Shown piece by piece: positions 1 through 64,000 of a stretch of 64,000 bases of DNA. The stretch is taken from contig OZ251518.1 of the NCBI GenBank assembly GCA_965242965.1, positions 640,001 through 704,000 of the forward strand, written 5' to 3'. The translations under genes and the position numbers were made by a program. The notes under the pieces are model-generated. The model saw only the letters and a program-made list of their open reading frames with translations. It was not told the DNA's origin and did no database searches. Each line of letters opens with the position of its first letter. Position 1 is the stretch's first letter. Source of the stretch: Candidatus Poribacteria bacterium. Its GTDB lineage: Bacteria > Poribacteria > WGA-4E > WGA-3G.

Positions 1-692
1 ATGTGGATCAGCACCCCATCCGCGTTTACCTCTCGCTGCGCGATTTTACAGAGCTCTTCATGCGCGCGATGCATCGGGTTGCGCGTCTGGAAAGCGACGA
101 TTTTCTCCCAGCCTCGCGATGCAATGTCCTCGCGAATTTCCACTGCAGTGCGGAATGTTTCTGGGAAATCTGTCCGAAAATAGGAGTAATTTAGCACCTG
201 TATCGGGCCGGAGAGGACGTTATATCCGACATTCTCGAACGCTGAGACACCAGGATGCTCCGAGTCGGTTGTCCCGAATGTTTTCTCAATGATAAAGTTC
301 TTCTGTCCCCAGGTGAATGTCTCAATTGCCGAAACCTCCATCACGGCGATAGGCGGATTGCCTTCAACGTTCGGGTCGCGGAGGGCAACGCGGTCTGCAA
401 GTTTCACGGCATCCGTGAGCTGCTCGTCATGGACGAGGTTCATCACCGGCACCGGCCAGAAGAGCCCGTTCGGCAACTTCATCTCGGCGGCGACGCTCGT
501 CGCTTCGGCGATGTTCATGTAGCCCATCAGCGGCGTAAAATAACCTGACCCGAGCATGACTGCCGATGCGGCAGCACCGGAGGAAATGAGGACAGAAGGA
601 AGGGTTTCCGCCTCTTTTGTCAGTGCCGCGCGTTGCGCATCGTCTGCAACGTAGAGCGGCGTTAAGGTTTCGGCTCCATGTGGTTTAATCAT
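1..692 (-). CDS. sat: sulfate adenylyltransferase (ATP sulfurylase), runs off the window start
   Basis: Manual translation from ATG at 692 (RBS AAGGAG) gives MIKPHGAETLTPLYV...GYFTPLMGYM...FWPVPVMNL and the AFQTRNPMHRAHEEL motif; missing from the ORF track because it is partial. Confidence 0.93.
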   Translation of the reverse strand, partial: MIKPHGAETLTPLYVADDAQRAALTKEAETLPSVLISSGAAASAVMLGSGYFTPLMGYMNIAEATSVAAEMKLPNGLFWPVPVMNLVHDEQLTDAVKLADRVALRDPNVEGNPPIAVMEVSAIETFTWGQKNFIIEKTFGTTDSEHPGVSAFENVGYNVLSGPIQVLNYSYFRTDFPETFRTAVEIREDIASRGWEKIVAFQTRNPMHRAHEELCKIAQREVNADGVLIH

Positions 693-722
693 TATTTCTC
701 CTTTTCAGGATTTATTCTGGGT

Positions 723-2849
723 TTATTTGTTTAACTGTTTAACTATGCAACTATTCCAGATCCAATAATGGTTTTTGATATCCCAATCATCTTCCAAACG
801 CACCCGTTTTTGAGGCGAGGAAATCACTTGGGTGAGATACCCCTCGGTTACCGTTACGCGATAGGAATGCTCAATTGCATCTCCATCGCCGGACACGGTG
901 AGTTCTTTCAGAACCTGTTTTCCGTTCGCCGCCAGATTGACGGTATGCGTCAGCTCTTCTGATGCACAGAAGGTGTTGGTGACGCTATAGATTCCGTTGG
1001 GAAGATCGAGTTTGAAGGCTGCCTCCTCGTTGCTCCAAACGGCATCTTGAGCGTATTTCTCTTGCTCTGGAATGCGATAGTGACTTTTTTGAACATGATG
1101 TCCGGCGTGCGGGGCGCGCGTATCCCAACCGAACTTTCCGCTGACATATAACGTATCGGGACCGAGGGCGTGATAACCCGGCGCAGTTTCGGCACCATTC
1201 GGTTGCATATCAAAGCGGATGATGGGCTTACCCTCCTCAGTTTTGTCCCACAAATCCAATTGCGGCTTGGTGGCACGCTTTTTCCTGAAGAGTTGGAGGT
1301 GTTTCGTCTCGTGGATAACCTCATAATCCTTTGCCCCGAGGTCTGCCTCCGCTCCCGGGTCGTGCCAAGAGACAACATAGTCCACAGAACTAATAGCGCG
1401 CCGCCAAAGCGTGCCTTCCCGAAGATCTTCTCGCTCAGTGTTGCGATTGACTGGGAAGTAATAGAAAACCGACTCGTAGTTGGCCAGATGCACGACATCA
1501 TCGGCATATACGCCGTAATAGGCGGTGGAATGCACGAACGGCGTGACGTATTCGATCCGGCCCAATGCCTCCGATTTATGCCAGCCATCCTCGCCTGCCC
1601 GAATCTCGAACACGGTGTGTGGCTCTATGAGATGCGTGCCGGAGACTAATTCTTCAATCTCTGGCGCGATACGCCCGTGGTCATACGCAGTTCTACCGCA
1701 GTGGAGAAGACTGAATACAATCAGGCATGTCGCGATGGAGTAGCGAACGACTTTGTCCATGTTTGTGATGAACCACGGAGCCAACATCAGCAAAATGTAG
1801 ATATGAATCCGGTCGTTGATCCAACCCCCGGGTCCGTAACTCCAAGGAGCCCTGATGAACATCGCGGTGAACAGAATAGCGATGAGGAGGAACGCATCGG
1901 TTTGCTTCACCCACTCTTCGCGGCGGATGCGGTAAACGATAGCGATAACGATGGCTGCACCTAACACCACCAATAAGCCTTGGTTGACAGGAACGTGCCA
2001 ATCGGTGAAATAGACGATGGATTTGATACCTATGAAATACTCCCAGATCCACTCCATGCCGCGGTGGTTGCCTGTTGGATGCTCCTTGATACTGAACAGA
2101 TAGTAGTCGACTAGCACAAAATACATCGGCACCATGTAAAGTCCGAAGCGGACGAGCGGTTTGAGGCTATACCAGAGTTGTTGCATCCATCCGGCGTTTC
2201 GTTCGCGCCAAGTTGCCGCTAACGCATTCCCTCCCCACAAGCATCCGGCGGCGACAGACATCCCCAACACGACGAGTCCATAAGAGGCGATATGCGAGAG
2301 ATACGTCAACAGCAATAGCACATAGAGTCCGCCGAGGTGTTGCACCTGCATGTCGTCCTTGTGTTTCCACCAGAACCCGAAGCTGAAGAAGAAAAACGCG
2401 ATGCTCAGCGTGAAGTTGTAAAACCCCATGTAGAGCAGGTAGTTATAGGCGAACGGGAAACCGAGCCAAGCGAACGTGTGCCAACTCCCGCTGTCCTCTT
2501 CCTTCGGTTTTCCGTGAATGGCGTGCAGGAAATAGAAGAAGGCTATCGGTATCATCCCGATGGCTATTGTGAGGAAAACCTTTTCGGCGATGACTGGCGG
2601 AAACACATAGAGCAACAGCATCAATGCGATATGCGACAGCCAGTTCGGAAAGACGGTGATGTTGAGTTCCCATGCGTCGCGCAGTTTATAGTTTTCGGGT
2701 TTCGCGTAGTCCTTCAGCACCAAGCCGTTGTAAACGTGACTCGCTCCGTCTTGCGAGGGGAAGTAGGCGAAAATCCAGATAGGGATGAGGTGTAATACCA
2801 GCAACGCTACAAAGAGATGTTTCCATGTCCAGTTTCTCCAATTCAACAC
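723..2849 (-). CDS. multi-pass membrane protein (possible GT-C-like glycosyltransferase) with C-terminal soluble beta-rich, possibly carbohydrate-binding, domain
   Basis: 708 aa; RBS AGGAGG; many TM helices; PSQDGASH loop and LYMGFYNF motif; soluble C-terminus FDMQP...PGY...Y...FGW. Confidence 0.6.
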   Translation of the reverse strand: MLNWRNWTWKHLFVALLVLHLIPIWIFAYFPSQDGASHVYNGLVLKDYAKPENYKLRDAWELNITVFPNWLSHIALMLLLYVFPPVIAEKVFLTIAIGMIPIAFFYFLHAIHGKPKEEDSGSWHTFAWLGFPFAYNYLLYMGFYNFTLSIAFFFFSFGFWWKHKDDMQVQHLGGLYVLLLLTYLSHIASYGLVVLGMSVAAGCLWGGNALAATWRERNAGWMQQLWYSLKPLVRFGLYMVPMYFVLVDYYLFSIKEHPTGNHRGMEWIWEYFIGIKSIVYFTDWHVPVNQGLLVVLGAAIVIAIVYRIRREEWVKQTDAFLLIAILFTAMFIRAPWSYGPGGWINDRIHIYILLMLAPWFITNMDKVVRYSIATCLIVFSLLHCGRTAYDHGRIAPEIEELVSGTHLIEPHTVFEIRAGEDGWHKSEALGRIEYVTPFVHSTAYYGVYADDVVHLANYESVFYYFPVNRNTEREDLREGTLWRRAISSVDYVVSWHDPGAEADLGAKDYEVIHETKHLQLFRKKRATKPQLDLWDKTEEGKPIIRFDMQPNGAETAPGYHALGPDTLYVSGKFGWDTRAPHAGHHVQKSHYRIPEQEKYAQDAVWSNEEAAFKLDLPNGIYSVTNTFCASEELTHTVNLAANGKQVLKELTVSGDGDAIEHSYRVTVTEGYLTQVISSPQKRVRLEDDWDIKNHYWIWNSCIVKQLNK

Positions 2850-2882
2850 GTTTTTCCTCCTTTTGCGCGGCTCCGATTCCTT

Positions 2883-3142
2883 GGTAGGTGCGGTTTTTAA
2901 TCGAGCCGAGTTTGCGGGGGACAGGCCCCCGCGCTACGGTTTTCCCTTTCATTTGAGTTCGCGGGGGACAGGCCCCCGCGCTACGGTTTCCTTTCCTTCA
3001 AGTTCGCGGGGGACAGGCCCCCGCGCTACGGTTTCCCTTGATTTTTGTCTCGCCCGGTAGCGGTATTGCATCGAGACCGGGAGGTCTCTCCTACGGTTTC
3101 CCTTCCTTCAAGTTCGCGGGGGACAGGCCCCCGCGCTACGGT
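2883..3142. repeat. REP-like palindrome cluster (family A GTAGCGCGGGGGCCTGTCCCCCGCG x4, plus one family B and one family E copy)
   Basis: Direct copies of CGCGGGGGACAGGCCCCCGCGCTACGGTTT, three of them at ~45-bp spacing. Confidence 0.9.
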
Positions 3143-3798
3143 TGCGAAGCGAAATAGAGGCACTGCGCTGTCAGCGGGCATTTTTCGCAGAGCGGCTTGC
3201 GCGCGTTGCAAATCTGTCTGCCGAAGTAGATAAGGTTCATGTGGAACGGATACGCCTTCCCTTCCGGCACGATGGGCGGCAACAGTTGATGTGCTTTCTC
3301 CGCGCTACAATTCTGCGGAACGAGCCCGAGCCGTTTGGAAATCCGCAGGATGTGCGTATCCACCGGAAAAACCTCTCTGCCGCAAGCGAAGGAAAGCACC
3401 ACCGAGGCAGTTTTGATGCCGATGCCTTTGTGCTGACACAGCAGTGCTAACGCCGCCTCCGTTTCCATGTCGTGGATAAATTCCAAGGATAATTCGCCGT
3501 ATTCTTCCTTGAGCCATGTCAGGAAGTTTTTAATAGTGCGGCTTTTCTGTTTCGAGAGCCCGGCGATGCGAATCGCGTCGATGATGTCTGCCTCATTGGC
3601 GTGTAGCACAGCTTCCCACGTTGGAAAGCGTTCGCGAAGGCGTGCGTAGCCTTTGTCGCGGCTCACATCTGTCGTGTTTTGCGACAACACCGTTAAGATG
3701 AGGCTATCCAGCACGTTTTCAGTGCCACCCCGTGTCGGCACGCCGAGCAATTCCTCTAGCGCATTGGATATGATTTCGGCTTTTTGCTTCAACTCCAA
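3136..3798 (-). CDS. nth: endonuclease III family (HhH-GPD) DNA glycosylase with 4Fe-4S motif
   Basis: LSQNTTD, GIGIKTA HhH, FPVDTH, C-x6-C-x2-C-x5-C. Confidence 0.85.
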   Translation of the reverse strand: MELKQKAEIISNALEELLGVPTRGGTENVLDSLILTVLSQNTTDVSRDKGYARLRERFPTWEAVLHANEADIIDAIRIAGLSKQKSRTIKNFLTWLKEEYGELSLEFIHDMETEAALALLCQHKGIGIKTASVVLSFACGREVFPVDTHILRISKRLGLVPQNCSAEKAHQLLPPIVPEGKAYPFHMNLIYFGRQICNARKPLCEKCPLTAQCLYFASQP

Positions 3799-3899
3799 TT
3801 GTTTTCTTCCTCTCCTGCGATTTTAAGATAGTATAACATGCATTCGGAAAAATTGTGCAGAAAAAATCGTTCCGTTTTCCATTTTGTTGAAAATGAAAG

Positions 3900-5789
3900 T
3901 TAGAACAAGAACCGATACATCGGTTTATCCAGCACAACCGCGAGAAGGCTCCAGAACGAACCTATCGCAAATTCACCGAGCACGATGCCCAAGAAGAACG
4001 GAATTGCCTTACGGTGCAGACGGATGCCGCCGTATTTTAGCACCAACCATTTGAGCAACCATCCGACAAAAATCGAACCTATCATGGGGTTAATTGCCCA
4101 ACTGCCGGAGATGGCGTAGCCGACAGGGTGCAAATTCCACCACAAAAAACGCATCCGCATGGCGGCGAGGAGGAGCGTCAGTCCGAACCCGAACGATGCA
4201 AAGCCTATTGCGGGGACATCTGGCGGCGCGGCGTAAGTTAACCACGTCTCCAGCCGATTGAAAGATTCTCTGCCGAACCCGGCGAAACCTCCTTCGGCGT
4301 AATACATAGAGAGATACGCCCAGAACGAACCGAGCGCGCCGAGCGCGGAGGCGAGCATCATCAGCATTGCGAACCGCCGAATCGGGATGTTCGCGCCCTC
4401 CGCCAATTTGAAGCCTTCAAGTTGATGCGGCATCGCGTGTGAACGGTGCGCGCGATTGAGGCAGTAAAGATAGGCAAACCCGGTAAGGTTTACTGCACCG
4501 AGTCTACGAATGCCGAACAGCCGCGGCAACATCTCATCGGGCCCGATGAAGTGCAAATCATGCACGGGTGAACCGAGTTCGGCGCGCAGACGCGTAATCG
4601 CCATCGCAATCGCAAACCAAACGGCGAAATAGAGCACGATAACCCAAAACGTCATCCCCATCTTCAGGCAGAACATGACGATGAACGTTGCCGCGCCGAG
4701 CAGTGCTATCAACGTGACTCGATGCGAGACAGGTTCGTCTGGGCGCGGCGATACGATTTGACGCGCCACCTGCTTCAGGTAACGCCGACTCATCCAGATA
4801 GCTAAGACACAAAGTCCCAGATATGCGCCGTGCGACTGCTCGGCTTCATAAGGGAATCGCGGCAGCCCGCGCCAGCCGGCGATGACTCCCAGGAGCCGTT
4901 CTGCACGCCATATAAGCCAAAATGCCCAGCACGAAAAGGAAAGATCGAGGGGAATAAAAAACGAAAGCCCAACGCCGAACGGAAACACACCAAGCGGACT
5001 CCACCCGATGCCACTCCAGGGACGTTCCGTGAAAATCTGCCGTAGATCATACAATTTTCCGCCGAGACTCGGCACAACAGGATAGAGAAAGTTGAGCCCG
5101 TTGATAATGTCGATGGTAATGCCGATTGTCAGCCCTACCCACATCCACGGCGAACGGAAAAACTTACCGCCGGGTGCAGTCATCTCGAACGGTAGTTGGA
5201 TGATGGGATAACTGAGTCGTTCCGATTCTACCCACTGCTTCCGAAAAATCAGGCTCAGGCAGAGCATCACGAGGTGGACAGCAACGATAAAGAGCGTCCA
5301 CCAAAAGATGGGAGATAGCCATGCGGTGAAGTGCGGCTGTTCATAAATGCTTGAAAACCCGCGGTAGTAACCCTCCAGCGCGTGTTTATCGCTGACTGCC
5401 AGCCATTGCGGGATGTGCAGATGAAACAGGTTGAGCCAGTCATTTTCCGGTGTGGCGAACCAGTGTGCATGCCCGATGATAGGCATTAGCACCAGAAATC
5501 TGTCCACGCCTGCGAGCCCTGCACCTACTGAAATGCAGGTATAGATTACCAGCAATTCTGCGCGGTTAAGCATGAGCGCGTGGTGGAGCCCGCGGAGTAG
5601 CAACCCGATTCCCAGTAAAATCAGAATTGTGATAACGGCGTTGTAAAAGAGGGATACCTGTGTCGGACTTCCGCCGCCACGGATGATAGACGCGGATACC
5701 CACCAGCAGTTCAGCGGAACGAGCACACAGATAAGAAAAATCGAGAAGGGCCGAATTCGGAGGTTTTTTCTTTGAACCTTATTCACCAT
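3900..5789 (-). CDS. DUF6785/DUF6784-like polytopic membrane protein (putative transporter)
   Basis: 629 aa hydrophobic; QWVESERLSYPIIQLP, RLRAELGSPVHD, WWNLHPVGY, KYGG...PFFLGIVLGE motifs. Confidence 0.7.
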   Translation of the reverse strand: MVNKVQRKNLRIRPFSIFLICVLVPLNCWWVSASIIRGGGSPTQVSLFYNAVITILILLGIGLLLRGLHHALMLNRAELLVIYTCISVGAGLAGVDRFLVLMPIIGHAHWFATPENDWLNLFHLHIPQWLAVSDKHALEGYYRGFSSIYEQPHFTAWLSPIFWWTLFIVAVHLVMLCLSLIFRKQWVESERLSYPIIQLPFEMTAPGGKFFRSPWMWVGLTIGITIDIINGLNFLYPVVPSLGGKLYDLRQIFTERPWSGIGWSPLGVFPFGVGLSFFIPLDLSFSCWAFWLIWRAERLLGVIAGWRGLPRFPYEAEQSHGAYLGLCVLAIWMSRRYLKQVARQIVSPRPDEPVSHRVTLIALLGAATFIVMFCLKMGMTFWVIVLYFAVWFAIAMAITRLRAELGSPVHDLHFIGPDEMLPRLFGIRRLGAVNLTGFAYLYCLNRAHRSHAMPHQLEGFKLAEGANIPIRRFAMLMMLASALGALGSFWAYLSMYYAEGGFAGFGRESFNRLETWLTYAAPPDVPAIGFASFGFGLTLLLAAMRMRFLWWNLHPVGYAISGSWAINPMIGSIFVGWLLKWLVLKYGGIRLHRKAIPFFLGIVLGEFAIGSFWSLLAVVLDKPMYRFLF

Positions 5790-5856
5790 CTTTCCTCACA
5801 AAAGTAGTGTTATTATCCTATCACATTTCCACTTTTTACGGCAAGGATTTTTTCGG

Positions 5857-5886
5857 TTGACAAACAAGGTGAGGATTTGGTATACT
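5857..5886 (+). promoter_or_regulatory. sigma70-type promoter for the Uma2 gene
   Basis: TTGACA-18 bp-TATACT. Confidence 0.6.
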
Positions 5887-5937
5887 ATTTATTGGATGCT
5901 AATTCTATATTTTTAATCATGGTGGGGTGCGGAAACA

Positions 5938-6507
5938 ATGAATCTGCTAGAACTGAACCAATTCGCGCGGGAAGGCATCCTCCCCGAAAACGTCGCGATG
6001 ACGTTGGAGGAATTCCTCGCGCACGATGTAGAAGGATATGAATACGTTAAAGGAGAATTGATACCTATGCCCGGGACATCACTGGAGCACGGTTCGATCG
6101 GCGCGAATGTCTTTCGATATTTAGACAGGTGTGTATACGAGAAGCAAATCGGCAAAGTGTATTTCTCGGAAACGGGTTTCCAAGTCGGCGAGCGTGTCCT
6201 CAAACCTGACATCGCGTTTCTCTCTAACGGGCGAATTCCCGAAGACAGGCGCAAAGCATCCCCAGTTCCGCCAGACCTGGCGGTTGAGGTAGTGTCCCCG
6301 TCAGACGCGTTGGATAGCGTTGAAGAAAAGGCATTTGCCTATCTGGAGGCTGGCACCCGGATGGTATGGGTTCTCAAACCTATCTCGCGGACTGTGACGG
6401 TGTATCGTTCCAGAACCGATATCAAGTTGCTCACTTGCAATGACACGCTCACCGGTGAGGATGTTGTTGAAGGCTTTTCTTGTCAAGTAGCGCAGCTTTT
6501 TGAATAG
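5938..6507 (+). CDS. Uma2 family (DUF820) PD-(D/E)xK endonuclease
   Basis: YEYVKGEL, KPDIAF, PPDLAVEVVSPSD, YLEAGTRMVWVL. Confidence 0.9.
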   Translation: MNLLELNQFAREGILPENVAMTLEEFLAHDVEGYEYVKGELIPMPGTSLEHGSIGANVFRYLDRCVYEKQIGKVYFSETGFQVGERVLKPDIAFLSNGRIPEDRRKASPVPPDLAVEVVSPSDALDSVEEKAFAYLEAGTRMVWVLKPISRTVTVYRSRTDIKLLTCNDTLTGEDVVEGFSCQVAQLFE

Positions 6508-6689
6508 CGGCGGCATCGCCATATTTGTGGAGCATTCTCGAAAAATGGACAACACGAAAGAACGGAAGGTCGCGAACCGAAAGGAAAAAGAGGCGCAACG
6601 CGGCAAACACTATTACGCCGATAACCACAATTTTCAATTGTGAGGGAGGCTGTCGTTCATGTCCATTCGTGTTGATTCCTCCTATTGTT

Positions 6690-6865
6690 CTGAAGCAGGA
6701 TTTCCAGGATTTCCAAGATTAGCAGGATTTCTAGGATTAGCAGGATTTTCAGGATTAGAGGTATCCAAGTTATCAAAACCTTTCTTAAGGTCCTTTAGGT
6801 CCTTAATGTCTATAGCATGTCGGTTTGCGAAGAGCCCTAAGGTCCTTTAGGTCCTTAATGTGGCT
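6690..6865. repeat. 9-bp CAGGATTTT-type tandem repeat joined to AAGGTCCTTTAGGTCCTTAATG units
   Basis: About 7 CA(G/A)GATT units then two TAAGGTCCTTTAGGTCCTTAATG copies; related modules at 43575-43830 and 46624-46880. Confidence 0.8.
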
Positions 6866-6895
6866 TTACGCCACGTGCCTTTGATTCAATTAGGA

Positions 6896-7223
6896 GAGGG
6901 GGTTTCATAACTCCGTTTCGGTATTTATCCCGCCTTGGAGGGCGGTCGAATACCGGCAGGCATCGGGCCCACCGCTGTAGTTCGGGAGCACCTGCTCCCG
7001 AACGGTTCAGGATTGCTTGGCAAACATGGCAGAGCTTCAGACGATCTTGAACTACAGGGGGAACGCGGTCTGACAGCCAAACGCGTGGCGAGGGACAGGC
7101 CCTCGCCCTACGTGAAGGGGAGGGCGTTCTTTTCGTGGTTTCTTCCCCACCTTTGGCGGGGTAAAACCTTACCGTAGCGCGGGGCCTGTCACCGCAACGT
7201 TGAGCGATTTATGAAACGTCCTC
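6896..7223. mobile_element. MITE-like cassette: 15-bp terminal inverted repeats enclosing REP palindromes
   Basis: Left GAGGGGGTTTCATAA, right TTATGAAACGTCCTC; homologous, in inverted orientation, to 18576-18871. Confidence 0.7.
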
Positions 7224-7330
7224 ATTTTAACTTGATTTTTTGCATCGGGATGTGGTAGATTTAACGTGTTGACTTTAACACGAGTCAGACGGGATGTTTA
7301 CGCATGCAAACCCTATAGGAGATAACTCAA

Positions 7331-7540
7331 ATGAAACTGAAACCCGATAAAAAGCGGCTTGAAGAAATTCAGGACGTTTATCGCACGTTGGGACTGGATT
7401 CTGAAGAGTTCCAGAAATACCTTGTTTCTCTAGCAGCTCCATCCCTAGAACCGCCTCGCCGCGTGGTTTACATAGAGTGTGGAAGCACATCCGAACTTCA
7501 AGGAGAATTTAAAGATGCCGGACTGGAATCAAATCCTTGA
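7331..7540 (+). CDS. small hypothetical protein
   Basis: 69-aa ORF with AGGAG RBS and protein-like composition. Confidence 0.55.
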   Translation: MKLKPDKKRLEEIQDVYRTLGLDSEEFQKYLVSLAAPSLEPPRRVVYIECGSTSELQGEFKDAGLESNP

Positions 7541-7558
7541 CGAGATTAACGAAAACTC

Positions 7559-9142
7559 ATGCGAATTTCCAAAAAAAAGTTCATCACCATAATCCTCATC
7601 GCGCTCATCGGAGTTATTATCTTGCTAGCCGCTATTTACCACCACACCGCGCTCTGGAAACCTGAACAAAGCCTCATCACGCTACTGCCAGAGGCACCAA
7701 TCTGTTATCTTACCTTGAAAGACCTGGGTTCTCTCGTCAAGACGTTCACACGGAGCGAGTTCGGGAAACAGGTGGCAGAGATGCCTCTCCTCGCCGAGAT
7801 TCAGGGGCAACGCTGGTGGAAAGAACTCGCCTATCAGAAGGCACTCTGGGAACACGAAATGGGCGGCAAACTCGATTTGGCAACCGTCAAGGCTTATTTC
7901 GGTGAGGAGACTATCCTCGCGCTTTACGAACGGGACGATGAACTCTCGTTCCTGCTCATCAGCGTCGTCGGTGGCGCAGAGAAATTAAGCATTGAAGCAC
8001 TCACCGCCACCGATGTCATAAATCCGCAATATCAGCGCATCCAAACGGAGCATAACGGGCTCACGGTGAATACGATAATCGGTTACCCGCGCGATTTCAG
8101 TTATGCCTTCATTGGCAAAGTCGGGGTGCTGAGTCTCAGCTATCCCTTGTTAACGGAGACGCTTGATATCTATACCGGGAAAAAGGCGGGTTTCCTTGCG
8201 CGCCATCCGATGCAGGGTGACTACGAAAGCGACAAAAATACCGGGTATGTGGATATGCCACGACTGGCGGCCGCGCTAAAAGAGACGGTGCCTCAGTTGC
8301 GCAGTATTGTTGAACTGAGTGCGTCGCTGCTTGGAGATGCAACACCCTGGTCCTTCGGAAATCGGTATGAAGATGGGGTGGTGATTTCGCGGCATTTGAT
8401 ACGGCATCGAGAGCGGGAAGGCGCGCCGACAGGAAGAAATCGAGACCGGGCGGTCTCTCCTACGGGGAGGTTGCATCGAGACCGGGCGGTCTCTCCTACG
8501 GGGTTGCCGGAACGAACTGCGTTTGTTTCTGTCTTGCCAACGCCGCGCCAGATGCAGGAGCTCTTGCCAAATAGCGATTTGTCCCGGCACCTCACGGTAG
8601 GGTTCATCGCACCGAATCCGGAGGAGGTATCTGTCGTGCCATCGATAGTTTTGTTGATAAAGGGCAGCGAATTGGAAACCGATTTGGAACGTCTCAAAAC
8701 GCGAGAGATTTCTATTGCCGGCAAACCATTAGCATTCCTCGCGCCGCAGGATTATCTCGGGAGTGTCATCCAACCCTTCCAGTTGCGTTTCAATTTTCTG
8801 TTGGCACTTACCGGCGGCTATGCGATTGTCAACGATACGCTCGTCTTCAGCACAACGCTGCCGGGTTTAAAATCAGTAATTGACACGGCATCTGGGAATG
8901 CACCGGCGTTAGAGCTCGGTGAGGTGCAGATGTTCCTTGAACCGTCGCTATTCGTGCCGGAGGTGAAGCGGTTTTTGCCGTTGGTGACGCTGCTCGCCTC
9001 CGAACAACTCGTGGATGCGGCGTTGATAGAGCAGGTTAAGGAGAATCTGTTTCCGCTTGCATCCCTTGGCCCCATTTCTGTGAAAATTGTGGAACAGGCG
9101 GAAGCAACGGAGGCGGAGATTCGGGTGGTTTTAGAGAAGTGA
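7559..9142 (+). CDS. membrane-anchored hypothetical protein (DUF3352-like) with in-frame REP insertion
   Basis: 527 aa; N-terminal TM anchor; LLPEAPICYL start of soluble domain; HRDRAVSPT repeats at 8404-8503. Confidence 0.7.
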   Translation: MRISKKKFITIILIALIGVIILLAAIYHHTALWKPEQSLITLLPEAPICYLTLKDLGSLVKTFTRSEFGKQVAEMPLLAEIQGQRWWKELAYQKALWEHEMGGKLDLATVKAYFGEETILALYERDDELSFLLISVVGGAEKLSIEALTATDVINPQYQRIQTEHNGLTVNTIIGYPRDFSYAFIGKVGVLSLSYPLLTETLDIYTGKKAGFLARHPMQGDYESDKNTGYVDMPRLAAALKETVPQLRSIVELSASLLGDATPWSFGNRYEDGVVISRHLIRHREREGAPTGRNRDRAVSPTGRLHRDRAVSPTGLPERTAFVSVLPTPRQMQELLPNSDLSRHLTVGFIAPNPEEVSVVPSIVLLIKGSELETDLERLKTREISIAGKPLAFLAPQDYLGSVIQPFQLRFNFLLALTGGYAIVNDTLVFSTTLPGLKSVIDTASGNAPALELGEVQMFLEPSLFVPEVKRFLPLVTLLASEQLVDAALIEQVKENLFPLASLGPISVKIVEQAEATEAEIRVVLEK

Positions 9143-9276
9143 TAGGCGCAAGGGTGTATAAGCAGCTTGTGTGAAACATGTCTTCAGGTAGGCGAGACCT
9201 CCTGGTCTTGATGCCTCTCCTACCGGGGAGAACGATTTATGGGACACCCTCATATAGGATAGGGAGGAACACTATT

Positions 9277-10329
9277 ATGAAAACAGCAATTGGCATGGGG
9301 ATTATCAGTTTCGCGCATGGGCACGCGAACGCCTACTGCAACCAGATGCAAACGTTTGACGACGCTAAACTTGTCACTTGTTGGGACGATAACGCCGAGC
9401 GCGGCGAAGCCGCCGCTACGCAGTTTGGGATGAACTATTCGCCGCACCTTGAAGACGTGATTTACCATCCGCAAATCGATGCCGTTATCGTGACATGCGA
9501 GACAAATCGGCACGCGGAGATGGTGGAAGCAGCAGCGGCGGCAGGCAAGGATATCCTCTGCCAAAAGCCGATGGCTCTCACGTTGGCGGATTGCGACAGG
9601 ATTGAGACAGCGGTGCAAAAAACCGGTGTAAAGTTTATGATGGGCTATCAGATGCGGCGCGACCCGGCGAATATTGAGATGAAGCGGCTCATCGACAGCG
9701 GGGTGCTCGGAAAAATCGGTGTGCTACGCCGCCGGCATTGCATCAACGCGCTTTTCAGTGAGGCGTTCGTCACGGGCACGAGTCGTTGGCACATTGAGCC
9801 GGAGAAGAACATGGGGATGTTCATGGACGATGCCTCGCACGCAACCGATTTTATCCACTGGATGCTCGGCAAACCTACCAGCGTCATCGCCGAGATTGAT
9901 AACATCTTAACCGATGTCGCGCCTGATGATACCGGGTTGGCTGTCTACCGGTTTCCGTGCGGCGCGATGGCGATTCTGCTGAATACCTCTGTCACACTCG
10001 CTGGCGAAAATACCACCGAGATTTACGGCGACGAAGGCGTAGTTATCCAAAACTACGGCGATGCTCCGTCGTGTAACATACCGCGCTCGGCGGATGCAGT
10101 TGCGCTCAAACTCTACACGCGAGACGCGCCATCGTGGAAGGATTTGGGCATCGCAATTCCGAACGGCCACGGTGAACGCATCGCGGCAGTGCCGCGTCCG
10201 TTTATTGACTGTCTAAAGAACGACACGGAACCCGATGTGACGGTGGAAGATGGACGCGTTTCGGTGGAGATGATTTTGGGCGCGTATCAGTCAGCGCGCG
10301 AAGGAAAACGCGTTACGTTTCCGCTCTAA
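9277..10329 (+). CDS. Gfo/Idh/MocA family oxidoreductase
   Basis: Start moved to ATG 9277 (GGAGGA RBS); CQKPMA motif, GMFMDDASHATD. Confidence 0.9.
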   Translation: MKTAIGMGIISFAHGHANAYCNQMQTFDDAKLVTCWDDNAERGEAAATQFGMNYSPHLEDVIYHPQIDAVIVTCETNRHAEMVEAAAAAGKDILCQKPMALTLADCDRIETAVQKTGVKFMMGYQMRRDPANIEMKRLIDSGVLGKIGVLRRRHCINALFSEAFVTGTSRWHIEPEKNMGMFMDDASHATDFIHWMLGKPTSVIAEIDNILTDVAPDDTGLAVYRFPCGAMAILLNTSVTLAGENTTEIYGDEGVVIQNYGDAPSCNIPRSADAVALKLYTRDAPSWKDLGIAIPNGHGERIAAVPRPFIDCLKNDTEPDVTVEDGRVSVEMILGAYQSAREGKRVTFPL

Positions 10330-10339
10330 ATCGGGAGAT

Positions 10340-11074
10340 TCACGGGCTATTCCTGCGCATGATGCTGAGAATCTGTCCTGTCATGCCGCTGCCAGTCGGT
10401 TGGGTTGCAAGGAAAAGTGCGGACGCAACAACCTGCTCGGGTTCCTTCCACGGGTCACTTTGAGCCCGGAACGTAGTCTGGCCTTGCCATGCTGATTTCG
10501 ATAACTCTGTCTTGACGGGACCGGGGATAAGCACATTGGCGATGATGCCATATTGCCACATCTCTTCGGCGATGGCTTGCGTTAACCCGTGCAGTGCCGC
10601 TTTGGAAGCGCAATAAATGCTGAGGTTCGCGTGTCCAACTTGTCCCATCCCGGAACCGATGTTGATGATATTCCCCGTTCCCTGGCGTTGCATGATAGGC
10701 AACACCGCGCGGCAGCAATGGACAACCCCCATGACGTTCGTCTGCCAGGTCTGCTCCCACTGCGCATCCGTGGTGTCTAAAAAGAGTCCCCTCGGATTAA
10801 TGCCGGCGTTGTTCACGAGAATATCTATCTTCCCAAACCGCTCAACCGTTTTCTGAACGAGGGTTTCAACATCGGCGCGGACTTGCAAATCGGTTGGCAC
10901 TGCGAGGACTTCGCCGCCTTGTGCCGTGATTTCATCGGCCACTTCGTTCAGCTGCGCTACACTTCGCGCGGCGATGACGATGCTCGCGCCTTCAGCGGCG
11001 TAAGCAATCGCAATCGCCCTGCCGATGCCGCGTCCCCCTCCCGTGATGATAGCGACTTTGTCTTGGAGTTGCAT
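10340..11074 (-). CDS. short-chain dehydrogenase/reductase (SDR)
   Basis: TGGGRGIG, NNAG, YCASK catalytic motif; start at MQLQDKV. Confidence 0.92.
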   Translation of the reverse strand: MQLQDKVAIITGGGRGIGRAIAIAYAAEGASIVIAARSVAQLNEVADEITAQGGEVLAVPTDLQVRADVETLVQKTVERFGKIDILVNNAGINPRGLFLDTTDAQWEQTWQTNVMGVVHCCRAVLPIMQRQGTGNIINIGSGMGQVGHANLSIYCASKAALHGLTQAIAEEMWQYGIIANVLIPGPVKTELSKSAWQGQTTFRAQSDPWKEPEQVVASALFLATQPTGSGMTGQILSIMRRNSP

Positions 11075-11085
11075 GGTTGATTCCT

Positions 11086-11901
11086 TTATGAAGTTATTGC
11101 GCGGTGCCACATCTCCATTAACCGCGCCAACTGCCCCCGGCGCGCCGTAAGTTTCCGTTCCAAGTCTTTGGCGAGTGCAGAAAGCAGTTCTGTGCCGTTC
11201 TCCTTCGCGTTCTCTACCTGCTGCTTGAGTTGATAGGCGTGGCCCGCCTTGAGTCGATTCATCTCTAATCGCAATTCACCCGTTGCCCGGTTGAGGTGCC
11301 GCAGTTCCGCCTGCAGTCTGGCGTGTTTCTCGGCATTCGTTTCCTCGCGATGCGCTTCCGTGTCAAGTTCCCCGATGCTTAATCGTTCCAGCGTCTGGAT
11401 ATCCTGCTCCTGATAGGCGCGATTGATGAGCGGCATGAGCTGCTGCCGCCGTTGCTGTTCGGCGGCATCAACAGTCTTGTCCGGATGATACTGCTTCGCG
11501 AGTTTCCGATAGAGCGTCTGCAGGTGCTTCGCCTTTTCAACGGGAAGTTCGTCCGTCGCTTCTTCCGTTTCCGCTTCCTCGGAATCAGCGATGCACTCGC
11601 GATTTTCCGGAAAGCACGATGTAACGCGCGCTTCGATTTCTGCCTTGCTCACTTTCTCGCGATGCAGTTGCAAGCGGAGCCGATACGCCTTCGTCTCTAG
11701 TTCAACCTTATCTAACTCCACGTAGTAGCGGCCGACATGTGCGTGATATTGGTGCTGAAACGCATCAACGTCTTCCTTGAGCTGCTCAATATCCACGGTA
11801 AATTCGGCTACCTGCCGCCGTTTTGCTTCAATGGCCTGAAGTAGCCGGGAAACGTGTTTTTCATCGGTACTATAGACAGAAACTAACGTGGCAGGCTTCA
11901 T
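11086..11901 (-). CDS. coiled-coil J-domain (DnaJ-like) protein
   Basis: LYRKLAKQYHPDK J-domain motif flanked by coiled coils. Confidence 0.85.
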   Translation of the reverse strand: MKPATLVSVYSTDEKHVSRLLQAIEAKRRQVAEFTVDIEQLKEDVDAFQHQYHAHVGRYYVELDKVELETKAYRLRLQLHREKVSKAEIEARVTSCFPENRECIADSEEAETEEATDELPVEKAKHLQTLYRKLAKQYHPDKTVDAAEQQRRQQLMPLINRAYQEQDIQTLERLSIGELDTEAHREETNAEKHARLQAELRHLNRATGELRLEMNRLKAGHAYQLKQQVENAKENGTELLSALAKDLERKLTARRGQLARLMEMWHRAITS

Positions 11902-11995
11902 GTTTCGTCTCCGTAAGTGGAGTTACGTGCGCGGTTACAAACCGCGCCGCCGGGATACGCGGAAGACGCGGAAAACATGGGGCACCCGATGTGCC

Positions 11996-12376
11996 CTATT
12001 TCTTCCGGTAGGTGATGCGTCCCCGCGTCAAATCGTAGGGGGACAACTCCACGGTAACCTTATCGCCCGGCAGAATCTTGATGAAGAACTTCCGCATTCT
12101 GCCGGAAATGTGCGCGAGGATCTGGTGCTTGTTGTCCAATTCCACGCGGAACATCGCGTTCGGAAGTGGCTCAACGACGACACCTTCTACCTCAATCTTA
12201 TTGCTCTTGGCGGCTGCGCGTTTCCCTTCCTGCTCCTGCGCTTCCTGCTCAGGAGTGGTGGGAGTGGTTTTGCGCTTATCGCGCCGCTTCTTTGACTGCG
12301 GTTTCCGCTTTGGACGGCTCGCGTTTGTGTAGCGCGTCTGCGGCTTCCGCTTGTTACCAGCTGGTCTTCGGTTCAA
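11996..12376 (-). CDS. infA: translation initiation factor IF-1 with basic N-terminal extension
   Basis: [22 protein letters not shown]...[35 protein letters not shown]; probable TTG start 7 nt after AAGGAG. Confidence 0.9.
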
Positions 12377-12392
12377 AATGACTCTCCTTATT

Positions 12393-13187
12393 TTATGATT
12401 CCTCTTCAAGACTGAAGAGGTTTCCGGTTTCAGCGACGAGTTCGCGAAAATAATCAATTGCGCGTTGGAGTTGCGCTTCGGCATCCGCGCCATCGTGGCT
12501 TGTTGAAACCATATCTACCGGCATCGTGTCCCCATCCGCTTTTCGGAGGGAGACATACGCCTTTAAATAGACGTTCGGGTGGCGTTCCATCACTTTTTGC
12601 ATCAGTGGTGAGACTGCCGCCTCAAACATCGTTACATAAACACGCGCAGTAGCAACCTCTGCGCTGTATCGTTCGGCAATCAACGGTGCAACGTGCGCCT
12701 CAAAGATTGCCTTCATCTCACGCGGCGGCCCGGGCATCAGCATGAGGGTAGACTGCTCATGCGTCACCCGAATGCACGGTGCCCATCCCGCCGGATTCTG
12801 AAAGACATCCGCTGTTTCCGGCATCGTCGCCATTTTCAGCAGTGCCTCGTTGAGTTCCTCGTTTGCCGGCATGTTTCGGCGTTCCCGAAAATGCGCGACG
12901 GTTTCCTCACTGACGACAACTTTTTTGCCGATGAGTTCGGCAACAACGGTTACCGTCATATCGTCCGGCGTGGGGCCGAGGCCCCCAGTCATCAGGATGA
13001 GCGATGTCTCTCTGTCAACGGCAGAACTTAACGCCTCGTGCATTTCGTCAAAATCGTCGCGAAGCATCGTTACCCGCCGTAACTCGCCGCCGAGTTGCAG
13101 CAGCTGCTGCGCGAGCCAGTGCGCGTTCGTATCCTGAATCTGCCCAATGACTAATTCTGTGCCTATTGAGAAGAGTTCAATTGCCAC
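12393..13187 (-). CDS. CinA-like molybdopterin-binding domain protein
   Basis: [40 protein letters not shown]; GTG start after AAGGAG. Confidence 0.85.
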
Positions 13188-13257
13188 ATTATTCTCCTTG
13201 TGTGCCGCCGTGGGCACGATAGTACCGTGGTCTTCCGCTGCGCGTAGCCTCGCGAGG

Positions 13258-13557
13258 GACAGGCCCTCGCGCTACGGTGCTGCGAAGCGGTAGGAGAGCC
13301 CTCCCGGTCTCGATGCATCGGTTTCCAGGCCCTCGCGCTACGGTGATGCGAGCCAGCTGCGAAACTCACCTGCTGCGCGTTTTTGGCTTTGCGACAGACA
13401 GGCCCTCGCGCTACGGTGCTGCGAAGCGGTAGGAGAGCCCTCCCGGTCTCGATGCATCGGTTTCCAGGCCCTCGCGCTACGGTGATGCGAGCCAGCTGCG
13501 AAACTCACCTGCTGCGCGTTTTTGGCTTTGCGACAGACAGGCCCTCGCGCTACGGTA
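13258..13557. repeat. 139-bp tandem duplication of a REP-containing unit
   Basis: AGGCCCTCGCGCTACGGT at 13261, 13400 and 13539 with matching intervening sequence. Confidence 0.9.
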
Positions 13558-13567
13558 TAATCGGGTA

Positions 13568-14602
13568 TTACAGCACCTCGTTAAGGAACTGAAACGCACC
13601 GATGCCGTGGAAACTATGCCCGGCTTCAAACGCCTCAAACCCCAATTTATCGTCAGCACCGAAGACACCGAAAATCTCCCTCGCGCGATTCACGGCGAAA
13701 CGGGTGGCTTCAATGGGGAAAATGGTATCTTCCGTGCCGGATTCCACGAACATCGCCCGCGGGGCAATTAATCCTGCAATATCAAACATCTCTGCGTATT
13801 TTAGCACAGATGGGATATAATTGTCCATACAATGGCTCAGACTGAGGATGCTATCGCGGAACGTGTTGAAATAGCCGCTCACGACTGCCGCTTTGAATCG
13901 CGTATCAAGGGCAGCTGCAAAGAAGGTTGTCGTCCCGCCACCGGAAATACCCATGATGCCGATGCGCCGGCTGTCTATTTCTGGGCGCGTTGCAAGATAG
14001 TCCAATGCGCGCATGGCATCGTAAACGCGCCATCCTACCATGGTTTGCCCAAGCAGGAAGGCGGCACCCGCGCTCGGTTGGCATGAGGAATTCCCTGCAC
14101 CCCTCTGTCGTGCCGCATTATCGCGCCGATGCCCAAATCCGAACTGCTCAATGGCAAGGACGGCGTAGCCGTGTTCAACACACTGCAGCGCGAAATCGTT
14201 CTGATAACCGCCGTATTCTGTTCGCATGCAGCCATCTTCTTCGATGCCGACGATGTCATCTACACCACGGCCGTGCCCTGCTAAACAGAGCATCGCGGGC
14301 CCCGGCGACGAAAAGTCTTTCGGCAACAGCAAATAGCCGAAGACTGTCATGTTCTGCCGACTCTGAAACTGGACGGTTTCACGGGTATAGTTATCGAATT
14401 CGTGCGATGCCAACACTTGAGGGTGGAGGATGCAGGAGTGTTGCGGAAAGCCGCCCACTAACTGGGTGAGTTTGCGCCGCAATGCACCCTGCCATCTCTC
14501 TGCTTCTTCGCGCGTCGTCGCCTGAAACGCGAATTGGCGCGGTGTTTCATCGTAGAGTGCATGAGAAAATGCTAATGTGTCCAGATGTTGTTCGTGATTC
14601 AT
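13568..14602 (-). CDS. alpha/beta hydrolase (acetylxylan esterase/dienelactone hydrolase-like)
   Basis: GISGGG nucleophile elbow, HCMDNYIP, D..FP and GHSF. Confidence 0.85.
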   Translation of the reverse strand: MNHEQHLDTLAFSHALYDETPRQFAFQATTREEAERWQGALRRKLTQLVGGFPQHSCILHPQVLASHEFDNYTRETVQFQSRQNMTVFGYLLLPKDFSSPGPAMLCLAGHGRGVDDIVGIEEDGCMRTEYGGYQNDFALQCVEHGYAVLAIEQFGFGHRRDNAARQRGAGNSSCQPSAGAAFLLGQTMVGWRVYDAMRALDYLATRPEIDSRRIGIMGISGGGTTTFFAAALDTRFKAAVVSGYFNTFRDSILSLSHCMDNYIPSVLKYAEMFDIAGLIAPRAMFVESGTEDTIFPIEATRFAVNRAREIFGVFGADDKLGFEAFEAGHSFHGIGAFQFLNEVL

Positions 14603-14606
14603 CGCC

Positions 14607-15857
14607 TCAATCCCTCAACATATTCAAGACGAACCCTGTCGCCATTTTCGGATAAAAATAGGTGGACTTCTGCGGCATTGTCTGTCCCGCCATCGCCACG
14701 TCCAAGACTTCCGAAACGGGTGTCGGGTTCATCAACAGCGCAACGCGGTCGGCGCTGCCTTTGACGTATGTGACAGCATCTGTCGCATCTGCTGTGTAAC
14801 TGATGTATTCCGGCGTTGTCTCAATGCCGAACTGCTTGTCAATGAGGAGGTTGTGGAGGAGCGTTACGTCTAACCGTTCATAGCCGGCAGTTTCGGAAGT
14901 TAACTTGGGGATTAACAGCCGGTAGGTATCGTCAGGGGTGTAAAGTCCGAACGCGGGGTGTTTTCCGCGCTGCGCGGCGAGGCGTTCCATCAGCGATGCG
15001 AGGCTATCCACTTTTTGAACCTCAAACGCTTCGGGGAGTTTCGCGACGACGTGCGCGATTTTATCAGGAGACAACCGTTGGATGAGACGATGAATGGCGA
15101 GCACCGCCAAGCCGGGTGATTCCATGCGCACCAGATTCATCATCATGTAGTTGTAGCCGGTGAGTTGCGGGGTGCGTGCCTGCATCTCGGTGCGGAAAGC
15201 GAGAGCCGTCTCGTAACGGTGATGCCCATCCGCGATGAGGAGCGGTTTGTCAGCGAAGAGTGCTTGGATTTCACGTGTCCGACTCTCCATGCGCCACAAT
15301 TGATGCGTGCTACCGAAAGCTTCATCAATGCTGACAAGCGGTTCAGTTACATCAGTGAAAGCCTCCGTGATTCCTTCAATGTCGCCCGCTTCATCGGAAT
15401 AGAGCATGAAGATGGGGCTCAGGTTCGCGTGGCATGCGCGCATCAGGTTGAGCCTGTCTGCCTTAGGGCCCGCATGCGTTTTTTCGTGCGGGAAAATGAC
15501 GCGGTTCTCAAAAGGTTCCAATTTCACCTTTGCAATGAGGGCGCGGCGCGTATAGGTGATGCCATCGGGTGCAGTGAACGCCTGGGCATAAATGTAATAA
15601 CTCGGTGTTTTGTCCTGCAAGAACGTCCCGTCGCGCCTCCACGTCTTCATCAGCGCGGCGGCGTGCGTATACCTATCTTCGTCCTCACGCGGTTGACTCA
15701 AGATAAGGTGGATGATGTTTGCCGGATGTCGTGCTTCCAGTGCCACGCGTTCATCGGGTTTGATGACATCATACGGTGGCGCGATAACATCGGCGATGTC
15801 GCCCACTTTGTTCGGATTGTAGCGCAGTCCGCGAAACGGAATAACTGTCGTCTCCAT
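14607..15857 (-). CDS. DUF1015 family protein
   Basis: PFRGLRY, APPYDVI, PHEKT, IADGHHRYETA, MPQKSTYFYPK; start uncertain (15857 or 15890). Confidence 0.9.
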   Translation of the reverse strand: METTVIPFRGLRYNPNKVGDIADVIAPPYDVIKPDERVALEARHPANIIHLILSQPREDEDRYTHAAALMKTWRRDGTFLQDKTPSYYIYAQAFTAPDGITYTRRALIAKVKLEPFENRVIFPHEKTHAGPKADRLNLMRACHANLSPIFMLYSDEAGDIEGITEAFTDVTEPLVSIDEAFGSTHQLWRMESRTREIQALFADKPLLIADGHHRYETALAFRTEMQARTPQLTGYNYMMMNLVRMESPGLAVLAIHRLIQRLSPDKIAHVVAKLPEAFEVQKVDSLASLMERLAAQRGKHPAFGLYTPDDTYRLLIPKLTSETAGYERLDVTLLHNLLIDKQFGIETTPEYISYTADATDAVTYVKGSADRVALLMNPTPVSEVLDVAMAGQTMPQKSTYFYPKMATGFVLNMLRD

Positions 15858-15945
15858 AGTTTTTCGTATCCTGTAAGGGAGGATTTCCATATCCTCCTGT
15901 CTTCTCTTGTGGCGGCCAGGTATAGACATCCGCCTTGACAAGCGT

Positions 15946-16863
15946 CTAATCCCACAACCTCGTGCTAAAATAGCGTTCGCCCAAGTCATTAAAGACGGTG
16001 ACGATAACCCCTTCCTGAATTTGTTGTGCGACTTTGTATGCGCCGTAGAGATACCCACCGGACGATTGCCCGACGAACCAGCCGTGTCGCGCGAGCCGGC
16101 TGCACATCTCATGCGCGTGCTCAATCGTCGCATGAACGCGGCAATCGATGATGCTCTCATCCAGAATTTCTGGCACGATGTCGTCAGGGTGCCCAAGCGG
16201 TTTTAACCCCTCAATGCCCGGAAACGCCTCCGGTGAGATGGTGCATATCTGAATGTCAGGGTTATAGCTTTTCAATCGCCTGCCGACACCGGTAATCGTG
16301 CCGCCGGTGCCGACACCGGCGACGAAATGGGTGACTTTTCCGCCAGTCTGCTCCCAGATTTCGACACCCGTGGTCTCGTAGTGCGCGCGCCAGTTGTTCT
16401 CGTTTTCGTATTGTGATTTGAAAAAATACCGATTCGGTGCCGCTTCATAACGCCGTTCCACCTCGCGCAATGCCTCGTCGTAACCGAGGAGCGCATCGGT
16501 GTAGATAACCCGCGCGCCGTGCGAGTGAATGCGTTTTTTGCGTTCGTCACTGGCGTTCTCTGGAATGACGAGTTCGACTTGATACCCTAGCACCGCGCCA
16601 ATCATCGCATAGGCGATACCGGCGTTGCCGGAACTAGAATCCAAAATCACCTTGTCGCGCGTGAGTTCTCCGGATGCAATCGCCTCGGTGAGCATGCGCA
16701 AGACCGGCCGGTCTTTGATAGAACCGCCCGGGTTGTAGGTTTCTACCTTCGCGTAGATTTCCACATTCGGCAGCTCATCCTCAAAAAGAGCGAGTTTGGC
16801 GAGCGGTGTCTGTCCGATGAGTTGAAGCAGTGGATAGTCTGCTGGAATAGTTCGGTTGCTCAT
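15946..16863 (-). CDS. PLP-dependent cysteine synthase family protein
   Basis: IGQTPL, NPGGSIKDR (PLP Lys), SSGNAG, GVGTGGT, GERYFS. Confidence 0.9.
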   Translation of the reverse strand: MSNRTIPADYPLLQLIGQTPLAKLALFEDELPNVEIYAKVETYNPGGSIKDRPVLRMLTEAIASGELTRDKVILDSSSGNAGIAYAMIGAVLGYQVELVIPENASDERKKRIHSHGARVIYTDALLGYDEALREVERRYEAAPNRYFFKSQYENENNWRAHYETTGVEIWEQTGGKVTHFVAGVGTGGTITGVGRRLKSYNPDIQICTISPEAFPGIEGLKPLGHPDDIVPEILDESIIDCRVHATIEHAHEMCSRLARHGWFVGQSSGGYLYGAYKVAQQIQEGVIVTVFNDLGERYFSTRLWD

Positions 16864-16890
16864 GTAAACTGATTTATCCTGTCGTTTCTG

Positions 16891-17505
16891 TTAGGTGCGC
16901 CGCGTGCTATTCTTGCGAAGGAGTTGCGCCATGTAATCCTTCGCGGCATCTGTCGTTAATTCGCCGTTGAGGATGGGCTTCACCTCAAATTCTGCTAACC
17001 GCACCGTTGGATTGAGTCCGTGCATTGGGGGCAGCCAATCCCGAAACGTATCAAAAAATGCCCGTTGCGCTGCGCGCCCATTTTCATAAGGAAAGTCCGC
17101 TGTCGGGCGGCGGAACCGCGCCGTTCCTTTCGCTAGTGCCGCTGCATGATGTTGCCGGCAAAACCGCCGATACGTCTCCAATTCATACGCGAGAGGCACA
17201 TCTGCCGTATAAAACCGCAACGTTTGTTCCCGATAGTGCGTGAAGTGTTGCAATTCGTCAAACTCAAAGATGAAGTGGTAAGGTGCCGGAAAATAGGCAT
17301 CGGGAATCAGGTATCCGTCTGCCTTCGCCGTTGTGCCTTCCCAATCGCCTTCTAGTTCGGCATAGAGTGCCATGATGTCAACGTAAGCGTCGCCGAAGTG
17401 TTCGGGCTGCGGTTTGTTGCGGAGCCATTCAAATTGCGCGCGTCGCTCTGCGGGTATTCCCAAAACTTGTTCGACGATGGCGATGATACCGACTTCTAGG
17501 CGCAT
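16891..17505 (-). CDS. hypothetical protein, possible PD-(D/E)xK-like nuclease
   Basis: 204 aa; PDAYF...FEFDELQHF and QRAFFD..RD motifs. Confidence 0.6.
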   Translation of the reverse strand: MRLEVGIIAIVEQVLGIPAERRAQFEWLRNKPQPEHFGDAYVDIMALYAELEGDWEGTTAKADGYLIPDAYFPAPYHFIFEFDELQHFTHYREQTLRFYTADVPLAYELETYRRFCRQHHAAALAKGTARFRRPTADFPYENGRAAQRAFFDTFRDWLPPMHGLNPTVRLAEFEVKPILNGELTTDAAKDYMAQLLRKNSTRRT

Positions 17506-17560
17506 TTTTCCCTCTAAAGAGGTGCGCGCTTGGAACGCGCGTTTACCGACAATAAGGGTG

Positions 17561-18367
17561 CTACACCGGTGCGATGTCTAGGTTTTTCAGTGCCTCACCG
17601 GTAGTTGAGCCGATTAAGCTCGCCAAATAGTCCCTGTCGCGTTGCAACGCCTCCAACTTGTCGTCACCGTGGAGGAACTCCACCTCAAGGTAGCCGGCGT
17701 ATCCTGCATTGCTGAGAATTTCAACGATGCGCGCGTAATCCACGACACCCTCTGCGATAGGGCACGCTTTCCCCTGTTCGTCAAAATTTTGCGCGTGCAC
17801 ATTGACAATGTGCTGCACGAGTTGTTGCGCGGCGGTGTGCGGCTCATCGGCATCTGTCCGCGCCAGCGGCTGATAGTAGGTTCGGAGAGATGGCACGTTC
17901 ACTCCTTCGATTACCTCCAAGATAGTCGCGACGCTATCGGTGAGGTTGTTGTTGTGCATCTCCAGTCCGAGTTTCATACTGCGGAAATTCGCCCACTGCG
18001 CCATGCTGACGAGTCGGAAGAGAATCAACCTTTTGTCCGCGGGCGCAATAGATTTAGACGGGCCACCGCCAGACCAGATTCTCACCAAGTCTGTGCCGAG
18101 TTCCTTCGCGATTTCAAACGCCTCTTCAAAATGCTTCTGATAGAGCGGCATCATAGGGTTGACGTAGGAGCCGAACGCCGAGATAGCCAAGCCTCGGCGG
18201 TGCGCGGTATCCCTGATGTTTCTGATGTAAGCCGCGTCGTAGTCCGCGGGTATATGCGGCGGCTTGCCCCAGATTTCGATGCCGTGAAACCCGTAATCCG
18301 CCGCGATGTCTATTACCTCTTCCAGCGGTTTTTCTTGAAACGCGATAGTGCATAAGCCGATTTTCAT
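17561..18367 (-). CDS. sugar phosphate isomerase/epimerase (xylose isomerase-like TIM barrel)
   Basis: GFHGIEIWG, LEMHNN, NVHAQN, GYAGYLEVE. Confidence 0.85.
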   Translation of the reverse strand: MKIGLCTIAFQEKPLEEVIDIAADYGFHGIEIWGKPPHIPADYDAAYIRNIRDTAHRRGLAISAFGSYVNPMMPLYQKHFEEAFEIAKELGTDLVRIWSGGGPSKSIAPADKRLILFRLVSMAQWANFRSMKLGLEMHNNNLTDSVATILEVIEGVNVPSLRTYYQPLARTDADEPHTAAQQLVQHIVNVHAQNFDEQGKACPIAEGVVDYARIVEILSNAGYAGYLEVEFLHGDDKLEALQRDRDYLASLIGSTTGEALKNLDIAPV

Positions 18368-18575
18368 TGCGTTGTTCTCCCCGACTTTGTCTATTTATAC
18401 AAATAGGATACCACAAAAACAAAAAAATTGCAAGAAAAGTTTTTATTTTTTCTCTATTCTTGACATTAATGCACAGATACGTTATTATTTCCTCACATTC
18501 CGGTAGGCGGGTGCTCCTACTGGGAAACGGAATCGTTTTTGACAACAACGATTTATGAAACACCTTCCGTGAATT

Positions 18576-18871
18576 GAGAGTGTTTCATAAATCGTTCAAC
18601 GTGGCGGGGACAGGCCCCGCGCTACCGTGAAAAAAACGCCGCCCCTTCACGTAGGGCGAGGGTCCTCGGATACCACACGCGCATGCGAGCGGGTTTCCCT
18701 CTCCATGCGTTTTGGTGTCAGACCGCGTCACCCCTGTAGGTCAAGATCGCCTGATCTTGACTCGTTCGGGAGCGGGCGCTCCCGAACTACAGAGGTGGGG
18801 CCGAGGCCTGCCGGTATTCGCCTGCCCGCCAAGGCAGGATAAATACCGAAACGGAATTATGAAACACCCTC
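18576..18871. mobile_element. MITE-like TIR-bounded REP cassette (inverted copy of 6896-7223)
   Basis: GAGAGTGTTTCATAA...TTATGAAACACCCTC; flanks ATT and ACT; an extra opposed TIR at 18553-18567. Confidence 0.72.
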
Positions 18872-18897
18872 ACTGACATTGTTCTGGATTTCAGGAG

Positions 18898-19659
18898 ATG
18901 AGCGTGCGTCAAAGGATTCAATTTGCACAAATAGCGTTAATCTGCTGCCTTTTGCTGTGCCTCGGGCTTTTCGGATGTGCACAAGAGGCGGAACTCACCG
19001 TTTTCGGGGCGATGAGTTTAACCGATGCACTCACCGAAATCGGCGAGGAGTTTACTGAGACGCATGACGTTAAAGTCTATTTTAGTTTTGCCGCGTCGGC
19101 AACGCTACAACGTCAACTTGAAAAAGGCGCGTCGGCAGATGTCTTTATCTCGGCAAGCCCAAAGCAGGTGGACATGCTCGCCGAACGGGATATGGTTTTA
19201 ACAGAGAGCCGCTACGATATGCTAACCAATCGGTTAGTGTTGGTAGCGCATACCTCTTCGCCGCTAAAGAATCTGACGAGTGATGGCATCTCACGAATTG
19301 CAATTGGCCAGCCGGAAATCGTGCCTGCCGGCACTTACGCAAAAGAGGCGTTGATAACCTTAGACATCTGGGACGCGCTCCAGCCGAAACTCATCTACGG
19401 CGTTGATGTCCGCGCCACCCTCGCTTATATCGCTGCCGGCAACGTTGATGTCGCGATTGTCTATCAGACTGATGCAACCCTGCGTCGCGATGTCAAGGTG
19501 CTTTACCAATTCCCGGATGAAACGCATGCGCCGATTGTTTACCCGGCTGTCATCATGAAGGGGAGCCGACAAAAGCGGCACGCGCAACGGTTTATTGACT
19601 ACCTGAAATCTGTCCGCGCCACCCAAATTTTTAAGAGGCACGGGTTCACGCGTCTATAA
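18898..19659 (+). CDS. modA: molybdate ABC transporter substrate-binding lipoprotein
   Basis: Lipobox LFGC; GASADVFISA, VPAGTYAKEAL, PIVYP. Confidence 0.92.
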   Translation: MSVRQRIQFAQIALICCLLLCLGLFGCAQEAELTVFGAMSLTDALTEIGEEFTETHDVKVYFSFAASATLQRQLEKGASADVFISASPKQVDMLAERDMVLTESRYDMLTNRLVLVAHTSSPLKNLTSDGISRIAIGQPEIVPAGTYAKEALITLDIWDALQPKLIYGVDVRATLAYIAAGNVDVAIVYQTDATLRRDVKVLYQFPDETHAPIVYPAVIMKGSRQKRHAQRFIDYLKSVRATQIFKRHGFTRL

Positions 19660-19669
19660 TGGAAATGCA

Positions 19670-20338
19670 ATGAGGATAACCGCCGCAGAAATTACGGCAC
19701 TCACCTTAACAATAAAGGTTGCGTTGCTGAGTCTCATCGTCATGTTTCCGCCTGGGCTTTTTGTTGGATGGCTCCTTGCAAAACGAACGTTCCCCGGGAG
19801 GACGCTTCTCAACACGTGCGTCATGCTTCCCCTCGTGCTGCCGCCGGTGGTGAGCGGGTATCTGCTCTTAATGTTGTTGAGCAAACACGGACTTGTCGGC
19901 GGGTTTCTCTTCAAGACTTTCGGGATAGAGCTGGTCTTCACAGAATTCGCGGTTGTTATCGCGCTGTCGGTTATCTCTTTTCCGCTTCTGGTGCGCGGCA
20001 TCATGACAGGCATGTCAGCCGTGCCAGAGAGACTTGAAAACGTCGCGCGAACGCTGGGCGCGTCGCCGATGAGAGTCTTTTTCACGGTGACCTTACCGCT
20101 TGCCGCGCGCGGTATCGTCGGCGGTGTCATCCTCGGTTTCTCCAAGAGCCTCGGCGAATTCGGCGCGACTATCATGGTGGCAGGCAACATTCCCGGCAAA
20201 ACCCAGACGATGGCACTCGCTATTTTCAACGCGGTGCAACTCGGCCGCGATGCCTCTGTCTATCGGTTGGTGTTTATTTCGACTGTCGTCGCCTTTGTCG
20301 CGCTATGGCTGGCGGAACGCTCACTCGCCAGAACGTAA
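19670..20338 (+). CDS. modB: molybdate ABC transporter permease
   Basis: LPLVLPPVVSGY, SLGEFGATIMVAGNIPGKTQT. Confidence 0.93.
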   Translation: MRITAAEITALTLTIKVALLSLIVMFPPGLFVGWLLAKRTFPGRTLLNTCVMLPLVLPPVVSGYLLLMLLSKHGLVGGFLFKTFGIELVFTEFAVVIALSVISFPLLVRGIMTGMSAVPERLENVARTLGASPMRVFFTVTLPLAARGIVGGVILGFSKSLGEFGATIMVAGNIPGKTQTMALAIFNAVQLGRDASVYRLVFISTVVAFVALWLAERSLART

Positions 20339-20376
20339 ACAGGGATGTCTCTATTCGTCCGTTCCAAAAGAGAAAA

Positions 20377-21471
20377 ATGATCCGTCTCAATTTCCGCAAA
20401 CGCCTCGGCAATTTCACGCTAAGTCTTGATTGCACGCTCGCCCAAAAGGTTACGGCATTTCTCGGCGAATCCGGTAGCGGCAAAAGCACTCTCCTCAACT
20501 GCATCAGCGGCATTCTCACCCCGGACGAAGGCGAACTCGCCTTCGGCGATGAAGTGCTGGACGATGCGAAAGCACGTATCCATCAGCCGCCAGAGAAGCG
20601 CAGATTCGGATGCGTGTTCCAGGAGGGAAACCTGTTTCCGCATCTCACCGTTGAACAGAATATCCGTTATGGTGAACCGTCTCGGAAGCGCGAGGCGCGT
20701 TTAAAAAACGCGCCCACGGATCTGGGTAAAGTCATTGATACGCTTGAAATCGGGATGTTGCTGAAACGATACCCACACCAACTTTCAGGCGGCCAACGTC
20801 AACGCGTCGCGATTGCACGCGCCCTCGCGATGGAGCCGCGGCTGTTGCTCATGGACGAACCCCTTGCATCGCTGGACACCGGTTTAAAAAACCGCATCTT
20901 GCCCTACCTCCGCCACGTGAAAGAGGCGTTTGACGTGCCGATGCTCTATGTCACACACGCAATTTCAGAGGCCATGGCGATTGCTGACGAAGCATTCCTC
21001 CTCGCCGATGGAGAAATTACCGCCAGCGGCGAACCGCATCAACTGCTCACTGCGCCAGCCGCGCTCCCTATTGCGCAATTAACAGGCGTAGAAAATATGT
21101 TATCCTTACCGATTGCCTTTTCAGACAAAGCGAGTGGGATAACGGCATTGCAAATCGGGGGACAGCGGATTGTAGTGCCTTACGCAGACCAGGGGCAAGG
21201 CATGAGTCAAGACGTGCCGATTGCCATCCGTGCAGAAGACATTATTATCTCGCTGGAACCGAATCTCCCTATCAGCGCGCGCAACATTTTAAAAGGGATT
21301 ATTCGCGAAATTCGCCGAGTTGGCGATAGAACGCTTTTGACTATTGACGTTGAGGGACATCCGCTGTCCGTGAAAATCACGCACGATGCGCGCGAACAAC
21401 TTCAGTTGCGTGAGGGGATGTCATGTTATTGTGTTATCAAGGCGAATGCGATTAATCTTCTGTGGAATTGA
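20377..21471 (+). CDS. modC: molybdate ABC transporter ATP-binding protein
   Basis: GESGSGKS, LSGGQRQR, LLMDEP, C-terminal TOBE domain with SARN. Confidence 0.92.
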   Translation: MIRLNFRKRLGNFTLSLDCTLAQKVTAFLGESGSGKSTLLNCISGILTPDEGELAFGDEVLDDAKARIHQPPEKRRFGCVFQEGNLFPHLTVEQNIRYGEPSRKREARLKNAPTDLGKVIDTLEIGMLLKRYPHQLSGGQRQRVAIARALAMEPRLLLMDEPLASLDTGLKNRILPYLRHVKEAFDVPMLYVTHAISEAMAIADEAFLLADGEITASGEPHQLLTAPAALPIAQLTGVENMLSLPIAFSDKASGITALQIGGQRIVVPYADQGQGMSQDVPIAIRAEDIIISLEPNLPISARNILKGIIREIRRVGDRTLLTIDVEGHPLSVKITHDAREQLQLREGMSCYCVIKANAINLLWN

Positions 21472-21487
21472 GTGTTGAGATTGAGAA

Positions 21488-22123
21488 TGCATCGAGACTC
21501 CCTGGTCTCGATGTTCCCGTAGCGCGGGGGCCCTCGGAGGTTCCATACGCGCATCCGAGCGGGTTTCCCCCGCGCGCGCCATCGTCACGATGCTGTCTTA
21601 GGTCCTTTAGGACCTTAATGTCTATAGCAGCACGTGTCGTACCGTTTTCAAGGTCCTTTAGGTCCTTAATAAAAACACGCGCGGATCTGGCAAAAGCTAT
21701 TAAGGACCTAAAGGACCTTAGGGTGCGCTGCGATGCAGGATGCTATAGACATTAAGGTCTTACAGACCTTAGGCATGGCGAGGAACAGGCCCTCACCCTA
21801 CGGGTGAACGGGAACGATTTCTTAGTTGTTCCCGTAGCGCGGGGGCCTGTCCCCCGCGAGTTCCATCGTCCCGATGTGTGCTTCCCCTCTGTAGTTTGTG
21901 ATCGCCTGATCACAAACAGGTCAGGATCAGGCGATCCTGACCTACAGGGGGGGGATGCGATCTGACAGTAAGACGCATGGCGAGGGACAGGCCCTCGCCC
22001 TACGGTGCAAGCGGCAATCAAGCATGACGAGGGACAGGCCCTCGCCCTACGTGAAGGGGAGGCGTTTTTGCACCGGAGCAGGGGCCTGTCCCTGCGACGT
22101 TGAGCGAGTTATGAAACACTCTC
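21488..22123. repeat. mixed REP cluster (families A, B, D, F) ending in a right TIR at 22109-22123
   Basis: Multiple palindromes between convergent modC and coaE. Confidence 0.85.
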
Positions 22124-22126
22124 AAG

Positions 22127-22765
22127 TTACCCGTGAAGTCTGTCCCAAAATTCATCCACCTGTCTACGAAGTTCCTCCAGCGTCCCCTCATTTTCGATGA
22201 CAACGTCCGCGTAATTTATTTTTTCTGCCAGCGGCATTTGTGCATCGATGCGCGCTTCCACCTCGCTTTCAGTAAGCGTTCTGCCTTGCGCACGACTCCG
22301 TTCCAGCGTCCGGCGCAACTGCGTTTCCGATGAAGCAGTCACGACAACAATCAGATCGACGGTGTCATAAGCCCCTGCCTCAATCAGGAGTGGTGCGTCA
22401 AGCAAGACGACGGTACTCGGGTCTGCCGTAACAATCTGCCTTGCGCGCGCGCGGGAACGTTTGATAATCAACGGATGCAGAATGGCATTTAACCGCTCGC
22501 GCGCGGCTTTATCGGCAAAGACAATCGTGCCCAGTTTTTTTCGGCTGACATCGCCGGATACGTCAAGGATATCCTCTCCAAACGCTTTGACGAGTTCGTC
22601 GATAATAGGACTATCGGCTTTCAGGAGTTGATGTCCAATTTCGTCAGCATTAATAGGAATCGCGCCTTTTTCTGCGAGGAGTTCGGATACCGTGGTCTTC
22701 CCGCATGCGATGCCGCCCGTAATTCCGATGATGGTGCCGCGGTCGGCGGGTTTTTGTGTGTTCAT
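22127..22765 (-). CDS. coaE: dephospho-CoA kinase
   Basis: IGITGGIACGKTT, LNAILHP, DAPLLIE, RIDAQMP; the upstream ORF extension is REP-derived. Confidence 0.93.
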   Translation of the reverse strand: MNTQKPADRGTIIGITGGIACGKTTVSELLAEKGAIPINADEIGHQLLKADSPIIDELVKAFGEDILDVSGDVSRKKLGTIVFADKAARERLNAILHPLIIKRSRARARQIVTADPSTVVLLDAPLLIEAGAYDTVDLIVVVTASSETQLRRTLERSRAQGRTLTESEVEARIDAQMPLAEKINYADVVIENEGTLEELRRQVDEFWDRLHG

Positions 22766-22872
22766 GCTAAGGGGGTTTTCTCCTACCGTAGCGCGGGGGC
22801 CTGTCCCCCGCGATCGTTGCATGGCGAGGGGAACCCGCTCGCATGCGCGTGTGGCATGCGAGGGCCCAAGCC

Positions 22873-23838
22873 CTACGAATTGAGAGCGTCTTTCATCAAC
22901 GCATCATAATCGGCATTCACCAACTCAATTCCGTAAAACGCCAGCCGCTCCATGATTATCCGGATGGCAGGGAGGTTATTATCTACCAGAATCGATGAGC
23001 GTCCGTGCAATGCCGCCGCTTCGCCGAGGGTACCGCTACCGGCAAAGAAATCCAACAACGTGTCGCCCGGCGACGAATGCACCTTAACAATGCGATTTAA
23101 GATACCGAGCGGTTTCTGCGTCGGATACCCCGTCTTTTCACCGCTGCTTGTGCCGACGATGGTGTGCCACCAAACGTCTGTCGGCGTTTTGCCGCGCGCC
23201 GCCTTCTCCTTGCCGACGAGCCCCGGTGCCATATACGGAATCCTGTCCATCTCGTCAAAATTGAAGGTGTAATGCTTCGGGTTTTTGGCATACCACAAGA
23301 TGTTATCGTGCTTTGCGGGCCAGCGCGATTTCGGGCGGCCGCCGTAATCATAAGCCCAAATAATCTCGTTCATGAACCCCGCGCGCCCGAAGATTTCATC
23401 CAGCATCACCTTACAGTAATGCACTTCGCGATAATCGATATGCAGAAAAAAACTGCCGTGCGGATGCAACACCCGATATGCCTCTTCAAAACGCGGACGC
23501 AAAAACTGCAAGTAGGCATCGGAACTCTCGAATTTATCGGAATAATGAATTCGGGACAGGGATGTCCCTCCTACCGATTCATCGGAATTCTCGAATTTAT
23601 CTGAGTCATGAGGCCCGGACAGGGATGTCCCTCCTACCGGTTTAATGGTGCGGTAAGTCTTGCCTTGGAAACCGACTCTGTCGCCTTGCGCATCCTGAAA
23701 CACCTGAATTTCGTCGCGCTGTTGGATTTTGCCGGTGTTGAAAGGCGGATCGATGTAAACGGCATTAACGCTCTCATCTGCGACATGTTCCCGCAAGATC
23801 TTCAGGTTATCGCCGTAATAGAGTTGATGGGTAGACAT
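22873..23838 (-). CDS. orphan beta-class N6/N4 DNA methyltransferase with internal REP-containing duplication
   Basis: YIDPPF precedes DFFAGSGT; YPTQKP; ATG 23838 after AAGGAG. Confidence 0.9.
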   Translation of the reverse strand: MSTHQLYYGDNLKILREHVADESVNAVYIDPPFNTGKIQQRDEIQVFQDAQGDRVGFQGKTYRTIKPVGGTSLSGPHDSDKFENSDESVGGTSLSRIHYSDKFESSDAYLQFLRPRFEEAYRVLHPHGSFFLHIDYREVHYCKVMLDEIFGRAGFMNEIIWAYDYGGRPKSRWPAKHDNILWYAKNPKHYTFNFDEMDRIPYMAPGLVGKEKAARGKTPTDVWWHTIVGTSSGEKTGYPTQKPLGILNRIVKVHSSPGDTLLDFFAGSGTLGEAAALHGRSSILVDNNLPAIRIIMERLAFYGIELVNADYDALMKDALNS

Positions 23839-24065
23839 AGTTCTCCTTCTGTTTTGAGATACGTTCATTATACAGAAATTCCTATATTCATGCAAGCGCG
23901 GTGCCACGAAAAAAACGCTTGACATCATTATCCAATTTTTGTTACAATAATTAACGCGACGACATAGAGGAGAGTTACGCAAATGTAGGTTGCGCTGTTT
24001 GAAACCGCGCCTACGGAGCTCGATTTGCGTAAATTCCACGAAAAAAAATCAAAGGAGCATCAAAT

Positions 24066-25097
24066 ATGGCGCAAGAAATTATCAGAGTCGGCATCATTGG
24101 GGCCGGCGGGAATACCACCTCACGGCACATTCCAGGGTTACAAGCAATCGATGGCGTTGAAATTGTCGGAGTTTGCAATCGCAGTCAGGAATCTTCGCAG
24201 CGCGTGGCAGACAAGTTCGGCATTCCCAAAACATACCGAAATTGGCAGGATGCCATCGCCGATGCGGATACAAACGCGATTGTCATCGGCACCTGGCCCT
24301 ATATGCACTGCCGCGCGACGGTGGCGGCACTCGCCGCAGATAAACACGTCATGTGCGAGGCGCGGATGGCGATGAACGCCCGCGAAGCGTATACGATGCG
24401 CGATGTCGCACGCCAGAAAACAGCATGCATAGCGCAGATTGTCCCCTCGCCGATGACGCTGCGGGTGGACAACACGATAAAACGGCTCATTGCCGAAGGA
24501 TACCTCGGTGAAGTGCTTGCCGTTGATGTGCGCGCAGGCGGCGCATTCCTTGAACGCGAAGCACCGCTCACGTGGCGACAAGACTTTGACTTCAGCGGGC
24601 TCAACATCATGAGCATGGGCATCTGGTATGAGGCACTCATGCGCTGGGTAGGCGAAGCCACGCGGATTATGGCGATGGGCAAAACGTTCGTCAAAATGCG
24701 TCCCGATGCCGAGGGCACCATGCGCGCCGTGCGGATTCCGGAACATATTGATGTCATCGGAGAACTGGGATGCGGCGCGCAACTCCACGTCCAAGTCTCG
24801 AATATCGCCGGATTGGCGGGCGCGCCGGAAGTCTTTCTCTTTGGAAGTAACGGCACGTTGCGTTTTTCTGGGAACCGACTCTACGGTGGACAAAAAGGCG
24901 ATGCCGAACTCAGCGAGATTGACATCCCTGACGCAGAAGCAGGCGCGTGGCGCGTCGAAGAAGAATTTGTAAACGCCATCCGCGGCACCGAAATCATCAC
25001 GCACACCGATTTTGAGACCGGGGTGAAGTATATGGAATTCACGGAGGCTGTCACGCGGAGCATGCAGTGCGGCGCGGCGATTCCGTTACCGCTGTAA
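24066..25097 (+). CDS. Gfo/Idh/MocA family oxidoreductase
   Basis: VGIIGAGG, HVMCEARMA; RBS AAGGAG. Confidence 0.9.
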   Translation: MAQEIIRVGIIGAGGNTTSRHIPGLQAIDGVEIVGVCNRSQESSQRVADKFGIPKTYRNWQDAIADADTNAIVIGTWPYMHCRATVAALAADKHVMCEARMAMNAREAYTMRDVARQKTACIAQIVPSPMTLRVDNTIKRLIAEGYLGEVLAVDVRAGGAFLEREAPLTWRQDFDFSGLNIMSMGIWYEALMRWVGEATRIMAMGKTFVKMRPDAEGTMRAVRIPEHIDVIGELGCGAQLHVQVSNIAGLAGAPEVFLFGSNGTLRFSGNRLYGGQKGDAELSEIDIPDAEAGAWRVEEEFVNAIRGTEIITHTDFETGVKYMEFTEAVTRSMQCGAAIPLPL

Positions 25098-25108
25098 AAG
25101 GAGGAACA

Positions 25109-25681
25109 TTGACACTAGGAAAACTCTTTAACCTTTGCCAAGACATTGAACTCCGGCAAGCCAAACTGTACGCCTCCCTCTCGTTACTTTTGGGAGGAGT
25201 TGATGAACGAATCGCGCGATTTTGGGAACGGATGAGCACCGAAGAGTGGCAACACTACATCCTCGTCGATTTCGGACGTTCCTTATGCGCTGAGACTTTC
25301 GGCACCGATTTGCAGGTGATGGAACTGCCGGATGTAGCGCGCCGATTGCCAGCGAATATCGGGAAGACAATCCAGCAGATTACCGAGGCGTTGGATGTGC
25401 ATGAGCGGAAGGTGAATAGCGGACAGATCACGCTGGACGAGGCGTTCGCTATTGCCGTCGCTATTGAAGGGAGCGAGGCGGATACCCTCTATATGTATCT
25501 GCTCGCCATCATCAGAAAGGCGATTCATCAGAGTGACCAGCCGTATTTGATGAGCCGTGTCGTGCAGGTTGAAAAAGACATGGTATCGCATGTAGACGGC
25601 CTCGTGCAGGCGACGCAGCGGTTCTCGAAAGATGCTAGTCTGATCCGTAGGGCGCATCGGCTCAAAGCGCATCATAACTAA
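25109..25681 (+). CDS. ferritin/rubrerythrin-like four-helix protein
   Basis: IELRQAKLY, EEWQH (ExxH), AVAIEGSE, EKDMVSH; TTG start after AGGAGG. Confidence 0.65.
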   Translation: MTLGKLFNLCQDIELRQAKLYASLSLLLGGVDERIARFWERMSTEEWQHYILVDFGRSLCAETFGTDLQVMELPDVARRLPANIGKTIQQITEALDVHERKVNSGQITLDEAFAIAVAIEGSEADTLYMYLLAIIRKAIHQSDQPYLMSRVVQVEKDMVSHVDGLVQATQRFSKDASLIRRAHRLKAHHN

Positions 25682-25686
25682 GGGGG

Positions 25687-25906
25687 GTAGACGTAGGCGA
25701 GACCTCCTGGTCTCGATGTCCCCGTAGCGCGGGGGCCTGTCCCCCGCGAGCGTTGCGAGAAATGCGGCTGACACCGTAGCGCGGGGGCCTGTCCCCCGCG
25801 ATCGTTGCATGGCGAGGGACAGGCCCCCGCCCTACGTTGAAGAGGCCGTTTTTTCCGTGGCGCGGGGGCTGTCACCGCGCCGTTGAACAAGTTATGAAAC
25901 ACCCTC
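25687..25906. repeat. REP cluster ending in right TIR (25892-25906)
   Basis: Family B and A palindromes, then TTATGAAACACCCTC. Confidence 0.85.
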
Positions 25907-25912
25907 CGATAA

Positions 25913-26116
25913 GAAGGCATTTGAGCAGGCGATTTCTCTATTTCTTCTCCGATTTGCGTTGCCTTTGAGGACAAGGTTTTGGCGGAAGCAAATTCATGCC
26001 ATCGCAAGACCTGGCAGGTCCCTCAAAAACGTAGAAACCGACAACGCCGATTTCGGAGAGATGGAGAGACATGATTGCACAGCAACCGTTATCAAACGCC
26101 TTGCGAACGACGAAAA
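25913..26116. repeat. degenerate long inverted-repeat element, related to 31626-31990
   Basis: 26028-26116 aligns with 31899-31990 (AACGTAGA..CGACAACG..GGAGAGA..TTATC.AACGCCTTGCGAAC.ACGAAAA); partial inverted partner at 25913-25963. Confidence 0.6.
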
Positions 26117-26223
26117 AATCGTTCTGCATCGGACATTTTTTGTTGCGAAATGTTAGGGGTTGTGGTATTCTATCTGAAGGCGTTAGGTGCCTCAAACGTA
26201 ACTCACACCACGAGGGAATTCAG

Positions 26224-26517
26224 ATGAACACACCCACCGAAGTTGAAGTCCGTTTCACGCTCGCGATTTCCGAAGGTATCCTGCGACACAAAGGGGCTGC
26301 GGAGCAGAAAGCAAAGACAGCGTATGTGCTGGAACTGCTCCGACAGGGCGACATTAGCGCGGGCCGCGCCGCGACCCTGCTCAGCATTTCGCGATGGGAA
26401 CTCTCCGACTTGATGTCTGAATCAGGCATCTCCCCTTTTGATGACAGTCTCACCGCCGAAACGCTCGCTTCGGAAGTGGAGACAGCCTTGGAAGTGTTGG
26501 ATGGCCGGAAACGATGA
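26224..26517 (+). CDS. UPF0175 family protein (putative antitoxin, HTH)
   Basis: LLRQGDISAGRAATLLSISRWEL; ATGA overlap with the next gene. Confidence 0.85.
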   Translation: MNTPTEVEVRFTLAISEGILRHKGAAEQKAKTAYVLELLRQGDISAGRAATLLSISRWELSDLMSESGISPFDDSLTAETLASEVETALEVLDGRKR

Positions 26518-27014
26518 TTGTTTCAAACAGCACTCCATTGATTGAACTCTCGAAAATTCGGCGATTGGAATTGCTGCGGGATGTCTATGGCTCTCTCGTC
26601 ATTCCAAAGGCGGTTTATACCGAAGTCGTCATTAATGGGGAAGGAAAACCGGGTGCCGCCGAAGTCAAAGAGGCACCGTGGATTTACCCACACGCCGTGA
26701 CACATCGCAGTAAGGTTCAAAGCCTTTACGCCCGTCCCTCACTAGATTTAGGCGAATGTGAGGCGATAGTGCTAGCTGAAGAAATATCTGCAGCCCAGGT
26801 GATTCTCGATGACCGCGTTGCGCGGGAAGTCGCCGTATCTCGGGGGCTGCCTGTGATTGGCACGTTCGGCGTGTTGCTTGTCGCCAAAGCCGAAGGTATC
26901 ATTCCCACCGTGGAACCGATACTCACTGCGCTTCGGGCGCACGGGACACGCATCAGCCAACCCCTCTATCGTCTGATTCTTACTGCCGCCGGAGAATCAG
27001 ACGACGCGGCGTGA
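26514..27014 (+). CDS. DUF3368 family PIN-domain protein (putative toxin)
   Basis: IVSNSTPLI, IPKAVYTEV, LDLGECEAIVLA, ILDDRVAR, IGTFGVLL. Confidence 0.88.
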   Translation: MIVSNSTPLIELSKIRRLELLRDVYGSLVIPKAVYTEVVINGEGKPGAAEVKEAPWIYPHAVTHRSKVQSLYARPSLDLGECEAIVLAEEISAAQVILDDRVAREVAVSRGLPVIGTFGVLLVAKAEGIIPTVEPILTALRAHGTRISQPLYRLILTAAGESDDAA

Positions 27015-27147
27015 TTCGCTCCTGTTGCAGAACTGCAGAGAGGTGATGTTGCACGTTTGCATGCAAAGTCCCCGGCGATGCGAAAGAAAGGAAGCGGCTC
27101 GCCGGCAACAGTGTCGGCGAGCCGCTTTTGTTGGACAGCTTTTACGC

Positions 27148-28737
27148 CTACCGCCGTGGGTAGAACACATCGCGGTCGCGGGCAAAAAACCGCCAATCTA
27201 ACGACAGGCACCATTGCAAGAACGCCTCTGCGATGGGTGTCGTCGCGTCTGTGCCGAACCACACCTCGGCCAATTCCCGTGCTGTGAACGGCCGCGTGTA
27301 CCCGATTTGAAGGAGAAGGGCAGCCAACTCCGCCAGAATCCTGTCATTGGCGAGATGTCTCCCGCGTGAAATCCCGGGGTGGTTCCTGACAGGATACGCA
27401 CGGCCATTTTCGGGGCGTGTCACACCCACGTTTGGAACCGCGCTGCGCACGGATGCGGCTAACGCTTCTCGCGCCGCATCATCCCCGTGGACTAGAAACA
27501 ACTTGCCGGGTTGCACTTGCTGAACCAACCTCGTCAGTTCCTGGTTGTCCGCGTGTGCAGAGAGTGAGTAAGATGTCACTTTGCACGCAACGTTCACGGA
27601 CGTTCCATCGTCCAATGTCCACACCCGTTCTCGTGCCAGTGCGCGGCCAGGAGTCCCTTCTGCCTGATAGCCCGTGATTGCAATCAGGTTTTTCGCATCT
27701 TGGACGAGGTGTTCGGCATAATAACTCGACATGCCGCCTACCAGCATCCCAGACGATGCTACGATGCAACACGGCTCTCCCGACAGAACCCTATCGCTTT
27801 CTTCACGTGAGGAGACCTGTTGTATCTTCTCCGAATAAAAGAGATCTTCACCGCGTTCAACGTTGCGGCGCAGGGACGACGTGAGTTCAGCGGAAAAGTC
27901 CGAGTACACCTGATTGACTTTCCGCACCATCCCATCAACATATACGGGGAACTCCGGCACCCGGTTGCGCTGCATCGCGCGCTTTAAAACGAGAAGGACT
28001 TCTTGGGAACGCCCTACGGCAAAGGTAGGAATAAGCACTTTGCCGCCCTTGGCAATCGTTTCGGCTACATCCTGCGCGAGCGCGCGTTCTTGCGCCTCGC
28101 GCGTCTCGTGCCGGCGGTTGCCATAGGTTGACTCCATCACCATCACATCAGGTTTGCACCACGTTGGCACATTGAGGTTGGGCAACGTCCGCTGATTGGC
28201 AACGGATACATCGCCTGTCATCAAGAGGCTTTCTTGCTTTCCCTCAATGTAAATCATCGCCGCACCAAGAATGTGACCGGCGGGAATCCATGTCGCCCTC
28301 AAGGCACCGCCACAAATCGGGACGGGTAGTAGCCAGGGCACATCTGTCACCATGCGTTCCAGGGCCGCGGGTACCGCTTCGGGAGGATACAGGGGTTCCG
28401 GGCTCTGCTGTTTTCCGCCGCGACGTTGCCGTTTCACAGCATCTTCCAGCAAGACGCGTGTAATCGCTTTTGTTGCCGGTGTGCAATACGTAGGCACCCC
28501 GGCAGGCAGCATGCACTCCAATGCTGGCAACGCGCCCGTGTGATCGGTGTGTGCGTGCGTCAGGAGAACTGCATCCGGCATGCCAAGCCCCTCTAACGCT
28601 GTCAAATCGGGCAACGGTGAAATCCGACCGGGGCCCATCCGGATACCTACATCCACGAGGATGTGAGTGCCTTCAATTTCAATTGACGTGCTGGAGGCAC
28701 CAACTTCGTTGGCACCACCGCAAAAAGTCATCATCAT
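27148..28737 (-). CDS. metallo-beta-lactamase/beta-CASP ribonuclease (CPSF73-like)
   Basis: THAHTDH, AGHILGA, TGD, ESTYG, FAVGRSQE, SSGML, GYQAEGTPGR, SAHAD, LVHGD. Confidence 0.92.
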   Translation of the reverse strand: MMMTFCGGANEVGASSTSIEIEGTHILVDVGIRMGPGRISPLPDLTALEGLGMPDAVLLTHAHTDHTGALPALECMLPAGVPTYCTPATKAITRVLLEDAVKRQRRGGKQQSPEPLYPPEAVPAALERMVTDVPWLLPVPICGGALRATWIPAGHILGAAMIYIEGKQESLLMTGDVSVANQRTLPNLNVPTWCKPDVMVMESTYGNRRHETREAQERALAQDVAETIAKGGKVLIPTFAVGRSQEVLLVLKRAMQRNRVPEFPVYVDGMVRKVNQVYSDFSAELTSSLRRNVERGEDLFYSEKIQQVSSREESDRVLSGEPCCIVASSGMLVGGMSSYYAEHLVQDAKNLIAITGYQAEGTPGRALARERVWTLDDGTSVNVACKVTSYSLSAHADNQELTRLVQQVQPGKLFLVHGDDAAREALAASVRSAVPNVGVTRPENGRAYPVRNHPGISRGRHLANDRILAELAALLLQIGYTRPFTARELAEVWFGTDATTPIAEAFLQWCLSLDWRFFARDRDVFYPRR

Positions 28738-28914
28738 TATGGTTTCCTCTCACGATTGACAACAGAACTCTCTTCTGTGTCGGATACGGATGTGCGCAAT
28801 CCCAAAGGAATCCGCGTGAGGCTATTGAGCCTCCAAGCGTTCAGCGCATCCACTCATAACAATAGCGGTAGGTATTACGCCGATAAAACCTACCGACGCA
28901 ATACCTAGCACCTT

Positions 28915-29076
28915 TTATTTACCCTTTCCGCCTTTGGCAGGGGCGTTAGTTCTTCCGCCACCAGAGGGCTTGCCGGTTTTGCTCGGCCAGCCGCCGGCTC
29001 CTCTGCCTCGGCCGCCTTTACCGCCGCTTTGGTGACTACTTCTCCCTCCACCGCGGTTACTTTGTGATTTCGCCAT
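28915..29076 (-). CDS. 53-aa Gly/Arg/Lys-rich peptide
   Basis: Strong RBS AAGGAGGTGA; MAKSQSNRGGGRSSHQSGGKGGRGRGAGGWPSKTGKPSGGGRTNAPAKGGKGK. Confidence 0.75.
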   Translation of the reverse strand: MAKSQSNRGGGRSSHQSGGKGGRGRGAGGWPSKTGKPSGGGRTNAPAKGGKGK

Positions 29077-29089
29077 TTTTATCACCTCC

Positions 29090-29600
29090 TTCCTTGTAGG
29101 AATTCCTCGCCTCACCGGACCACAACGCTCTCCGATAGAAGCGATTGAACTGATGTTACCTGCGAAAGAACGCGTCATGGAAACCCGATGCCCGAAGGAT
29201 ACTGGGTACCACCCGCGATCTACGAAAGGCGACGCACCCGCAAATAAAATGTCGCGAGGTGTTTACTGTTACGCCCACAGAAAACGTGCGCGTGGAAACC
29301 CCTGCTAAAGCACGCTACCTTTCTTATATTGTTACCTATCCCTAGCAAAAACAAACCTTGAAACTTCGGCTTTGCAAGTGAAGTGCTCCATTTTACGGCA
29401 GCAGCAAAACTATATCCCATGAACATCCGATTGCCTCGGATACCAACCGTTAGGAGTCCCAACGCGGGAAACGTCAGGACCGGAAGAGCGGCAGACTGCC
29501 TCAAAGCAACGCAGTTGGTTTTTTTTGCACCACGGAGTAGGGTTTCTCAACGCTTTGTCTTCAGACTTTGTGAGAATTCCCTCTTCCAGAGTTGCATTGA
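29090..29600 (-). ncRNA. candidate structured ncRNA or long 5' leader (strand not certain)
   Basis: ~520 nt with no convincing CDS between a consensus promoter and the peptide RBS; several hairpins. Confidence 0.35.
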
Positions 29601-29605
29601 TACTA

Positions 29606-29634
29606 ATTATATCACAAAAAATGGCAAATGTCAA
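29606..29634 (-). promoter_or_regulatory. consensus sigma70 promoter with extended -10
   Basis: TTGACA-17 bp-TATAAT, with TG one base upstream of the -10. Confidence 0.8.
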
Positions 29635-29643
29635 ATTAAAATG

Positions 29644-29685
29644 AAAAAAAGTCGCCGCGGTTTGTATCGGTTACGCCGATACAAA
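29644..29685 (-). terminator. probable intrinsic terminator after the 585-aa gene
   Basis: 10-bp stem TTTGTATCGG/CCGATACAAA followed, 10 nt later, by T7 on the minus strand. Confidence 0.45.
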
Positions 29686-29713
29686 AGTGAAAGCGTCGGC
29701 CGGTGTCAACTTT

Positions 29714-31471
29714 CTACCACCGCCGATCTTCTTTATCGCGTGTCCGGTGCAACTCTTTTCGACGTGTGCGCATCGCACCGGCTTTATCGATGGGTATCTC
29801 AAGCGTTAAAAGATGTGCCTGCCGGAGCCACCAAAACGCCTCAAACAACGGACGGCGAGGCGACGCGCCCGTGTCGACATTGGCTTTGCGCCGGTCCAAC
29901 CGCCGAATCTGTTTGTGCGCCTTTTTCGCGACATCGCGGACGGTCGCGTCCGGATCCTTCTGGGAGAGCCAGAACAAGGTGCGATGGGCCCGTCCACCGG
30001 GATTCACGCGCAGTGCCGCCACTGCCTGCACATAACTCTGTCTCCATAGGCGGCGCGGTTCAACAAAATCGGTGTCGGTGTAAGTTGCCGTTTCTCGTTT
30101 CGTCCGGGTTTGGAGTCGACTGAGGCAGAACGTGGCGAATTCTTCGCGCAGGTCTCGCAAATGCGGGTCCCGCGCCAATTCGCGCTGCAAGTTCTGCGGA
30201 TACATGGAGATAGCAATCCAGTGTGGCACCACCGCGTAAGGATAAGGCGGTGGTTCGTCTCTACCGTATTCGGGCCACGCGCGCAGATCCGAGGTAACGG
30301 CTGGCTTTTTCATCTCGCTGAAGGCCAGTAATAACGGTTTCAGCCGCTGCCACGGTGGTGCCAACACTAGCAGAACGTAAAACGCCTTCTCATAAAAGTC
30401 ATGGACAGGTATGCCGGGAGAATCTTCCCTCTCAAAGCAAGCCGGTTCATCCCGCAAGAGCGAACGCAAGATGCCGATATGTCGCGAGGCACTCTGGACA
30501 AGCCTCCCTCTGAGTTCTTCAGAAAGTTCTGCTTCCAGCCCGCCCATGTGTCTCCCGTAAAGGATTCTGGCTAAGTGCCACCATGCTTTGAGCAAGGCAG
30601 AACGTCCGGGCTGCAATTCGGGCTGTTTCTCACTGAGCAACGCCAAAAATGGCATTAACTCGCGGGCAACAAGTTGCCATCCTTCGTTCAAGGCGGGTCC
30701 GGGGCCGAGTGCTTGACTCAAGGCGTAACCGATTGCATGGAGGAGCCCAAGGATTTTGTCCCCTAAATCGGGTTCTGGGACATTGGAAAAATCGGATAGC
30801 AACGTCTGCAGACGCACCGTATTACAACGTTCGGTGTTCGCTTGGAAACGCCATATTAACCAGAATTCCAGTTCGCCCGGGTCTTGGAAATCGTTGCTGC
30901 CCCAACTTTGGCGTTGGACGGGATTCAAGTGTCCCATGTCAACAATTTGGTTGAGCGGCACGCCTTCTGGAAAAATGAAGGGGAGCAACTGATCGAAATA
31001 GAAAACGCCGTTGTTGGTGTCCCTTATCTCAATGAGTTTGTGCACATTTGGGGCCGCTGTGCTGAAGTTGGCGTGCCGTTGGAATTCACCTACCCACGCC
31101 GGTATCTCTTGGGAGTCCTTCAGTTGGATGTTGGGTAAAAACCACGTATCGACTCTAGGGCCAAAGTCAAGCAGCTTGCTGAAGAGGAGGGCCAGGTGGG
31201 TTTGCCGGTCTGCCGCAACAGGCACCAGTTCTTTCAATGCTTTCAGGACAGTTTCAAGCCCCATCTCAAAGTCATCAAAATCGTCTTTGAACCGAGAGCT
31301 GTCCTCAGGGTTTCCAAAGCAGTCCGGGCGGAGAAAGAGGCGAACGAGCCAGCCCTGGTCTGCCGCGGAAAACCCCGCGGACTGAAGAGACTCTTTGACA
31401 GCGAAGACTTCCTCGGCAGAAGAATCTTCGGTTGGAAAAACGAGTGTTGCGGAGCGTTCAGTTTGGCTCAT
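29714..31471 (-). CDS. hypothetical protein, 585 aa, probably alpha-helical
   Basis: Long ORF with AAGGA RBS and its own promoter; no motif recognised. Confidence 0.8.
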   Translation of the reverse strand: MSQTERSATLVFPTEDSSAEEVFAVKESLQSAGFSAADQGWLVRLFLRPDCFGNPEDSSRFKDDFDDFEMGLETVLKALKELVPVAADRQTHLALLFSKLLDFGPRVDTWFLPNIQLKDSQEIPAWVGEFQRHANFSTAAPNVHKLIEIRDTNNGVFYFDQLLPFIFPEGVPLNQIVDMGHLNPVQRQSWGSNDFQDPGELEFWLIWRFQANTERCNTVRLQTLLSDFSNVPEPDLGDKILGLLHAIGYALSQALGPGPALNEGWQLVARELMPFLALLSEKQPELQPGRSALLKAWWHLARILYGRHMGGLEAELSEELRGRLVQSASRHIGILRSLLRDEPACFEREDSPGIPVHDFYEKAFYVLLVLAPPWQRLKPLLLAFSEMKKPAVTSDLRAWPEYGRDEPPPYPYAVVPHWIAISMYPQNLQRELARDPHLRDLREEFATFCLSRLQTRTKRETATYTDTDFVEPRRLWRQSYVQAVAALRVNPGGRAHRTLFWLSQKDPDATVRDVAKKAHKQIRRLDRRKANVDTGASPRRPLFEAFWWLRQAHLLTLEIPIDKAGAMRTRRKELHRTRDKEDRRW

Positions 31472-31595
31472 GAAATGTTCCTTACTTCTTAACCGTCAGC
31501 AGTGGACGAGATGCGTCCGGGACCCAGTTGACGGGTTAGGGTTAACGGTTGACTTCGGGTGTGCGTTCCTGCGCCGATTCGCACAGCCATGATAA

Positions 31596-31624
31596 AGTAT
31601 ATCACAAAAAAGCGGCGATGTCAA
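31596..31624 (-). promoter_or_regulatory. sigma70 promoter for the 585-aa gene
   Basis: TTGACA-17 bp-TATACT; shares TTTTTTGTGATATA with the promoter at 29606-29634. Confidence 0.75.
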
Positions 31625-31625
31625 T

Positions 31626-31990
31626 TTTTCGTTGTTCGCAAGGCGTTCGATTAGATGGGTTTGTAATTATAATCCCTCGGCGTAATCCGCAATCAACGTT
31701 GTTGATTGCTAGGGTTCTGGTGCTAATTTTTGTCATCGGCAAGTCTGCACGTAGGTGATTCTGCAGTTCTGCACTTTTTTTGTAACCACCACCGAAAAGA
31801 GCCGTTTTTATCCCCAAGATGCCCACGATGTATTTATGCACTTCTGCACTGATGCATTTCAGGGAATCTGCACATAAACCGTTACCTCTTGCTCCAATAA
31901 CGTAGATATCGACAACGTCGATATCGGATAAACGGAGAGAAACGTTGTTAAACGAGAAACCTTTATCGAACGCCTTGCGAACAACGAAAA
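31626..31990. repeat. 365-bp element with long terminal inverted repeats and internal phased TCTGCAC heptads
   Basis: TTTTCGTTGTTCGCAAGGCGTTCGAT at 31626 and its exact reverse complement ending at 31990. Confidence 0.75.
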
Positions 31991-31994
31991 CGCG

Positions 31995-32265
31995 ACTGAC
32001 GAAAATAGCGGTTTTGTCCGCAAAGGGCGGTGCGGGCAAGACAACCGTCTCAATCAACCTCGCTGTCTCTGCAGAACACGCGGGACACGCGACCGTCCTC
32101 ATCGATTTGGACCCGCAGGCCAGTGCCTGTCGCTGGCCGGACGTTCGAGAAGACGACACGCCCGCTGTCGTGTCGGCGCACGCGGCGCGGCTACCGCAAC
32201 TGCTTCCGGACAGCGAACGTGCCCTCAAACGCAGCGGCGACGTTCCGAATGTCATCGTGATTTAA
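31995..32265 (+). pseudogene. parA: truncated ParA/Soj family ATPase
   Basis: KIAVLSAKGGAGKTT, LIDLDPQAS; no ATG at the expected start, stop after ~90 codons. Confidence 0.75.
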
Positions 32266-32357
32266 GGGACAAGCACCTTTCATGGCAAGAGTCCTACATG
32301 CGGAGTTACCAGCATCGCGGTGCCCTGTGTCTCCGGCGCGGGCGCGCAATTATTGTG

Positions 32358-33095
32358 CTATCTGGAGAAGTTCATCTTCCGCTGGAAGTCTCCACCCTCA
32401 AAGGGACTTTTCTCTGTCACCTCTCCGGTTCTCAAGTTCATCCACCCGATAATCTTGCCGCTTTTCGTTCTCGCAGGCTTAAACACTTCACCGGTGGCGG
32501 TATTTGTTACCGTGTCGTCTGCCGCGGTCTGCCGCTTGGGAGTAGCATCCTGCTGTTTCACGGCTTTCATGGCAGCCTTGACGATATTCGGTGGCACGAC
32601 AGCTTTGAGGGCGTTCAACTCTGCCTCGGTCTGCTTGAGACGCTTCCCTGCTGCATCAGCCCGAAGCTTCTCTGCAGCAGCTTGCTGTTCTGCCCGCTGC
32701 TTTTCGTTTTCGGCGCGCTGAAGAAGAGACTGTCCCTGTGTCTGGCGCGTGTGAAGAGTGGCACCTTGCGCCTCATTTCGCTGCCTTAATGCTCTTGCCT
32801 CATCTTCGGCATCGACTGCGCGAAGAACTGCGTTTCGCGCGCTATCCCTTTCAGCGTCGGCTCGTTGACGTTCTTTAGCGATGGCGACCTCGGCGGTGTC
32901 AGCGCGTTGTCGTTCCTTCTCGCATTCAGCCACGGCTCGGTTTCGCGCCGCTTGATACCTCTCGGCGGTATCCCTTTCCTTCGCTAATGCTTTCTCTAAC
33001 TGCACCTTCTCATCAAGACTCTCGCGCTTGGCGGCGTTGGAAAGATACCATCCCACGCCGAGAACTAGACAGAGAATGATGACGACGATTTCCAT
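32358..33095 (-). CDS. membrane-anchored coiled-coil hypothetical protein
   Basis: N-terminal TM, Ala/Glu/Arg coiled coil, small C-terminal domain; RBS AAGGAG. Confidence 0.75.
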   Translation of the reverse strand: MEIVVIILCLVLGVGWYLSNAAKRESLDEKVQLEKALAKERDTAERYQAARNRAVAECEKERQRADTAEVAIAKERQRADAERDSARNAVLRAVDAEDEARALRQRNEAQGATLHTRQTQGQSLLQRAENEKQRAEQQAAAEKLRADAAGKRLKQTEAELNALKAVVPPNIVKAAMKAVKQQDATPKRQTAADDTVTNTATGEVFKPARTKSGKIIGWMNLRTGEVTEKSPFEGGDFQRKMNFSR

Positions 33096-33301
33096 GCGTA
33101 TTCTCCTTTGTTCGGTGAGGCAGAGGGCAGCGCTGCACTGCCGCTAGTGGGCTTCTCGGTTCGCCCTAAAAAAACAAGGCTACTGCCCCTTGGTGCCCCG
33201 ATGGCTCAATGCGCGAAAGGGTTTGATGTGCACACTGCACGCTATTGATGCCGCCGCGGGACCGAATCCGTTTCGCATCCGCCTAATCTTTATACCTATG
33301 C

Positions 33302-33330
33302 AGTCTACCACAAATCCACGGAAATGTCAA
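33302..33330 (-). promoter_or_regulatory. sigma70 promoter upstream of the coiled-coil gene
   Basis: TTGACA-17 bp-TAGACT. Confidence 0.6.
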
Positions 33331-33549
33331 CTCTTCCTGAATGTTTTTTCAGCGACTTTGCAGGGAAGTCTGTCCCTGGCTCGACATGCACTACTGCTAC
33401 TGGGTACTCCGTTCCATCTTGCGACAGAGCATCCACTGGTAGATATTTTTAGGATTGCGGCATCATATTTGATGATTTTGTTTTGGGGTGGGTGAGGATA
33501 AGGCGATATTTCTTCCGGTGAAGAGGGTTTTTCCGGTTCCGATGCGCGA

Positions 33550-34078
33550 TGCATTGAGACTAGGAGGTCTCTCCTACAAGGGGAGCATCGGGCCTTCCTC
33601 GCTCTGTAGTTTGCGATCGCCTGATCGCAAACGGAGCATCGAGACTAGGAGGTCTCTCCTACCAATCGAGCCCCACTCTGTAGGTCAAGATCGCCTGCTC
33701 TTGACCCGTTCGGGATCGCCCGATCCCGAACTATGGTCTCTCTTCACCGTAGCGCGGGGGCCTGTCCCCCGCGATCGTTGCATGGCGAGGGACAGGCCCT
33801 CGCCCTACGGTAACCCGGAGCGTTTTTTCCGTCGATCTGTTCGGGAGCAGGTGCTCCCGAACTACGGTCTTTTCCAAGGTCCAAGCACGGCGAGGGACAG
33901 GCCCTCGCCCTACGGTAACCCGGGCCGTTTTTTTTCGTAGCGCGGGGGCCTGTCCCCCGCGAGTGTTGCATGGCGAGGGACAGGCCCTCGCCCTACGGTA
34001 AGATGGGGCGTTTTTTTTCGTAGCGCGGGGGACAGGCCCCCGCGAGCGGTGCATGGCGAGGGACAGAGGACAAACTAC
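33550..34078. repeat. mixed REP cluster (families A, B, D)
   Basis: More than 10 palindromic units. Confidence 0.85.
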
Positions 34079-35004
34079 TGATGCTGCGCGTTGCACAACA
34101 AATTCCCTGCCCGCGCGCACGCCACCTGCTCCAACTGAAGCGTCGTATGGCCAATGCCGAAATGCGTTTGCAATTCGACGTTGATTTGCTCCAGAATCCG
34201 ATCGTGTGCTAAAACGGTGTTTTCGTTTACCACAATATGCGCGCTCAAGGCAGAATAGTTGGAGCAGAGGGACCAGATGTGCATGTCGTGCACGTCTTTC
34301 ACGGGGTCTAAGCGGCGGAGATGCTCGGCGACGGTGTGCGCATCCGCATTCCGTGGCGAGTTTTCAAGCAGGATATGCACCGCCTCTTTTGTAACGTTCA
34401 CCGCGCTGACGAGGATAATCCCGCCGATGAGGAAACTGAGGATGGCATCGACAGGATACCAACCTGTCCAATAGATAATCGCGCCGCCGATGACGACACC
34501 TACCGACGAAAGCGTATCGCCGATGACATGCAACACCGCGCTGCGGACGTTGAGGTTGCCGTGGCTCTCTCCATGCAACTGCCACAAGATAATCAGGTTC
34601 GCTACGAAGCCGAGGCACGCCACAATCAGCATCCCACTGACTTTAATCGGCATCGGTTCCATATAGCGATGATACGCCTCATAGAAAATCCATCCGGAAA
34701 TCCCGATCAGCGATACGCCGTTAAGCAACGCGGCGAAGACCTCGGCACGGTGATAACCGTAAGTCCGCAACGCCGTCGCGGGGCGCGTGGATAGATAGAT
34801 GGCGAACCAGCTGATGAGCAGCGACAGCACGTCTGACAGCACATGCGCCGCGTCGCTCAGCAACGCTAAACTGCCAGACCAGATACCGCCGATGACTTCG
34901 CCCAAAAAGACGATAAATGTGACCAGCACGGCAAGCTTGAATTTCTTTTGTAGGTGCGTCTGGTGGCTATGTTCGTGAAGGTTTTCGTGATGATGGCTAT
35001 GCAC
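34075..35004 (-). CDS. czcD: cation diffusion facilitator (Co/Zn/Cd efflux)
   Basis: His-rich N-terminus, SLALLSDAAHVLSD, TYGYHRAE, LHVIGD, VHDMHIW, HTTLQLE. Confidence 0.88.
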   Translation of the reverse strand: MHSHHHENLHEHSHQTHLQKKFKLAVLVTFIVFLGEVIGGIWSGSLALLSDAAHVLSDVLSLLISWFAIYLSTRPATALRTYGYHRAEVFAALLNGVSLIGISGWIFYEAYHRYMEPMPIKVSGMLIVACLGFVANLIILWQLHGESHGNLNVRSAVLHVIGDTLSSVGVVIGGAIIYWTGWYPVDAILSFLIGGIILVSAVNVTKEAVHILLENSPRNADAHTVAEHLRRLDPVKDVHDMHIWSLCSNYSALSAHIVVNENTVLAHDRILEQINVELQTHFGIGHTTLQLEQVACARAGNLLCNAQHQ

Positions 35005-35113
35005 CGTTCCTCCGTTATCCTATGCTGCCGTAGATGCGGAATTTGCGAGAGTTAGGGCAAATTCCCTTTCTCCCGCGCCTGCGCGGGTTCATCTGGGCAA
35101 AGCCGATAGGGTA

Positions 35114-35422
35114 TTAGTCAGCCGCCTTGCTCTCGGATTTGCTGCTGTTACCGCTGTCTGTCTTCTTCTCTTTTTTCTCGGCTTTTTTCTTCGTGCCGCT
35201 AGAAGACTCTTTGTCCTTTTTGGCGGATTCTTTGTAGCCTTCGCTGCGGTAATCGGTGATGTAGAAACCGGAACCTTTGAAGATGAGTCCCGCGCCCGCG
35301 CCGATGAGCCGTTTCACTTCGCCGCCGCAATCCGGACATTCTGTCAGTACCGGCGCGGTTATCCCCTGAAACCGCTCAAATCGGACTTCGCAGGCGAGGC
35401 ATTTATAGTCATACGTTGGCAT
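35114..35422 (-). CDS. FmdB family zinc-ribbon protein
   Basis: MPTYDYKCLAC...CPDCGG...FKGSGFYITDY. Confidence 0.92.
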   Translation of the reverse strand: MPTYDYKCLACEVRFERFQGITAPVLTECPDCGGEVKRLIGAGAGLIFKGSGFYITDYRSEGYKESAKKDKESSSGTKKKAEKKEKKTDSGNSSKSESKAAD

Positions 35423-35527
35423 ATCGCAGTTGCCTCCATTTCTTTCTTGCGAAAAAAGATAATTTCTGATACATTTTAATCGGTTTAATCAGAATTGTCA
35501 AGACTTTTTTGTAAATAGGAGATTTCC

Positions 35528-36886
35528 ATGTTTCAATGGCGCATTGATGCCGATAGTTTCCCTCTCGGCAAGGGACCGATGGTGATGCTGTTTCTTTTCC
35601 TCATCTCAACGATTTTCATCTTCGCGCGTTCTGAAGAAGGTGGCGAGAAATTGGAATTCTGGATCTTTGCCAACACCCATTTTGAGGAATACCAAGCGCG
35701 CATCCCTATTTTCGAGGCGCAGAACCCCGGTGTCAACGTCCAACTCATCAACTTCGGCGGCACCATGCACGACAAACTCCTTGCCGCCATGCTGTCTAAC
35801 TTCGGCGCGCCAGACCTGGTGGAAGTTGAGATTACTTCCATCGGGCGGTTCCTCAAGGGCGCGATTGACGAAGTCGGGTTCGTCGATCTGCGTCCGAACT
35901 TGGAAAGTGAAGGCTGGATGGAAAAATTAGTCGTCAGCCGGTTCACACCGTGGTCCTACCGTGGACGCATTTACGGCATCCCGCACGATTTACACCCGGT
36001 AATCCTGCTCTACCGCGATGATCTGTTTAAGGCTGCCGGGGTTGATATGACCGAGGTTGAAACGTGGGACGACTTCATTGCGGCAGGCAAAAAAGCGACG
36101 CGCGATGTGGACGGCGATGGCACGGTAGATCAGCACGCTATCGTCTTGGACCGGCGCACCGAAAGCGACTATTTTCCGCTCCTCCTCCAACAGGGCGGCG
36201 GCTTTTTTGACGAAGAAGGTAACGTCATCATCGATAGCGAGCTCGCAATCGAGACGTTAGAATTTTTTGTTTCGCTGTTTAACGAGCATAAAATCGCGAC
36301 ACCTGTCTACGGCACCTGGCACGGCGACCCGAGCAATTTTGCCGCGATGCAGGATGGTAAAATCCTCTCCATTCTCGCCCCAGATTGGTATGTCGGCATC
36401 CTGAAAAGTCAGGTGCCGCAGATGGCGGGTAAATGGCGGGCTGTCCCGATGCCTGCGTGGAAGCCCGGTGGCAGGCGCACCACGACGCGCGGCGGCACGA
36501 TGATAGGCATCACCACGCAGTGCAAAAATCCTGAGCGCGCTTGGGAACTCCTCAAATTTACCTACTTTGACCGGGGAGGGTTAGTCAACCGATATGAAAC
36601 GACGCGGATTATTCCGCCGCTCAAATCGGCATGGGACGCGCCTATCTTCAAAGAACCAGACCTTTATTTAGGGGGACAACCGCTAGGCGCGCTGTTTATT
36701 GAACTAGCACCCGATTTGCCGCCGCGCTATCAGAATCCCTACTGGGCGGAAGGGGCAGACCTGCTGAACGACGCTATCTTCGCCGCTGTCACGGAAAAGC
36801 AGACACCGAGGGAGGCATTGACGGCACTCGCCGAGAAGGTCCGCGCGCTTATCGCGAAGGACCAGGGACGTTGGGGGAATATGTAG
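35528..36886 (+). CDS. carbohydrate ABC transporter substrate-binding protein
   Basis: APDL, YGIPHD, LYRDDLF, TWDDF motifs. Confidence 0.88.
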   Translation: MFQWRIDADSFPLGKGPMVMLFLFLISTIFIFARSEEGGEKLEFWIFANTHFEEYQARIPIFEAQNPGVNVQLINFGGTMHDKLLAAMLSNFGAPDLVEVEITSIGRFLKGAIDEVGFVDLRPNLESEGWMEKLVVSRFTPWSYRGRIYGIPHDLHPVILLYRDDLFKAAGVDMTEVETWDDFIAAGKKATRDVDGDGTVDQHAIVLDRRTESDYFPLLLQQGGGFFDEEGNVIIDSELAIETLEFFVSLFNEHKIATPVYGTWHGDPSNFAAMQDGKILSILAPDWYVGILKSQVPQMAGKWRAVPMPAWKPGGRRTTTRGGTMIGITTQCKNPERAWELLKFTYFDRGGLVNRYETTRIIPPLKSAWDAPIFKEPDLYLGGQPLGALFIELAPDLPPRYQNPYWAEGADLLNDAIFAAVTEKQTPREALTALAEKVRALIAKDQGRWGNM

Positions 36887-36892
36887 GCACCT

Positions 36893-37792
36893 ATGAAAAT
36901 GAAACCGCGTTCATACCGCTTTTGGCATCAGCAGCAGAAAATCGCGCCGTATCTCTTCATCGCCCCGTTTTATCTGCTCTTCGTCTTGTTTATGGGTTAC
37001 CCGCTCATCTCGTCTCTCGTGATGAGTCTTTACGAGATGCGCGGGTTTCAGAGTCGCGTCTTTGTCGGTATCGGCAATTTCACGGATTTGTTCCGCGACC
37101 CGATTTTCTGGAAGTCGCTGCGGAATACCGCCTATTTCGCCATCGGCACGCTCACGCTCCAATTGCCCATCGCGCTATTATTAGCGATGTTGCTCAACTC
37201 CAAGTTCGTCAAGGGGAAGAATGTGTTGCGTCTCGCCTTCTTTGCGCCGGTGTTGGTAGCGGGTGTCTTCGTCGCGATTATCTTCAATCTCGTCTATGAC
37301 CAGCGTGCAGGATTAATTAACAATGAGTTGATTCTTTTCGGGCGCGAAATCGGCTGGCTGAACGAGGAAAACTACGTCATGCCGGCGGTGATTTTAACGG
37401 GCGTTTGGCAGTGGGCAGGCTTCAACATGATTTACTTTTTGGCGGGGTTGCAAGGCATCCGTCAGGAGCTCTATGAAGCGGCAGCCGTAGATGGCGCGAA
37501 TTGGTGGCAGGCGTTCCTTCACGTCACGCTGCCCTCATTGCGGCCGGTGATAGCCTTCGTTTTTGTCGTGTCAATGATAGGTTCGCTGCAACTCTTTGAC
37601 TTGCCTTACATTCTAACGAACGGCGGCGAGCCTGCGGATGCCGGTTCAACTATCGTGATGTATCTCTACAAAAACGGGTTTCAGTTCATGCGTCTCGGCT
37701 ATGCGGCGACGATTGGGTGGGTGCTATTTTTCATTATCGCCGTTATTTCGATTGTCCAATTGAAATTGCTCGGTATCTTCCGAGATGAATAG
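36893..37792 (+). CDS. carbohydrate ABC transporter permease
   Basis: ELYEAAAVDGA EAA motif, TLPSLRP, GYAATI. Confidence 0.92.
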   Translation: MKMKPRSYRFWHQQQKIAPYLFIAPFYLLFVLFMGYPLISSLVMSLYEMRGFQSRVFVGIGNFTDLFRDPIFWKSLRNTAYFAIGTLTLQLPIALLLAMLLNSKFVKGKNVLRLAFFAPVLVAGVFVAIIFNLVYDQRAGLINNELILFGREIGWLNEENYVMPAVILTGVWQWAGFNMIYFLAGLQGIRQELYEAAAVDGANWWQAFLHVTLPSLRPVIAFVFVVSMIGSLQLFDLPYILTNGGEPADAGSTIVMYLYKNGFQFMRLGYAATIGWVLFFIIAVISIVQLKLLGIFRDE

Positions 37793-37843
37793 AGAAATCG
37801 GTAGGCGTGCTTTCAACGCGCGCCGCTTCAAAAGGGAATCAGT

Positions 37844-38554
37844 ATGCTCATTTTACCAGCCATCGACTTGCGCGATGGGAAGTGCGTGAATTTAGTGCAA
37901 GGCATCGCCGAACAGGAGACTATCTTTTCCGACGCGCCGATAGAAATGGCGCGCCAGTGGCAGGAGGAAGGCGCGGCATATCTCCACCTCGTCGATTTAG
38001 ACGGTGCGTTTCAGAGAGAATCGGCGAACTTGCATATCGTCGGCGAAATTGTCTCCGTTTTGGATATTCCTGTCCAACTCGGTGGCGGCATCCGAACGTT
38101 GGAACAGGTGGAAGCCGTGTTGGAACTCGGCGTTCATCGGGCGATTATCGGCACGGCTGCGCTGCAGGATCCGGCTTTGGTGAAACAGGCTTGCGCGCGT
38201 TATGGCGAACGCATCGCTGTCGGCATTGACGCGAAGGACGGCGCGGTTGCTACACACGGATGGCTGGAGGTTTCGCGAAAGTCTGCCGTTGAATTCGCGA
38301 AGGAGATGGCAGCATCAGTTCATACGTTGATTTACACCGATATTAAGAGCGATGGCATGCTCAAGGGCCCCAATGTTGCAGCGACGGCTGATATTGTGAG
38401 CGCGGTGCCAGCCGATGTCATCGCTTCGGGGGGAGTCACGTCGCTTGAGGATATCGTTGCGCTGAAAAAGATTGGTGCTAGTGGAGCGATTGTCGGGCGT
38501 GCTCTGTATACCGGCGCGCTTTCATTGCCGGATGCAATTGCCGCTGCGCGATAA
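37844..38554 (+). CDS. hisA: phosphoribosylformimino-5-aminoimidazole carboxamide ribotide isomerase
   Basis: ILPAIDLRDGKCV, HLVDLDGA, QLGGGIR, YTDIKSDGMLKGPN, IASGGV. Confidence 0.95.
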   Translation: MLILPAIDLRDGKCVNLVQGIAEQETIFSDAPIEMARQWQEEGAAYLHLVDLDGAFQRESANLHIVGEIVSVLDIPVQLGGGIRTLEQVEAVLELGVHRAIIGTAALQDPALVKQACARYGERIAVGIDAKDGAVATHGWLEVSRKSAVEFAKEMAASVHTLIYTDIKSDGMLKGPNVAATADIVSAVPADVIASGGVTSLEDIVALKKIGASGAIVGRALYTGALSLPDAIAAAR

Positions 38555-38706
38555 AAAATAGGACAGACGCAAATGCCATGATTTTCCTGCTTGTCCTGCG
38601 TCTGCGATAAAAAAGTTTGCTTAATGTAAATGTGATGTGATATACTAATGTTAACTTTCATGGGGCGGCATTTGCCAGCCCAAATTTTAAGGAGGAAATT
38701 CACATC

Positions 38707-39465
38707 ATGAAAATGAAACTGTTTCTGTGTGTGCTGTGTCTCGCGTTTTTCGCGGATGGGCTATTGCCCCAAACCGCGCCGGTAGATGAAGCGACACGGC
38801 TCACCCAGGTTGAAATCGCTTTGGAATTCCAGAACAAGCAGCTTGGCAGAATGGAGGGGACGATGGACCGAATTGATGGGCAGATGGATGGTATGCTCAT
38901 GTGGGTAATCGGCTTATTCGTTGGATTCGGCATTGCCGTTTACGCGCTCATCCATCAACTCAGAGCGCAACTCACCGAAATGATGCATACGTTTGGCACC
39001 CACTATGCAGATCTGGTTCTGCGGATGTCACAATTGCAGAGCGATCTGGTGGTGCAAATATCTGAACTGCGGGGCGATGTCAATGGGGTAAAGAGCGATG
39101 TTGCGACGGTGCAGCAGAATCTCACGAAGGTTGAGAGCGATGTCAGTGCCGTGAAATCAGAGTTGCAGGCCGATATCAGTGCCGTGAAATCAGAGTTGCG
39201 GGCCGATGTCAGCGACGTGAAATCAGAGTTGCGGGGCGATATCGGCGACGTGAAAATCAATGTCGGCGGACTCCAAAAGGATGTCGCAATCATCCAGAAG
39301 GATGTCGGCGAACTCAACGAGAAAGTCGATGGCATTGATGCGCACGTGACAGAAGTTGAACGCAGCACCAACGCGCAGCTCACCGACATTCGCGAAACCC
39401 TCGCAAAGCAACAGGAAACCGAAACCGAAACGCCGAAAAAGGAAGCCGATTCCTTGAAAACGTAG
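38707..39465 (+). CDS. signal peptide plus TM-anchored long coiled-coil protein with 11-residue repeats
   Basis: DVSAVKSELQA/DISAVKSELRA/DVSDVKSELRG, encoded by 33-bp repeats at 39139-39255. Confidence 0.75.
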   Translation: MKMKLFLCVLCLAFFADGLLPQTAPVDEATRLTQVEIALEFQNKQLGRMEGTMDRIDGQMDGMLMWVIGLFVGFGIAVYALIHQLRAQLTEMMHTFGTHYADLVLRMSQLQSDLVVQISELRGDVNGVKSDVATVQQNLTKVESDVSAVKSELQADISAVKSELRADVSDVKSELRGDIGDVKINVGGLQKDVAIIQKDVGELNEKVDGIDAHVTEVERSTNAQLTDIRETLAKQQETETETPKKEADSLKT

Positions 39466-39519
39466 GGAGAAACTCCCTTGTTTAGAGATGTCTGTAGTTC
39501 GGGCTCAGACGAGCCCGAA

Positions 39520-40680
39520 CTATAGCAGTGAATTGACAACCCCAATCCCGATGCACGAACCCATCTTCTTCATCTCAAACCGCGTGCCGACTTCCATCGC
39601 TAACGGTAAATCAAGCCTCATGGTGACTTGCGCGTCCATGCCCGGTGTGATGATTGAAATATCTGGTGGGAGTCGGAGATGCGTTGGCATGTCAATCCCC
39701 CATAAATGTATTACCAGCCGGTCGTTGTCAATAAGCGGCATGTGCGTGCTGTTCTCCTCGTGTGTTAGGAGATAGACAATCGCCGTAAACGCAGAATGCG
39801 ATTTGATAGTCTTCGGTGTGCAAAGCACCTGTCCCACAGAGAGCCAATCCGGTTCAGCCTCCACGCGCGCTTCATTCTCTTTGATGCCGAGGCACCGCGT
39901 CTTGATTCGTTCCCCTTTGCCGACGACATCGACGGCTTGTCCTACGGCGAGATGCCCTTGGGCAATTTCGCCTCGCGCCGTGACGCTATCGCGCGTCTCT
40001 TCGGTAATCTCATAAATCGGCATGATGAGCGGCAGGTTTGCGCGGTTAATAGGTTCCGGCATGTGCCGATTCATCGCGAAAACCAGATCGACAATTGGCT
40101 TCCACTGCGCCGAGGCAAGTTTGTGGCCTTTGTAAGTTAATGCTTTGCGCGCGTCGCCGACAATGATAGGAGACGTTTCCTCTTCCCATCCGCACTCGCT
40201 TAGCAGTTCACGCATCTCCATCTGACAAATGTCTAGCAGTTCATCGTCTTCCGGAATGCCGCCGGTGTTGAGGAACGGAATCACCGTCGTCAGATGAACG
40301 TGGCTGGCGAGACAGAGCAGTGCTTCAGAGTCCGGCGTGACTCCCTCAACGGCGTTCACCACCCAGAGCGCGCCCTGAATAGCTGGTGAACCGCTCACAA
40401 GCATCTTGACGACATCCTGTTGCGTTTCGCAGTCAATCTGCGTATAAAATTTGCCGCTGGTTTCATAATCAACAGCGCGGTAGGTAATACCGACCCTTTC
40501 ACGAATCGGGTGGCGCATCGGGATTTGTGTATCAAAACTGCCATCGATATCGGTATGAATAGCCCCGATTCTCGCGACAACCTTTGCGATGGCGGCTGTT
40601 AACGTCGTTTTTCCGTGCCCCGGTGCGCCGAGTGTGCAGATAGGCAAGGCGCGGTGCGTGGCGGCTCTTTTCTTGTTCAT
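39520..40680 (-). CDS. divergent EF-Tu-like protein with degenerate GTPase motifs
   Basis: Colinear with EF-Tu: GHGKTTLTAAI, GIT, ELLDICQMEMRELLS, domain III PGM...L..PLAMEVGTRF; RBS AAGGAG. Confidence 0.8.
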   Translation of the reverse strand: MNKKRAATHRALPICTLGAPGHGKTTLTAAIAKVVARIGAIHTDIDGSFDTQIPMRHPIRERVGITYRAVDYETSGKFYTQIDCETQQDVVKMLVSGSPAIQGALWVVNAVEGVTPDSEALLCLASHVHLTTVIPFLNTGGIPEDDELLDICQMEMRELLSECGWEEETSPIIVGDARKALTYKGHKLASAQWKPIVDLVFAMNRHMPEPINRANLPLIMPIYEITEETRDSVTARGEIAQGHLAVGQAVDVVGKGERIKTRCLGIKENEARVEAEPDWLSVGQVLCTPKTIKSHSAFTAIVYLLTHEENSTHMPLIDNDRLVIHLWGIDMPTHLRLPPDISIITPGMDAQVTMRLDLPLAMEVGTRFEMKKMGSCIGIGVVNSLL

Positions 40681-40785
40681 CGATTTCTCCTTTTTTCTAT
40701 TTCGCAAGGCATTCGCTGAGGGTTTCTGTTGCGAGCCTGTCTCTCTGCGTAACCTGATATTTTCGGTTTTGGATGCTAATTTATT

Positions 40786-41185
40786 GAGGGTGTTTCATAA
40801 ATCCGTTTGCGCGCTGATAAGCCCCCTTCATCGTAGGGCGAGGGCCTGTCCCTCGCCATGCTTCGCGTACCCCAGACCCTCCCTTCTGTAGGGCAAGAGC
40901 ACCTGCTCTTGACCTGTTTGTGATCAGGCGATCACAAACTACAGACAGGGCGCGATAAGCACCCTCCATCGTAGGGCGAGGGCCTGTCCCTCGCCATGCC
41001 TCGCGCTACGGAAAAACGTCTCTGCAGGTCCGTAGGACCTAAAACGCCCCCGCTTGCCGATGGCCAACGCAGGGGACAGGCCCCCGCGCTACGGAAAAAT
41101 CGAGACCAGGAGGTCTCTCCTACGGTATTGCATCGAGACCAGGAGGTCTCTCCTACCCAAAGAAACGGATTTATGAAACACCCTC
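40786..41185. mobile_element. 400-bp MITE-like TIR-bounded REP cassette with 3-bp target duplication
   Basis: ATT|GAGGGTGTTTCATAA...TTATGAAACACCCTC|ATT. Confidence 0.8.
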
Positions 41186-41228
41186 ATTTATTATAGCAAA
41201 AATTCGCGTATTATGCAATAATAGTCTC

Positions 41229-41723
41229 ATGTTACGCCAAAAGATTTACCATCTTAACGAACTTGCGCCGCTTCTTCAGGATGCCAAAGCCGCGGGCAAA
41301 GTCGTCGTCACGACGAACGGATGCTTTGACGTGCTACATCTGGGGCATCTCCGCTATCTCCAAGCCGCGCGGGAACTCGGAGAGTTGCTGGTTGTCGCAG
41401 TGAATAGTGATAGTTCGGTTCGGCAGCTCAAGGGCGAAAACCGGCCGCTTGTCCCTGAATCAGAGCGCGCCGAAATGCTCGCCGGCTTGGAATGCGTTGA
41501 TTACGTCGTCATCTTCCCTGAATTAACGCCGGTTGCGTTGCTTGCCGAGCTCAAACCCAACATCCACGTCAAAGGCGGCGACTACAAATTGGAGCAGCTC
41601 GTTGAGAGGGAAGTTGTTGAGGCGCACGGCGGCAAGGTTATCGTCGGACTGAATGTCCCCGGCAAATCCACGACGAATCTCATCCAAGTGATTTGCGAAC
41701 GATATACCCGTGGCGGCCCGTAG
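41229..41723 (+). CDS. rfaE2: D-glycero-beta-D-manno-heptose 1-phosphate adenylyltransferase
   Basis: TNGCFDVLHLGH, VNSDSSVRQLKGENRP, KGGDY, GKSTT. Confidence 0.9.
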   Translation: MLRQKIYHLNELAPLLQDAKAAGKVVVTTNGCFDVLHLGHLRYLQAARELGELLVVAVNSDSSVRQLKGENRPLVPESERAEMLAGLECVDYVVIFPELTPVALLAELKPNIHVKGGDYKLEQLVEREVVEAHGGKVIVGLNVPGKSTTNLIQVICERYTRGGP

Positions 41724-42023
41724 CGCGAGGGCCTGTCCCTCGCGAGCCCTAGAACGCGTGTCCGGCCGTAGCGCGAGGGCCTGTCCCTCGCGAAGCCTCG
41801 GTGCAGACTAGGCTCGGCGAGGGACAGGCCCACCTCTGTAGTTCGGGAGCACCCGCTCCCGAACGGGCAGGATCAGGCGATCCTGACCTACAGAGGTGGT
41901 GCGCTCTGACAGCCAAACACATGGCGAGGGACAGGCCCTCGCCCTACGGTGAAAGGGGAGGCGTTTTTTCACCGGATCGCGGGGTCTGTCCCCGCGACGT
42001 TGAGCGAGTTATGAAACACCCTC
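41720..42023. repeat. REP cluster ending in right TIR (42009-42023)
   Basis: Family A and D palindromes. Confidence 0.85.
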
Positions 42024-42060
42024 ACTTAACTTACCGAAAAGAGACGAAAGGTAACAAAAC

Positions 42061-43473
42061 ATGCACATCAACAACCCATTGACAGTTCAGGAGCTCAAAC
42101 CCCACATCGAAAGGCTTTTTGAACTCTCTGGCAAAAAGATTTTAGCGATTGAGGAAACCTGGCCCGCCGAAAAAGGCACGCCTGTCTTCACCGTCGCCGG
42201 CACCTACACAACGCGCGGGTGGACAGAATGGACGCAAGGCTTCCAATTCGGTTCTGCCATCCTCCAATTTGAGGCGACTGGCGATGAACAGTTCCTGGAA
42301 ATCGGCAGGCAGAACACCATCGAAAAGATGGCACCGCATGTCACGCACATCGGTGTCCACGACCACGGATTTAACAACGTCTCCACATACGGCAACCTCC
42401 GCCGTTTAATGCGAGAAGGCATTATCCCGTGGAACGACGGTGAGATGCACTTTTATGAGCTCGCCTTGAAAGCCTCCGCCGCCGTGCAGGCGAGCCGATG
42501 GACACCTATTCGTGCGCGCTTTCAAAGCGCGGGCAGCGAGGACGGCGCGGGGTATATCTATTCTTTCAACGGACCGCATTCCCTCTTTTCGGATACTATC
42601 CGTTCGCTGCGGGTATTGGGGCTTGGACATACCCTCGGTGCAGTCCTCATGGGCGAAGGCGATGTGCCGATTTCGTTGTTAGAACGCCTGATTCACCATT
42701 CCGAGACTACAGCGGCCTACAACGTTTACTACGGCGAGGGGCGCGATGCTTATGATTTACGCGGGCGCGTCGTCCACGAATCTATCTTCAATACCAACGA
42801 CGGCAACTATCGGTGCCCAAGCACGCAACAGGGATATTCGCCGTTTACGACGTGGACGCGCGGGCTCGCGTGGATTATCACCGGCTACGCCGAACAACTT
42901 GAGTTTTTCGATACGCTGACTTCGGAAGCCCTGGAACCATTTTTGAATAGGACGGGAACGCCTGTTCCTGTTACCTTGCACATGCGCAAAGCGGCGGCGG
43001 CAACCGCTGATTTCTATATTGAGAATACCGCGCAGGATGGAATTCCGTATTGGGATACGGGTGCTCCCGGTTTAGCGCAACTCGGCGATTATTTGGAAGC
43101 ACCTGCGGATCCGTTTAACGACGCTGAACCGGTGGATAGTTCCGCTGCAGCCATCGCCGCGCAAGGGTTAATTCGCCTTGGTAACTACCTCAAAAAACAT
43201 GGCGAACTTGAGGCAGGTCAGACTTACTATCAGGCAGGTTTGACGGTAGCGCAGACGCTTTTCTCCGCGCCATATCTCTCCGAATCGGATGCGCATCAGG
43301 GGTTGCTATTGCATTCGGTTTATCATCGTCCGAATGGTTGGGATTATGTGCCGGCGGGCAGGCAAATTCCGTGCGGCGAGGCATCGATGTGGGGTGATTA
43401 TCACGCGCGGGAGCTCGCGCTGCTGTTGTGGCGAGAGATTGAGGGGGAGTCGTATTTGAGTTTTTCTAACTAA
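42061..43473 (+). CDS. glycoside hydrolase family 88-like (unsaturated glucuronyl hydrolase)
   Basis: WTQGF, HDHGF, TWTRGLAW, DGIPYWD, DSSAAAIAA, WGDY. Confidence 0.85.
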   Translation: MHINNPLTVQELKPHIERLFELSGKKILAIEETWPAEKGTPVFTVAGTYTTRGWTEWTQGFQFGSAILQFEATGDEQFLEIGRQNTIEKMAPHVTHIGVHDHGFNNVSTYGNLRRLMREGIIPWNDGEMHFYELALKASAAVQASRWTPIRARFQSAGSEDGAGYIYSFNGPHSLFSDTIRSLRVLGLGHTLGAVLMGEGDVPISLLERLIHHSETTAAYNVYYGEGRDAYDLRGRVVHESIFNTNDGNYRCPSTQQGYSPFTTWTRGLAWIITGYAEQLEFFDTLTSEALEPFLNRTGTPVPVTLHMRKAAAATADFYIENTAQDGIPYWDTGAPGLAQLGDYLEAPADPFNDAEPVDSSAAAIAAQGLIRLGNYLKKHGELEAGQTYYQAGLTVAQTLFSAPYLSESDAHQGLLLHSVYHRPNGWDYVPAGRQIPCGEASMWGDYHARELALLLWREIEGESYLSFSN

Positions 43474-43491
43474 CAAGCTTCTCCCTTTCTC

Positions 43492-44095
43492 CGTAGGGCG
43501 GGGGCCTGTCCCTCGTCATGCATCGAGCCGCTCACCCTCACCGTAGGGCGAGGGCCTGTCCCTCGCCGTGCCATCTGGAGCAGGATTTCCAAGATAAGCA
43601 AGAGATGAGCAGGATTTTCAAGATTTTCAAGATTTTCAAGATTAGCGTCTTCATCTTGGTAATCTTGTCTTTTTCATGATAATCCTGCTCTGATTTTTCA
43701 AGATTTCCAAGATTAGCAGGATTAGAGGTTTTTATTCCGTGGAAACGTCTCTTAAGGTCTGTAAGACCTTAATGTCTATAGCGCGCCGCGCCGCGACGAT
43801 GCCTAAGGTCTGTAGGACCTTAATGTGCGTTTTATTTGGTGGTTATCCAAACCGCGCTGCCGCACCGTAGGGCGAGGGCCTGTCCCTCGCCATGCCAAAA
43901 ATCCCCTTTCACCGTAGGGCGAGGGCCTGTCCCTCGCCGTGCCTCGTTTGTCGCAGAAACCGTTCGTGGCCTCTGGGCTTCGGACGTTTCTCGTTTCGTC
44001 GGCGAGATCGCGGGGGACAGGCCCCCGCACTACGTTCCCAGGGACGTTTTTCGTTTGGATCGAACGTTCGCGAGGGACAGACCCTCGCGCTACAG
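43492..44095. repeat. REP cluster with embedded 9-bp tandem repeat and family F module
   Basis: Family A palindromes; CAAGATTTT tandem at 43580-43725; AAGGTCTGTAAGACCTTAATG. Confidence 0.85.
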
Positions 44096-44221
44096 TAGCA
44101 GCGTTTTTTTTTCGCGAAATAACCTTGACAAAAAACGCGACATTTGCGACAATAAAAAAACCGAAATTCGTGTAGAATGTGGTTAATTGTGAACATTTCC
44201 ACGATTTTTCGCAGAAAATGT

Positions 44222-44251
44222 TTGACATTTATTGCATTTTTCGTGTATAAT
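44222..44251 (+). promoter_or_regulatory. consensus sigma70 promoter (a second candidate lies at 44125-44153)
   Basis: TTGACA-18 bp-TATAAT. Confidence 0.7.
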
Positions 44252-44743
44252 AGTTGCAAATGCGGTGAAACGCGCGAAAAAAAACGTGCCACCGCGAGAC
44301 CGAAACCGAACAAAGGAACGATACCCGTGAACCAGCGAATTAATTCTTCCATTGCTACCGAGGTCGCCGTAGACCTGCCCGGGCCCCGCGAGATGCCGCA
44401 CATCCGGTGCGCGTCTGGCCCGTTTGTCGCGCTGTCACGAGTTCCCGTTCGGCTTGATGTCCAGAGGGGAGGATTTACCCCCCCCCTACTTCACTAGCGT
44501 TAATTAGTTTTTCTTCACAAGACAGCGGCGACTTTCGTCGTCCTGTTGTCATTGACCCCGCACGCATTCTTTGCGTGGCGGGTTATTTGTGTTGCATTGG
44601 GACTGGCCCAATACATGTTTTCTTATAATCTCGTAAAGCCGCTATTCAGACAGACGAAGATGGATGGGCACCGTGCCCATCCACGCATCCTCGGTATGCA
44701 CGCGCGTTGACTCGCGCGCAACAAACTTAAAGGAGAACAAGAA

Positions 44744-45352
44744 ATGAACCGCAAAATCATTTGCATCGTCATTGCACTCATGGTTTTAAGCCTCGGTGCA
44801 ATCCTTGTCGCAGTTGAACCTGAACTCACAGGCGATGTAAACCGCGACGGTATCGTGAACATTCTCGATTTGGTGGAAGTCGCCTCACAATTCGGAGAGC
44901 AGGGTGAACCCGCCAACACCGTCACAAACGTGGGGCAGTTCCAAAACGATTTAAACGGACTCCCCGTTAACGTCACACTCTCACCACTGGAAAACGCAGA
45001 GGTTGAGACGGTTAGAGCGCGAGACGTACAGCAGAATCATTGGGACTATAACGGACGGTTCGTCCGTTTTACAGGTGTCGTTGACTACGTTAACACGACT
45101 TACCTCGACCCGCTAGACCTCCAATCGGAGGTAGTCTGGAGTCTGCGCCTTGAAGGGTGGCCATGGATTTATGTGTACCTGCTGGATGCGCCGAATATAT
45201 CCATTCTCCCCGAAGCATACCAAACGGGGCACAAATATGAATTCACAGGGTTTTTCATAAGATATGAGAAACACGCAGAATGGAGCAAAGACGGATTCAC
45301 ACAAATACGCGTCTACGCTTTTGAGATTCGGCATCTGGGGGAAGCGGATTGA
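44744..45352 (+). CDS. secreted dockerin type I domain protein with possible OB-fold-like C-terminus
   Basis: Signal peptide; GDVNRDGIVNILDLVEVASQFG. Confidence 0.8.
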   Translation: MNRKIICIVIALMVLSLGAILVAVEPELTGDVNRDGIVNILDLVEVASQFGEQGEPANTVTNVGQFQNDLNGLPVNVTLSPLENAEVETVRARDVQQNHWDYNGRFVRFTGVVDYVNTTYLDPLDLQSEVVWSLRLEGWPWIYVYLLDAPNISILPEAYQTGHKYEFTGFFIRYEKHAEWSKDGFTQIRVYAFEIRHLGEAD

Positions 45353-45409
45353 TACGAACGCCCGCGCCGCGGATATTCCCGCGGCCGGGTCTTCTTAAAG
45401 AAGGAGATT

Positions 45410-46438
45410 ATGATGTTGAAAAATGCTTTTTTATCTCTGTTTTTCCTACTCGTCAGCGTCCACGCCGCCGTCGGCAACGCAGACCTGAACGCAGACGGAA
45501 AAATCAACATTCAAGATTTAGTCATCATTGCGCAGCATCTCGGCACCGACAACACAGAAGTAGACCAGAACGGGGACGGAGAAATAAATATCCTTGACCT
45601 GGTCCTGGTTGCAGGGCTTTTAGGTGAAACGCCAACAAAACCCGAGACCCCCGAAGGCATGGTGCTTATCCCTGCTGGCACATTCCAAATGGGCAGCGAG
45701 GACGAGGAGGCAGGCGATGACGAACAGCCCGTGCATACCGTCCACTTGGATGCGTTCTATATGGATAAATATGAAGTCACGAACGCGCAGTTCAAGGCAT
45801 TCCTCGACGCAAATCCAGAGTGGGGAAAGGATAACATTGAGGACAGGTATAACATTGAGGACAGGTTCCACAAGGGCTTATACCTTCGTGAATGGACTGA
45901 CAATAACTACCCCGCCGGGAAAGCAGACCATCCGGTGTATCAGGTGAGCTGGTATGCAGCAATGGCGTATACCGAGTGGACAGGCAAGCGGCTGCCGACA
46001 GAGGCGGAATGGGAATATGCCGCACGCGGTGGGCTTGCGGGGAAGAAGTATCCCTGGGGCGATACGATTTCCCCCGCTGATGCGAACTACTGGGACAGTG
46101 GCATCGGCGATACGACACCCGTTGGGCAGTATGCGGCGAACGGGTATGGGTTATATGATATGGCAGGAAACGTGCGGGAATGGTGCCTTGACGTATACGA
46201 TTTCAAGGGTTTATACGCTGTCTCTGAGAACAATCGGAATCCTATCGCCAGTGGGGAGAGCCTCCAAGAACTGCGTGAGAACTTCACAAGTATCCCGGAA
46301 GACTCCTATCGCGTGTTGCGCGGCGGCAGTTGGTTCCAAACGGCACAGTACTTGCGTGTTGCCAGTCGCGAATGGAATAAGCCAACGTACGCGGACGCAG
46401 TCCTCGGTTTTCGTTGCGTGCAGCCAGTTACGCCTTGA
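45410..46438 (+). CDS. secreted dockerin plus FGE-sulfatase (SUMF1-like) domain protein
   Basis: ADLNADGKINIQDL/DQNGDGEINILDL; FQMGS, EVTN, RLPTEAEWEYAARGG, YDMAGNVREW, RGGSW, GFRC. Confidence 0.9.
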   Translation: MMLKNAFLSLFFLLVSVHAAVGNADLNADGKINIQDLVIIAQHLGTDNTEVDQNGDGEINILDLVLVAGLLGETPTKPETPEGMVLIPAGTFQMGSEDEEAGDDEQPVHTVHLDAFYMDKYEVTNAQFKAFLDANPEWGKDNIEDRYNIEDRFHKGLYLREWTDNNYPAGKADHPVYQVSWYAAMAYTEWTGKRLPTEAEWEYAARGGLAGKKYPWGDTISPADANYWDSGIGDTTPVGQYAANGYGLYDMAGNVREWCLDVYDFKGLYAVSENNRNPIASGESLQELRENFTSIPEDSYRVLRGGSWFQTAQYLRVASREWNKPTYADAVLGFRCVQPVTP

Positions 46439-46459
46439 GACTTAACACTTTGACAACCT

Positions 46460-46487
46460 CGCCGCGGATTTCCGCGGCGTTTTTTTT
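46460..46487 (+). terminator. intrinsic terminator
   Basis: CGCCGCGG-ATTT-CCGCGGCG followed by T8. Confidence 0.8.
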
Positions 46488-46549
46488 ATCATTTTGATTA
46501 TGAACAATTTGTTAATTGGCGTTATCATCGGTGCATTGCTTGCGGTGAT

Positions 46550-47020
46550 ACAGGCCCCCGCGCTACGTCACCTAAAACACCCCTTCTCCCCGCGTAGGGC
46601 GAGGGCCTGTTCCTCGCCGCGCCTAAGGTCCTTTAGGTCCTTAATGTCTATAGTCCCTCGCAACACGATGCTCCCTAAGGTCCTTTAGGTCCTTAATGTG
46701 CAGTTGTGCAGTATGTCTCGTTTCATTAAGGTCCTAACGGACCTTGAAAACTACGTAAAACCCGTTTTTCTATAGACATGCAGGTCCTAAAGGACCTGAA
46801 GAGGCATCCATTGCAAAAAGAATGTTCGTTGCGCGGGAGATAATCCTGTAAATCTTGTAAATCCTGTAAATCCTGCTTCAGGCAGTTAACATCGCGGGGG
46901 ACAGGCCCCCGCGCTACGGTGAAGAGTAGAAAACCGCGCCGCCGCACCGTAGGGCGAGGGCCTGTCCCTCGCCATGCATCGAGACCAAGAAGTCTATCCT
47001 ACGCCTGTCCCTCGCCATGC
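46550..47020. repeat. REP, family F and 9-bp repeat cluster
   Basis: Family A palindromes, AAGGTCCTTTAGGTCCTTAATG, AATCCTGTA tandem. Confidence 0.85.
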
Positions 47021-47099
47021 TTGCAAAAAAAATTACTTGACATTCAAAGCGAATTTATGATACTCTTTATTTAATCACTCCGAAGAGGAAACTGAAAAC

Positions 47100-47792
47100 A
47101 TGCAAGCGATTATTCTCTGTGGTGGACTTTCCACCCGACTCGGAAAGACGACACAGCACCTCCCCAAAATTCTCCTCAAAATCGGGGAGCGGACGGTGCT
47201 GGAATGGCAACTCGCGCTGCTGGCAGAAGCGGGCGTGACAGAAGTCATCCTCGCCTCCGGGCACCTGCACGATGTGCTTTACGCGCACGTCGGGGAACGT
47301 TACGCCGGGATGAAAATCCGATACGCCAAAGAGGAGAAACCGCTCGGCACCGGGGGCGCGATTCAGAACGCGTTCCGGTTAGTTGACGCATTTCCTGTCT
47401 TCGTGTTGCACGGCGATATTTTGTTGAAAGGCATCTCGTTGGCTGAGATGCGCGCCGCTCTCCGGCCCGAAATGGACGGCTTAGTCCTCGGCGTGCCTGT
47501 CACCGACCTCGGTTCCTATGGCGAGATCGTCGCCGATGCAGATGGACGAATCGTTGCTTTTCGGGAGAAGCAACAGGCGGCGCGCCCCGGATGCGCAAAC
47601 GGCGCGGTCTTCCTCTTCAACCGAACGATTGTCAACGCCTTTCCACAAAAGGACAAATTCTCGATCGAACGCGACGTTTTTCCGTTCGTAACGCAGTTAT
47701 ATGTTTACAATATCGCACCCTCGCGGTCGCGATTCTGGATAGATATTGGCGTGCCGGAGCGGTTGGAATACGCCCGGCAACATTTCATTTAA
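47100..47792 (+). CDS. sugar-phosphate nucleotidyltransferase (NTP_transferase family)
   Basis: AIILCGGLSTRL, PK, EEKPLGTGGAI, FSIERDVFP, WIDIG. Confidence 0.88.
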   Translation: MQAIILCGGLSTRLGKTTQHLPKILLKIGERTVLEWQLALLAEAGVTEVILASGHLHDVLYAHVGERYAGMKIRYAKEEKPLGTGGAIQNAFRLVDAFPVFVLHGDILLKGISLAEMRAALRPEMDGLVLGVPVTDLGSYGEIVADADGRIVAFREKQQAARPGCANGAVFLFNRTIVNAFPQKDKFSIERDVFPFVTQLYVYNIAPSRSRFWIDIGVPERLEYARQHFI

Positions 47793-47810
47793 CATTTAAA
47801 GGAGAGACTC

Positions 47811-48626
47811 ATGTCAGTCTTTGATGCAAAAGCACTTGAATTTTGGGAAGAAAACGGCTACGTCGTTGTGCCGGAGGCAGTTCCCATCGAAAATTGCCGC
47901 GCCGCCGAACAAGCCGTTTGGGACTTCCTTGAGATGGAACGCGAGAATCCGGAGAGTTGGTATCCCAATCCACCGCGGCGGAGCATCATGGTGGAGATTT
48001 ACCAACATCAGGCACTGTGGGATAACCGGCAGTATCCGCGCGTGCATCAGGCGTTTTCGGAAATCTGGGGCACCGACAAGCTCTGGGTAAGTTTTGACCG
48101 CGCCAGCATGAATCCACCCGAACGTCCGGATTGGAAGTTCACCGGTCCTTATCTGCATTGGGATATGTCGCTGGACGATATGCCGGTGCGGTTGAAGGTG
48201 CAAGGCGTGCTATACCTCGCTGATACGCCCGGCAACCAAGGCGCGTTTACCTGCATCCCCGGTTTCCATAAGAAATTGGAGGCGTGGATGAAAGAGCTGC
48301 CGGAGGGCACAAATCCGAGGGAAGTGGTGCGCGAATACCAAGCGGAGGCAGTCCCCGTTGAGGGGAAAGCCGGCGATCTGGTGATTTGGCACAGTGCCTT
48401 GCCGCACGGCAGTAGCCCGAACTCCGCCGAGCGGCCCCGCATGGCGCAGTATATCACCATGTCGCCCGCGCCGACGAACGGTAACCCTGAGAAGCGGATT
48501 GAGGGATGGCGCGAACGTCTCACCGGACTCGGAAAAGAGAAGAGGGAGAAAGAGCATTACCACGGGAAGACCGCGGATTTGACACCGCTGGGTAAGAAAC
48601 TCCTCGGGTTGGATGCGTGGGGTTAG
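47811..48626 (+). CDS. phytanoyl-CoA dioxygenase (PhyH) family protein
   Basis: ENGYVVV, LHWD (HxD), GDLVIWHSALPHG, R..QY. Confidence 0.88.
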   Translation: MSVFDAKALEFWEENGYVVVPEAVPIENCRAAEQAVWDFLEMERENPESWYPNPPRRSIMVEIYQHQALWDNRQYPRVHQAFSEIWGTDKLWVSFDRASMNPPERPDWKFTGPYLHWDMSLDDMPVRLKVQGVLYLADTPGNQGAFTCIPGFHKKLEAWMKELPEGTNPREVVREYQAEAVPVEGKAGDLVIWHSALPHGSSPNSAERPRMAQYITMSPAPTNGNPEKRIEGWRERLTGLGKEKREKEHYHGKTADLTPLGKKLLGLDAWG

Positions 48627-48644
48627 TTTTTTTGTGGTTGAATG

Positions 48645-49525
48645 TTCGCGAGGGACAGGCCCTCGCGCTGCGGGCGGCCGCGGGGTCCTAGGGTCCGCGA
48701 GGGACAGGCCCTCGCGCTACGGGAGCTGGGAGAAGAACCCTCTCTCACACCGTAGGGCGGGGGCCTGTCCCCCGCCATGCTTGGGGTGCTGAACGCTCGC
48801 GAGGGACAGGCCCTCGCGCTACGGGCCGAAGACGGGGTTCTTTTCGGCTGAACGTTCGCGAGGGACAGGCTCTCGCGCTACGGGTTCGGGGAGAAGAAAC
48901 CTCTTACGCACCGTAGGGCGGGGGCCTGTCCCCCGCCATGCTTAGGATGCCGAACGTTCGCGAGGGACAGGCCCTCGCGCTACGGGCCAAGGATGTTTTC
49001 TGCTTGGATGCACGTTCGCGAGGGACAGGCCCTCGCGCTACGGCTTCGGGGAGAAGAAGCCTCTCTCACACCGTAGGGCGGGGGCCTGTCCCCCGCCATG
49101 CTTGAGGTGCCGAACGTTCGCGAGGGACAGGCCCTCGCGCTACGGGCCGAAGACGGTGTTTGAGGTTTCGCGAGGGCCAGGCTCTCGCGCTGCGGGAGCG
49201 TGGAGAAGAACCCTCTCTCCCACCGTAGGGCGGGGGCCTGTCCCCCGCCATGCTTGGGGTGCTGAACGCTCGCGAGGGACAGGCCCTCGCGCTACGGGTA
49301 GGAGAGACCTCCCGGTCTCGATTTCTTCCCGCGGCTTCGCGAGGGACAGGCCCTCGCGCTACGGGTCAAGGATGGTTTTCTGCTTGGATGCACGTTCGCG
49401 AGGGACAGGCCCTCGCGCTACGGGCCGAGGACGGTTTTACGGGCCGAGGACGGGGTTCTTTCGCGGGGGACGGGCCCTCGCGCTACGGACTAACGAGTCG
49501 AGACCAGGAGGTCTCCCCTACCGGG
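48645..49525. repeat. large BIME-like REP array with ~160-bp higher-order period
   Basis: About 12 copies of CGCGAGGGACAGGCCCTCGCGCTAC and 4 opposed copies of GTAGGGCGGGGGCCTGTCCCCCGCC. Confidence 0.92.
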
Positions 49526-49544
49526 AAAGGACGGTTTTTTTGTC

Positions 49545-50870
49545 ATGGATAACCTACTCGCTGCACGCGCGCAGATGGCGATGTCTCTCGCGTTTCACAT
49601 TATTTTCGCCGCCGTCGGCATGGCGATGCCGCTGCTCATGGTAATCGCAGAAGGGTTGTGGCTGAAAACACGCGACGCTGTCTATCTCACTCTTGCAAAA
49701 CAGTGGGCAAAAGGCACTGCGATTATGTTCGCTGTCGGCGCAGTCTCCGGCACCGTGCTCTCCTTTGAACTGGGACTGCTTTGGCCGGAGTTCATGGCTT
49801 ACGCAGGCCCTATCATCGGCATGCCGTTTTCATTAGAGGGACTCGCGTTCTTCCTTGAGGCAATCTTCCTCGGCATTTACCTTTACGGCTGGGAACGTGT
49901 GCCGCGCTATGCGCACTGGTTCGCCGGTGTGATGGTGCTGATAGGCGGAACTTTATCAGGCATCTTCGTCGTCACGGCGAACGCTTGGATGAACACGCCG
50001 ACAGGTTTTTCAATCGTCAACGGAGAGGTGACAGACATTGATCCGATTGCGGCGATGCTGAACCCCTCTTCGTTCAGTCAGGCGTTGCACATGTGCTTGG
50101 CGGCGTTCCTCGCTGTCGGGTTCGCGGCGGCGGGTATCCACGCCTATCTGTTGCGCCGCGACCCGAGCAACGCTTTCCATCGGAAGGCGTTCGCTATCGC
50201 GCTGAGCGTCGGCGGTGTCATGGCAATCCTCCAACCCATCTCCGGAGATATCAGTGCCAAGAAGCTTGCAAAGCATCAACCCATCAAACTGGCGGCGATG
50301 GAGGGGCAGTGGGAGACAGAACGCGGCGCGCCTCTACGCATCGGCGGTATTCCTGACGAAGAGGCTGAAGTAACGCGCTATGCAATTGAGATTCCAAAGG
50401 CACTCAGTTTTCTCGCGCACTTCGATTTCAACGCCGAGATTATGGGACTGAAAGACGTGCCGAAGGAGAACCGTCCGCCTGTAGCGATTGTGCATATCGC
50501 GTTTCAAATCATGGTAGCGTGCGGTATGATAATGCTCACCGCGGGCTGCATCGGCGGTTGGCTCGCATGGCGGCGGAAAAGCCTGCCGACAGATGGATGG
50601 TATCTCCGATTCGTTACGTGCTGCGCGCCGCTCGGGTTTATCGCCATTGAAGCAGGTTGGACCGTCACGGAAGTCGGCAGACAGCCGTGGGTTATCTATA
50701 ACGTCATGCGAACGGCGGAGGCGGTGACCCCGATGCCAAACCTCGTTATTCCGTTTATCAGTTTCACCGTGCTTTACATTTTCCTTTCTGTCATCGTCGT
50801 TATCTTATTGCGTCGTCAATTTTTCCAAAGTCTGTCCATTCTTGGGGAGGAACCCGATGTTCGCTCTTGA
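49545..50870 (+). CDS. cydA: cytochrome bd ubiquinol oxidase subunit I
   Basis: ARAQMAMSLAFHIIF, FAVGAVSG, QPIKLAAMEG, GWTVTEVGRQPW. Confidence 0.95.
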   Translation: MDNLLAARAQMAMSLAFHIIFAAVGMAMPLLMVIAEGLWLKTRDAVYLTLAKQWAKGTAIMFAVGAVSGTVLSFELGLLWPEFMAYAGPIIGMPFSLEGLAFFLEAIFLGIYLYGWERVPRYAHWFAGVMVLIGGTLSGIFVVTANAWMNTPTGFSIVNGEVTDIDPIAAMLNPSSFSQALHMCLAAFLAVGFAAAGIHAYLLRRDPSNAFHRKAFAIALSVGGVMAILQPISGDISAKKLAKHQPIKLAAMEGQWETERGAPLRIGGIPDEEAEVTRYAIEIPKALSFLAHFDFNAEIMGLKDVPKENRPPVAIVHIAFQIMVACGMIMLTAGCIGGWLAWRRKSLPTDGWYLRFVTCCAPLGFIAIEAGWTVTEVGRQPWVIYNVMRTAEAVTPMPNLVIPFISFTVLYIFLSVIVVILLRRQFFQSLSILGEEPDVRS

Positions 50871-51846
50871 ATTCTGGATAGCGGGCGTGATGCTTATCTC
50901 GCTCATCATCTATATGTTGACAGGCGGGGCGGATTTCGGGGGCGGCGTGTGGGATCTGTTTGCGACGGGAACGCGGGCGAAAGCGCAGCGCGAACTCATC
51001 ACACAAGCCATCTCACCTATCTGGGAGGCGAATCATGTCTGGCTTATCCTCATCGTTGTGCTGCTCTTCGTGGCGTTTCCGACGGCGTTCGCGACGATTA
51101 GCACCGCCTTGCACATTCCGCTCACTTTAATGCTTATCGGGATTGTGCTGCGCGGTTCAGCGTTCGTTTTCCGCACCTACGATTCGCAATCGCTCACAAC
51201 GCACCGTCGCTGGAGCCGCATGTTCGCCATCTCCAGTATCATCACGCCGGTGATGCTCGGCGTGACGTTGGGCGCGGTGGCTACCGGCACCATTCACAGC
51301 GACGCGCCCCCGGATTTCATATCACCGTGGCTCGCGCCATTTCCGTTTGCGATAGGCTTTTTTACGCTGACGCTTTGCGCGCTGCTCGCCGCTGTCTATC
51401 TGACATTGGAAACGGAAGACGCGGCATTGCAGGCGGATTTTCGGTTGCGTGCGTTGATATCCGCAGTCAGCGTCGGTGCGATGGCAGGGCTCAGTTTCCT
51501 CCTATCTGCCGAGGGTGCCCCGACAATTCGGCGCGGGTTGAGTGCTACGCCTTGGGCGGTGCCGTTTCACATCGTCACTGGTGCGATAGCCGTATGGGCC
51601 CTCTGGGCGATTTGGCAGCGTCAATACCGTCTCGCGCGCATTCTTGTTCCGTTGCAAGTGTCCCTGATTATTATCGGGTGGGGGATTGCGCAGTATCCCT
51701 ATCTCGTTACGCCGGATGTGACGTTTTCAAATAGTGCTGCACCGGCTTCCGTTCTCCTTCCGGTGTTGGTTGTGGTGGTGCTTGGGGGGATGTTGTTGGT
51801 GCCGGCGTTTTGGTATCTCTATGCGGTTTTTAAGGGGAGAGGCTAG
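50857..51846 (+). CDS. cydB: cytochrome bd ubiquinol oxidase subunit II
   Basis: GGADFGGG, PIWEANHVWL, LRGSAFVFR, YLYAVFKG. Confidence 0.94.
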   Translation: MFALEFWIAGVMLISLIIYMLTGGADFGGGVWDLFATGTRAKAQRELITQAISPIWEANHVWLILIVVLLFVAFPTAFATISTALHIPLTLMLIGIVLRGSAFVFRTYDSQSLTTHRRWSRMFAISSIITPVMLGVTLGAVATGTIHSDAPPDFISPWLAPFPFAIGFFTLTLCALLAAVYLTLETEDAALQADFRLRALISAVSVGAMAGLSFLLSAEGAPTIRRGLSATPWAVPFHIVTGAIAVWALWAIWQRQYRLARILVPLQVSLIIIGWGIAQYPYLVTPDVTFSNSAAPASVLLPVLVVVVLGGMLLVPAFWYLYAVFKGRG

Positions 51847-51879
51847 CGCGGGGATTACGTTTTAGAAAGGAGCTCCGAG

Positions 51880-52683
51880 ATGTTACGTCAATTTTTTCGC
51901 GATCATCGCTTTATTGTTCTGCTGATTGGTTGTGGTTTTGTCGCTATCGTCGGATATAAGTGGCTATCCCATTCCAACCGATGGCACGAAAGAAGCGTGC
52001 ATCGAGACCGGGAGGGCGCGCCTACGGTATTGCATCGAGACCAGGAGGTCTCTCCTACGGCACCGCGCACCATTTCTCCGCCAGAGATTTCGGCAGAGAA
52101 ACGCCAAAGAATCAGCGAATTATATGATAGGCACAGTCCAGACCGGGATAATGTGAACAGGGATGCAGATTGGGCGACTACCGGGCCGCCGCGGGAAGAA
52201 GTTGATATTCTAGCGGACGGCTTGGATGCTTTGAGTGCGGCCAAGTTTCTGAAAGCCTTAGGTGGGTATGCCGCCTATGCGCGCGAGTATGCGGACAAAG
52301 CCCTCGCAGCGAACCCGGACGATTTTGAAACGCTTCTCGTCTGGACTAAACTTCGGGTTGATGATGAAGAGCGGGAATATGGATATCGCAGACTGCTGGA
52401 AATGGCTCCGAATTCCATTACCGTGTTGACAGGACTAGGATCCTTGCTTGCAAACGACGCGCCAGAGGAAGCTATTGAACATCTAGAAAAGGCAAACAGC
52501 CTAGATGCGACTGCAGGCCTTTATGAATTAGGCTGGGCATACCAAAGAGTTGGTGAGTATGATAAAGCAGTAACCGCCCTCAAAAAAGCGTATCAACGCT
52601 ATAACCGACCGAGGATGCTTAGTGAAATTCGATCGATTGAGGCTGGCACACCGCAAGTTCCGCTCATCCAACAACTAAAGTGA
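51880..52683 (+). CDS. membrane-anchored tetratricopeptide repeat protein with in-frame REP insertion
   Basis: N-terminal TM; EEAIEHLEKA, LGWAYQRVGEYDKAVTALKKA. Confidence 0.8.
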   Translation: MLRQFFRDHRFIVLLIGCGFVAIVGYKWLSHSNRWHERSVHRDREGAPTVLHRDQEVSPTAPRTISPPEISAEKRQRISELYDRHSPDRDNVNRDADWATTGPPREEVDILADGLDALSAAKFLKALGGYAAYAREYADKALAANPDDFETLLVWTKLRVDDEEREYGYRRLLEMAPNSITVLTGLGSLLANDAPEEAIEHLEKANSLDATAGLYELGWAYQRVGEYDKAVTALKKAYQRYNRPRMLSEIRSIEAGTPQVPLIQQLK

Positions 52684-52691
52684 AAATAGAT

Positions 52692-53222
52692 GAGGGTGTT
52701 TCATAAATCGCCCAACGTCGCGGGGGAAACCTGCTCGGATGCGCGTGTGGCATCCGAGGGCCCCGCGCTGCGATAAAAAAACGCCGCCCCTTCACGTAGG
52801 GCGAGGGCCTGTCCCTCGCCATGCTTCGATCTACCGAACGATCGCGGGGGACAGGCCCCCGCGCTACGGTGAAAAAAACGCCGCCCCTTCACGTAGGGCG
52901 AGGGCCTGTCCCTCGCCATCGTCCGCGCAATCCAACGCGCGCGAGGGGAACCCGCTCGGATGTGCGTGTGGCATCCGAGGGGCCCCGCGCGACGATGAAA
53001 AAAACGCCGCCCTTTCCCGTAGGGCGAGGGCCTGTCCCTCGCCATCGCTCGCGCACTCCAACGCTCGCGGGGGACAGGCCCCCGCGCTACGATGAAAAAA
53101 CGTCTCTTCAGGTCCTAAAGGACCTAAAAACATAAGTTGTCGATGGCCATCGCGGGGGACAGGCCCCCGCGCTACGGGAACATCGAGACCGGAGGTCTCT
53201 CCTACGGGTGTGCATCGAGACC
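52692..53222. repeat. REP cluster starting at left TIR (52692-52706)
   Basis: GAGGGTGTTTCATAA followed by family A, F and B units. Confidence 0.85.
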
Positions 53223-53299
53223 AGTTTGACAAAATGTTGTCCAATGTGGTATCATAAGATTAATCAGAAATGGAAATTCACTGAAGAAGGACACGCTTT

Positions 53300-54760
53300 A
53301 TGTTAACAATTCCCGAGTTGAATAGCCTCCACTACGGCGACAATCTCCACATTTTGCGGCAATGGCCCGATAATTGGGTGGACATCGTCTATGGAGATCC
53401 GCCGTTCAATTCCAAGCAGCAATATAATCAACTTTACGCGCTGGAAGCGGAGGTGGCGAACAAAGGGACGCGCGCCGCGTCGCTGAAGGCGTTTGACGAT
53501 ACATGGCACTGGACTCCCGATGCACAGGCACGTGTTGATGAGCTCACCGGCATGGTTGCCTCGCCGATTGCTAAAGCCATTGGCGGGTTGCACCAGATTC
53601 TCGGCGACTGCGGGATGATGGCTTACGTCAGTTACATGGCGATTCGCTTGATTGAGATAAAGCGCGTCCTCAAGCCGACCGGCACGTTCTATCTCCACTG
53701 CGATGCGACAGCAAGTCATTATCTCAAAATCGCTCTGGATGGGGTTTTCGGTGCTGAGAATTTCCGGAACGAAATTGTGTGGCACTACCACATGGGAAAT
53801 GCCCCAAGGAAAGATTTCCGCCGAAAACATGATACCATTTTTCGGTATTCCAAAACCGCTGATTACAAAGGCGTTGATATGAGGGTACCGAGAAGGATGG
53901 ATGCCTCCCGTTACAATAAGGTGGATGAAAACGGGAGACGCTATCACGAAAACGGCGTTGGGAAAAGGTTCTACATGGATGAGGGAAAAATCCCCGATGA
54001 TGTCTGGACCTACTGTGAGGACAAAAAACTCACACAGTTGAACTCCCGGGCGAAAGAGCGTCTAGGATACGCGACCCAGAAACCCCTCGCCTTGCTTGAT
54101 AGAATTATCAGAGCCTCCTCAAACGCAGGGGATATTGTGTTGGATCCGTTTTGTGGCTGCGGCACTACTGTTGTCGCCGCCGATAACTTGAAGCGCGACT
54201 GGGTTGGCATTGACATTAATCCTGCCGCGCTGGATGTCATCAAAACACAGCGGTTCCCGGGTCGAGACATCCCAACCTACGGTGTGCCTGCAGACTTAGC
54301 GAGTGCGCGGCGGCTCGCCGGTGAACATCGGCGGCATTTTGAGATATGGGCTGTGAACCTCATCCCCGGTCTTGCGCCGAACGAGCGCGGCGGCGCAGAT
54401 GGCGGCATTGATGGCATCGGGAACACGCTGGAAACGCCCGATGGCGACTATACGAAAATTGTCCTCGGTCAGGTGAAGAGTGGGAAGTTCTCGCTCAGCC
54501 AGCTGCGCGATTTCTTGCATGTCGTGCAACGTGAAAATGCCGTGATGGGTGTCTATATCACCTTAGAGGATGTCACTTCATCGGCGGCGCAGAATGAGGT
54601 GGCGAAACTCGGTAACGTGCAGATAGGGAATCACGTTTTCCCGCGCGTGCAACTTTACTCGGTTGAGGGTTGGTTTCATGAGCGGCTGCCGCAGTTGCCG
54701 GATATGATTAATCCGTATACGGGCAAACCGCTGCAGCGTGCGTTGCCGTTAAGTTTTTAG
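53300..54760 (+). CDS. beta-class N6/N4 DNA methyltransferase fused to C-terminal Mrr-like nuclease domain (copy 1)
   Basis: DPPF, YATQKP, DPFCGCGTT; ADGGIDG...GQVKSG. Confidence 0.9.
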   Translation: MLTIPELNSLHYGDNLHILRQWPDNWVDIVYGDPPFNSKQQYNQLYALEAEVANKGTRAASLKAFDDTWHWTPDAQARVDELTGMVASPIAKAIGGLHQILGDCGMMAYVSYMAIRLIEIKRVLKPTGTFYLHCDATASHYLKIALDGVFGAENFRNEIVWHYHMGNAPRKDFRRKHDTIFRYSKTADYKGVDMRVPRRMDASRYNKVDENGRRYHENGVGKRFYMDEGKIPDDVWTYCEDKKLTQLNSRAKERLGYATQKPLALLDRIIRASSNAGDIVLDPFCGCGTTVVAADNLKRDWVGIDINPAALDVIKTQRFPGRDIPTYGVPADLASARRLAGEHRRHFEIWAVNLIPGLAPNERGGADGGIDGIGNTLETPDGDYTKIVLGQVKSGKFSLSQLRDFLHVVQRENAVMGVYITLEDVTSSAAQNEVAKLGNVQIGNHVFPRVQLYSVEGWFHERLPQLPDMINPYTGKPLQRALPLSF

Positions 54761-54792
54761 GGAACGCAGAAAAAAAGAATAGGAGACAAAAG

Positions 54793-56256
54793 GTGGTATC
54801 ACGAATTCCGGCGTTGAATAGCCTCCACTACGGCGACAATCTCCACATCTTGCGGCAATGGCCCGATAATTGGGTGGATATTGTCTACGGAGATCCGCCG
54901 TTTAATTCCAAGCAGCAATATAATCAACTTTACGCGCTGGAGGCGGAGATGGCGAACAAAGGCACGCGCGCCGCGTCGCTGAAAGCGTTTGACGATACCT
55001 GGCACTGGACTCCCGATGCGCAGATGCGCGTTGATGAACTCACCGGTATGGTTGCTGCGCCGATTGCTAAAGCCATCGGCGGGTTGCATCAGATCCTCGG
55101 CGACTGCGGGATGATGGCTTATGTCAGCTACATGGCACTCCGTTTGCTTGAACTTCATCGCGTTCTCAAACCTACCGGCAGTATCTACATCCACTGCGAT
55201 GCGACGGCGAGTCATTACCTCAAGTTGTTGATGGACGGCATTTTCGGTCCGAAGAACTTCAGAAATGAGATTGTGTGGTGTTACCCGCCCGGTGGACAAG
55301 GACCCAAGTTGGCGTTCCATCGCAAGCACGACATTATCTTGTTTTACGGGATGGCTGAAAAAGAGGGCGTTTTTCACCGTCCCTATACCGCGCTGACAGA
55401 AGCGGCGGTGAAAAAGTTTAACAAGAGAGACGAAGCAGGCAGAGCCTACAAAGAATATCCGGGCGGTAGAAGTTACCTTGATGCCTCCCCCGGGCGCGCT
55501 ATTCCGAGTTGGTGGAGTGATATTCCATCCCTGGGGCAGACGCAGTCGAAAGAGCGTCTCGGCTATGGCACCCAGAAGCCGCTCGCGCTGCTTGAGCGTA
55601 TCATCGGTGCATCGTCAAACGCAGGGGATATTGTGTTGGATCCGTTCTGTGGTTGCGGTACTACTGTTGTCGCCGCTGATACCCTGAAGCGGAACTGGGT
55701 TGGCATTGACATTAATCCCGCCGCGCTGGATGTCATCAAAACGCAGAGGTTTCCGGGCAGAAACATTCCTACCTACGGTGTGCCTGCAGATTTGGCGAGT
55801 GCGGCGCGGCTGGCCGGTGAGCATCGTCGGCACTTTGAGATATGGGCTGTGAACCTTATCCCGGGTCTTGCGCCGAACGAGCGCGGCGGCGCAGATGGCG
55901 GCATTGATGGTATCGGGAATACACTAGAAACGCCCGATGGTGACTTTACGAAAATTGTCCTCGGTCAGGTGAAGAGTGGGAAGTTCTCGCTGAGCCAACT
56001 ACGCGATTTCTTGCATGTCGTGCAACGTGAAAATGCCGTGATGGGTGTCTATATCACTTTAGGGGATGTCACTTCCTCGGCGGCGCGGAATGAGGTGGCG
56101 AAACTCGGTAACGTGCAGATAGGGAACCACGTTTTCCCGCGCGTGCAGCTTTACTCGGTTGAGGGTTGGTTTCATGAGCGGCTGCCGCAGTTGTCGGATA
56201 TGATTAATCCGTATACGGGGAAGCCGCTGCAGCGCGCGCTGCCGTTAAATTTTTAG
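54793..56256 (+). CDS. beta-class N6/N4 DNA methyltransferase fused to C-terminal Mrr-like nuclease domain (copy 2)
   Basis: Near-identical to copy 1 except in the central region; GTG start after AGGAG. Confidence 0.9.
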   Translation: MVSRIPALNSLHYGDNLHILRQWPDNWVDIVYGDPPFNSKQQYNQLYALEAEMANKGTRAASLKAFDDTWHWTPDAQMRVDELTGMVAAPIAKAIGGLHQILGDCGMMAYVSYMALRLLELHRVLKPTGSIYIHCDATASHYLKLLMDGIFGPKNFRNEIVWCYPPGGQGPKLAFHRKHDIILFYGMAEKEGVFHRPYTALTEAAVKKFNKRDEAGRAYKEYPGGRSYLDASPGRAIPSWWSDIPSLGQTQSKERLGYGTQKPLALLERIIGASSNAGDIVLDPFCGCGTTVVAADTLKRNWVGIDINPAALDVIKTQRFPGRNIPTYGVPADLASAARLAGEHRRHFEIWAVNLIPGLAPNERGGADGGIDGIGNTLETPDGDFTKIVLGQVKSGKFSLSQLRDFLHVVQRENAVMGVYITLGDVTSSAARNEVAKLGNVQIGNHVFPRVQLYSVEGWFHERLPQLSDMINPYTGKPLQRALPLNF

Positions 56257-56299
56257 TGAACGCCATTGAGAAAGTGCAACGGTGAGGGGGCGTTTTTTA

Positions 56300-56752
56300 T
56301 CGTAGCGCGGGGGCCTGTCCCCCGCGATCGTTGGATGGATCGAAGCATGGCGAGGGGAACCCGCTCGGATGCGCGTGTGGCATCCGAGGGCCCACGCCCT
56401 ACGGTAACGCACGCCGTTTTTTATCGTAGCGCGGGGGCCTGTCCCCCGCGATCTCCATCGGCAAGAGGGCGTTTTAGGTCCTCCCCTCTCTGTAGTTTGT
56501 GATCGCCTGATCACAAACGGGTCAAGATCGGGCGATCTTGACCTACAGGGGTGATGCGCTCTGACAGCAGAACGCTGGCGAGGGGAACCCGCTCGGATGC
56601 GCGTGTGGCATCCGAGGGCCCTCGCCCTACGGTGAAGGGGGCTTTCTGCCGCCCTATTGCATCGAGACCGGGAGGTCTCTCCTACCGGGGAAACGGCATC
56701 GTGCGGGATGTCACAAAACCCTTTTGACAACGACGAGTTATGAAACACCCTC
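56300..56752. repeat. REP cluster ending in right TIR (56738-56752)
   Basis: Family A, D and B units, then TTATGAAACACCCTC. Confidence 0.85.
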
Positions 56753-58761
56753 AGTTCAGACAAACCCTATTTCTCCCCATTGCCGCCTTGTTGTGCCTCT
56801 TTATTTTGGCAGAGGTAAACTATCCGCGGCTCGCGCCGCACTCGCAATTGGCACTCTTCGCCATGTTGGGACTGATACTCGTATTCCTTAAATATCCTCT
56901 CCACCCGCGTGTGGCAGATAACGTCGCGTGTCAAGTTCTTGATGGAGTATTGGCGACGGGTGTCCTCCTCTGTTTCGGCTATGTCATTGTTCAGACAGAA
57001 CCGCTATTTGAATCACTCTGGCTTGATGGAAAATCTCTCGGGGACCGGGCGGGAGCCGAACGTGTCGTGGATTACGTTGTCGGCGCGTGCGGGCTCCTAC
57101 TCATTCTTGAAGCGACGCGCCGAACAGTCGGCGTGACGCTCATGCTCCTCGCCTGTATCTTCCTGATTTACGCCGCATTCGGGCAGCTGATGCCGACGTG
57201 GCTTTTCCCGCATCGGGGGTATCCCCTTGAACGCATCGTGAGCCAGACGTTCCTTCACAGCCAAGGCACCTTCGGCATCGCGCTGCGCGTCATGTTTACT
57301 TACGTCTTCCTCTTCGTGCTATTTGGAACGTTGCTGGAACGCACCGGCGCGACGCGCTATATCCTCGAATTGGCGCGACGTATCTTCGGCACGAGTGCAG
57401 GCGGACCGGCGAAAGTCGCTGTCCTCAGCAGCGGCATGATGGGCTCGCTCTCCGGCTCCGCCGTCGCGAACACGGCGACAACCGGCACGTTTACGATTCC
57501 CTTAATGCAACGCGCCGGTTTTAAACCCGCAATCGCTGGCGGTATTGAAGCCGCGGCGAGTTCCGGCGGCGCGCTAGTGCCACCGATTATGGGCGCGGGC
57601 GCGTATATGATGTTGGAAATCGTTGAACCGGCTGTCACGTATTTGGAAATCATTCGGGCGGCGTTGTTGCCGGCGGTGCTTTATTATACGGCGTTGTTGT
57701 GCATCGTGCATTTTTATGCGAAGAGGAATCGGGAGGAGGTATTGCATCGAGACCGGGATGTCTCTCCTACTGATGTTGGGGTAGGCGGGACATCCTTGTC
57801 CCGATACGGCGAGAACGGGAAGAATCAAGACCGGGAGGTCTCTCCTACGGGGGAGGAGGATGCGCCGACGAGGATACAAGGGGTTGTGTTTTTCACGGCG
57901 TTTCTTACCTTAATTGGGTTTCTGCTGATGGGTGCCACGCCGTTTCGCGCCGTGAGTTGGAGTCTGCTTGTTGTCGTCGGTGTCAGTCTATTTCGTCCTG
58001 AGACCCGACTCGGCATTTCTGGGATTTTAAAGGCGATGGAAAACGCGGCGCATAGCGGCGTTTCGTTAATTGCAGCAGCGGCATGCGTCGGGATTATCCT
58101 CGGTGTCGTCACGCTGACAGGAGTCGGCGGGAAACTGCCGTCGGCACTGTTGCCTCTCGCATCGACGAACTTAATCTTGGCACTCCTCCTGCTGATGATT
58201 TCAACGATTATTCTGGGGATGGGATTACCTTCTTCTGTCTGCTACTTGCTGATGGCAATTTTGGTGGGTCCGGTGCTACTTGATTTAGGCGTAGTCCCGC
58301 TGGCGGCACACTTCTTTATCTTCTATTTCGGGATGATGTCGATGGTAACGCCGCCGGTAGCATTAGCGGCGTATACCGCGTCCGCCATCGCGAGTTCCCG
58401 AATAATGCCGACAGCGTTCGCCGCTTTCAGATTCGCGCTCGTCGGGTTCGCGCTGCCGTATGCGTTTGTTTTGCGGCCGGAGTTGCTGTGGCTCAATGCG
58501 GCTGGCGGCGCGCCTGCGCTGTGGGTAGTTATTGTCAATCTTTGCCTGACATTGATTGGCACCGTTATTTTCGCGGCAGGTGTCGCCGGGTATGCTTTCA
58601 AAACAGTGACACTTTGGGAGCGCGGGATCCTATTTATTGCAGTCGCTCTCCTCTTTTTTATCCCTACTGAAATGCAGTGGTTGTGGGTGCATGGAGTAGC
58701 ACTGCTTGCAAGTATTGCCGTTTTTTGGTATAATAGGGTTAAAAATGAGGGTGTTTCATAA
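56740..58761 (+). CDS. TRAP transporter fused (4TM/12TM) permease
   Basis: LEATRR, GGPAKVAV, SGSAVAN, EAAASSGG..PPIMGAGAY, ILGMGLP, TPPVALAAY. Confidence 0.92.
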   Translation: MKHPQFRQTLFLPIAALLCLFILAEVNYPRLAPHSQLALFAMLGLILVFLKYPLHPRVADNVACQVLDGVLATGVLLCFGYVIVQTEPLFESLWLDGKSLGDRAGAERVVDYVVGACGLLLILEATRRTVGVTLMLLACIFLIYAAFGQLMPTWLFPHRGYPLERIVSQTFLHSQGTFGIALRVMFTYVFLFVLFGTLLERTGATRYILELARRIFGTSAGGPAKVAVLSSGMMGSLSGSAVANTATTGTFTIPLMQRAGFKPAIAGGIEAAASSGGALVPPIMGAGAYMMLEIVEPAVTYLEIIRAALLPAVLYYTALLCIVHFYAKRNREEVLHRDRDVSPTDVGVGGTSLSRYGENGKNQDREVSPTGEEDAPTRIQGVVFFTAFLTLIGFLLMGATPFRAVSWSLLVVVGVSLFRPETRLGISGILKAMENAAHSGVSLIAAAACVGIILGVVTLTGVGGKLPSALLPLASTNLILALLLLMISTIILGMGLPSSVCYLLMAILVGPVLLDLGVVPLAAHFFIFYFGMMSMVTPPVALAAYTASAIASSRIMPTAFAAFRFALVGFALPYAFVLRPELLWLNAAGGAPALWVVIVNLCLTLIGTVIFAAGVAGYAFKTVTLWERGILFIAVALLFFIPTEMQWLWVHGVALLASIAVFWYNRVKNEGVS

Positions 58762-59010
58762 ATCGTCCCCGTAGGAGAGACCTCATGGTCTTGATGTTCC
58801 CGTAGCGCGGGGGCCTGTCCCCCGCGAGCGTTGGGGTACGCCGACGATGGCGAGGGCCTGTCCCTCGCCCTACGGTGAGGGGGGGGCGTTTTTATCGTAG
58901 CGCGGGGCCCTGTCCCCCGCGATCTCGATCGTCCCGATGTGTTTTTCCTCTTCTGTAGTTTGTGATCGCCTGATCACAAACGGGTCAGGATCGGGCGATC
59001 CTGAACTACA
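58747..59010. repeat. REP cluster starting at left TIR (58747-58761)
   Basis: TIR followed by family B, A and D units. Confidence 0.85.
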
Positions 59011-59041
59011 GAGCCTGGAGTGCGACCGATAGGCAAAAAAT

Positions 59042-60331
59042 ATGAAAGTTGCTTATATCACTGCGGGAGCCGCCGGCATGTATTGCGGCACCTGCATCCA
59101 TGACAATACCGTCGCGACGGTGCTGAAAAAACAGGGACATAACGTCACCTTGATTCCGACATACACGCCGACCCGCACCGATGAGGCGAATGTCAGTCTC
59201 AATCGCGTCTTTTTCGGGGGCATCAACGTCTACCTCCAACAGAAACTCTCGCTGTTTCGGCACACGCCGTGGGCGGTAGACAGGTTGTTGGATAACGCAA
59301 CCCTGCTGAACGGATTATCCCGTTTCAGCGGCTCAACCGATGCACGCGACCTCGGGCAACTCACCGTCTCAATGCTCAGCGCGGAACAGGGACATCAAAA
59401 GAAGGAATTAGCGAAGTTAGTGCAATGGTTCCAGACAGCGAACCGCCCTGACATCGTCTATCTCACCAATTCCATGCTGGTGGGCTTCGCGCGGGAGGTT
59501 AAAAACGCATTAGGCGTGCCAGTCATCTGTGCGCTCCAAGGCGAAGACATCTTCCTGCAAGACCTAATTGAGCCCTATAAAACCGAGGCGTTAACCCTCC
59601 TCGCCGAACGCGCAGCGGATGTAGATGGTTTTGTCGCCCCGTGCCGATACTACGCGCGCTTCATGGCGGATGCGTATCTCAAGGTGCCGGTGGATAACAT
59701 TGACGTGGTGCCGCTCGGATTGAACCTTGATGGACACGGCAAGGCGGATAGCAGACCGGGGCAGCCGCCGTTTGTTATCGGCTATTTGGCGCGTATCTGT
59801 CCCGAAAAGGGGTTGCACATCTTAGTAGACGCTTTTTACGCGCTAACGCAGGAGTTGGGAAAAAAGAACATCCACCTCCACGTCGCAGGCTATTTAGGCA
59901 AGAAGGACAACCCCTATTTTGAGGAGTTGGAGAGCCAAATTCAGGCATGGGGATTAGCGGCGAGTTTCGTGCATCACGGCGAGGTGACGCGCTCCCAAAA
60001 GATCGACTTTCTCAACGGCTTGCACGTTTTCTGTGTGCCGACGGTCTACCGCGAATCCAAAGGATTGTCGATTTTAGAGGCACTCGCGAACGGCGTGCCG
60101 GTTGTGCAGCCTCGGCACGGTTCGTTCCCAGAAATGATTGAGGCGACCGGGGGTGGCATTCTCGTTACCCCTGAATCGGCGGAGGCAGTGATGGAGGGTA
60201 TCAGGGAACTTTACAACGATGCGGAACGGCGTGAACACCTCGGACGCACCGGACAATCTAACGTGCATCAGAAGTTTAACGATGCAGCGATTGCGGCGCA
60301 GCTCTTGGCGGTATTTCAAAAGTATCTTTAG
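59042..60331 (+). CDS. glycosyltransferase family 4 protein
   Basis: GYLARICPEKG, ESKGLSILEALANGVPVV (EX7E). Confidence 0.9.
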   Translation: MKVAYITAGAAGMYCGTCIHDNTVATVLKKQGHNVTLIPTYTPTRTDEANVSLNRVFFGGINVYLQQKLSLFRHTPWAVDRLLDNATLLNGLSRFSGSTDARDLGQLTVSMLSAEQGHQKKELAKLVQWFQTANRPDIVYLTNSMLVGFAREVKNALGVPVICALQGEDIFLQDLIEPYKTEALTLLAERAADVDGFVAPCRYYARFMADAYLKVPVDNIDVVPLGLNLDGHGKADSRPGQPPFVIGYLARICPEKGLHILVDAFYALTQELGKKNIHLHVAGYLGKKDNPYFEELESQIQAWGLAASFVHHGEVTRSQKIDFLNGLHVFCVPTVYRESKGLSILEALANGVPVVQPRHGSFPEMIEATGGGILVTPESAEAVMEGIRELYNDAERREHLGRTGQSNVHQKFNDAAIAAQLLAVFQKYL

Positions 60332-60353
60332 CAGGATAGACGTAATTCGTACT

Positions 60354-60864
60354 GAGGGTGTTTCATATCTCAATTTCTTCTCGGTAGGCGAGCCCTCGGG
60401 TCTCGATTTCTTCCCGGTAGGCGAGCCCTCCTGGTCTCGATGTTCCCGTAGGGCGGGGGACAGGCCCCCGCGATGGCTCAAGCACCGTTTTTTTTTCGTA
60501 GCGCGGGGGCCTGTCCCCCGCGAACTCCATCGTCCCGAGGTGTGTTTCCCCTCTGTAGTTTGTGATCGCCTGATCACAAACAGGTCAGGATCAGGCGATC
60601 TTGACCTACAGAGGTGAGACAATCTGACACCAAAACGATGGCGAGGGGAACCCTCTCGCATGCGCGTGTGGCATCCGAGGGCCCTCGCCCTACGGTGCGG
60701 GGGTGGCGTTTTTTTTCGTAGCGCGGGGCCTGTCCCCCGCGAGCGTTGGAGTGCGCGAGGCATGGCGAGGGACAGGCCCTCGCCCTACGGTGAAAGGGAG
60801 GCGTTTCTTTCACCGCATCGCCGGGCATGTCTCCTTGATGTTGAGCGATTTATCAAACACCCTC
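60354..60864. mobile_element. MITE-like TIR-bounded REP cassette
   Basis: GAGGGTGTTTCATAT...TTATCAAACACCCTC enclosing family B, A and D units; no matching target duplication. Confidence 0.65.
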
Positions 60865-60897
60865 AACTAACTAACAATATTTATAGGAAAACAAATT

Positions 60898-61368
60898 ATG
60901 GTAAAATGGCTGATTTTTGTCATCATGACTGTGGCATCATGGGGACTTTACGGGATTTTTCTGCACAGAGGGCAACTCTCAATGGAGGATGCAGTCCATG
61001 GACGATTCAAAGCGTTTCTCTTCGTCGGACTCGCCTATCTCTTGACGGCAGTCATCGGTTCAGCAGTGATGCTTATTCTGAACGGTGCAGAGTGGCAGTT
61101 CACAAGCAAGGGTGTATCCTGGTCCTTCCTTGCCGGGCTTGTGGGCGCGATAGGCGCGTTCGGGGTGTTACTCGCCTTTGGCGCGGGCGGCAGGCCTGCC
61201 GTGGTGATGTCTATTGTCTTCGCGGGCGCGCCGATTGTAAACGCTGTCGTCGCGACGTTAGCGCATCCGCCACCGGGCGGCTGGGGCACGGTGCGCTGGC
61301 AGTTTGTCGCGGGGATTTTGCTCGCCGCAATCGGTGGCTGCCTTGTTACGTTCTATAAGCCGAGTTAA
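60898..61368 (+). CDS. small EamA/DMT-like membrane protein
   Basis: 156 aa, ~5 TM; WGLYG, GLVGAIGA, VMSIVFAGAPIVN. Confidence 0.75.
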   Translation: MVKWLIFVIMTVASWGLYGIFLHRGQLSMEDAVHGRFKAFLFVGLAYLLTAVIGSAVMLILNGAEWQFTSKGVSWSFLAGLVGAIGAFGVLLAFGAGGRPAVVMSIVFAGAPIVNAVVATLAHPPPGGWGTVRWQFVAGILLAAIGGCLVTFYKPS

Positions 61369-61499
61369 AAGAGGGTATGCGTCGGATGGAACGTAGATAT
61401 GTATCTTGACGATTTCTACTATCCTTTTTGCGGGGGTTGTCTCTAATATACAAGAAAGGAGACAAGACCGTTTCGTTTGGGGATGCATTGAGAGCGGGA

Positions 61500-61657
61500 G
61501 TATTGCATCGAGACCAGGAGGTCTCTCCTACTGATGTGTGGGTAGGCGGGACATCCTTGTCCCGATACGGTATTGCATCGAGACCGGGAGGTCTCTCCTA
61601 CCGGGGAGAAAAACGCTGTCCCGCTACCGTAGGGCGAGGGCCTGTCCTTCGCCGTGC
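61500..61657. repeat. REP module B-C-B-A
   Basis: Near-identical to the in-frame insert in the TRAP gene (57739-57850). Confidence 0.85.
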
Positions 61658-61713
61658 CGGGAGGACAAGTCTACCGTGGAGTAGCGAAATAGTTTTGTGA
61701 AGGGAGAGTTTTC

Positions 61714-62298
61714 ATGCATTCGGAAGAATTAACCGACGCAAGCGATGCTGAACTCATCGTCGCCGCGCTCGCAGGAAATACAGAGGCGTTTGACGTGCTG
61801 GTGCTCCGCTATCGGCGCGCCATGCTGACGGTGGCACAGCAGATTGTCCGCAATCCCACCGATGCGGAAGATGTCGTCCAAGATGCATTATTGCTGGCTT
61901 TTGAAGCACTGCCGCAATTGGAAGATCTGAACCGATTCGGCGCGTGGCTCCATACCATCACCCGGAACCGCGCCTTGCGGCATTTCAAAAATACTAGCCG
62001 CTATGCACCGCAGGAGGACATGGAACCCTATGTCAATCGCGTAACAGACCCGAGTGCCACGGATCCCGCCGTTATTTATGAACGGAAACAGGCGCGGCAA
62101 GATGTCAGAGACGCAATCATGGAACTCCCTACCGAGTTTCAGGAGGTTATCCAACTATATTACTGGGCAGAGATGCCGCAGAAACGAATGGCGGAATTCC
62201 TCTCGGTCCCGTTGACAACGGTGAAGTGGCGACTGCACAGAGCGAAGGCGTTGCTCAGAACGTTGTTAGAAAAGCGCGGCTACGGTGACGATGTCTGA
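61714..62298 (+). CDS. ECF RNA polymerase sigma factor
   Basis: DAEDVVQDA, FGAWLHTITRN, TVKWRLHRAK. Confidence 0.92.
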   Translation: MHSEELTDASDAELIVAALAGNTEAFDVLVLRYRRAMLTVAQQIVRNPTDAEDVVQDALLLAFEALPQLEDLNRFGAWLHTITRNRALRHFKNTSRYAPQEDMEPYVNRVTDPSATDPAVIYERKQARQDVRDAIMELPTEFQEVIQLYYWAEMPQKRMAEFLSVPLTTVKWRLHRAKALLRTLLEKRGYGDDV

Positions 62299-62351
62299 TC
62301 CGGATGCGATTTTCAATCAAGTTCGGGGGAGAGCCAAACACTGCCCCTCAA

Positions 62352-62810
62352 CCGTAGGGCGAGGGCCTGTCCCTCGCCGTGCCGGGGGTTATCCTATCGC
62401 TGTTTGGGTAGGCGGGACATCCTTGTCCCGATAGGGTATTGCATCGAGACCGGGAGGTCTCTCCTACTGATGTTTTGGTAGGCGGGACATCCTTGTCCCG
62501 ATATGGCATTGCATCGAGACCGGGAGGTCTCTCCCACGGGGAAAGAGAAAAATGCTCCCCCTCCACCGTAGGGCGAGGGCCTGTCCCTCGCCGTGCCGGG
62601 GGTTATCCTATCGCTGTTTGGGTAGGCGGGACATCCTTGTCCCGATACGGTATTGCATCGAGACCAGGAGGTCTCTCCTACTGATGTTTGGGTAGGCGGG
62701 ACATCCTTGTCCCGATACGGTATTGCATCGAGACCAGGAGGTCTCTCCTACCGGGTGAGAGAAAAACGCGCCGACGAACCGTAGGGCGAGGGCCTGTCCC
62801 TCGCCGTGCC
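62352..62810. repeat. REP array of alternating C and B units with family A units
   Basis: GTAGGCGGGACATCCTTGTCCCGATA x4 and CATCGAGACC.GGAGGTCTCTCC x4. Confidence 0.9.
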
Positions 62811-62852
62811 GAGACCTGGGGAACACAAACGACTTATCGAGGTATATCTATT

Positions 62853-64000
62853 ATGGAACAACAGAGGCAAAATGAACTCCGCGGGCTATTCCATCTCTTG
62901 GAACATACCGCGAAACTCGCAGAGGATTCGGTGCATACGGATGCCTTCAAAAATGGCGAGGCGCGATGCATCATTCAATTCAATAACGTGCTGACGCGCC
63001 TGCGCGACATTGATGCCGTGCCAGACGGCCTCTTTGACGCGCTCCACGATACGGCATCTTTCGGCGAGATTGGCATTGCGTGCCATCAACTCGCCGCGTA
63101 TCTCAACGAAGAGTTGACAACCTCCTCCGATTTCAGAGGATGGGTAACCGGCTTTTTCGGGAAACGGTTTTTAGAGAACGTTCAGGAAGAACTGAGCGGG
63201 GCAGAAGAGAAAATCGGAGAACTGATTCGCAAGTCTGTCCCCGATTTCTTAACCGAAAGCACGCTGGCGGACATTGAGGAGGCGTTCCCGGTCGCGCCCG
63301 GCGGATGCCTCACGGTTGATGTGCCCCTCGGGACGATTGACGTTCTGACAGCGGAGAGTGATACCCTCGCGGTGCGGGTGCGGCGGTCCGCGCAGTTAAA
63401 AGCAGACCGGCGCGCTGGGGAACTCCTCAAAGATTTGGATATCAGCATCACCCACGATGCAGCTGATGTGGAAATTAAGGCGAATTTCAGAGGCGCGAAG
63501 AAGGCACTGAACAAGGCGCGCAACCGACTTGACGTGCAGTTTGAGATTGTTGTCCCGCATCGTTACAACGTCGATTTGAAGACGAGTGGCGATGACATCG
63601 CCGTTGAGAATCTGGAAGGGAACGTCAACGCGCAGACAACTGGCGGCGAACTCCATTTGGTTGACATCACCGGCAAGATTGATGGGCGTACTAGTGGCGG
63701 CAACCTTGAGTTGCATGCGTTCAAAGGCAATGCAGAACTCCGAACGTCCGGCGGCAACATTAACGTGCAAACCGGCACCGGCGATGTGAACGCGAAAACG
63801 ACTGGGGGCAATCTGCACCTCACCGAAGTCAACGGGTTTATCATTGGAAGTGCCGCTGGCGGCAATCTTTCACTCAGCGATTGTGCTGGCGGCGCAGATG
63901 TGAAAACGGCGGGTGGAAGTGTGGTGTTAGATACCGATGGGGCAGTCAACGCGAAAGCCGCTGGAGGGGGCATCCGCGCGCATCTCCGCAGCCAGATTCA
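62853..64000 (+). CDS. DUF4097-like beta-strand repeat protein, runs off the window end
   Basis: Manual translation MEQQRQNELRGLFHLL...; repeated T(S/T/A)GG(N/E/S) motifs; follows the ECF sigma gene. Confidence 0.8.
   Translation, partial: MEQQRQNELRGLFHLLEHTAKLAEDSVHTDAFKNGEARCIIQFNNVLTRLRDIDAVPDGLFDALHDTASFGEIGIACHQLAAYLNEELTTSSDFRGWVTGFFGKRFLENVQEELSGAEEKIGELIRKSVPDFLTESTLADIEEAFPVAPGGCLTVDVPLGTIDVLTAESDTLAVRVRRSAQLKADRRAGELLKDLDISITHDAADVEIKANFRGAKKALNKARNRLDVQFEIVVPHRYNVDLKTSGDDIAVENLEGNVNAQTTGGELHLVDITGKIDGRTSGGNLELHAFKGNAELRTSGGNINVQTGTGDVNAKTTGGNLHLTEVNGFIIGSAAGGNLSLSDCAGGADVKTAGGSVVLDTDGAVNAKAAGGGIRAHLRSQI

What the first reader, a model, noticed from the sequence alone, without database searches (positions are those of the whole stretch)
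27148..29634. Candidate RNA-peptide-ribonuclease unit: promoter, ~520-nt structured RNA, RGG-like peptide, beta-CASP nuclease
Seen: a consensus TTGACA-17-TATAAT promoter (29606-29634, minus strand) is followed by ~520 nt with no convincing CDS. This stretch has several hairpins, including an irregular stem at 29526-29596, ATCCGA/TCGGAT near 29425-29441 and a C(UUCG)G-capped stem near 29183-29207. Next come a 53-aa Gly/Arg/Lys peptide with a strong RBS, a 17-bp stem, more hairpins (28757-28831), and a complete beta-CASP nuclease, with no obvious promoter in between. Established: CPSF73-like beta-CASP proteins are RNases, and RGG-rich disordered peptides commonly bind RNA. Inference: one transcript encoding an RNase, a partner or substrate RNA and an RNA-binding peptide, possibly a defence or RNA-processing module. 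I do not recognise this arrangement as a described system. A hairpin plus T-run on the plus strand near 29495-29526 leaves an antisense RNA possible.
Basis: partly seen in the sequence, partly recalled or inferred. Interest (0 to 1): 0.78.

Follow-up and report, generated by a model that had tools for sequence, protein, structure and literature searches.

The report
Structured RNA leaders in nuclease operon
The stretch is the patchwork front end of a sponge-bacterium (Poribacteria-type) gene module in which two previously uncatalogued folded RNA elements, a tiny basic protein and an unknown helical protein accompany swappable enzymes (here an RNA-cutting nuclease, elsewhere antiviral viperin), which looks like an undescribed, RNA-controlled defence-type system.

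Summary
The "~520-nt RNA", however, is a composite and not one RNA.

It contains:
- a perfect promoter;
- a conserved ~135-nt four-helix RNA (motif 1, 29530..29395);
- a dead copy of the start of the neighbouring 585-aa gene (A);
- a dispersed repeat;
- a decayed copy of a second RNA element.

An intact 76-nt motif 2 (28854..28778) lies between the peptide and the beta-CASP gene. Both motifs covary strongly and match no Rfam family.

Across 41 related loci plus the window, the module reads: motif 1, A, small basic peptide, hairpin, motif 2, effector. The effector is a beta-CASP RNase, pVip plus kinase, or a B12 radical-SAM enzyme, and these swap freely. The peptide is a real protein under selection. 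It is tied to the module as a whole, not to the nuclease.

Distant A homologues outside this group are also followed by the same three effector types. A has no Pfam family or name, and my searches found no paper on the association.

Best reading (about 0.55): an accessory, defence-type operon whose RNA leaders gate translation. No expression data and no biochemistry were available.

The parts
29714..31471 (-). Gene A: 585-aa all-helical (HEAT/ARM-like) protein of an unnamed family. It is the constant first gene of the module.
   Evidence: ORF. No Pfam, NCBIfam or PADLOC hit. 435 homologues, all unnamed or 'hypothetical protein'. A profile search found 472 cluster representatives. AF2 model: pLDDT 81.9, all helices. 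Only weak solenoid matches in the PDB, best E 0.03.
31596..31624 (-). Promoter-like site in front of gene A (TTGACA-17-TATACT, TG before the -10 box). It resembles the 29634 promoter.
   Evidence: Read by eye in the sequence. Listed as direct-repeat family D1 with 29605-29637, 79% identical. Not run through the promoter scan.
29606..29634 (-). Consensus sigma-70 promoter with an extended -10 box and an A/T-rich upstream stretch.
   Evidence: 12 of 12 matches plus TG. The surrounding ~45 nt recur at 4 other places in the genome. By eye those places lie upstream of tRNA-like genes, and one lies upstream of a tRNA plus what I read as the start of 23S rRNA (ARAGORN not run).
29395..29530 (-). RNA motif 1: ~135 nt with four helices (P1-P4) and conserved unpaired CUCUUCCGG, GGGAAUCCUA and AGGAUAUAG. 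A pseudoknot AUCC:GGAU is possible.
   Evidence: CM R1 scores 129 bits here. 44 copies were found in 40 of 41 loci plus the window. 88% of cells are paired, 23 of 30 pairs show compensatory change, 0 of 500 shuffles reach this, and slid controls reach at most 50.5%. No Rfam match. The pseudoknot core never varies; its fifth pair is compensatory in 4 sequences and unpaired in 12.
29329..29394 (-). Relic of gene A's ribosome-binding site and first codons. The start codon is lost.
   Evidence: GGAGCACTTCACTTGCAAAGCCGAAG in the window corresponds to GGAGCATTTCATGCGCAAAACTGAAAAAG in G021 (by eye). Collinear with the sister genome down to 29329.
29101..29328 (-). Window-specific 228-nt filler. It stands where the sister genome has motif 2 + pVip + kinase (1671 nt). 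It contains a short dispersed repeat (29325..29263) and a decayed motif-2 copy (29242..29164).
   Evidence: Break in collinearity. The repeat matches 16 places in G002. The decayed motif 2 scores 11 bits, E 0.017.
28915..29076 (-). 53-aa basic Gly/Arg/Lys/Ser peptide (class 1) with the conserved core GWPSKTGxPSGGGRxNAP and a strong Shine-Dalgarno sequence.
   Evidence: ORF. A peptide of class 1 or 2 is present in 38 of 42 loci. In the 17-aa core of 18 sequences, nucleotide differences by codon position are 458/423/1414, and differing codons are 1118 synonymous against 591 non-synonymous. 21 strong genome hits all lie in genomes that hold motif 1.
28869..28907 (-). 17-bp hairpin that starts about 10 nt after the first base of the peptide's stop codon.
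   Evidence: Folding z = -5.95, 0 of 200 shuffles as stable. Among 42 peptide copies, 25 are followed by a hairpin with an uninterrupted stem of at least 9 bp, usually starting 0-12 nt after the stop; the hairpin sequences differ.
28778..28854 (-). RNA motif 2: 76 nt, an outer helix enclosing two hairpins. It is the common leader of every effector cassette.
   Evidence: CM R3 scores 66 bits here. 41 copies were found in 37 of 42 sources, all on the gene strand upstream of beta-CASP, pVip or B12-rSAM genes. 91% of cells are paired, 17 of 24 pairs are compensatory, 0 of 500 shuffles reach this, and slid controls reach at most 49%. There is a single copy in the whole genome.
28758..28781 (-). Short hairpin between motif 2 and the nuclease's ribosome-binding site.
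   Evidence: Folding z = -3.45, 0 of 200 shuffles as stable. A hairpin occupies the same position in the spacers of other loci (by eye).
27148..28737 (-). Beta-CASP metallo-beta-lactamase nuclease of 529 aa, of the CPSF73/aCPSF1 type, with a family-specific C-terminal extension of about 70-95 aa.
   Evidence: Pfam: Beta-Casp 1.1e-28, RMMBL 4e-13, Lactamase_B 2.1e-9. NCBIfam: aCPSF1 7.9e-91 and Cas14 3.6e-84, both below their cut-offs. Nearest solved structures: 3af5 3e-59, FttA, CPSF73, IntS11, Cas14, TTHA0252.

Best explanation
The window holds one copy of an accessory, shuffled gene module found in Poribacteria-type bacteria. The usual order is: strong promoter, RNA motif 1, gene A (a HEAT-like helical protein), small basic peptide, long hairpin, RNA motif 2, effector gene. 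In the window the effector is a CPSF73/aCPSF1-type beta-CASP RNase.

In the window's lineage the promoter, motif 1 and the first codons of A were copied to the far side of A. A pVip + kinase cassette that the sister genome still carries is missing here. Together these events produced a ~520-nt patchwork leader in front of the peptide and the nuclease.

Proposed working (inferred): motifs 1 and 2 are cis-acting 5' leaders that control translation start. Each is followed in many loci by a hairpin that hides the ribosome-binding site or the start codon. They would respond either to a small molecule (riboswitch-like) or to a protein of the module (A or the peptide). This would keep A and the effector low until a signal arrives.

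The effectors are interchangeable antiviral-type payloads: an RNase, the chain-terminator synthase pVip with its kinase, or a B12 radical-SAM enzyme. A and the peptide are the constant partners, acting as sensor, regulator or cofactor.

Shown here: the anatomy, the conservation, the covariation, the co-occurrence and the cassette swapping. Inferred: transcription as one unit, translational gating, a defence role, and the roles of A and the peptide.
For: Motif 1:
- 44 copies in 40 of 41 loci plus the window.
- Present in 29 of 151 genomes of the phylum sample, 1-2 copies each.
- Beside A in 30 of 30 fetched loci.
- Strong covariation.
- A near-consensus promoter (at least 10 of 12) precedes 18 of 44 copies, often ending 6-8 nt before the element.
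- Followed by hairpins that pair the Shine-Dalgarno sequence or the AUG (MFE folds read by eye).

Motif 2:
- 41 copies in 37 of 42 sources, always just upstream of an effector, including cassettes without a peptide.
- Strong covariation.
- In several loci its 3' flank UCCUUUCA is complementary to the downstream UGAAAGGA (by eye).

Window versus sister genome:
- All differences inside motif 1 fall in loops or unpaired positions (by eye).
- The two genomes are collinear except where pVip + kinase stand in the sister. A decayed motif 2 remains at that spot.

Effectors:
- pVip: PADLOC 1.7e-117. Kinase: VakA and PDC-M51B. B12 radical-SAM enzyme: PDC-M51A 2.7e-88.
- Effector content is scattered over the A tree: 21 changes against a shuffled mean of 21.2 (quick tree).

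Distribution:
- The module is patchy. A is in 7 of 41 relatives and was not found in the 2 same-genus genomes.
- Distant A homologues (about 30-43% identical) are followed by pVip, B12-rSAM or beta-CASP homologues in 21 of the 30 metagenome loci that have at least 900 nt downstream.

Peptide: under purifying selection and confined to the module.
Against: - No expression data were available, and no RNA sequencing run was listed. Co-transcription, RNA ends and read-through of the long hairpin are therefore unknown.
- In the window, motif 1 no longer precedes a start codon. The peptide's ribosome-binding site lies about 300 nt further on, so its cis role here is unclear and it could act in trans.
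- Neither A, the peptide nor this beta-CASP matches any PADLOC model. The defence reading rests on guilt by association with pVip and with a PADLOC candidate.
- The neighbourhood is not a clear defence island. I read a toxin-antitoxin-like pair and a methyltransferase-like ORF there, but the flanks of other loci hold ordinary genes such as an AcrB-type pump, Gfo/Idh/MocA oxidoreductases and UvrA.
- Single-sequence folding of motif 1 is unremarkable (z = -0.5). The SD-sequestering hairpins come from MFE folds of short pieces and were not tested for covariation.
- The motifs and peptides were not detected next to the distant A homologues, so the RNA layer may be lineage-specific.
- The metagenome tally includes 7 near-duplicate contig pairs.
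Confidence: 0.55

Rival explanations
1. Ribonucleoprotein reading, close to the first reader's. Motif 1 is a stable, trans-acting non-coding RNA that binds the helical protein A, perhaps together with the basic peptide. It would guide or tether the effector RNase, in the way Ro60 and Y RNA work with an exoribonuclease.
For: - Motif 1 lies beside A in 30 of 30 loci.
- In the window and the sister genome it sits after A, under its own tRNA/rRNA-type promoter(s). It is intact there, with changes only in loops, although it no longer precedes a start codon.
- Tandem copies occur in L082 and L083, and an extra copy in L073.
- A is a helical solenoid.
Against: - In most copies the element ends within a few tens of nt of A's ribosome-binding site and is followed by SD- or AUG-pairing hairpins. 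That is the layout of a cis leader.
- I saw no terminator after the element in the sequences.
- A has no TROVE or other RNA-binding Pfam domain.
- The effector is often pVip or a radical-SAM enzyme, which need no guide.
Confidence: 0.2
2. Housekeeping reading. The module is not immune. It is a regulated nucleotide or RNA metabolism or stress operon, and the RNA leaders are ordinary metabolite riboswitches.
For: - The flanking genes in many loci are ordinary.
- No PADLOC hit for A, the peptide or the nuclease.
- A is highly conserved, 57-60% identical across the group.
- A homologues are rare in viral contigs: 3 loci.
Against: - The distribution is patchy: 29 of 151 genomes hold motif 1, and A was not found in the 2 same-genus genomes.
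- Effectors swap rapidly, even between close A sisters.
- One of the interchangeable effectors is pVip with its kinase, which I recall as an experimentally supported antiviral enzyme (Bernheim et al. 2021, recalled and not read here). Its PADLOC score is 1.7e-117.
Confidence: 0.15
3. Leader-peptide reading. The small ORF is mainly a regulatory upstream ORF. Ribosome progress or stalling on it would open or close the hairpin that starts right after its stop codon, and so set expression of the effector, as in erm- or tna-type attenuation. This could coexist with the best explanation.
For: - A long hairpin begins 0-12 nt after the stop codon in most copies (25 of 42 have an uninterrupted stem of at least 9 bp).
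- The ORF precedes each kind of effector and is duplicated when there are two effectors, as in L054 and L060.
- The conserved core contains W-P, K-P and A-P steps.
Against: - Two unrelated peptide classes fill the same slot.
- The whole 17-aa core is under protein-level selection and the Shine-Dalgarno sequence is near-perfect. This fits an abundant functional protein at least as well.
- Some cassettes have motif 2 but no peptide: pVip in L045, L049 and L065, and also L051, L080 and L082.
Confidence: 0.15
4. RiPP-type reading. The small peptide is a precursor that the neighbouring radical-SAM enzymes modify.
For: - Radical-SAM genes follow the peptide in 16 loci: pVip in 9 and the B12 radical-SAM gene in 7.
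- From memory, sponge symbionts are known for peptide natural products.
Against: - The same peptide precedes a nuclease in 22 loci.
- The radical-SAM enzymes score as pVip and as PDC-M51A.
- I saw no protease, transporter or recognition-element gene in the clusters.
- The peptide is Gly/Arg/Lys-rich with no Cys/Ser/Thr-rich core.
Confidence: 0.03

Closest known systems
aCPSF1/FttA and CPSF73/IntS11 beta-CASP ribonucleases
   Same: The catalytic core (residues 3 to about 431-462) aligns to 3af5 (3e-59), FttA 9bct, CPSF73 2i7t and IntS11. Pfam finds Lactamase_B, Beta-Casp and RMMBL. By eye in the translation I see HAHTDH, a His in PAGHILG, an Asp in TGDVS, and SAHAD and VHGD near the end. From memory these correspond to the beta-CASP motifs, with the RNase-type His in the last one.
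   Different: The protein scores 305 bits against the aCPSF1 cut-off of 580, and the match starts at profile position 177, so the N-terminal part of aCPSF1 is absent. It carries its own C-terminal extension. It is a bacterial gene placed in an accessory cassette behind a structured leader.
Cas14, the beta-CASP nuclease of type VII CRISPR systems
   Same: NCBIfam Cas14 model, E 3.6e-84 over positions 1-442. Solved Cas14 8yhd, E 3e-49. It is a beta-CASP RNase recruited to an immune role.
   Different: 283 bits against a cut-off of 800. No CRISPR repeat family (Rfam) and no repeat array in 15000-45000. No cas genes were recognised among the ORFs (read by eye only).
Prokaryotic viperin (pVip) with its associated nucleotide kinase
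   Same: In 13 of 42 loci the cassette slot holds pVip (PADLOC 1.7e-117). Where a kinase ORF follows it, that ORF matches thymidylate kinase and VakA. The sister genome has pVip + kinase exactly where the window has 228 nt of filler.
   Different: The window itself has no pVip. The partners seen here (A, the peptide and the RNA leaders) are not mentioned in the passages I read of the viperin evolution preprint, which names only kinases (10.1101/2023.09.13.557418, passages).
PADLOC candidate system PDC-M51 (B12 radical-SAM enzyme + kinase)
   Same: The third cassette type matches PDC-M51A (2.7e-88), and the kinase matches PDC-M51B (9.2e-28).
   Different: It is a candidate known only from a model library. 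A full-text search for the name found no paper. It is not present in the window.
Riboswitches and protein-binding mRNA leaders that control translation start
   Same: Motifs 1 and 2 are compact multi-helix domains with invariant junction nucleotides. They sit in 5' leaders and are followed by structures that can pair with the Shine-Dalgarno sequence or the AUG.
   Different: They match none of 4227 Rfam families. No ligand or binding protein is known. In the window, motif 1 is detached from a start codon.
Ro60 (Rsr) with Y RNA and an exoribonuclease (recalled analogy)
   Same: A helical-repeat protein encoded next to a ~100-nt structured RNA and associated with an RNase.
   Different: No TROVE domain in A and no Y RNA family hit. 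This is a resemblance of layout only.

Membership tests
Beta-CASP metallo-beta-lactamase nucleases | MBL domain plus inserted beta-CASP domain, scoring above the Pfam thresholds | tested here: met
   Beta-Casp 100.6 bits (cut-off 27.7), Lactamase_B 38 bits (22.7), RMMBL 49.6 bits (21.6).
Beta-CASP metallo-beta-lactamase nucleases | Metal-binding and beta-CASP signature residues present, with a His in the last motif for the RNA-acting members (motif names recalled) | tested here: met
   HAHTDH, GHILG, TGDVS, SAHAD and VHGD were read in the translation. They were not checked against a structure.
aCPSF1 (TIGR03675 equivalog) | Score at or above the curated cut-off, and a full-length match that includes the N-terminal region | tested here: not met
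   305.2 bits against a cut-off of 580.2. The match covers profile positions 177-624 only.
Type VII CRISPR Cas14 | Score at or above the curated cut-off, and a CRISPR/cas context | tested here: not met
   283.2 bits against a cut-off of 800. No CRISPR repeat family in the window. No array in 15000-45000.
RNase J | Score at or above the curated cut-off | tested here: not met
   28.9 bits against a cut-off of 400, covering residues 6-99 only.
Any described RNA family (Rfam 15) | A covariance-model match at the gathering score, or even at E <= 5 | tested here: not met
   No match in the leader at E <= 5. No match in the whole window at gathering score. Only one tRNA in 10 related loci.
Riboswitch (as a kind) | Conserved structured domain supported by covariation | tested here: met
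   Motif 1: 23 of 30 pairs compensatory. Motif 2: 17 of 24. In both, 0 of 500 shuffles reach the observed values. These alignments were fitted to the models, which favours the structure. The slid controls are far lower.
Riboswitch (as a kind) | Sits in a 5' leader with an expression platform | tested here: inconclusive
   The position before start codons is clear. SD- or AUG-pairing hairpins were seen in MFE folds but were not tested for covariation. In the window, motif 1 lies about 300 nt from the next ribosome-binding site.
Riboswitch (as a kind) | Binds a small-molecule ligand directly | not testable with these tools
   This needs in-line probing or binding assays.
RGG/RG-motif RNA-binding peptides | Repeated RGG or RG boxes conserved in the family | tested here: not met
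   The window peptide has RGGGR and GRGRG, but this N-terminal half is the variable part of the 21-sequence alignment. The conserved part is GWPSKTGxPSGGGRxNAP. A second, unrelated peptide class (DNRANQLNPNNxxYW) fills the same slot.
pVip defence system (PADLOC) | A pVip gene present | tested here: not met
   No PADLOC hit for the three window proteins. pVip is present in 13 of 42 related loci.
Ro60/Y RNA | A TROVE-domain protein and a Y RNA | tested here: not met
   No Pfam family for A. No Rfam hit.

The most novel reading that the evidence does not exclude
Gene A marks an undescribed immune system that crosses phyla. Its payloads (a beta-CASP RNase, pVip, a B12 radical-SAM enzyme) are plug-in cassettes. 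In Poribacteria-type bacteria each cassette would be switched on through two new classes of sensor RNA. Motif 1 would be a riboswitch for an infection-linked nucleotide signal, or for the effectors' own product. Motif 2 would be a shared operator RNA read by A or by the small basic peptide. This would be the first case of riboswitch-type RNAs gating antiviral effectors, and it would give viperin a regulatory partner in bacteria.
Probability: 0.25. Interest if true: 0.9.

Novelty: new variant of a known kind. Interest (0 to 1): 0.8.

Why it matters
How bacteria keep costly antiviral enzymes such as viperin or nucleases in check is largely unknown.

This locus offers a testable package:
- two well-supported, uncatalogued RNA structures placed exactly where translation starts;
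- a conserved unknown protein that accompanies pVip, a radical-SAM candidate and a CPSF73-type RNase, even in distant lineages;
- a small, selected basic protein confined to the module.

If the RNAs prove to be sensors, they would link riboswitch-type control to immunity. If gene A is a cofactor or sensor, it would add a partner to prokaryotic viperins.

Even on the modest reading, the work yields:
- two new RNA families with seed alignments (44 and 41 sequences);
- one new protein family (472 cluster representatives);

Tried and rejected
- Expression: the look-up of sequencing runs listed no RNA holder. Read laying was therefore not used, and nothing can be said about expression.
- Protein-protein test: the complex-prediction job for A plus the peptide was never accepted, because the queue was full through. 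There is no result in either direction.
- Leader as a decayed CDS: rejected for the leader as a whole. The ORFs are not conserved. However, about 65 nt are indeed a relic of A's start region.
- One large structured RNA: rejected (z = -1.6; only positions 40-277 of the leader are conserved in the sister genome).
- Antisense RNA ending at the plus-strand T-run: no support.
- Inverted 24-27-nt repeats flanking the module (26091-26117 and 31625-31651) as transposon ends: rejected. The repeat has 57 copies across the genome.
- Fold search for A in the PDB: only generic solenoid matches, none at E <= 0.001. The ESM Atlas gave only weak HEAT-repeat leads.
- Names for distant A homologues: none. Of 10 clusters looked up, one was labelled 'hypothetical protein'. 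Of 14 proteins scanned, none had a Pfam family.
- Homologues of the peptides in the protein collection: 9 for each class, all unnamed.
- Papers. Full-text searches found nothing relevant for: 'Poribacteria' + 'RNA motif' (0 papers), 'PDC-M51' (0), 'pVip' + 'HEAT repeat' (0), 'viperin' + 'beta-CASP' (2 papers held, 1 listed; title and abstract start seen, unrelated), and 'viperin' + 'riboswitch' (7 listed, none on this topic by title and abstract start). Supplementary tables of the viperin papers could not be seen and might list neighbouring genes.
- Pseudoknot in motif 1: kept only as a possibility.

Full report
**1. What is in the window**

All features below are on the minus strand.
- A 585-aa ORF, here called A, at 31471..29714.
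- An 80-nt gap.
- A perfect TTGACA-17-TATAAT promoter with a TG extension at 29634..29606. It scores 12 of 12. The three other promoter-like sites in 26500-30500 score 9 of 12.
- About 520 nt without a credible CDS.
- A 53-aa Gly/Arg/Lys/Ser peptide at 29076..28915, behind AAGGAGGTGAT.
- A 177-nt spacer.
- A complete 529-aa beta-CASP gene at 28737..27148, with Pfam Lactamase_B, Beta-Casp and RMMBL domains.

The roughly 45 nt around the promoter recur at four other places in the genome. By eye, those places precede tRNA-like genes. One holds a tandem row of such promoters before a tRNA and what I read as the start of 23S rRNA (ARAGORN not run). The promoter is therefore of the type this genome uses for stable RNAs.

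No Rfam family matches the leader at E <= 5. None matches anywhere in the window at gathering score. Folded as a whole, the 522-nt leader is not unusual: z = -1.6, and 5 of 100 shuffles are as stable.

**2. The leader is a composite**

A DNA search of 40 relatives found leader positions 40-277 at 88% identity in one sister genome (G004, a different genus of the same family). Shorter pieces turned up next to A homologues in G021 and G040. Positions 281-343 matched 16 places in G002, so that piece is a small dispersed repeat.

Reading the loci gave three results:
- A conserved ~135-nt element lies directly between a strong promoter and the ribosome-binding site of the A homologue in G003, G017, G021, G034 and G040.
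- In the window and in G004 the same element lies downstream of A.
- In those two genomes it is followed by a dead copy of A's translation start. The window has GGAGCACTTCACTTGCAAAGCCGAAG where G021 has GGAGCATTTCATGCGCAAAACTGAAAAAG.

The window and G004 are collinear from 31537 to 29329 (82%) and from 29100 to 27102 (88%). Between these blocks the window has 228 nt, where G004 has 1671 nt carrying a second RNA element, a viperin-like gene and a kinase. Inside the 228 nt lies a decayed copy of that second element at 29242..29164 (11 bits, E 0.017 in a 1-kb search).

The two leader ORFs (94 and 74 aa) are not kept as open frames in other loci.

**3. RNA motif 1 (29530..29395)**

- Distribution in loci. 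A covariance model built from 7 sequences found 44 copies, in 40 of 41 loci that encode an A homologue and in the window. The one locus without a hit has only 43 nt of DNA upstream of A.
- Covariation. On that alignment 88.2% of cells form pairs and 23 of 30 pairs show changes on both sides. No shuffle out of 500 reaches the observed values, and sliding the 3' partners drops pairing to 50.5% or less. The alignment was fitted to the model, which favours the structure.
- Structure. There are four helices. The unpaired stretches CUCUUCCGG, GGGAAUCCUA and AGGAUAUAG are nearly invariant. A pseudoknot AUCC:GGAU is possible. Its core never varies, and its fifth pair is compensatory in 4 sequences and unpaired in 12.
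- Distribution in genomes. In a sample of 151 genomes of the phylum, 29 hold the element, with one or two copies each. In all 30 fetched loci it lies beside A.
- Exceptions to 'directly before the start codon':
  - the window and G004, where it lies after A;
  - L077, with a gap of about 365 nt;
  - L083, with tandem copies about 900 nt upstream;
  - L082, with tandem copies;
  - L073, with a second copy followed by a truncated A.
- Promoter. A near-consensus promoter (at least 10 of 12) precedes 18 of 44 copies. It often ends 6-8 nt before the aligned element, so in those loci the RNA starts at the element.
- What follows. In many loci MFE folds show a short hairpin that pairs the Shine-Dalgarno sequence, or in another subgroup the AUG. 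I read these by eye and did not test them for covariation.
- Window versus G004. All differences within the element fall in loops or unpaired positions. This argues that the displaced copy is still under selection.

**4. The peptide**

Two profile HMMs, one per peptide class, found a small ORF downstream of A in 38 of 42 loci.
- Class 1 has the core GWPSKTGxPSGGGRxNAP.
- Class 2 has the core DNRANQLNPNNxxYW.

The ORF directly precedes each kind of effector:
- the beta-CASP gene in 22 of 25 loci;
- pVip in 9 of 13;
- the B12 radical-SAM gene in 7 of 8.

Loci with two effectors can have two peptides (L054, L060).

In the 17-aa core of 18 class-1 sequences, nucleotide differences fall 458/423/1414 by codon position. 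Differing codons are 1118 synonymous against 591 non-synonymous. The peptide is therefore a translated protein under selection.

In the same 151 genomes the class-1 profile hits 23. The 21 strong hits are all in genomes that hold motif 1 and lie 2-4 kb from it. Two weak hits (E 6.6e-5 and 8.8e-4) are in genomes without motif 1.

The RGG-like N-terminal half is the variable part. Each class has only 9 unnamed relatives in the protein collection.

**5. Between peptide and effector**

- Hairpin. A long hairpin starts 0-12 nt after the stop codon in most copies. Of 42 copies, 25 have an uninterrupted stem of at least 9 bp, and the sequences vary. In the window it has 17 bp at 28907..28869, with z = -5.95.
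- RNA motif 2 (28854..28778). This is an outer helix enclosing two hairpins.
  - A model built from 18 sequences found 41 copies in 37 of 42 sources. All are on the gene strand, just upstream of beta-CASP, pVip or B12-rSAM genes. This includes cassettes without a peptide.
  - Covariation: 91.3% of cells paired, 17 of 24 pairs compensatory, 0 of 500 shuffles, slid controls at 49% or less.
  - The window's genome has this single copy.
  - No Rfam family matched in 10 related loci apart from one tRNA.
- Further features. A further short hairpin (28781..28758, z = -3.45) and the ribosome-binding site follow. In several loci the 3' flank of motif 2 (UCCUUUCA) is complementary to the downstream UGAAAGGA (by eye).

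**6. The proteins**

*Beta-CASP nuclease*
- Its core aligns to archaeal aCPSF1 (3af5, 3e-59), FttA, CPSF73, IntS11, Cas14 of type VII CRISPR (3e-49) and TTHA0252.
- NCBIfam scores for aCPSF1 (305 bits against a cut-off of 580) and Cas14 (283 against 800) are below their cut-offs.
- The signature residues are present by eye (motif names recalled).
- The last 70-95 residues are specific to this clade.

*Other effectors*
- pVip scores 1.7e-117 in PADLOC.
- The kinase matches thymidylate kinase, VakA and PDC-M51B.
- The third enzyme is a B12-binding radical-SAM protein matching PDC-M51A at 2.7e-88.

*Gene A*
- No Pfam, NCBIfam or PADLOC match.
- It has 435 close relatives, all unnamed or 'hypothetical protein'.
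- Its AF2 model is all-helical with pLDDT 81.9.
- The PDB holds only weak ARM/HEAT/karyopherin-like matches, none at E <= 0.001.
- The ESM Atlas gave only weak HEAT-repeat leads.

**7. How the module behaves**

- A is patchy. It is in 7 of 41 relatives including the window's genome, and was not found in the two same-genus genomes.
- Beta-CASP orthologues at 53% identity or more occur in only 3 of 40 relatives.
- On a quick maximum-likelihood tree of the 42 A proteins, effector content needs 21 changes. This equals the shuffled mean of 21.2, and close sisters differ (the careful search did not finish).
- Flanking genes differ between lineages and are mostly ordinary.
- A profile of A found 472 cluster representatives.
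- Of the 42 metagenome loci fetched with a profile of distant A homologues, 38 have an A ORF and 30 have at least 900 nt downstream. Of those 30, 21 carry a pVip, B12-rSAM or beta-CASP homologue on the same strand within 2.6 kb. This set includes 7 near-duplicate contig pairs.
- Both RNA motifs and the peptides were detected only in the four metagenome loci that look Poribacteria-like. I searched 40 of the 42 loci, leaving out two duplicates.
- A is rare in viral contigs: 3 loci.

**8. Interpretation**

The conserved unit is A plus a swappable effector. In this bacterial group it is elaborated by two structured leaders and a small basic protein.

I think the most likely working is translational gating by the two RNAs of a defence-type operon (confidence about 0.55).
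- The anatomy, covariation, co-occurrence and cassette exchange are shown.
- Transcription as one unit, the gating itself, the immune role, and the tasks of A and the peptide are inferred.

A leader-peptide (attenuation) role for the small ORF may coexist with either reading.

**9. Literature**

Full-text searches found nothing on this association. In the viperin evolution preprint I read only the passages matching 'neighborhood', 'kinase', 'operon' and 'unknown function'. They name kinases as the only linked genes. Supplementary tables were closed and might list other neighbours. What I say about pVip's antiviral activity and about Ro60/Y RNA is recalled, not read here.

**10. Limits**

- No expression data.
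- No protein-complex prediction, because the queue was full.
- Covariation was counted on model-fitted alignments.
- Several statements rest on reading sequences by eye and are marked as such.
- Many related MAGs are titled Latescibacterota, and others Poribacteria, in their records. I rely on the tool's taxonomy, which places them in the window's phylum.

Noticed in passing
window 26091-26117, 31626-31651, 31965-31990: A 24-27-nt repeat (TTCGTTGTTCGCAAGGCGTTCGAT) occurs three times around the module. One copy abuts the -35 box of gene A's promoter. The genome holds 57 copies within 3 mismatches, against 0 for the reversed control. It could be a dispersed operator-like or REP-like element.
   Followed up: partly
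window 26071-27014 (+): A toxin-antitoxin-like pair lies convergent with the nuclease gene: a UPF0175 protein (5.5e-10), then a DUF3368/PIN-like protein (3.1e-13), with overlapping ORFs.
   Followed up: no
window 22873-24039 (-): An ORF with an IDPPFNTG motif, read by eye as a DNA methyltransferase. It was not scanned against any library.
   Followed up: no
window 31945-32265 (+) and 32358-33095 (-): A short ORF with a ParA-like KGGAGKTT P-loop (by eye), and a 245-aa Glu/Ala/Arg/Lys-rich ORF that looks coiled-coil by eye. The second is also found upstream of A in the sister genome (cluster c39).
   Followed up: no
window 25717-25839, 33885-34066, 41718-41787: GC-rich palindromic repeats of the type CGTAGCGCGGGGGCCTGTCCCCCGCG occur in direct and inverted copies. 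They look like another dispersed repeat family.
   Followed up: no
L003 (G000:C1 around 3550460-3550624): A row of at least five near-identical strong promoters in tandem lies upstream of a tRNA-like gene and what I read as the 5' end of 23S rRNA.
   Followed up: no
L119 2747-3268, L124 7165-7608, L123 1207-1611, L133 800-1342: Next to distant A homologues, a different small protein of about 135-180 aa fills the slot after A. Its shared motif is roughly VIGGD...EVIHCPT.K.D...LVIW..GLSRT.HG. It may be an analogue of the Poribacteria peptide.
   Followed up: no
L060 10086-12944: The beta-CASP gene is split into two pieces by about 1.1 kb that carries a 375-aa ORF on the opposite strand. This is probably an insertion.
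   Followed up: no
L073 9899-10303; L082 5618-5987; L083 4728-5096: Extra copies of motif 1: one downstream copy followed by a truncated A-like ORF, and tandem pairs upstream of A. The promoter-motif-A-start unit seems to duplicate repeatedly.
   Followed up: partly
window 31472-31560 (-) and L045 5935-6000: In the window and the sister genome, A's own leader contains CAACUGGGUCCCGGACGCAUCUCGUCC. This resembles the hairpin that follows motif 2 in effector leaders of other loci (CAACUGGGAUAG.AACAUCGUCCC). It hints at recombination between leaders (by eye).
   Followed up: no
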